NCBI GenBank assembly: GCA_021498095.1 | Contig: JAIZWK010000001.1 | Coordinates: 2,790,001-2,822,000, forward strand | Reading direction: 5' to 3' | DNA length: 32,000 nt | DNA from: Candidatus Harpocratesius repetitus | GTDB taxonomy: Archaea; Asgardarchaeota; Lokiarchaeia; Sigyniarchaeales; Promethearchaeaceae | Shown here: in pieces, positions 1 through 32,000 of the stretch | Layout: every line of letters starts with the position of its first letter | Numbering within the stretch: the first letter of the stretch is position 1 | Translations under genes and position numbers: made by a program | Notes under the pieces: model-generated | The model's input: only the letters and a program-made list of their open reading frames with translations | The model's database searches: none | What the model was told of the DNA's origin: nothing

Positions 1-97
1 TTTATATCAAGCACTGATAACAGAGTGGAATTCGCTTCAATATTCACTAGAAGCCCTAATTCAACAAAAGAAGCGTTCGTTCCAAAAATCTATTACT

Positions 98-2086
98 ATG
101 GATCAAATTTCTTTTCATACCGAGAATTTTCAACTTATTGTAGAATCCCAAATCACCATTCTGAATCAAAAGCTTATTGAATTCAAAAAAAGATTTTCAT
201 CCCTTATTAAACATGATGAAAACATATCCCAATATAATTATAATCATGAAGCTGAAAAATTAAAAAAGGATTTTTTAAAAATACAAGCTCAAATAAAAGA
301 TGAATACAATAAAATTAAAAAACTCAAATTAAATATAGATTTATCTCTATCTCTTAAGCAATTTCAAGAATTTGAACAGCATTTTAATCATGAAATTCAA
401 GAAATAATTGATCATTATAATCGAAAAGAAAAAATTCGAAAAATTCTTAAATATGCTGAAGATAAAAATCAAAACTTGTTTGAAATTGCTGAGATCGCTC
501 AAATATTAAAAATGAGCATATCTGAAACAGATTCATTGCTAAAACAATTAGTATCTCAAAATTTACTTAACGCACGAATATATAATAAAACAAGAAAAAT
601 TGAAATACACAATAAGAATTGGAGAAATTATCTCAAACTAAAACAAGAAAGCGAAATTCGTTGTCGGGAATTACAAGCAAAAGTAAATTTAATTCAAAAT
701 TATTTTAATAAAGCAGTAATCAATCATGAATTTTTGGAAAAAAGCGACCAGCTCGATACACTTATTGAAGAGTTTAATGAATATATAGAAACCAAATCTA
801 ATGAATTTGAAACTTTTATACAAGATAATCAAATAAATACGAAAAACAATCTGATATATGAAGAATACTTGCAATTCTATCAAAAAATAAATAAGATGAA
901 AGAACAAGTAAACTCACTACAGAATACAACAAATCAAGCAAAAGAATTTGAACAAATACTTAAGGATTTTACTTCACGTTTAGAAGATTTTGGAAATTCA
1001 ATAATTAATAAAATTGAGCAGGAATTTCAAACTACATCAAAATTATCGCATAAAAATCATACAAAATACTTGCAAAATCAATGGAGTTTTATTCAAAATT
1101 TCTTAGATGATATTCTTTTACAAGAAAAAACCCGTAGAAAAGAAATTTTTCAAAAAAACGGAAATTTTGGAGAAATTTTCTTTGATATTGAAGATGATTT
1201 TAAAAATAGAATTCAAAATATCATGCAAGATTTTAAGACAACTTTCCAAAATTATGAAGAAGAATTAAAAATAAATGAAATAAAAAACCTTCGCCAAAAA
1301 ATGGACGAAATTGTTATCGAAAAGCAAAACCTTGTTGGACAAAATCAAAGAAAAATTGATTTAGAAATAAAAAATAAAATTAGAGCAAAAGAATATATCA
1401 TAGCAGCCAAAAAATTAAATCAACGAGCAAAAAGTCTATATAAAATATTGAAAAATGCTGAAAAAGAAATAAAATTAGCAAACAAAGAGTTTAATGCAAA
1501 ATCAAAAGTATTTGGTATAAAATACTCACCATATATATTAGAAGAATGGACAAACTTTCAAAAACAATTTGAAGAATCAGTAATTTCTACTTTAAATAAA
1601 GTATATGCAAGAGAACTTGTGTTAAACTTTACTTTTTTCTCGATAAAATCCTTTAAAGAGCCTTTTGTCCCATTAAAACTTATAGCTGAAAACCTATTTT
1701 TAAGCCATGATCAAGTACAACATATTCTTATGAGTCTAATAAGCGAAGGAATGCTTTCAGGAAAAATTGATTTAGAACATGATGTTTATTTTGAAGGAAC
1801 AATAAGTTTTGATGATAAAAGTATTGCTCGATTAGAAATTATAAAGAAAACAAATGTTAAAACATATTTAAGAATCAGGCGTTTGGTGAATGTATTTGCA
1901 ATTCTCGGTCCGATTTTAACAGGATTTGCTTCTTTCTTAACAATATTATGGTATTTGATCCGTTTAGCCACAAATTTAGTCTTCATCGCAATTCCTATTG
2001 CAGTTCTTATAATATTGTTTATTTATCTATGGATTCGAAAAGGAAGGGAACAATTTGCTCAACTAGAACCAGAATCGAGTGAATAG
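98..2086 (+). CDS. Coiled-coil protein with two PCI-like winged-helix segments and a C-terminal two-helix membrane anchor
   Basis: 662-aa ORF rich in K/E/Q/N. PCI-like segments at about nt 473-610 (FEIAEIAQILKMSISETDSLLKQLVSQNLLNARI) and 1664-1792 (VPLKLIAENLFLSHDQVQHILMSLISEGMLSGKID). Two hydrophobic helices at about nt 1892-2035. Confidence 0.7.
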   Translation: MDQISFHTENFQLIVESQITILNQKLIEFKKRFSSLIKHDENISQYNYNHEAEKLKKDFLKIQAQIKDEYNKIKKLKLNIDLSLSLKQFQEFEQHFNHEIQEIIDHYNRKEKIRKILKYAEDKNQNLFEIAEIAQILKMSISETDSLLKQLVSQNLLNARIYNKTRKIEIHNKNWRNYLKLKQESEIRCRELQAKVNLIQNYFNKAVINHEFLEKSDQLDTLIEEFNEYIETKSNEFETFIQDNQINTKNNLIYEEYLQFYQKINKMKEQVNSLQNTTNQAKEFEQILKDFTSRLEDFGNSIINKIEQEFQTTSKLSHKNHTKYLQNQWSFIQNFLDDILLQEKTRRKEIFQKNGNFGEIFFDIEDDFKNRIQNIMQDFKTTFQNYEEELKINEIKNLRQKMDEIVIEKQNLVGQNQRKIDLEIKNKIRAKEYIIAAKKLNQRAKSLYKILKNAEKEIKLANKEFNAKSKVFGIKYSPYILEEWTNFQKQFEESVISTLNKVYARELVLNFTFFSIKSFKEPFVPLKLIAENLFLSHDQVQHILMSLISEGMLSGKIDLEHDVYFEGTISFDDKSIARLEIIKKTNVKTYLRIRRLVNVFAILGPILTGFASFLTILWYLIRLATNLVFIAIPIAVLIILFIYLWIRKGREQFAQLEPESSE

Positions 2087-2134
2087 TTAATTTGAATCGC
2101 GAAAATATATTTGAAAATATAGAAAATCTAAATT

Positions 2135-4324
2135 TTATCCATATACATAGGTTAAATATGCTCCAGCAGTTTGAAAAATACCTGCTTTAAGACATCTATC
2201 AATAGTAATTTCAATTTTGATAGAATCGATCTCTTCATTTCGTGCTTCTGAATATAATGCATCTAATTCAAAATATAGACAGTTACCTTTCAATTCACCA
2301 CTTAATTCCATTGTGGATAAAATCCAATCATAATATTTCTTAGTAATGCCGTATTTTGAAAGTAGAGTGTGTGTTGAATTATTTTCTGAAGTATGGTGCT
2401 TATTTTGCAGAATTCGATTCTTTCCTAAAGAAGTAAGTTCTTTAGTTATATCCGAAATCAAATTATATGCCTTTTTTTTACCATTTTGCTTCTTATTTCT
2501 TTTAGTTAGTTCTTTTTTTTGGGAATAATTGACATTGACCTTTTCTATTATTTGATTAATCTTAACTAATTCTTGGTTTTCTTTATATTTCTGCCTATTT
2601 TTTTCAATTTGTGAGAGAGTTTGTACACTATATTTTGGTTTTTCAATTGTTCTGGGAAATTCTTCAATTGTTTGAATTTTTTCTGGATATGTAAGAAGTG
2701 ATTGCATTTTTTCTTCTTTATAATGTGAAACTTGATAATAGATTTCATCTAGTGTATTGGGACTCACTAAACAATAGCATTTTCCAACAGTATGGCGTCC
2801 TGTACGGCCACGTCGTTGGATCAATCTTATTTCACTTGGTACTGAATCGTAAAAAATTACTGCATTCACATTAGGGATATCTAAACCTTCTTCAGCCACT
2901 GATGTTGCTATTAAAATACGATATTTTCCGTTAGAAAAATGATTTAGTAATTTTTTTTGATCGTTTTGTGATAACCCTGGATCATTAAGTCGTGAAGCTT
3001 GACCAACAAATCGATATGCGATTTTTTCAGAAAATAAAATAGCAAAATTTCGATTCAATTCTTCTTCAATATAAGTTCCCATTTCTCTGTATTGGGTAAA
3101 TACAATCAGTTTAGCCTTAGGATCTTGTGCCAATTCATCTTGAATAATTCTAATTAATGGATCCATTTTCGGTGATTTATTACACGAGCGAAGTATTTGC
3201 TTTACGCCATTAATATATTTTGAATGTAAAAATCGCTTTAAGTGCTTATTGCCATAATCGGCCCGATCTTGGAGTTTCTGCAAATATGTCCAAAACATAC
3301 GAACATCTTGAGTAGTAAGAATTTCTTTTAAATGTTCAAGATATATTCCATTTATAGCATAACCCATGGCTGTAGCTTTATTTGGTATTTCTCTAGATTG
3401 TGAAACATCAAATAATTCTGCAAGGTGTGGGAAGTTTAATCCACGGAAACCTTGTTTTTGAAGCATATCTTGCTTTTCATCTTCAGTCATGTGAGAATCA
3501 CAAAGAATATCGACCATTTTTAGATCTTGAATCAATTGAATAAATTGAAATTTAGAACTAAATCGACGACGGGGAAGAATATCTTGCTCATGAAGATATT
3601 CGAGAATTTTTCGAATAGCAGTATCTAAAATCATCTGGGCTTTTAGAATTTCATTCGGCAATTCAATTCGCTGAATTATTGTATTAATTGGAAATACATA
3701 ATCTCTTACATCAAGACTATTTTGATTTCTAAAAACAATTTGTTCTATTTGGAGATTTTGACATAATTCATTAATACGGAATAAATCTTTACCAGGACTG
3801 GCTGTCAAACCTAAAATTAAAGGACAAGAACACTGAGAAAGATAAACTTCTGCCACATAAGTATAACTATAACGCTTCCTTGCTTTATGAACTTCATCAA
3901 ATATAATATGACCAAAACCTTCTAATGAATAAAGCCCTGCTTCTAAATCGTTTTTAATTATTTGAGGAGTAGAAAAGAAGATATCAGCTTCATTTAAACT
4001 TAAAGCACGTTTCGTTGGAGATAAACCACTGGAAAAAATACAAAGTCGTACATTAGATTTAAAAAATCGATGAAATGTATCGTAATGTTGCTGAACTAGT
4101 GGACGAGTGGGAGCTAGAAACAGAATCTTTGAATGGGGAGCACTTTCAAGTGTGTGAGCAATTGATAACACTGCTATAATTGTCTTTCCTAAACTTGTAG
4201 GTAATACAACTAATGTATTCTTGTAGGATGCAGTTTGAGCAATATTTAATTGATACTCTCTTTGATCGATAAGATCTGTATTCAATAATTGTTGATTTAT
4301 TTTTATTGTTTTTTTGTCGGACAT
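2135..4324 (-). CDS. hef: Hef/FANCM/Mph1-family SF2 helicase with no recognisable ERCC4 nuclease domain
   Basis: QREYQ Q-motif, LPTSLGKT (motif I), LAPTRPLVQQH (Ia), DEVH (II), LTASPG (III), ATSVAEEGLDIP (V), QRRGRTGR (VI). ATG at 4324 preferred; the ORF track starts at GTG 4339. Confidence 0.9.
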   Translation of the reverse strand: MSDKKTIKINQQLLNTDLIDQREYQLNIAQTASYKNTLVVLPTSLGKTIIAVLSIAHTLESAPHSKILFLAPTRPLVQQHYDTFHRFFKSNVRLCIFSSGLSPTKRALSLNEADIFFSTPQIIKNDLEAGLYSLEGFGHIIFDEVHKARKRYSYTYVAEVYLSQCSCPLILGLTASPGKDLFRINELCQNLQIEQIVFRNQNSLDVRDYVFPINTIIQRIELPNEILKAQMILDTAIRKILEYLHEQDILPRRRFSSKFQFIQLIQDLKMVDILCDSHMTEDEKQDMLQKQGFRGLNFPHLAELFDVSQSREIPNKATAMGYAINGIYLEHLKEILTTQDVRMFWTYLQKLQDRADYGNKHLKRFLHSKYINGVKQILRSCNKSPKMDPLIRIIQDELAQDPKAKLIVFTQYREMGTYIEEELNRNFAILFSEKIAYRFVGQASRLNDPGLSQNDQKKLLNHFSNGKYRILIATSVAEEGLDIPNVNAVIFYDSVPSEIRLIQRRGRTGRHTVGKCYCLVSPNTLDEIYYQVSHYKEEKMQSLLTYPEKIQTIEEFPRTIEKPKYSVQTLSQIEKNRQKYKENQELVKINQIIEKVNVNYSQKKELTKRNKKQNGKKKAYNLISDITKELTSLGKNRILQNKHHTSENNSTHTLLSKYGITKKYYDWILSTMELSGELKGNCLYFELDALYSEARNEEIDSIKIEITIDRCLKAGIFQTAGAYLTYVYG

Positions 4325-4671
4325 ACCAATAACTCTCACAAATTGCTCATATAACTTATTTTCATAAAGAATATCTTAGAAAATCTAAAGAACGAACAGT
4401 TTTTAAAAGAATTGAGCCTATAGAATTTTTTAATTTTAAGTCAAATTTAGTAACCCCTTATAAATCAGTCGAAATTGGGAAAAATAGAATATACAAAAAA
4501 TGAATTCCTATATTTTTAAAGCACATGGTATAGTGGTTATTATAATTGATTTCCGTTCAAGATGTCTCCTGTTCAAACCAAAATGCATTTTTTAAAGAAT
4601 CTGTAAATACAGTTATAGATTCATTTGGAACTTCTTTAAATGCAACCCAACAATCATCACTGGTAGCAGAA

Positions 4672-5622
4672 TTACATTATCAATTCATAACCGCTTTTCA
4701 ATTTAAACTTAGGCCGAAAGTTTTTTGCCCACCTTATATATTCTTCTCGCAGTTCTTTTTCTGGAATTTGCTCCGCAGCAATTAACGCATAGTCCATAAA
4801 TTTAATCCGCTCTGCGGTCCACGTAGTTTCAAACCCGTATTCTTCAAAAAATAGCTTCTCCCACTCCTTATAACGCTCGATATTCTCCTGCTTTCGGGGA
4901 TGGATGAACGAATCAAAATCATACATAAATTCTTCGCTGTTTTCAAACTGGGTGCAGTCCCAGAACTCAATCGGTAGAAAGGAAATATGAGGTATGCGAG
5001 GAAGATTTGAAATGTTAATCCATAATTCAGGATTATGGGTGAATTCAATCGGAATCTCCTTAACTTCGCGCAAACTCCATAATTCCAATTTTTCTAATGA
5101 AATGCTGAATGCCCAATTGATGGGAACCTGCTTCATGCGGTGTTTTCCATCATTTTTGGGCGGCAGCGTTATTTTTTCACCATCGAACATATTTTCATAA
5201 CGCTCATTATAAAAATCTTCACCGATTGAAATTTCCCGCAGGCGATAGCAGTGGGCGAAATCTATGTTGTAATCGTCTAAAACCGCAGCAGTAGTTTCAA
5301 ATTTTTGCAAATATTGATATTGATCGCACTTTAGTGGAATTTTGATATTCGAAAATCTAGAAATGCGAATATATTCTATTTTCGGCGGCCATTTAACCAC
5401 CCGCAGCTGATTTTCTCCAGATATTACAATTTCTCTGCAGTTGATGAAGGCGGAAAAATCTGCTTCGTTATTGGGAAATATGCAGCTATATGCTTCTAAT
5501 TTATATACTTTATCAACATCTTTCCAATTTTTAACATCAAAATCCTGCCTAACCAGTGTTAATACTAATTTATCATTATAAACATGGCTGTATCTCACAT
5601 ATTTTGGATTTTCATTATGCAT
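4672..5622 (-). CDS. Hypothetical protein with degenerate leucine-rich-repeat-like segments
   Basis: 316-aa ORF with ATG start. Recurrent LxxLxI-type segments (CREIVISG, IEYIRISR, LREISIG, LEKLELWSLREVKEIP, LWINISNLPRIP). Many G/C-ending codons. Confidence 0.6.
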   Translation of the reverse strand: MHNENPKYVRYSHVYNDKLVLTLVRQDFDVKNWKDVDKVYKLEAYSCIFPNNEADFSAFINCREIVISGENQLRVVKWPPKIEYIRISRFSNIKIPLKCDQYQYLQKFETTAAVLDDYNIDFAHCYRLREISIGEDFYNERYENMFDGEKITLPPKNDGKHRMKQVPINWAFSISLEKLELWSLREVKEIPIEFTHNPELWINISNLPRIPHISFLPIEFWDCTQFENSEEFMYDFDSFIHPRKQENIERYKEWEKLFFEEYGFETTWTAERIKFMDYALIAAEQIPEKELREEYIRWAKNFRPKFKLKSGYELIM

Positions 5623-5728
5623 AATGCTTCATCCACTTTTTTTTTCCATTTACTTTTATTTTCTTATCCAATGTATATAAAAAAAAACGATATTAAAAAA
5701 TTAACCCCCTCTTCGGCGAACTTATTTT

Positions 5729-7858
5729 TTATCCGATAAATCCCTCAATCGCATCCAAATATGCATCAAAATTATTCATGGCACTTTCATCCGCATACTC
5801 TTCGTAGTATAAGCGCATCTCATTTTTGTATTTCAGATAGTATGCGAAACACTGCTTCAGCATCAGTAACTGCGAATTTGAATTGAAGATACTCACGGGA
5901 TTTTCAATCTGAGCGTACCATTGGTCGAGTCGGGAGTCAAATTGAATGTTGCCGTTCTCATCCAAAGTGGGAACGAAGTATTCGATTGATTTATCTTTAC
6001 TTATCTTAATTGTTATGGTTTCACCTTTAACGCCGAATGCCTTGATGATGCCTTCAATTCGGTTCCATGTGGCAATGTATGCATTTCTATTACTACCATG
6101 GCTTGATTCCATCATCAACTTAATATCGTTGTAAAACCTTTTCTTTTTTAAATTTGAATCTTTCAAATCCTGCTCGGATGAATGCAGCGTATACTGTTCG
6201 TAAACCCACCTTGCCAGCATGGATACGGAGTCTCGGATGCTGGAGCCTTGAAATTGTGCAAGATTGCGGAGGTTGAAAAAGGCACGACCGTCTTCAAGTT
6301 CAATCAGCACCATTTTAGTGGCATCTCCACCAATTTTTTCTCCCATCATTTCAGTAAATTTATCCATACCTTTATGATTTTCAAATATGTTTATCATGGA
6401 TAAGCCGTTCTGGAAGGTAGTCCACACCTTGCGCGATTTTTCTGTATAATATTCGATATTAGTATCTTCTACTCCGTGCATTCCCACGCCGTAAATACCG
6501 GGATACCGCCAATTAACCGCACTGCCGTCCGCTCCAATTAGGTTCAGCATATTCTCAAATACCAGAAAATCCATAACGAAGCGCTCAATCCCATTATTTA
6601 TTTTGGGTTCGTTGGTTTTATAATATTCTTCATTCACCGGGTCCCACAAATCCATGGAAAACTGTGGAATTATCATGGAATAGGGCGAAGGTGTGGTAGG
6701 GACAATGTCTTTAACGGCATCTGAAATCGGGGTGCCGAGTTGGAAGAATTTAATTTTGTGTTCTTCATCATTTTGAATTTGACCGACCATACTTCCGAAA
6801 ACCAACACTTCTCTTCCCGAACCGATCATTTCACTTTTAGCCATTCCGAATTGTATGAAATTTGCAATAAATGCATTTTTTTTGGCACCTATTATTATGA
6901 TTGGGTCGGGGAGGGCGCTGGGGGGCACATAGTAGTGATGATCATCGACTACTTTTTCGCTGAGATAGTTTTTAACTCTATCTTGATCTGGAGATTCTAA
7001 TTTATTTTGAACAAGATAATCGATAGTTGAGCGAAATGCTTCGATATTGGTAAAAAGGGATGCCAAAGAAATCCAAGCTGCCTGCATCAGCTCCCATTCG
7101 TGAATTTGGGATGAAGAAAGCAAAGAACCAATACTATACAATTTTGATTCTTTAATAAATTGTAAATATTCGCTGTATCCAAGTCTTTTCTGCAAAAACT
7201 GGGTCAAATAATCAGCAGCACCTCCAGGATTAACTGCAATTTTCTTATCTGTAAAACCTCCTGCATCTTGGGAAATTTCACTGATTTTATATAAAATATA
7301 TTCAATTTGATTAATTACTCCATTATTCCATCTTAATGTATGATCCTTTTTTTTACGGACAGTCCGCCAGTATTTATGAGTCTTATCCGCGTCAAACAAT
7401 TCTTTTATTTCGCTGATATATTGTAAATCATCTAAGGACTCATCGAAAAAGTGCTCTCTTAATTCTGTGCCGGCGCCGGGAAGGTCTTTATCCAAAGCGT
7501 TAAAATCAAAAAATAAGTCTCTAAGCTGCTCTGCAATATCGGGAACATTCTTATAAATATTTTTTAATGTGCTTCTAATGATTTGTAAACCAAATTTATA
7601 ATTCCATGCATTTGCGTTTTTTCCATTTTTATAATATTTTCTTATACCAGCTATATGGTTTTTTGCAATTTTTTGAAAAGCAAATGAAAGCAGCCGAATT
7701 TCAAATATTCCTTTCCGCCAATTTATATTAGTATATAAAGGAGTTGATTCACCCTCTAAGCTTTTTGCACTTTCCACCTTATTATTTATCAAAATACGAA
7801 CTGTTTGAGATTTTGGATATTCAAGTTGTATACGATTGCATAGGTAAAAATGATTCAA
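5729..7858 (-). CDS. Large hypothetical protein of unknown function; true start uncertain
   Basis: 709 open codons with a normal globular amino-acid composition. The track start is TTG and the first in-frame ATG is only at about codon 257. No motif recognised. Confidence 0.65.
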   Translation of the reverse strand: MNHFYLCNRIQLEYPKSQTVRILINNKVESAKSLEGESTPLYTNINWRKGIFEIRLLSFAFQKIAKNHIAGIRKYYKNGKNANAWNYKFGLQIIRSTLKNIYKNVPDIAEQLRDLFFDFNALDKDLPGAGTELREHFFDESLDDLQYISEIKELFDADKTHKYWRTVRKKKDHTLRWNNGVINQIEYILYKISEISQDAGGFTDKKIAVNPGGAADYLTQFLQKRLGYSEYLQFIKESKLYSIGSLLSSSQIHEWELMQAAWISLASLFTNIEAFRSTIDYLVQNKLESPDQDRVKNYLSEKVVDDHHYYVPPSALPDPIIIIGAKKNAFIANFIQFGMAKSEMIGSGREVLVFGSMVGQIQNDEEHKIKFFQLGTPISDAVKDIVPTTPSPYSMIIPQFSMDLWDPVNEEYYKTNEPKINNGIERFVMDFLVFENMLNLIGADGSAVNWRYPGIYGVGMHGVEDTNIEYYTEKSRKVWTTFQNGLSMINIFENHKGMDKFTEMMGEKIGGDATKMVLIELEDGRAFFNLRNLAQFQGSSIRDSVSMLARWVYEQYTLHSSEQDLKDSNLKKKRFYNDIKLMMESSHGSNRNAYIATWNRIEGIIKAFGVKGETITIKISKDKSIEYFVPTLDENGNIQFDSRLDQWYAQIENPVSIFNSNSQLLMLKQCFAYYLKYKNEMRLYYEEYADESAMNNFDAYLDAIEGFIG

Positions 7859-8046
7859 AATTCTTAACTAAATTAAAGATGAGTTGTTATTTTCAAAGAT
7901 TAAATTTTGATTTGTCTATTTCTTTTTCCAGTTATATTACAAAAAGATCATAATGTTAAATATTTACGATGATAAAACATATAATTATTAAGAATCACAT
8001 AAATATTTTTTATTATTTATGAATAATTTGAAGGAGAAACTAAAAA

Positions 8047-8325
8047 ATGAACGATCAAATACCTCCAGCAACAAATGAAAAATGGCAAGCTCTAATTCTT
8101 GGACTAGATTACAAAAATTTTGAGTTCTTTCCTGTAAAATTGCTTTTAGCTAGATTGCAATTGAAAGTAAAACAAGATCCAAGCGAAGAAAATGTTTTAC
8201 AATGTTCTAAAGAATTAAGACAATTATTTGTGAAAAATCAGCACATTCCTAAAGCGAAAAGGGATCTAGATAAAATTTTCAAAAAGAAATTTAATTTCAA
8301 AAGATTTTTAAGAAGGAGAAGATAA
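8047..8325 (+). CDS. Small hypothetical helical protein upstream of the FIST-like gene
   Basis: 92-aa ORF preceded by GAAGGAG (8030-8036). IPPxTNEKW...EFFPVKLLLARL...DLDKI looks like a real conserved small protein (recalled resemblance only). Its stop lies in the first unit of the 15/30-bp repeat. Confidence 0.65.
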   Translation: MNDQIPPATNEKWQALILGLDYKNFEFFPVKLLLARLQLKVKQDPSEENVLQCSKELRQLFVKNQHIPKAKRDLDKIFKKKFNFKRFLRRRR

Positions 8326-8416
8326 AGAAAAAGAAGATAAAGAAGGAGAAGATAAAGAAAAAGAAGATAAAGAAGGAGAAGATAAAGAAAAAGAAGATAA
8401 AGAAGGAGAAGATAAA
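8311..8416 (+). repeat. Tandem repeat of seven alternating 15-bp units (AGAAGGAGAAGATAA / AGAAAAAGAAGATAA), i.e. a 30-bp unit x 3.5
   Basis: Read directly: the 30-mer AGAAGGAGAAGATAAAGAAAAAGAAGATAA starts at 8311, 8341 and 8371, with a half copy at 8401. Confidence 0.97.
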
Positions 8417-8418
8417 AA

Positions 8419-9441
8419 ATGACAGAAATAAAGATGAATAATCAATTAATGACACTCGAACAGACAAATTTGCTTATTGAGAGTGGAAAATTTTTGATGA
8501 TAGCAGGAGATGAAAAACTTCTATTGCAATTAAAAAAAGGTAACTGGATTGCAGGAACAATACCATACTTCATGGATGTTAATGGTGGTGTTTCTACAAG
8601 AGATGAATGTTTTGTCACCGTGTTACCTGATTTTATTCTTGATTTAGAAATAAAAACATATGATAAAGATGATATTAAAAATGTTTTCGTCGATAGTAAA
8701 GATAATGGAATTAATTTTATTATTATTCCTGCAATGAGTGAAGTTCATTTCAACTTTGCTTTAAATGCTCCGATTTTTAAAAATTTTGGATATAATCCTT
8801 TAATTGGATGGATTGCCGGAGTTCATTTGGATGATATTAATAATACAACGGCAAAAACCGCAACTGGATTAACTGGAGAACTTAAGAATGAATACGCAGT
8901 TGTAATTCATGGATCACTTCCTGATACAAAATATGCTGAGATAGATATTGTAAATATTTTTACCCAAGGCTCAGGAGATGAAATTCAATTTTTAGAAGAC
9001 AGTTTCAAGGTTAAAGATGCTTTAATAAATGGTAAGAAGCAAAATTTTGCAGAATATCTCAAAAAAATTAATCATGATACCCGATTTCCATTGGTTGCAG
9101 ATTACATGGGTGTAATGATAAATATCAGTTATCAATCAATAGATGAAGATAACATGGAAGTAAATTTTTATGCTCCTGTATTTAAAGGACAGATATATAA
9201 AAATGCTGAAAAATTAGAAGATTATGTCTCAAAATTTGAACATGAAATGCCTAAAGAAGATATAAATTATATTACTTTTAGTTGTAATTGTATTTTAAAT
9301 TATCTTTATTCAGAATTAGAAGGAAAGAAAACAGAGGGAATTACTGGGCCTATAACATTTGGTGAAATAGGATACCAACTTTTGAATCAAACTTTAGTTT
9401 ATATTACAATAAAAGATTACACAGATGAAGAATTGAAATAA
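8419..9441 (+). CDS. FIST-like / DUF6976-like protein
   Basis: 340 aa. N-terminal LMIAGDEKLLLQLKKGNWIAGTIPYFM; C-terminal FSCNCILNYLY...GPITFGEIGYQLLNQT resembles the FIST-C signature (SC...G..T.GEI....NQT). Family recalled, not searched. Confidence 0.7.
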   Translation: MTEIKMNNQLMTLEQTNLLIESGKFLMIAGDEKLLLQLKKGNWIAGTIPYFMDVNGGVSTRDECFVTVLPDFILDLEIKTYDKDDIKNVFVDSKDNGINFIIIPAMSEVHFNFALNAPIFKNFGYNPLIGWIAGVHLDDINNTTAKTATGLTGELKNEYAVVIHGSLPDTKYAEIDIVNIFTQGSGDEIQFLEDSFKVKDALINGKKQNFAEYLKKINHDTRFPLVADYMGVMINISYQSIDEDNMEVNFYAPVFKGQIYKNAEKLEDYVSKFEHEMPKEDINYITFSCNCILNYLYSELEGKKTEGITGPITFGEIGYQLLNQTLVYITIKDYTDEELK

Positions 9442-9780
9442 GTAATTCTGAATTCAGACTTTAAAATTGAGGATATTTTATTTTTTTTAATTTAAACGCT
9501 TTTTTGAATATCAATTATATATATCCGACTTAATTCTGAAATATCGCAATTCTTTTTTTGTCGAACTCGATTTTTTCAAAAAATTTATTAAAAATTTACC
9601 ATAATGTTTATAAATTCTTCAATTTGATGTTGACTTTATCATAATTTTTGAATTACATATCTTGAATTTGGCAACTTAGTAAAATCGACAAAAAATAAGG
9701 AAGGATATATTAGAATTGAGTCGGAAGAATTAAAATGATATAATGAAAAAATTCGAATTTTTGAAATTTAAAATACCCTT

Positions 9781-9810
9781 AATTTAAAATTTAAAATTTA
9801 GAATTTAGAA
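9781..9810. repeat. Micro tandem repeat, 7 bp x 4 (AATTTAA x2, AATTTAG x2)
   Basis: aatttaa aatttaa aatttag aatttag aa, ending a few bp from the stop codon (9814-9816) of the minus-strand gene. Confidence 0.6.
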
Positions 9811-9813
9811 GAA

Positions 9814-10440
9814 CTACAGTATTTTTGCATACCTTTTTTTTTGCAATTTTGTTAAATCCTTTGCATTTTTCATTATTAATCTAAGATTATCACCTATATT
9901 ATCTAATAAAATTTCTAATTTATAGTCAGTAAGTTGATCTAGAAAACTTAAAATTAATCTTATAGTTTGTCTTTCATTATAGCGCCCCTCGATGGCGTCA
10001 TCTAATAAGTTTAAAATCTTTTCTTGCTCTTCTAAGTAAATATATGTTTCAATACCAAAGATTTGTCCAACAATTGCTCCAAATTCATCAAATTTGCTGA
10101 TTTCTACTACTTCATTTTTGATATAATCTAAATATTGAATTCTAAATGCTTCGCCTACTTCTTCTAATAAATTTTGGCTGATTTTTTTTTTTATTGGTTT
10201 TTTTGAGCTTAAAGCTATTTGAAATTCAGGATATGATTTGATATAGACATATTTATTTCCTAAAGTGATTTCTTCAAAATGGGAACCAAAAAATTGCTTA
10301 GAGAATATTGATAATGAAGTAAATAAACTTGAAAATGTTTCTTTATCCATATGTAGAAGTGATCTCTCAAACACTCTATGAACATAGATCTCTCCTTGTT
10401 GACTTAAAATTAAAAGAAATTCAAGATCTTGAATATTCAT
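9814..10440 (-). CDS. Stand-alone longin/roadblock-like protein with a C-terminal helical extension
   Basis: FLLILSQQGEIYVHRVF...FSSLFTSLSIFSKQFFGSHFEEITLGNKYVYIKS...NLLEEVGEAFRIQY follows the beta-beta-alpha-beta-beta-beta-alpha longin pattern typical of Asgard proteins. Confidence 0.7.
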   Translation of the reverse strand: MNIQDLEFLLILSQQGEIYVHRVFERSLLHMDKETFSSLFTSLSIFSKQFFGSHFEEITLGNKYVYIKSYPEFQIALSSKKPIKKKISQNLLEEVGEAFRIQYLDYIKNEVVEISKFDEFGAIVGQIFGIETYIYLEEQEKILNLLDDAIEGRYNERQTIRLILSFLDQLTDYKLEILLDNIGDNLRLIMKNAKDLTKLQKKRYAKIL

Positions 10441-10538
10441 TCTTATATGAATATAAGCGAGATTAACCTTAATATTTACGTTATTACATCTATTTGGGTA
10501 CTTCTATGATAAAAAAGTGAAAAAAAGGACAATTTTAT

Positions 10539-11708
10539 TTATTTTAATTGTTCAATAATTCCAAAATCTCGATAAAGTGATAATTCTTTCAGAATGATCT
10601 GATCATTATCAGTAAGCTTATCACGCAGTAATCTAGAGATTAATTCACCAATTCCAGGACCCAACATATATCCTTGGCCGCACATACCAATTGTATTGAT
10701 AAAATTATCAATTTCTTTTACATGACCTACAATTGGTGCTCCATCAGGAGTATCAGGATATAAACCCCTCCAAGTACGACGAACTTTGATATTTTTTAAT
10801 CGGGGAAGCAGTTGAATCATACGTTTGGCAATTTGAGGAAGAAATCGACTAGTTTCTTCACGATCATGTCCAAAATAAGGAGGATCTGGGGTAATACAGA
10901 AAATTATTTGACCTTCATTGTTTTGGTAAAAGTAAAAATTTTTAGAATTGCCGAATACTGAGTCAGTGCAAGGACGTATATCTACTACCATTGGTCTAAG
11001 AAAATACTTTACAGGTTCAGTAATCCCTGCTTCATGACTAGTAGGTGCAACAGGAAGATCTAAACCAACCATATTACCAATTTCTTTCGCATAACCACCC
11101 GCAGCATTTATAATCCATTTTGCGCTATATTCAGCTTTATCAGTAATAATTGTCTCAATTGTTGTTCCATTTTTTTTAATTGCAGTTACCTTTTCATTAA
11201 AATGAAATTCTGCGCCATTTTTTAAGGCATCACGATAAAATGCATTAGCTGCTAGCAAAGGGGAGGCATTTCCATCACTAGGACTGAAAGTACCACCTAA
11301 AAGACCATCAGAATTAATGCCTGGAACTAATTCTTTTATTTTTTCAGGCCCATAAAAATCGATATTTAGTCCTAAAGATTTCTGAAGTTTTACATTATTT
11401 TGAAATAATTGAGCATGTTCTTGGGTATATGCAACATAACAATAACCACCTTGAACCCAACTGATATCATCACCATGTTCCTGCTTCCAATTCGAAAATA
11501 TTTCAATACTTCGGAGTCCAAGTAAAATTTTAGCGCGCTGAGTATGTGTCGCACGAATCCCACCAATAGCATGTTTATTATCCCCTTGAGAAACTGAAGC
11601 CTCTTTTTCAATGACAAGTACACTTAAGCCATCACGAGCACAATATTGAGCAATTGGAATTCCAACACTTCCGGCTCCAATAACAATAACATCATATTTT
11701 TTTAACAA
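10539..11708 (-). CDS. FAD-dependent oxidoreductase, dye-linked L-proline dehydrogenase / sarcosine oxidase beta-like subunit (DAO family)
   Basis: DVIVIGAGSVG dinucleotide-binding motif, GGIRA, RRTWRGLYPDTPDGAPIVG and GMCGQGYMLGPG. TTG start 2 bp after the stop of the upstream alpha-like gene. Confidence 0.88.
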   Translation of the reverse strand: MLKKYDVIVIGAGSVGIPIAQYCARDGLSVLVIEKEASVSQGDNKHAIGGIRATHTQRAKILLGLRSIEIFSNWKQEHGDDISWVQGGYCYVAYTQEHAQLFQNNVKLQKSLGLNIDFYGPEKIKELVPGINSDGLLGGTFSPSDGNASPLLAANAFYRDALKNGAEFHFNEKVTAIKKNGTTIETIITDKAEYSAKWIINAAGGYAKEIGNMVGLDLPVAPTSHEAGITEPVKYFLRPMVVDIRPCTDSVFGNSKNFYFYQNNEGQIIFCITPDPPYFGHDREETSRFLPQIAKRMIQLLPRLKNIKVRRTWRGLYPDTPDGAPIVGHVKEIDNFINTIGMCGQGYMLGPGIGELISRLLRDKLTDNDQIILKELSLYRDFGIIEQLK

Positions 11709-11710
11709 AT

Positions 11711-13822
11711 TTATTCCTCCTTTGATTTACCTTGAGCAAAATATCCTAATGGAACTTCTACAAATAATGGCCGTTTAGTATTCTTTACAATTTTTTCATT
11801 CTCTATGCCTTCTTCACGAAACAACCGTTCGATTAAAGAAGTGCATGTTTTTCCACCACATGCACCCATTCCAGCTCGTGTGATTGCTTTAAGTTGGTTC
11901 ATATCAGTAATTCCTTTTCTAATCCATTCACGAATTTCACCTGCAGTAACCCGTTCACAACGGCAAACGATAGCTGTATCAGGCAAAGGTGCCTTTATAT
12001 ATGTTTCAAGAGGCTCAACCTTATGATCTTTCCAAGTTCTCACTCCAATTGCCTGTTTAGCAATATCTTTTGGTAATTCTACAGTAATCAACTGTGTATG
12101 TGGAAATTCGGGGATAAATCTTGCTCTTTTGACTTCAAACTGCCCAAGAACACCAGAATTATCTAATATCGTAACAATTTCACCTTTAGATAACTTTTCA
12201 GTAGCTATTTCATAGGGTAAAGTGACTTTTGGCATTTGGGGGTCTTTTCGAAAATCAACTAATGTAATAGCTAAGCCAGGACAAACAGCAACGCAGCGCC
12301 CACAACCAGTGCAATTTTTTTCACCTTTAAAATATGGAAGAGTGGTGATTTCTTGATTTTCTGTCTCAATCTGTTCTTGTGGGCAAACAGTGGTACAAGG
12401 ATTACATGGTATCTCTTGGTTACAATGAAAAACTGGAAAAATACCTTCCATTTTTTCTGGAATATCCCGTTCAATTGGTTTTGGAGGGCGAGCTTTCATT
12501 ATCTGCGCTTTTTTCTCCAATTCTTCTAACTTTCCATATTTATCAAAATCATCAGCAATATCTAATTTCATATCTTTAAGTATTTTAATAGCTTCGATTC
12601 TTCCTGTAAAAATTGCTGCTGAAGCTTCTGCTATTTCTTGAGCATCTCCTGCCACCCATACTGGAATATTATATTGAAGGGCTTTTTGGTAAAATTCATC
12701 CACTGGATTCAAGCCCACAGCAATTAAAACAGTATCACATTCAAATGTTTTTTCTGTGCCTGGTATAATATTCCAATTTTCATCAAGTTGAGCTATGGTA
12801 ATGGATTCAACCTGTTCTTTACCATTTGCTGAAACGATAGTATGACGAGTATAGATAGGAACACCCAATCTACGAAGCTTAGTTTCGTGAACATGATACC
12901 CTCCACAACTTGGAAGTGCTTCAATCAAGCCCACCACTTCAATACCAGCTTGAATTGCATGATATCCTGCAATTAATCCGACATTTCCACCACCAACAAT
13001 AAATATTCGTTCTGAAGCTTTTACCATATCTCGATTAACTAATGTTTGAAAAGCACCAGCTCCATATACTCCAGGTAATGTATCTCCTGGGAAAATCAAC
13101 ATCTTTTCTCTTGCACCTGTAGCTACAAGCAACCGCTCTGGTTTAATTAAAATATACTCTTTATTGTCTTTCAATACACCAATTAATCCATCTCGAAATA
13201 CAGCAAGGGCGGTAGTATTTAACCAGATTTTTACAGATTCTAAAGAACGAACTTCTTCACCCAAAATTTTTCCAATTTCTATACCACGTTTTCCAGCATA
13301 TACATCTTTCTGAGAACCGAAGAATTTATGAGTTTGGAGCACCAATTTACCTCCAGTTCGATCTTTATCATCGATCAGCAGAACTTGAATGTTTTGGGAA
13401 CCTAATATTTTTGCTGCAGAAAGACCAGCCGGACCTGCTCCAATTATCAAAACTTGTGTAGAAATAATTGATGGATCACCTATATGAAGAGCTGAATCAT
13501 CTGCTGGTAAAGATGGAAGACCTTCACAACTTTCAATTTTCATATTTTCTTTTAATGGTGTCATACATGCTTTCATTGGCTTTCCATCAACTAATACTGT
13601 ACATTGTGCACATTGTCCATTAGCGCAAAAAATTCCTTGTGGAGAATTGTCTTTCGGATGATGTCCAAATGTTTTAATTCCATGAAGAAACAATACAGAT
13701 GAAATCACCATATCTTCATAACCAATTAGTTCTTGCCCATTAAATGTAAAATTTACAGATTTACGGGAGGGATATTTTAGTATAGGATGAGATTTAATTT
13801 CTTTCAAGGTCATAATACTCAA
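11711..13822 (-). CDS. Fused alpha-like subunit of a proline dehydrogenase / sarcosine oxidase-like complex: [2Fe-2S] domain, pyridine-nucleotide-disulfide oxidoreductase domain, ferredoxin and BFD-like [2Fe-2S] domain
   Basis: CANGQCAQC (N-terminal Fe-S), IIGAGPAGLSAA and IVGGGNVG (Rossmann folds), CNQEIPCNPC...CTGCGRCVAVCPG (ferredoxin), CRCERVT...GMGACGGKTC (BFD-like). Start is TTG 13822 or ATG 13813. Confidence 0.88.
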   Translation of the reverse strand: MSIMTLKEIKSHPILKYPSRKSVNFTFNGQELIGYEDMVISSVLFLHGIKTFGHHPKDNSPQGIFCANGQCAQCTVLVDGKPMKACMTPLKENMKIESCEGLPSLPADDSALHIGDPSIISTQVLIIGAGPAGLSAAKILGSQNIQVLLIDDKDRTGGKLVLQTHKFFGSQKDVYAGKRGIEIGKILGEEVRSLESVKIWLNTTALAVFRDGLIGVLKDNKEYILIKPERLLVATGAREKMLIFPGDTLPGVYGAGAFQTLVNRDMVKASERIFIVGGGNVGLIAGYHAIQAGIEVVGLIEALPSCGGYHVHETKLRRLGVPIYTRHTIVSANGKEQVESITIAQLDENWNIIPGTEKTFECDTVLIAVGLNPVDEFYQKALQYNIPVWVAGDAQEIAEASAAIFTGRIEAIKILKDMKLDIADDFDKYGKLEELEKKAQIMKARPPKPIERDIPEKMEGIFPVFHCNQEIPCNPCTTVCPQEQIETENQEITTLPYFKGEKNCTGCGRCVAVCPGLAITLVDFRKDPQMPKVTLPYEIATEKLSKGEIVTILDNSGVLGQFEVKRARFIPEFPHTQLITVELPKDIAKQAIGVRTWKDHKVEPLETYIKAPLPDTAIVCRCERVTAGEIREWIRKGITDMNQLKAITRAGMGACGGKTCTSLIERLFREEGIENEKIVKNTKRPLFVEVPLGYFAQGKSKEE

Positions 13823-14163
13823 TACCTGTCATTTTACCCATTAAAATAAAGAGTTTTGATAAAGAAGACTCTAATTTTTTAATTCAAATAATGGGTTTCT
13901 CTGTTTTTAATCATAAAATCGATTGTATTAAAATTATTTGTTTTTGGGATAATTTTGGGGAAATTTGTCGTTGAAATTTTAATCATCCCCATTAAATAAA
14001 AAAAAACTGCTTTTAATAAAATTAATATCAAATAATAAAATCTTAAACAACTTATCAAAATATTCACATTTACTTAATTACATTCTAAATGAAAGAAGTA
14101 GGCTTAAATTTTTTAACTACAAAGATATACCATTAAAATAAAAAATTAAAGTAGAAACATATC

Positions 14164-14823
14164 ATGGAAAATGCAAAAAGAGAGAGTTTGATACTGGCTA
14201 AAGTTGTGTATTGGGGCTGCGCACTTTCAGGAAAAACAACCATAATTGATAGCTTGTACAGACTTACTAAAGAAAAATTTACAGATCAATTTGAACCAGA
14301 AGGAACTATTAAAAAAATTGCTCAAAGTGATGGAGCTACTTTATATTTTGATAGGGGGATTTTTCGTTCAAAAAAAGAGCGATCACTTCAATATCATGTT
14401 TATACTGTTGCAGGTCAAATTCATTTTGCCCCAGTTCGAAAAAAAGTATTTGAAGGAACAAATGCTGTTGTCTTTGTTTTTGATGCACAACCTGAACGAT
14501 TGCAAGCAAATATAGATTCTTTAAAAGAATTAAAAAATGTCTCAGAACATAAATTGATTACAGAAATTCCAATGCTTGTAATGGTAAATAAACAAGATTT
14601 ACCTGATGCAATTCAAAAGGATGAAGTTCAAAAAATACTCGAAGAAGAATCTTTATTTTTTCCAACTGAAGATCCTTGGAGTCTATGGAACCCAATTATT
14701 TATGAAACAATAGCACTGTATGATATTCAACAAAATATTTATCCTGTGTTTGCAGAAATAATAAGGAGACTCCAAATCTATCAGACTTTTGGTGATGGAA
14801 TTAACCCACCTTTTCAGCGTTGA
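14164..14823 (+). CDS. MglA-like small GTPase
   Basis: KVVYWGCALSGKTT (G1), TLYFD (G2, as in MglA TLFFD), YTVAGQ (MglA-type G3), NKQD (G4). Confidence 0.88.
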   Translation: MENAKRESLILAKVVYWGCALSGKTTIIDSLYRLTKEKFTDQFEPEGTIKKIAQSDGATLYFDRGIFRSKKERSLQYHVYTVAGQIHFAPVRKKVFEGTNAVVFVFDAQPERLQANIDSLKELKNVSEHKLITEIPMLVMVNKQDLPDAIQKDEVQKILEEESLFFPTEDPWSLWNPIIYETIALYDIQQNIYPVFAEIIRRLQIYQTFGDGINPPFQR

Positions 14824-14887
14824 TTTTTTTGCAAGTATTTCATGTTTATTTTTTGCAATTCAAAATTATTCCAATTAACTTTCTTAA

Positions 14888-15928
14888 TCATTCAACTAAT
14901 ATCTCATCTGATGATGATTGATTCTGCCCTTCTATTTTGTGTATCAGCGATAAATCATCCCATTTTCCACATTTACTCCCCCATCTCGCGAGTAATTGAT
15001 TATTTTTGAATATTTCAACAATCTCACAAACATTCGGACAATCGGAGCATTCAAAACCTGTTGTTCGAAATCTTAACTGTGGAATATTCCACCCAAGAAA
15101 TTTTGATGGACGAGGTTTCCTTTCTATCTCTTCATGAGCTAAAATAGCCGCTCCTATAGCACCCATAACATCATAATATGGTGGAACAATAATCTTATAT
15201 CCGAGATTCTCAGCAAATGCTTTTCTAATTCCTTTATTAGCAGCTACCCCACCTTGAAACATTATTGGAGGAAGGATTTCTTTACCTTTAGCTACATTAT
15301 TAAGATAATTGCGAACCAAAGCTTCACATAATCCGCGAATAATATCTTGCTCTGGATATCCAAGCTGCTGTTTATGAATCATATCACTTTCCGCAAATAC
15401 CGTACAGCGACCAGCTATAGATACTGGATTTGTAGATTTTAATGCATAATCCCCAAATTCTTCAATCGGAATTTTAATTCGTCGAGCTTGTTGATCTAAG
15501 AAACTTCCTGTTCCTGCTGCACATACTGTATTCATTGCAAAATCAATAGCTACACCATCCCGTAAAATAATTATTTTGCTGTCTTGACCCCCAATTTCCA
15601 ATACTGTTCTAACATCTGGTTTAAATTCTAAAGCAGCTAAAGAATGTGCTGTGATTTCATTTTTTACAATATCTGCACCAATTAAAACACCAGTCAATTG
15701 TCTTGCTGAACCAGTAGCTCCAGCACCATGTATAGGAAGGTCACATCCAAGTTTATTGCGCATGATTCTGATTGCATTTTGAACAGCTTGTATTGGTTTT
15801 CCATCAGTTCTAATATATACAGATTCAATTACTTTATGATTTTCATCTATTACTGCAACATTGGTTGAAATTGAGCCAACATCAACTCCAATAAAATAAT
15901 TTTGCTCATCCGATTTCATTTTTTTCAC
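14888..15928 (-). CDS. 2-hydroxyacyl-CoA dehydratase activase (BadF/BadG/BcrA/BcrD, HgdC-like ASKHA ATPase)
   Basis: GVDVGSIST, GATGSAR, NEITAH, EIGGQDSK, MNTVCAAGTGSFLDQQA, GRCTVFAESD, GGVAAN; C-terminal CSDCPNVC...WGSKC. Confidence 0.92.
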   Translation of the reverse strand: MKKMKSDEQNYFIGVDVGSISTNVAVIDENHKVIESVYIRTDGKPIQAVQNAIRIMRNKLGCDLPIHGAGATGSARQLTGVLIGADIVKNEITAHSLAALEFKPDVRTVLEIGGQDSKIIILRDGVAIDFAMNTVCAAGTGSFLDQQARRIKIPIEEFGDYALKSTNPVSIAGRCTVFAESDMIHKQQLGYPEQDIIRGLCEALVRNYLNNVAKGKEILPPIMFQGGVAANKGIRKAFAENLGYKIIVPPYYDVMGAIGAAILAHEEIERKPRPSKFLGWNIPQLRFRTTGFECSDCPNVCEIVEIFKNNQLLARWGSKCGKWDDLSLIHKIEGQNQSSSDEILVE

Positions 15929-15978
15929 CCTTTTGTTTGGAACATTAAAGATTTCTCCTTATTTATTCTTCAAATATT

Positions 15979-16338
15979 CTAGATTTCAATTCTCGTTGAT
16001 TTTTTTTTGAATGAAGTAAAAAATTTATTTGATTTTCGCTTTCTGGCTAATAAGTCAACAAAAGCTTCCAAACGAGTCTGAAATCCGGCTTCACCTGTTT
16101 GCTCATCCACAACTAACGAAAGCACAGGAATATCATATAAATGACTAATTTGAGGAAGAATATTTTTTGAGGCAATATGTGGTAAACAAGTAAAGGGATA
16201 CAAATGAATTACCCCGTCCCATCCATTTTTTTTATAGATTATAGTTTCACCGATAGCTTCTCGTGCTTCTCCTCCACATCGATGAGCAGTATAATCAAAT
16301 AAGATACATTTATGAATTCGACTCTGAAATAAGATTGG
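15979..16338 (-). pseudogene. 5'-truncated fragment of the activase-associated 2-hydroxyacyl-CoA dehydratase-like gene
   Basis: Extending the 74-aa track ORF upstream gives CGGEAREAIGETIIYKKNGWDGVIHLYPFTCLPH...DEQTGEAGFQTRLEAF, matching the C-terminus of this family. The frame is closed by TGA at 16339-16341 with no ATG, and the divergent gene starts immediately beyond. Confidence 0.7.
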
Positions 16339-16422
16339 TCATCAGAAATTTATACTTTTCCATTTTTGTATGATTGCAAAGATACCCAAAAGCAAATAAA
16401 ACTAAAACTCTATAATAATATC

Positions 16423-18909
16423 ATGTCTTTTGGAGATATTGTCGTAAGTTTTCTATTAAATATTATCCCATTGATTGTACTACTTTTTCCTATTCCATTT
16501 CTAAAGCGAAAATCGGCTAAAAGATCATTTTATTTGCGATTTTATTATGGTTTGTGTTTTTTCTTTGCAGTATATTGGTTTCTACCTGCTCTCCTTCAGT
16601 TGGAAATCAAATCATTATCAATAGAGGATTCACAATTAAAGCAACCCAGTTTAATTGCCTTATATTTAGTTGTTCGATTCTTTAGCTTAATTACTTCATA
16701 CGCTCAATATCCATTTATCCTTTTACCTCTTATTTTTGTTTTTTCTCCATTTGTATCATTATTGATTCTTTATCTAAGAATTAGAAAGGAGAAAAAAAAT
16801 GATAATTTAGATATTTTTCAAGAAATCCACTATGAATACATGACATCCCCTAAAGAAATGATAAAAAGAGCCCTTCGTAAAAATGACTGGTCAAAAGAAA
16901 AGGAAATGTTCAAAGCATTTTTGATTATTATGCCAATTGCGATATATCTCCTAGCAGTAGTATTAGATATTTCAGGTTTAGAGCCAGTAAATTTGAATAA
17001 AAGCACTACTGCCATCGGAATGTTAATAGAAATATTTTTCGTCTATATTGCCACCTTTTTATATGGATATCAACTAATAAAGGCATCGAAACTCTCATTT
17101 CGCGGAAAATTTATAGGTGAGCAAATAGAAGCGCGATTCTTTTCCAGTTTAAAACAAGTAGGAACCCCAATTGCAATCTTAAGTATTATTCTATTCATTT
17201 TACAGAAAACAGACAGTATACTCCTATTTATCTACATTTTTGGATATTTCTTAATGGCTGCATTTATTTTCATTCTTTTTTTACGTATTTTTGAACCAAT
17301 AAGCATTTTAATTTTATTAAAAATAATCAATGCAAGAAAATGGAAACAGATTGGAAAATTTAAGCACTGGATTCGAGCAATTAAAGAAAAAAGAGAAAGT
17401 TCAGAAAATGAAGAAAGTTCAGAAAATGAAGAAAGTTCAGAAAATGAAGAAAGTTCAGAAAATGAAGAGTCATTAGATCAAAATTTAACATCTACATTAT
17501 CAGAAACACAATCTAATTCATCGGATCTCTCTTTACGAAATATAATTTCATCCAAATACCAAAATACTCAACATCAATCAAAATATCTAATTATCATCGT
17601 ATTGTATGGAATTATTGCCGCTTCTCTTAGTGTAATTGTATTCTTCATAATCTCTTATATTGGATATCTATTTACTCCTTACCTTCCCTCTGGTTCGGAT
17701 ATTACTGTTCTCTCAGCTGCAAGTGCCAATCCAACTTATTTAGTTGCTTTAATTACCGAAATATCTGTTTCTTTACATTCTATAGAATTGATGTTTCGAG
17801 TAATCATTCTGTCATATTTTTTTAACTATGCTCTCCGCACTAAATTGCATAACGCAACTGTTATTTTAATATATGGAGGAACTTTGTTAGCATTGACAAT
17901 TGTTTGTTCAATTTTACTTAGTTCTCCTTTAATAATTCCTTTAAGTTTCTCTGAAGAAACGAGTTGGTTGACCGGTGTGCCGGTTACAATTGAAGATGTA
18001 TCTTTTTCGTTTGTTACTGTTAGGACAGGATTTTTAACCGCTAGTTTTTCAGGAAATATGGTTCTACGTGGTTTAACAATTCCTTTTTATATCTTTAGCC
18101 CATTTTCCACTTTTATCTTATGGGGATATTTATTTTGTTTTGGTAATAAGCAATTTATGGTGAAATCATTTGATAAACAGCATAAATATGTTGAAAGAAC
18201 AACTTTCTCGATAGTTTCATCTGAAAATATCACCGATCTTCCAACATTTTTCAATATTCACCCTGGAGCTTTGATTATGAGAGAAAATGGGCAAAATTTA
18301 TCTGAATTTGAATATAATCTTCCAGAATGGAATGAAATAGCATCAAAACTAATGGAAAAGGGAGAAATAAAATTATCTGAAATAACTGAATCTACATTAA
18401 CTGATGAACGATTTGAAGCATGGTTAAAACATGAAGTTAAATTAAAACATATATCAATTTGGATACCAGAATTTTCTTGCATTTTTGAACGCGCTCAGAT
18501 TGATTCTGTTTATATTTTATATCAAGATGGTAGAAATTTATTTTTCCATCGATTTCAAGCCCTTCAAACTGAAAAAGAGAAAGCCAGAGAAAAATTTGCT
18601 CCTTCATTAGTATCAGGAATGTTTTCAGCAATCACAAGTTTCGTTAAAGAGGTGACCAATTCTGCAGATTTATTACGCAGTATTGATTCTGGAGATAAAA
18701 AAGTGCTCTTGGAATACAGCCAAAGTCTTCCGATTTTTGGTGCCATCTTTGCTGATAGAGAAACAGGACAGGTACGAAGAGCTTTAAAAGATTTTCTTAC
18801 ACGCTTTGGAAACAGACATGGGCATATTTTGGTAAACTGGTCTGGAGATGTTTCGATTTTTTCAGAGGATACAGATCTTTTGAAAGAATCCTTTAAAGAA
18901 TTCTTGTAA
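16423..18909 (+). CDS. Multi-pass membrane protein (about 12 helices) with a C-terminal longin-like domain
   Basis: About 12 hydrophobic segments in two blocks separated by an acidic Ser-rich loop. C-terminal IDSVYILYQDGRNLF...LVSGMFSAITSFVKEV...LRSIDSGDKKVLLE...ALKDFLTRF (nt 18499-18909). ATG 16423 preferred over 16366. Confidence 0.8.
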   Translation: MSFGDIVVSFLLNIIPLIVLLFPIPFLKRKSAKRSFYLRFYYGLCFFFAVYWFLPALLQLEIKSLSIEDSQLKQPSLIALYLVVRFFSLITSYAQYPFILLPLIFVFSPFVSLLILYLRIRKEKKNDNLDIFQEIHYEYMTSPKEMIKRALRKNDWSKEKEMFKAFLIIMPIAIYLLAVVLDISGLEPVNLNKSTTAIGMLIEIFFVYIATFLYGYQLIKASKLSFRGKFIGEQIEARFFSSLKQVGTPIAILSIILFILQKTDSILLFIYIFGYFLMAAFIFILFLRIFEPISILILLKIINARKWKQIGKFKHWIRAIKEKRESSENEESSENEESSENEESSENEESLDQNLTSTLSETQSNSSDLSLRNIISSKYQNTQHQSKYLIIIVLYGIIAASLSVIVFFIISYIGYLFTPYLPSGSDITVLSAASANPTYLVALITEISVSLHSIELMFRVIILSYFFNYALRTKLHNATVILIYGGTLLALTIVCSILLSSPLIIPLSFSEETSWLTGVPVTIEDVSFSFVTVRTGFLTASFSGNMVLRGLTIPFYIFSPFSTFILWGYLFCFGNKQFMVKSFDKQHKYVERTTFSIVSSENITDLPTFFNIHPGALIMRENGQNLSEFEYNLPEWNEIASKLMEKGEIKLSEITESTLTDERFEAWLKHEVKLKHISIWIPEFSCIFERAQIDSVYILYQDGRNLFFHRFQALQTEKEKAREKFAPSLVSGMFSAITSFVKEVTNSADLLRSIDSGDKKVLLEYSQSLPIFGAIFADRETGQVRRALKDFLTRFGNRHGHILVNWSGDVSIFSEDTDLLKESFKEFL
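17395..17466 (+). repeat. In-frame 18-bp tandem repeat x 4 encoding (ESSENE)4
   Basis: GAAAGTTCAGAAAATGAA starts at 17395, 17413, 17431 and 17449, with identical codons in each copy. Confidence 0.97.
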
Positions 18910-18933
18910 TCAAAAATCTATCATTTTTATTTC

Positions 18934-19128
18934 TTCTATTCTTCTATTCTTCTATTCTTCTATTCTTTTATTCTTTTATTCTTTTATTCTTTTATTCTTT
19001 TATCCTTCTATCATTCTTTTATTCTTTTATTCTTTTATTCTTTTATCCTTTTATCCTTTTATCCTTTTATCCTTTTATCCTTCTATCATTCTATCATTCT
19101 ATCATTCTATCATTCTATCATTCTATTC
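18934..19128. repeat. Compound 8-bp tandem array, 24 units in variant blocks
   Basis: TTCTATTC x4, TTTTATTC x4, TTTTATCC x1, TTCTATCA x1, extra TTC, TTTTATTC x3, TTTTATCC x5, TTCTATCA x5, TTCTATTC x1. Lies between convergent genes. Confidence 0.95.
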
Positions 19129-19680
19129 AAATTCTTTTTCCTTTATTTCTTCTTTTAAAATCAAGGGTTCTCCATATTCATTATCAAAACATAATTCAGA
19201 TAGTGATAAACGCTCTTTAGCGGGAGGAACTTCTTCAAAATATCCAATAGGTGTAATTCCAATAACACGACATTTAGGTGGAATTGAAAGAGCACTTTTT
19301 ACAGCATCTTCATCGAACCATCCTATCCAGCAAGTACCTAAACCTTCGTTGGTGGCAGCTAAAATAAGATGTTCCATTATAATAGCGGCATCAACTGGAA
19401 AATAGTTCATTTTATTTCGAGCAATACCAGATTGTTCAGGATCAATGCATACTACTAAGAAAGTAACCGCGGATTCAGTCCATTTTTGACCAATTGCATC
19501 AATTAATTGTTCAACTTTATCAGATTGCGAAACTACAATAATACGAGAACCTTGTTTATGCGCCCAAGAAGGTGCAACTTGTGCAGCAGAAAGAATCCGA
19601 GTAAGAATACTTGTCGGAATGGGTTGATTGATATATTTTCGGATACTACGCCGTTTTGATATCAATTCAGAAAAATCCAT
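19123..19680 (-). CDS. Nitroreductase family protein
   Basis: RRSIRKY, AAQVAPSWAHKQ, DAAIIMEHLILAATNEGLGTCWIG, ITPIGY. Confidence 0.93.
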   Translation of the reverse strand: MDFSELISKRRSIRKYINQPIPTSILTRILSAAQVAPSWAHKQGSRIIVVSQSDKVEQLIDAIGQKWTESAVTFLVVCIDPEQSGIARNKMNYFPVDAAIIMEHLILAATNEGLGTCWIGWFDEDAVKSALSIPPKCRVIGITPIGYFEEVPPAKERLSLSELCFDNEYGEPLILKEEIKEKEFE

Positions 19681-19744
19681 AATTACTTTTGCAAATCATT
19701 TGCTCAAATTTAACTTATCGAAATCTTTGGTACTATCTATAAAT

Positions 19745-20230
19745 GCATATTTTCTTCTTTGATTGTTTTCTTCTTTGATTATTTTCTTCTTTGATTATTT
19801 TCTTCTTTGATTATTTTCTTCTTTGATTATTTTCTTCTTTGATTATTTTCTTCTTTGATTATTTTCTTCTTTGATTATTTTCTTCTTTGATTATTTTCTT
19901 CTTTGATTATTTTCTTCTTTGATTATTTTCTTCTTTGATTATTTTCTTCTTTGATTATTTTCTTCTTTGATTGTTTTCTTCTTTGATTATTTTCTTCTTT
20001 GATTATTTTCTTCTTTGATTATTTTCTTCTTTGATTATTTTCTTCTTTGATTATTTTCTTCTTTGATTATTTTCTTCTTTGATTATTTTCTTCTTTGATT
20101 ATTTTCTTCTTTGATTATTTTCTTCTTTGATTATTTTCTTCTTTGATTATTTTCTTCTTTGATTATTTTCTTCTTTGATTATTTTCTTCTTTGATTATTT
20201 TCTTCTTTGATTATTTTCTTCTTTGATTAT
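19745..20230. repeat. 16-bp tandem array GATTATTTTCTTCTTT x 29 full units, plus one degenerate and one partial flanking unit
   Basis: Units start every 16 bp from 19761 to 20209. 27 are identical; units at 19761 and 19969 read GATTGTTTTCTTCTTT. Degenerate unit at 19745-19760, partial GATTAT at 20225-20230. No spacers. Confidence 0.98.
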
Positions 20231-20332
20231 CTGTAGATTTATATGATATCTTTTTCTATTATTGTCTTTTTGCTCTGATAACACAAAGCTAGATCTTTAA
20301 TATTAAGTACCACTCATATAATACTGATCATC

Positions 20333-21022
20333 ATGTTAGAATATAAAAATATCAAAATTCGCTGGTTAGGACATGATAGCTTTCTAATTCAAACCAATAA
20401 ATCAACTGGAAATAACGAAATTACCATATATTTAGATCCGTATGAAATTTCAAGGAAAGATTTTCCAAAAGCAGATATTGTGATAACTTCTCATGAGCAT
20501 TTTGATCACTGTCATCCAGATTCCATTAATCTTATAAGTGCATCTTCTACTATTCTTGTGGGTCCTCCAATCACACACGATACTTTAAGAAATAAAGTTA
20601 AAACTAAGAAGGAAATTATCTCTTTATCTCCTAATGAAACTATAAATATCAAAGGAATTAAGATTTCTGCAATTCCTGCCTATAATACACACCGATTTCG
20701 AGCACCAGGGAAACCTTTCCATCCGAAAGATTCAGGACATATAGGAACAATACTTCATCTTGGAGAAATCACAATATATCATTCAGGAGATACGGATAAA
20801 ATTACAGAAATGGAAAATTTAAGACCAACTATCGCACTTTTGCCTGTTAGTGGAACGTATGTAATGGATGCACAAGAATGTGCAGAAGCAGTAAAGATAA
20901 TCAATCCAGAAATTGTTATTCCCATGCATGTTGGTCGAGGCATAGGCAGTTTAGATGCTCGATTTGAACTTCGTGATTTACTTCCTTCTTATCGAGTTGA
21001 AATTCTTGATCTCGAAGAGTAA
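20333..21022 (+). CDS. Metallo-beta-lactamase-fold hydrolase (UlaG/UPF0173-like)
   Basis: RWLGHDSF, YLDPY, TSHEHFDH, YHSGDT, LLPVSG, VIPMH. Confidence 0.92.
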   Translation: MLEYKNIKIRWLGHDSFLIQTNKSTGNNEITIYLDPYEISRKDFPKADIVITSHEHFDHCHPDSINLISASSTILVGPPITHDTLRNKVKTKKEIISLSPNETINIKGIKISAIPAYNTHRFRAPGKPFHPKDSGHIGTILHLGEITIYHSGDTDKITEMENLRPTIALLPVSGTYVMDAQECAEAVKIINPEIVIPMHVGRGIGSLDARFELRDLLPSYRVEILDLEE

Positions 21023-21198
21023 TAAGAAGTTAAACTATCTTTTCTATTTTTTTTACTATAGAGTTAAAGTGGGTTTGATTTAAAGTCAAGATATAGATTA
21101 TAATGATTTTTTGAAGAGAAAATTGAATCATTAGGTTTATATGATGTGATTCCATAATAAAAATAAGATTTTTCAGAAAAATCGAAGTGAATTGTAAT

Positions 21199-21600
21199 AT
21201 GGCAGATAAAGAAAAGTTAATGGAAAAAATTGAAGATGGAGAATTTTCTATCGATGATTTACCAGAATTCCTTGCAGTCTTCAAGGAAATTTGTAATGAA
21301 TCGGAAGATGTTGCTGAAGAAGTTGAAGATTGGGATCGAAAGTTCCAGATTACACTTTCTGATGCAGATAATTTCTGGTTTAAAATTGAAGATGGAAAAT
21401 TTGATTACGGAATGGGAGAAATTGAAGAACCTGATGTCACCTTAGAAATGAATGGAGAAACTGCTGCTGGCGTTTTTACTGGTGAGATCGATGCAACAAG
21501 CGCATATATGAGCGGTGATTTAAAGATTATTGGGCCACTTCCTGATGCAGTTAAATTCCGAACTTTAACAGAATTAGTTCGAGAAGAAATGGAAGACTAA
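21199..21600 (+). CDS. SCP2 sterol/lipid-binding domain protein
   Basis: FWFKIEDGKF...EPDVTLEMN...GEIDATSAYMSGDLKIIGPLPDAVKF is the SCP2 signature. ATG 21199 preferred over the track start 21187. Confidence 0.88.
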   Translation: MADKEKLMEKIEDGEFSIDDLPEFLAVFKEICNESEDVAEEVEDWDRKFQITLSDADNFWFKIEDGKFDYGMGEIEEPDVTLEMNGETAAGVFTGEIDATSAYMSGDLKIIGPLPDAVKFRTLTELVREEMED

Positions 21601-21886
21601 TCAAGGTTTACTCACCTAATTAGATAAAAATAGTTGAGATAATCCCTTTTATTATCTTTTCTCATTATGATCTAATGAAAATTTTTTTATTCTACGATTT
21701 TTTATAATCTCCTCGCATTTAGAGGTATTTTTTATATTTTCAATTGTTTTATCATATTCTTAAAAGAACTTATAAAATATATTTGGGAATTATTTATAGA
21801 TAAAAAAGAAGTGAAAAATTAAAAAATATCTTCAAGAAAAATGCTATATAACCACATTTTAATCATAGAAATTATTCTTTTCAAAT

Positions 21887-23335
21887 GTGTCTTGTAAAAA
21901 AATTCATACATCCGAATTTTCACATCAGGAAAAAAACCTAAATAAAAACCTTAAAGAATCATCTTTTGGGTTGAATGCTGAAAATAAGAACAAATATGTG
22001 CGGAAATTTAAATTTTGGCCTGTTTTTATTATGAGTTTTTTACGCACATTCTTCTTCTCTTTATACTCTCTAGCTTTACCAAATTACTTAATTTATGAAA
22101 AGGATATAATACCCAGTATTATTGGCTTGATAAGTTCAATTTCCAGTATTGCTTACATAATCGGTCCATTAGTTGGAAGAAAACTAACAAATAAAATTGG
22201 TATAAAAGATACATTAATTATTTCAACTACCCTAAGTTTTATTTCTATTGTTATTTCAATTCTTTTTGTGATTCCTTGGGTTTTGATATTAGCACGAGCA
22301 ATCGATGGCTTTGTTAATGGATTTTTTTGGCCAAATGCAATCAATTTGGTATCTACATGGGAAAAACGCCATGAAAATTCGAAATCTATCGATTTCTTAA
22401 GGATTTTTAATAATTCTTGGAATTTTGGATTAATTTCAGGGTTTATTTTTGGATATACCTTTGTTCAATTTCTCGGAAGCGATTTTTTAGTGCTCATTAT
22501 CTCTGCTTTCTTTGCCTTTCTTATGATTCCATCAGCTATTGCTTTAGAACGATGCAATAATTTTTTAATTATTAATAATCGAGCAGTAGTTATTCAAGAC
22601 TTTAAGCTTCGACAAACAACTCATCCAGATTCAGCTAATGAAAGAGCAAAATGTGATAAATCAAGCATTAAAGAAAAAATAGAAAATAGCTTAGAAGAAA
22701 AATCCGATATCATAACGCAAAGCCCTCAAAATACCTATAAATTAGCACATATCCCAATAATTATGGCATATGGTGGTATTTTTATTTATGCCTCTTCAAA
22801 GTCAATTTTCAAATTTACTCTACCTTATTTTTTTAAGAATCATAATATTGAATCATCATGGGTGTATTTTGTTGTTCTCTTGCAGCAGATAATGCAAATT
22901 ACAGCTTTGAACATCATGAGCCGTATTTCCACCAAAAAATATGCATTTTTCACCGGGCTTTCATCACTCATCACTATTTCGATAATATTTCTATTTTCTC
23001 CCAATGTGATTTTCATAGCGATATTAATTATAATCAGTGGATTTTCAATTGGATTAATGCAGGGAGTTACTCAGCGGATTGTAATGGATTATACTAAATT
23101 TCACAATACTACCAAATATTCTATGTTGAATGAAATGTTTATGGGAGTATCGTTTGGTATTATGCCATTGATTGCTGGTCTTTTATTAGAGAAGGATATT
23201 TTGTACGATTTTGTTTTTCTTCTAAGTGCTTTAGTAATAGTAGGTATAATTTTGCTGCAAACTTCCAGAAAATATGAAAGAGAATATGAAAAGAAAAACT
23301 TAAAAAAAAAACTGAAAAGAAAAAGAAGGATTTAA
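21887..23335 (+). CDS. MFS transporter; start may be further downstream
   Basis: Two bundles of about six helices with a long central loop. GRKLTNKIGIK resembles MFS motif A; ARAIDGFVNG resembles motif B. Confidence 0.85.
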   Translation: MSCKKIHTSEFSHQEKNLNKNLKESSFGLNAENKNKYVRKFKFWPVFIMSFLRTFFFSLYSLALPNYLIYEKDIIPSIIGLISSISSIAYIIGPLVGRKLTNKIGIKDTLIISTTLSFISIVISILFVIPWVLILARAIDGFVNGFFWPNAINLVSTWEKRHENSKSIDFLRIFNNSWNFGLISGFIFGYTFVQFLGSDFLVLIISAFFAFLMIPSAIALERCNNFLIINNRAVVIQDFKLRQTTHPDSANERAKCDKSSIKEKIENSLEEKSDIITQSPQNTYKLAHIPIIMAYGGIFIYASSKSIFKFTLPYFFKNHNIESSWVYFVVLLQQIMQITALNIMSRISTKKYAFFTGLSSLITISIIFLFSPNVIFIAILIIISGFSIGLMQGVTQRIVMDYTKFHNTTKYSMLNEMFMGVSFGIMPLIAGLLLEKDILYDFVFLLSALVIVGIILLQTSRKYEREYEKKNLKKKLKRKRRI

Positions 23336-23827
23336 GAGTATAGAATTCTCTTTTAACCTTTTTATCCTATAATTTTTTACTTTAAATTTTTTTATCATAT
23401 GAGACTCTAGCAATTTTTTTTATCTTAATCAAATTCTATCTTTTGAGCCAATATTTTCGACAATACTCCCACGCATCCAATTACTATTTGAGTCGGCATC
23501 TTTAAAACATTAAATGCGGTTAAGAATTTCACATTTTCATCATTTTTCTTTGAATTATTGACTTATTTATATGTATTTTTTATAAACGATGTTTCGACAA
23601 AATTATAATTGGGATAGATTTGGGGATTGTGGATAATTTATACAAGATTTTTGGATTTCCTTCAAATTTTCGAATTCTGCTATAACCTCATATAACATTT
23701 ATTCTTATCGAAAAGAAATTTCTTACCAAAACCAATCCAAATTTATATCCAAACTTCAAAATATTAACTAAAATCTCATTCTCATGAAAAATTTCAAAAA
23801 AACACCAAAAAAAAATAAAAAATTAAG

Positions 23828-24808
23828 TTATGAAAGGTGTTCAATTGTTGTGCTTGTTAAATCTTCTGCAAACATTGCTCCAATACTTCTCTCTCGAGCC
23901 AAATCAATGTGAGGTAAACTGCTAAAATCACGCAATTTTAATTCTGCCAATGTTTCAGGAGATATTGATGAAGGAATCTCAAGCTGTTTTGGATTCTCCA
24001 TGAATGTCTTTAAATCACTTAAAGTATGATGGAAATATATTCCTTCTGCGATACGTTCATCGATAGCAACACCCACATCTACAACCTTATGGATTTCTAT
24101 TTGATCAGTTTCTTCATTTACAACAGGTATTTTACGAATTCTATTTAGAGTTAAAAAGACAGAAGCATTCCCCCATTCATAAAGATGATGAATAATTGTT
24201 CCTGATAATCCAACCGAACCCAAATTGGCTACGATAGCACTTGAGAAAAGTGGATCACCTTCAATTAAATCCTTTGGCATTAAACCGAGAAAATCTATGA
24301 ATTTTAGGATTTTTACTAAAAACATCAAAATACCTCTTGGTAATTTTCCAAAGAAATTAATTAATCCTTCAGTATCATTACCTTTATCACTGCGAGCTCT
24401 GTGAACCAAATGGTGAAATCGATGCCTTACACTTTCAGTTGTATCAAAAGGATGAAAATCCATCTTCATCATGGTGCTCTTCCCTTCAAGAGTAAGTTTC
24501 TTCTTTACAACAAAAGCAATATTAATTCGATTTCTTTGGTAATAATTCCTACCAGTAATAAAGCGATTCACCTTTGGATGTTGAGCAATTGCACGAGAAC
24601 AAGCTAAAAGAAAAAGCTGAAAGAGGGTCAATCGCTCAGATTTATCTAAATTATGTTTTTTATTATATTCTTCAATATATGGAAGTGTTTTAGATAAATC
24701 ATATTGTGCAGTATAGTATACAAGCGAATCACAACGGCGCTGCATAAGATGTGCTTCAATTCGCTTGAATGGAGGTAATTTTATCTTGGTTCCATCATAA
24801 CGTCCCAT
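23828..24808 (-). CDS. Stand-alone 2-oxoacid dehydrogenase E2-like acyltransferase catalytic domain, without lipoyl domain
   Basis: RAIAQHPKVNR, RINIAFVV, SAIVANLGSVG. DERIAEG sits at the position of the canonical DHRxxDG motif. Confidence 0.8.
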   Translation of the reverse strand: MGRYDGTKIKLPPFKRIEAHLMQRRCDSLVYYTAQYDLSKTLPYIEEYNKKHNLDKSERLTLFQLFLLACSRAIAQHPKVNRFITGRNYYQRNRINIAFVVKKKLTLEGKSTMMKMDFHPFDTTESVRHRFHHLVHRARSDKGNDTEGLINFFGKLPRGILMFLVKILKFIDFLGLMPKDLIEGDPLFSSAIVANLGSVGLSGTIIHHLYEWGNASVFLTLNRIRKIPVVNEETDQIEIHKVVDVGVAIDERIAEGIYFHHTLSDLKTFMENPKQLEIPSSISPETLAELKLRDFSSLPHIDLARERSIGAMFAEDLTSTTIEHLS

Positions 24809-25067
24809 TTTTTCTCACAAATTTAATGTTAGTATTTTTTCTGAATAATTCACCTTTATCTAGGTGAATTGCTCTTTAATCAAAAGTTTGTTTTATAATT
24901 TAATAAATCTATCGAAATTCCATTAACAGAGAAATTTTTTGCCATGCAAACAAAATGAGAAAAAATGGAAAAGAACAAGCATTATTCTTTATTCTTGTTA
25001 AAACTACATAGAAAAAAAACTTATCAACAATTGTCAGCACTTGTCAGCATTACTTTACTGAACTTTA

Positions 25068-26222
25068 TTAACTAATTTTCTTAGTTTCATCCCCTTGAAT
25101 TCGCTGGGTGCCTTCAGCATCATTTTTAATTGTCTGTTCTGTGATCTCTTGAGCCGTGCTATAGTATTGAGCGAATCTTTTGTTGATCTGCATATTAATT
25201 CGATGTTCACTAGCATCATCACTGAATTTAACAAATATATCTTTAGATTCACTTAATCCCTTTTTACCAAAATCAAACTTAACCGTTAAAATGTGTTGAT
25301 TCCCTGCAGGTTTCAGTTTTTTCCTGTCTAAATCCAATCTTAACTTCACTAAGAATTGATATGTATCTCCAGCTTCAAAAGATCGCAACCAAGTTTTATA
25401 ATTATATTCTTTCAATTTCCCTCGAATTTTTTCAAATGGCATTCGAATAATTGTTGGTTTATATTGCACAGCATCATCTACAGTTATCGTTCCTGCAACC
25501 GGAATAAGTTCTATGCTGGGTTGACTAAATATAATTCGAGTGGTTTGCTCTGTAGCGATTAACATCTTAGTTTTAAGCTCATCTGCATCTTTGGCAAAAA
25601 TATATTTTCCTGTAGATTGTTTTGCAATTTCATAAAGGAGATACACATTATGCTCTCCTAATGCGCCCACTGTATCGATTGAAGCTTTATATTCAAGGGC
25701 TTCACGAGCTAAATTGAAGTATTCTTGATAATTTGGATCAGTGTTATCACCCAATTTAACACGAACGTCTCCTGGTTCTCCATCTGTGATCAGAATTATC
25801 TTTTTGGTTAAAGATCCCTTATAATTCTTTACCATTTTGATACCTTGCTTTAGAGCTTCATATAAAGCAGTTCCACCAAATGCTGAGATTTGATTGATAT
25901 GATCAATAATTTTTTGTCTTGTTTTATTAGTAATTGTCTCATTTCTGATAACTACCTTCACTTCTGATTGAAAAAGAACTAAATTAAAGTTTGTTTCAGC
26001 AGGTAACTGCTCAATTTGTTTGATTAAAGATTCTTTCGCTTTTTGAATACGATTTCCACTCATTGATCCAGAAACATCCAGCAACCAAACTCCAAAGAAT
26101 GGACGGGAAGGTACATCACGCTCAGGAAGAATTTTAATTTCCAATGTCATGGCCAATTGCTGAGTTAATGGTACACAGATAGCAGATTGATTAATATTAA
26201 TAAAGGGTAGTTTATCAGTCAT
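25068..26222 (-). CDS. von Willebrand factor A domain protein with a C-terminal beta-rich domain
   Basis: MIDAS residues intact: LLDVSGSM, GGTALYEAL, ILITDG. Confidence 0.88.
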   Translation of the reverse strand: MTDKLPFININQSAICVPLTQQLAMTLEIKILPERDVPSRPFFGVWLLDVSGSMSGNRIQKAKESLIKQIEQLPAETNFNLVLFQSEVKVVIRNETITNKTRQKIIDHINQISAFGGTALYEALKQGIKMVKNYKGSLTKKIILITDGEPGDVRVKLGDNTDPNYQEYFNLAREALEYKASIDTVGALGEHNVYLLYEIAKQSTGKYIFAKDADELKTKMLIATEQTTRIIFSQPSIELIPVAGTITVDDAVQYKPTIIRMPFEKIRGKLKEYNYKTWLRSFEAGDTYQFLVKLRLDLDRKKLKPAGNQHILTVKFDFGKKGLSESKDIFVKFSDDASEHRINMQINKRFAQYYSTAQEITEQTIKNDAEGTQRIQGDETKKIS

Positions 26223-26255
26223 ATTCGTTCACACTATTACTTTAACTATTTAATC

Positions 26256-26654
26256 TTAAGAATTTATGCTTCCATTCCATAAATATTGATTTAAATTCAC
26301 AGAATCGTCGGATTGAAACCAAATACCTTCCGATTCCAAATATGCTTTCTGAATATTAAAACCATTTTTTAAGCTGATTTTACCTTTAGAATTTATCACT
26401 CGATGCCAAGGTAGATTATATTTTTCAGAGAGGGAATGAAGAATTCGAGAAACTTGACGTGCACCGCGAGGATTTCCTGCCAAACGCGCAATCCCACAAT
26501 ATGTTTGCACTTTTCCACAAGGTATTGATTGAATAATTTTTATAACTTCTTGAGTAAATGATTGTAATTGTAAAAAATGACTATAATTGATAAAATGACC
26601 TTCATAATGATTTGATCTATTGTTAAAATTCTTACAATTTTGAGTTGTTCCCAT
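26256..26654 (-). CDS. atl: Alkyltransferase-like DNA base-flipping protein (Atl/YbaZ, MGMT family); start uncertain
   Basis: IPCGKVQTYCGIARLAG.PRGARQV...LPWHRVINSKG. Trp replaces the catalytic Cys of PCHR, which defines ATL proteins. Confidence 0.9.
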   Translation of the reverse strand: MGTTQNCKNFNNRSNHYEGHFINYSHFLQLQSFTQEVIKIIQSIPCGKVQTYCGIARLAGNPRGARQVSRILHSLSEKYNLPWHRVINSKGKISLKNGFNIQKAYLESEGIWFQSDDSVNLNQYLWNGSINS

Positions 26655-26690
26655 ACTGCTTAATAATTATAATACGAAAAAAAAATAAGT

Positions 26691-26705
26691 TTCTATATAA
26701 TAGAA
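26691..26705. promoter_or_regulatory. Candidate TATA box in the short divergent intergenic region between atl and the 7TM gene
   Basis: Near-palindromic TTCTATATAATAGAA, preceded by an A-run and about 30-35 nt upstream of ATG 26734. Confidence 0.3.
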
Positions 26706-26733
26706 TAACTAAGAATATATTGGATGAAATTAA

Positions 26734-27810
26734 ATGGAATTTCACTGGACAGTTGCTACTATTGTAATGTTTTGTGCCACAATCCCCCAAATATTCGCTA
26801 CAGTTATGAGTATTAGGGGATATATACGATACAAATATAAATCCTTTCTATTTATGATATTTTCATGGGGTTTTATGGGATTAGGTAATATTATTTTGGC
26901 TTTTGGTTATTTATTTATGGATTTCATGATATATCGAATAGGAATTATGCTATCTATTCCGTTAGGCTTTGCAATAATTGTTCTTTTTGATTCAATCTCT
27001 AAAGATCAGTTAAGCATAATTAAATTTTTAATAATGAGTGTTCTTTCAACTGCATTAATCATTTTAGGATTGGAAAATAATTCAGTTGTAGAAAATGTTA
27101 CTAAATTAGAAGAACATACACCTGCAATGAATGGACTTTTCCAAATATTTGGATCGCTTGTATTTTTATTTGCAGGTACACTTTGGTTAATTTATTCTAT
27201 AAAAATATATACAAATGCCCCTAAAACGCTAAAGAAAATTGCTTTAATTAATATGATCGGAGCAATTATTGCAGCTCCAGGTTCAATTATAGCATTTGGA
27301 ACAGGTTTTGTTTGGATTATTCCTGGAACGGATTATACTTTAATTGGGATTGGAGCTCTTTTATGTGCCTATAGCTTTTATAAAGAACCAAAATTAGGAT
27401 ATGTTTTGCCTTTTGTTGTATATAGATTACATGTTATCCAAGCAGATTCTGGATTACCAATTTATGAATATACATGGAATTCTTTAAAATTGAGTAATAA
27501 TGCACTCTTCTCGGGAGCGATTAAAGGTGTTTCTTCAGTTTTAAAAGAATCTTTAGGAAAATGGGAAATGAATGAAATTCTATTTGATAAGGGGAGATTA
27601 ATTTTTGAATACGATTCAGAAACTCCACTGGTGTTTTTATTGATAACTTCTAAATCAACTGCAATAATGCGGCAAGGATTACGATTATTTAGGGAAGAAT
27701 TTGTTCGTAAATTTCGAAAAGCTATTGATATGAATTATATAGATTTATCCAAATTTGATGATGCTGATAAATTAATATGTTCTGCGTTCCCATTTGTAGT
27801 TCATAGGTAA
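26734..27810 (+). CDS. Seven-helix membrane protein with a C-terminal longin-like domain
   Basis: Seven hydrophobic segments in aa 1-215, then VYRLHVIQADSGLPIYEY...LFSGAIKGVSSVLKESLG...NEILFDKGRLIFE...GLRLFREEF (nt 27418-27810). Confidence 0.8.
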   Translation: MEFHWTVATIVMFCATIPQIFATVMSIRGYIRYKYKSFLFMIFSWGFMGLGNIILAFGYLFMDFMIYRIGIMLSIPLGFAIIVLFDSISKDQLSIIKFLIMSVLSTALIILGLENNSVVENVTKLEEHTPAMNGLFQIFGSLVFLFAGTLWLIYSIKIYTNAPKTLKKIALINMIGAIIAAPGSIIAFGTGFVWIIPGTDYTLIGIGALLCAYSFYKEPKLGYVLPFVVYRLHVIQADSGLPIYEYTWNSLKLSNNALFSGAIKGVSSVLKESLGKWEMNEILFDKGRLIFEYDSETPLVFLLITSKSTAIMRQGLRLFREEFVRKFRKAIDMNYIDLSKFDDADKLICSAFPFVVHR

Positions 27811-27864
27811 ACATTTAAAAAAAAGAAAAGTAATAGAATAACGAAGCTAAAAAGGATCGATTAT

Positions 27865-28653
27865 ATGGAAAATCTTCACAACATTCAATATAAGCACTAC
27901 ATTTCACTTATTTTATTAAGTTATCTCAGTTTTTTTCTTTATTTTGCTGAGATCTTGATAAATTTAATGGATTTTTCAAAATATATCGATATTTCATTTG
28001 TTTTTCATTCAATTATTGTGATTTTGGCCGTTATAGGAATTTTCATAAGTATTAAGGAATTACTACATCCAAATCTAAGTAGATCGAAATTTTTCTCGAT
28101 AACCAGTTGGATTTTTATTTTTTATATAATTAGCTACTTAATTTTTCAGTATTTTGTTTTTTTTGATAATTTTAGAATAGAATGGGCATCAATTTTTGTG
28201 CTTTACCCTTTTATTTATGAAATGGCAGGTTTTGAAATGTATTTTCATATTAAAAATGAAAATAACCAAAAAATTCGGACTTTTTTTAATTTTGCAGCAA
28301 TAATTTCAAATATTTCAGTTATTATTGTAGGGTTACTTCTTTGGCGTGCTTATACCTTCAGTACAATCCAGCATGTTTATGGGTATCTCTTAACATTTGC
28401 ACTTTCTATAGTCTTGTTTGAAGTTCTTTTTCAAATTTTCTTTAAACGTGCGACTTTTTCAATCGCGAGTTATACTGCTCTCCATATTCTATTTTTCACT
28501 TTAATTATAATTGTAGCATTTTTGTTTACTGCTCAAATTTCCTTTTCTAACAAGATTCCCTTCTTTTATTTAATAATAACTACAGGATTCGCATTACGAT
28601 TTAAAATCTCTGTTCCGATCTACAGTGCTAAAAGTATGAGTTACTCCATCTAA
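27865..28653 (+). CDS. Hypothetical multi-pass membrane protein
   Basis: 262 aa with about 7-8 hydrophobic segments; co-oriented 54 bp after the 7TM-longin gene. Confidence 0.65.
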   Translation: MENLHNIQYKHYISLILLSYLSFFLYFAEILINLMDFSKYIDISFVFHSIIVILAVIGIFISIKELLHPNLSRSKFFSITSWIFIFYIISYLIFQYFVFFDNFRIEWASIFVLYPFIYEMAGFEMYFHIKNENNQKIRTFFNFAAIISNISVIIVGLLLWRAYTFSTIQHVYGYLLTFALSIVLFEVLFQIFFKRATFSIASYTALHILFFTLIIIVAFLFTAQISFSNKIPFFYLIITTGFALRFKISVPIYSAKSMSYSI

Positions 28654-28874
28654 TTATTTAGAATTTTTCTAAATTTCAGTTTTCTTATCGTTATTCTCTC
28701 CAATACATTAAAATTATTCCCTAAAAAAACCAAAAATTCAAAATTTTTAAAAAGATAAGCACGAACTTGCATAATGGGAATTCGATCCCGTAAAGGAAAG
28801 CCTTTTTTTTCGACTCAACTTAATACACTCAAGAATTGCTAGCGTGGAGTATGTAATTAAAAAAGTTGATTTTT

Positions 28875-29486
28875 ATGACACTATCAAAATTTAATTGTTT
28901 TACAATTGGTGTGGGAGGTCAAGGGGTTATTCGTGCAACTCATATTTTAGCGGATGCTGCAATGGCCGAACAATATCCAGTTAGAACTGCAGAAACCCAT
29001 GGAATGGCACAGCGAGGAGGGTCTGTTTCAGGATACCTTCGTTTTGGTAAAGATGTTCACGGACCTTTAATTCCAAAATATGGTGCTCATGTGGTAATTG
29101 CGTTAGAACCAAGTGAAGCTCTTCGATCGGTTCAATATGCGAACAAAGAAACATATTATTTCATCAATTCCAGTCCAATATTACCACTTTCAATCTATCA
29201 AAACCGAAAAATTTCGTATCCAAATTTGGAAATTATCGAGAAGGAATTGTCAAAAATAACTCCCCATGTACATATTATTGATGCATTGGGGTTGGCCGAA
29301 CAAGCAGGAACAAGTAAATCCCTAAATGTTGTGATGCTTGGATTTGCTGTAGGTTCTGGAATCATTCCCTTAAAAAGCAAGACTATTGAAAAATCAATTG
29401 AAAAATTCGTTCCAAAAAAAGCTTTACAGATAAATAAAACGGCATTTCAATTAGGATTTGATGAAGGAGGAAAAATTCATGAGTGA
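28875..29486 (+). CDS. iorB: Indolepyruvate:ferredoxin oxidoreductase subunit beta
   Basis: GVGGQGVI, AETHGMAQRGGSV, ALEPSEALR, NVVMLG. ATG 28875; the track starts at TTG 28866. Confidence 0.93.
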   Translation: MTLSKFNCFTIGVGGQGVIRATHILADAAMAEQYPVRTAETHGMAQRGGSVSGYLRFGKDVHGPLIPKYGAHVVIALEPSEALRSVQYANKETYYFINSSPILPLSIYQNRKISYPNLEIIEKELSKITPHVHIIDALGLAEQAGTSKSLNVVMLGFAVGSGIIPLKSKTIEKSIEKFVPKKALQINKTAFQLGFDEGGKIHE

Positions 29487-31389
29487 AAAACCAATACCTA
29501 AAATTGCACAGGACGATCCTGGCTATAAAATGATAATGTTGGGCAATGAAGCAATCGCACGAGGAATTCTTGAGGGAAATGCCATTGTTGCAGCGGCATA
29601 CCCTGGAACACCATCTTCTGAAATAATGCCTGCTGTTGCTCAATGTGCTAAATATCATCCCGAAATGAAGGTAGAATGGAGTGTTAATGAAAAAGTTGCC
29701 TTTGAAGTTGCATATGCGGGATCAATGTGCAATGTACGGGCTGTAGCTGCTATGAAACATGTAGGAGTCAATGTTGCATCCGATGCCTTTATGACTGCAG
29801 TATATCATGGTGTTCGTGGTGGAATGGTATTAATCTCAGCAGATGATCCAAGTCAATTTTCCAGTCAGAACGAACAAGATAACCGATACTATGGACTTCA
29901 TGCTTTAGCGCCTGTATTTGAACCATCTACACCACAAGAAGCAAAAGATATGATGAAATTTGCCTTTGAATACTCTGAAAAATATAACATCGTTGTAGTT
30001 TTCCGCACTACAACCCGATTAAATCATGGTAGAGCGGATGTAGTTTTTGGAACTATCGATAAAAAAGAGCAAACAGCTGAATTTGATTGGGATCGAAATC
30101 GATGGGTTTGTGTTCCTTCAAATACACGCCCACAAAGAGCTGATCTGCTTCATCGTATGGCTCGAATGACAAATGATGCAGATGAATTCCCTTTCAATAA
30201 ACTAGTTTTATCAGATAGAACAGTTAATGGAAAGAAAATTGGATTTGTAGCTGCAGGAATTGCCTATTCACATTTACAAGATGCATTAGTTGAATTACAA
30301 TTAGAAAACTCAGTTTCAATATTGAAATTAGGTTTGGTAAATCCTCTACCACCCAAATCTTTGGAAAAATTACTAAAACATGTCGATGTTCTATTCGTTG
30401 TGGAAGAATTAGAGCCTATTTTTGAAGAACAATGCAAAGCGCGCGCTTTTGAATTTGGATTGAGTAATTCAGTTGAAATTCATGGAAAAGATTTATTACC
30501 ACAACAAGGGGAATTGCATCCAGAAACAATTACAGCTGCAATCGCAAAACTCTGTGGAATTGATTATTCTACTTCAGAAGTTCCAGCATTAGAAATTTCA
30601 GCACCACCAAGATTGCCCCAAATGTGTCCAGCTTGTTCCCATAGAAATATTTATTGGGTAATGAAAAAGGTAGCCAAGAAATTAAAAAAGAAATTCGCAA
30701 ATAATAATGATATTGGCTGTTATTCACTCGGTGTTTACAAACCTTTGGAAATGGCTGATACAGCATTATGTATGGGTGGAAGTATTGGTATGGCAAATGG
30801 AATGGCTAAGGTACTTCCTGATGATGTTATTGTTACTGCATTTTTAGGCGATTCCACCTTTTATCATTCAGGTGTGGCACCTCTACTTAATGCAGTATAT
30901 AACCAAAATGATATATTAGTTATTATTAGTGATAACAGTTTTACAAGCATGACAGGGGGGCAGAATAATCCATCAAATGGAATACTATTAACTGAAGAAG
31001 TTGGAACACAAATTCCTATTGAAGAAGTAGTAAAGGGATGTGGTGTTCCAGCTGATAAGATATGGATCCATGAAGCATATGATATGGATGGATTAATGGA
31101 AAAATTTGAAGAAGCAGCAAAAGCAAGTGGAGTTAGAGTTTTCATCAATCGTCACATGTGTGCTTTACAAGAGTTAAGGGTATTCAAAAAACAAAAAGTA
31201 GTTCTTCCAGTTATAAAAGTTGATCCTGAAAAATGTAATGGATGTCAAGTTTGTGTTCGGCAATTTGGTTGTCCTGCAATAAATTTCAATTTTGAAACCA
31301 AAAAAGCCTATATTGATCAGTCTCAATGCAGATCATGTAAGACTTGCATTTATATCTGCCCTCAACAAGCATTTTATGTAGAAAAATAA
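29479..31389 (+). CDS. iorA: Indolepyruvate:ferredoxin oxidoreductase subunit alpha
   Basis: GNEAIARG, AYPGTPSSEI, NEKVAFE, MKHVGVNVASD, CPACSHR, DIGCY, GDSTFYHSG (TPP binding), C-terminal 2x[4Fe-4S]. GAAGGAGG precedes ATG 29479, which overlaps the iorB stop. Confidence 0.95.
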   Translation: MSEKPIPKIAQDDPGYKMIMLGNEAIARGILEGNAIVAAAYPGTPSSEIMPAVAQCAKYHPEMKVEWSVNEKVAFEVAYAGSMCNVRAVAAMKHVGVNVASDAFMTAVYHGVRGGMVLISADDPSQFSSQNEQDNRYYGLHALAPVFEPSTPQEAKDMMKFAFEYSEKYNIVVVFRTTTRLNHGRADVVFGTIDKKEQTAEFDWDRNRWVCVPSNTRPQRADLLHRMARMTNDADEFPFNKLVLSDRTVNGKKIGFVAAGIAYSHLQDALVELQLENSVSILKLGLVNPLPPKSLEKLLKHVDVLFVVEELEPIFEEQCKARAFEFGLSNSVEIHGKDLLPQQGELHPETITAAIAKLCGIDYSTSEVPALEISAPPRLPQMCPACSHRNIYWVMKKVAKKLKKKFANNNDIGCYSLGVYKPLEMADTALCMGGSIGMANGMAKVLPDDVIVTAFLGDSTFYHSGVAPLLNAVYNQNDILVIISDNSFTSMTGGQNNPSNGILLTEEVGTQIPIEEVVKGCGVPADKIWIHEAYDMDGLMEKFEEAAKASGVRVFINRHMCALQELRVFKKQKVVLPVIKVDPEKCNGCQVCVRQFGCPAINFNFETKKAYIDQSQCRSCKTCIYICPQQAFYVEK

Positions 31390-31486
31390 TTATTCACTCA
31401 TTCTCTATCAATTAATTGTTAGAAAAATTAGAAAATGAGGAATAATTTGTTTTTTTCTTCTTTCATTATGGAATCGTGATAAAAAA

Positions 31487-32000
31487 ATGACGAATTTATT
31501 CTTTTCACCAAATTCAATAGCCATAATTGGCGCAACTGAAGATCCTAAGAAATTTGGAAACGCAGTTACTTCAAATATTGTTAAAAATCCAAAATTAACG
31601 GCGAAAATTTTCCCTATCTCTCGATCCAGCTCAACAATTCTTGGATTAACTGCTTACCGTAGCATTTTAGATGTTCCAGAGTCAGTAGATTTAGCTATTA
31701 TTCTTGTTCCTGCAAAATTTGTTCCCAGTGTAGTTGATGATTGCATTGAAAAAAAAGTCAAGCGTATTATTATAGTTACAGCTGGTTTTGGTGAAATCAG
31801 CCCTGAAGGTAAAGAAATTGAACAAAAAATGGCAGAAAAATGCCGTAATGCTGGAATTAGAGTCATTGGTCCAAATTGTGTCGGAATTCAAAATGTTGAT
31901 ATTGGTATGAATGCATCTTTTATCCAAGACCCTCTTCCTGGAAAAATTAGCATGGTCTCGCAAAGTGGGTCATTTGGTTGTGCGATCATGGATGGTCTAA
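31487..32000 (+). CDS. acdA: ADP-forming acetate/acyl-CoA synthetase alpha-type subunit, N-terminal part; runs off the window and is absent from the ORF track
   Basis: Own translation from ATG 31487: MTNLFFSPNSIAIIGATEDPKKFG...VDLAIILVPA...VTAGFGE...RVIGPNCVG...SMVSQSGSFG, open to the window end. Confidence 0.9.
   Translation, partial: MTNLFFSPNSIAIIGATEDPKKFGNAVTSNIVKNPKLTAKIFPISRSSSTILGLTAYRSILDVPESVDLAIILVPAKFVPSVVDDCIEKKVKRIIIVTAGFGEISPEGKEIEQKMAEKCRNAGIRVIGPNCVGIQNVDIGMNASFIQDPLPGKISMVSQSGSFGCAIMDGL

Follow-up and report, generated by a model that had tools for sequence, protein, structure and literature searches.

The window that we analysed, a stretch of 32,000 nt (positions 2,790,001 to 2,822,000, forward strand, of contig JAIZWK010000001.1) from the genome of Candidatus Harpocratesius repetitus, contains a tandem array of 486 bp (81% A+T) in the spacer between two divergently transcribed genes, of which the minus-strand one encodes a nitroreductase-family protein and the plus-strand one an MBL-fold hydrolase; SCP2 and MFS genes are the other neighbours. 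The array is separated by 65 bp from the ATG of the nitroreductase gene (19680, minus strand) and by 102 bp from that of the MBL-fold gene (20333), which agrees with the distances of 65 bp and about 100 bp given in an earlier note on this DNA, and the TTTATA hexamer described there is present as well, at 19738-19743 and thus one base away from the 19737-19742 of that note. Comparisons were made with a close relative (GCA_054039255.1, contig JBPLBG010000014.1, 'Candidatus Harpocratesius sp.' at NCBI), which was reached via its 92% identical nitroreductase homologue, the named sources of homologues being Candidatus Harpocratesius sp. and Promethearchaeota. The features of the locus, in coordinates of the window and with the strand where one applies, are:

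18925-19153: second array, 8-bp units, about 20-28 copies by Tandem Repeats Finder (TRF); 202 nt long, compared with 28 nt at this site in the relative
19123-19680, minus strand: nitroreductase-family gene (PF00881, 7.7e-29), with a 92% identical homologue in Candidatus Harpocratesius sp.
19681-19728, minus strand: nitroreductase-proximal conserved block, with 45/48 positions as in the relative; probably the core promoter and leader
19738-19743, minus strand: TTTATA, distal TATA-like hexamer (TTTAAG in the relative)
19745-19760: copy 0, a degenerate unit (14/16) and ancestral proto-unit of the array, with a single homologous copy in the relative
19761-20224: 29 full 16-bp units (TRF and sequence)
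19761-19776: unit 1, A>G variant (GATTG)
19969-19984: unit 14, which shares the A>G variant of unit 1 and lies 13 units (208 bp) away from it
20225-20230: 6-nt 3' partial unit (GATTAT)
20231-20283: right part of the spacer, poorly conserved (36/59 identical over 20225-20283)
20284-20332, plus strand: MBL-proximal conserved block (47/49 identical to the relative), probable core promoter
20333-21022, plus strand: MBL-fold hydrolase gene (PF13483 Lactamase_B_3, 7.2e-27)

TRF assigns the array a period of 16, 30.2 copies, 99% matches, no indels and a score of 952 at 19748-20230. The unit, GATTATTTTCTTCTTT, is present in 29 full copies, 27 of them identical and the remaining two (units 1 and 14) sharing a single A>G change that turns GATTA into GATTG, so that both the count and the placement of variants in the earlier note are confirmed by TRF and by the unit register; overall, the copies are 99.6% identical, and two perfect sub-runs of 207 bp and 257 bp lie within the array. 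The units follow one another directly, head to tail and without spacers, at a length within the range of minisatellites or VNTRs (about 10-100 bp). Because there are no CRISPR-like spacers between them, the array does not qualify as a CRISPR array, and the genome's CRISPR arrays lie elsewhere, at 0.12-0.18 Mb. The previous description of the array as non-coding, spacer-free and strand-asymmetric also holds: no ORF of at least 50 aa crosses it, TGA (plus strand) and TAA (minus strand) recur in all frames because 16 is coprime with 3, and only 3 of the 16 bases of the plus-strand unit are purines. On the plus strand, runs of TTTT and TTT occur in every unit, as does a pure pyrimidine run of 11 nt, which includes a 10-nt mirror repeat, TTTCTTCTTT; no dyad symmetry was found within the 16 bp.

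The genome consists of one 4.36-Mb contig with a single 10-N gap and two SSU rRNA genes. If it is that of FW102, it was assembled by Canu from Nanopore reads (PCR-barcoded libraries) and polished in ten Pilon rounds with 150-bp reads (PMC8813620), a route that, if applicable, could leave an uncertainty of a few units and could have homogenised internal variants. An array inflated and homogenised from a few true copies by long-read assembly or polishing is therefore one explanation to be weighed, given that 150-bp polishing reads cannot span 486 bp and could make units alike. Short-read evidence came from contigs of the source-sample runs X1 and X2, in which the left junction plus five units was matched, and both junctions of the array are present in these contigs. 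In X1, a 690-nt contig (depth 22) covers 19200-19777 with one mismatch somewhere along it, which may bear on the G of unit 1, and a 3,227-nt contig (depth 14.5) leads from array units at its end into the right flank, while two unitigs of 41 and 35 nt (depths 300 and 314) jointly account for 16 k-mers and form a collapsed repeat loop. The depth of this loop is 14-22 times that of the flanks in X1 and about 10 times in X2, with no other genomic site of the 16-mer to raise it, as against the 25-27 occurrences per loop 31-mer that the assembly predicts. The array is thus long in the short reads too and not reduced to a few copies, although the exact figure of 30 is not independently fixed by them. 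The k-mer depth suggests fewer copies than assembled, for which AT bias, heterogeneity or an error of the assembly could account: with only 19% G+C, the unit may plausibly be depleted in amplified libraries, and a smaller or heterogeneous copy number is equally possible. Given the depth of the loop and the presence of both junctions, we consider it exceedingly improbable that the array as such is an artefact, despite the lower depth ratio.

In the 4.36-Mb genome, the exact 16-mer occurs 27 times, always within the array, and ten sites outside the array match it with one mismatch; the exact unit dimer was not found in metagenome and viral contig collections. A genome-wide search, as suggested earlier, thus confines the exact word to this locus. 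Dispersed near-copies of the unit are not in excess (107, as against 63 +/- 28 for shuffled words), and a dispersed regulon motif was rejected on the same grounds, near-matches not rising above shuffled controls. These counts also bear on the proposal that the array serves as a multi-site loading platform for a DNA-binding protein, be it iteron-like, chromatin-organising or partition-like. Thirty identical sites at a fixed 16-bp pitch would suit such a role, and the iteron arrays of plasmids, islands and origins are similarly composed of many identical direct repeats of fixed pitch in a gene-free stretch. However, the unit lacks dyad symmetry, near-copies are no more frequent than shuffled words, and no initiator, helicase, partition or regulator gene adjoins the array, the nearest Orc1/Cdc6 gene being about 580 kb away; unlike iteron arrays, it also has no AT-rich unwinding element bracketed by inverted sites and is absent in relatives, so that no conserved protein-site pair is implied. 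We therefore regard a loading platform, which the earlier note had offered as one function, as unsupported and very unlikely.

Much the same holds for a functional non-B structure (triplex/H-DNA or slipped DNA) that would affect replication or transcription. The purine/pyrimidine asymmetry of 13/16, the mirror repeat in each unit and the location of the array near a predicted zone of fork convergence (see below) are all compatible with it, but neither strand of the array folds into a hairpin or cruciform (minimum free energy 0 kcal/mol, z 0.4-0.6), and the pyrimidine runs, at 11 nt, are broken every 16 bp and short for stable H-DNA. This role, also among those envisaged earlier, thus finds no support, and its probability must be very low indeed. 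A search of 18500-21500 against Rfam gave no match at E<=1.

The contig of the close relative is colinear with positions 2,788,227-2,855,910 of the chromosome at 86-94% nucleotide identity, except for two short blocks of 76-78%. Its divergent spacer measures 179 bp as opposed to 652 bp here, and the difference of 473 bp is very nearly the length of units 1-29 (464 bp): where copy 0 lies here, the relative carries one homologous copy, GCTTATTTTCTTATTT, after which its sequence aligns directly to the right flank of the array. Assembly collapse does not account for this single diverged copy, because a collapse would leave several units. The site is also spanned by a 24.9-kb contig from an independent 2025 run (X3), whose loose end has the relative's sequence; this contig represents the same relative again and is not independent support. 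Two congeners (about 70% protein identity) retain the order SCP2 - MBL <> nitroreductase - large membrane protein, with the two inner genes divergent, and have divergent spacers of 102 and 152 bp without an array, and the gene order is common to the three relatives over at least 68 kb. Hence, the orthologous spacer contains no array in any of the three, and the length variability anticipated in the earlier note is borne out between lineages, with about 30 copies here, one proto-unit in the relative of about 90% identity and none in the two congeners. The absence of the array from three relatives, together with one native proto-unit in the close relative, indicates that it arose in place and recently, in line with the recent expansion suggested before; by this comparison of sequences, it grew from native sequence after the split from the approximately 90% identical relative.

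When units 1-29 are removed and the spacer is aligned with that of the close relative, identity is 45/48 beside the nitroreductase gene, 21/32 to the left of the array, 36/59 to its right and 47/49 beside the MBL-fold gene. The array thus occupies the poorly conserved middle of the spacer, and the blocks of about 48 bp beside the start codons (94-96% identical) are untouched. Within the 45/48 block, TTAAATTT is centred about 30 nt from the nitroreductase ATG, and within the 47/49 block, TTTAATATTAA is centred about 32 nt from the MBL ATG; as A/T-rich, TATA-like elements, they would fit leaderless or short-leader transcripts. A genome-wide profile of TATA positions upstream of start codons showed no sharp peak and is uninformative, because start codons taken from crude ORF calls are imprecise. 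The array lies upstream of both conserved blocks. The status of the TTTATA box is less secure: whereas the hexamer exists, it is only partly conserved (TTTAAG in the relative), and it is TTAAATTT that sits in the conserved block. If TTTATA is nonetheless a real TATA box, the ancestral copy 0 still supplies its upstream context. Whichever element is used, the amplification would have lengthened only the DNA upstream of both core promoters.

The placement of arrays across the genome was surveyed by whole-genome TRF and crude gene calling, which yielded 161 intergenic arrays, 25 of them high-quality; of all short-period arrays whose unit length is not a multiple of three, the 16-bp array scores highest. 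The 161 arrays are spread over the spacer types as expected from each type's portion of the intergenic base pairs. Among the 25, six lie in divergent, 14 in tandem and five in convergent spacers, compared with about 7, 13.5 and 4 expected from spacer length, and promoter-bearing spacers are accordingly not preferred. The median distance of arrays is shorter to 3' gene ends (36 nt) than to 5' ends (94 nt), which fits an exclusion of arrays from core promoters.

These data reflect on whether the array is a selected cis-regulatory spacer that uncouples or tunes the divergent promoters, with copy number as a slow rheostat, for instance by moving shared upstream sites apart, by keeping histones out or by halting plus-strand read-through at T-runs. 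Its location between two divergently transcribed genes, its start 1-2 bp upstream of TTTATA (if that is a real TATA box), its rank as the longest short-period array in the genome and the TTTT and TTT runs in each plus-strand unit can all be read in this way. Against it, the array lies outside the conserved promoter-proximal blocks and is absent from three relatives that keep the gene pair; 16-bp units far upstream leave core-promoter geometry unchanged; and arrays across the genome do not favour spacers that contain promoters, their positions following chromosome geography and not gene identity (see below). Promoter tuning, as put forward in the earlier note, is thus unsupported, and we judge selection for a regulatory spacer to be unlikely. 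The same position sets the array apart from the promoter contingency loci that underlie phase variation in Haemophilus, Neisseria and Mycoplasma, in which units of 1-9 bp lie in the core promoter or reading frame and the gain or loss of one unit switches expression: both involve hypermutable repeats near promoters that might in principle alter expression, but the 16-bp array is non-coding and upstream of both blocks.

We consider it probable instead that the array is a lineage-specific minisatellite (VNTR), formed by slippage or unequal exchange as a near-neutral by-product of an instability of repeats in the region. On this view, 16 bp of native sequence in the unconstrained middle of the spacer, bounded by TAT/ATTAT microhomology as expected for a first slippage duplication, were duplicated, and the repeat then grew at the same site through replication slippage, unequal sister exchange or both. 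According to work cited in PMC9879509, archaeal PolB and PolD slip on repeats. The two G-variant units point to one probable step of 13 units (208 bp) within this amplification, as a single duplication of that size in a 16-copy array with G in its first unit would give the observed order (G, 12 A-type, G, 15 A-type units). The promoter-proximal blocks would thereby have been pushed about 470 bp further apart but left intact, and because they are intact the expansion was most likely tolerated rather than selected, an argument for near-neutrality that draws on position and on the genome-wide pattern. A modest effect on the two promoters, cross-talk, chromatin or read-through is nevertheless possible, and an asymmetric tract of 486 bp and 81% A+T could still affect chromatin, supercoiling or read-through.

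By its unit structure and its difference in copy number between related genomes, the array is a VNTR or minisatellite. Like the loci used in MLVA typing, it consists of near-identical, intergenic, head-to-tail units (10-60 bp in such loci), differs in copy number between close relatives and has a local seed; unlike them, it is unusually long and homogeneous (30 copies, 99.6%) and belongs to a regional cluster of such loci. The comparison with Borg repeats that the earlier note had drawn holds in form. As in Borgs (PMC9879509), perfect runs span at least 50 nt and at least three units (207 and 257 bp here), the intergenic unit has a length not divisible by three and is unique in its genome, it is A-rich on one strand, the array is absent in close relatives, and partial repeats flank it (copy 0, with 14/16 matches, on the left, and 6 nt on the right), with the seed visible in the relative; perfect coding repeats with units divisible by three, also Borg-like, occur near the array. 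However, whereas Borgs are extrachromosomal and carry repeats throughout, the array lies on a cellular chromosome, in a 4.36-Mb contig whose gene order around the locus is shared with the three relatives, and such arrays are concentrated in one zone. It is not a member of the Borg class because it is chromosomal.

Over the 68 kb that can be compared with the close relative, other local arrays are likewise absent or shorter there, namely a 30-mer, an 18-mer (102 nt more of coding sequence here), an 8-mer (202 vs 28 nt), a 23-mer (133 vs about 0 nt) and an 11-mer. Conversely, the relative has an array of its own, TATTTTGGT, with 9-bp units in 14.7 copies (98% matches, merged coordinates 49808-49939) and none here. 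Repeat turnover therefore runs both ways, and judging from the aligned sequences, repeats are born and lost fast in both lineages in the compared region. The 8-bp array (TTTTATTC and variants) fills the convergent spacer on the other side of the nitroreductase gene and enters its stop codon, the ORF being 185 aa long here and 175 aa in the relative, which has a 7-mer in three copies at this site. A shared 8-bp ancestor of the 16-bp and 8-bp arrays was considered and rejected, as the relative shows a separate local seed on each side of the gene. Two of the local arrays named above are perfect repeats: the 18-mer, in 4.2 copies (17394-17468), lies in frame within a membrane protein of 847 aa (794 aa in the relative), with 102 additional nt here at that point, and the Lys/Glu-rich 30-mer, in 3.6 copies (8310-8416), is located between the ORFs at 8047-8325 and 8419-9441 (DUF6976) and about 90 nt longer than in the relative.

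High-quality arrays are distributed very unevenly along the chromosome. Of the 25, 21 fall within 2.40-3.21 Mb (counts per octant 0, 2, 0, 1, 10, 11, 0 and 1; chi-square p 4e-8), and when the criteria applied to Borgs are used (perfect, at least 50 nt and at least three units; 37 runs in the genome), 11 of the 13 intergenic perfect runs lie within 2.62-2.93 Mb. This zone can be set against the predicted replication geography. The cumulative G-C curve rises from a minimum at 527 kb to a maximum at 2.395 Mb, and the cumulative A-T curve falls from a maximum at 632 kb to a minimum at 2.864 Mb, so that the skews switch at 527-632 kb and at 2.39-2.86 Mb. ORB-like boxes, TTCCAYTGGAAATT, have only two exact matches in the genome, at 609,638 and 609,788 (150 bp apart, through 609,801), both within the first skew switch, and their core, TTCCACTGGAA, equals that of the Pyrococcus ORB/mini-ORB probes bound by Cdc6/Orc1 (PMC1904270). 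Orc1/Cdc6 genes are found at 0.71, 0.90 and 2.23 Mb; none adjoins the ORB pair, to which the gene at 0.71 Mb is nearest, and the one at 2.23 Mb is near the second skew switch. By the usual leading-strand rule (G>C, T>A), these features predict an origin at about 0.6 Mb and a fork-convergence zone at 2.4-2.9 Mb, more than one origin also being possible. The antipode of the ORB pair is position 2,790,462, only 19 kb from the array, and the median distance of the arrays from it is 140 kb as opposed to 1,117 kb under the null (p<2e-4), with 17 of the 25 within 250 kb; perfect coding repeats are weakly enriched around the antipode.

The array would then be the largest product of a regional instability, given that near-perfect intergenic arrays are concentrated in about 0.5 Mb opposite the predicted origin. 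Tentatively, and with rather more doubt than confidence, we suggest that it may be an extreme product of a generator that depends on replication geography, with Borg-like repeats arising preferentially in the zone of fork convergence, about 0.5 Mb wide, across from the origin. Two further signatures were sought and not found. No dif-like site with at most two mismatches to the Thermococcales consensus (PMC4640148) was detected, and the two weak matches with three mismatches lie away from the antipode. Similarly, there is no switch of unit polarity at the antipode, units on either side being pyrimidine-rich on the plus strand (11:6 and 9:4). This plus-strand pyrimidine bias, about 2:1 among arrays up to 500 kb from the antipode, is independent of the orientation of flanking genes. 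In units of 54 intergenic arrays, the words TTGAT/ATCAA (12 vs 4.6) and TGATT/AATCA (11 vs 4.3) were more frequent than in random intergenic segments, although not significantly so after correction for the words tested.

In published genomes, Borg-type repeats are reported to be virtually absent from the Methanoperedens chromosome (PMC9879509), and no tandem repeats were seen in the genome of P. syntrophicum (PMC8813620). In the literature that we searched, no paper described terminus-linked enrichment of tandem repeats in prokaryotes or intergenic repeats in Lokiarchaeia chromosomes. Most of the interest therefore lies in the clustering around the origin antipode, which we did not find described in that literature; taken alone, the array belongs to a common type of locus (a VNTR), although its host is unusual. 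If the clustering does reflect replication, it would link the birth of repeats to the termination of replication, in a lineage with near-eukaryotic replication machinery. Replication in the termination zone would then be prone to slippage by its nature, and repeats of the Borg type would not form on extrachromosomal elements alone, which would offer a cellular model for the otherwise unexplained formation of repeats in Borgs. In practical terms, the length of the array can serve directly as a marker by which strains are followed in Harpocratesius enrichments, and the contrast of one unit with about 30 provides a natural series for testing the effect of spacing on divergent archaeal promoters.

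Several other differences from the close relative within the window involve longer stretches of DNA. A net insertion of about 3.1 kb at 4446-7934 (3.5 kb unaligned here vs 0.4 kb there) has a G+C content of 35-40%, compared with about 30%, and carries two ORFs (316 and 709 aa) without a Pfam match; it is probably foreign DNA. A gene for a BadF/BcrA-type ATPase and a 74-aa ORF (together 1.4 kb, 14926-16359) are absent from the corresponding place in the relative, and in the convergent spacer flanked by the MFS gene and the 2-oxoacid acyltransferase gene (23388-23817), 428 bp do not align here vs 89 bp in the relative, the extra sequence not being a tandem array.
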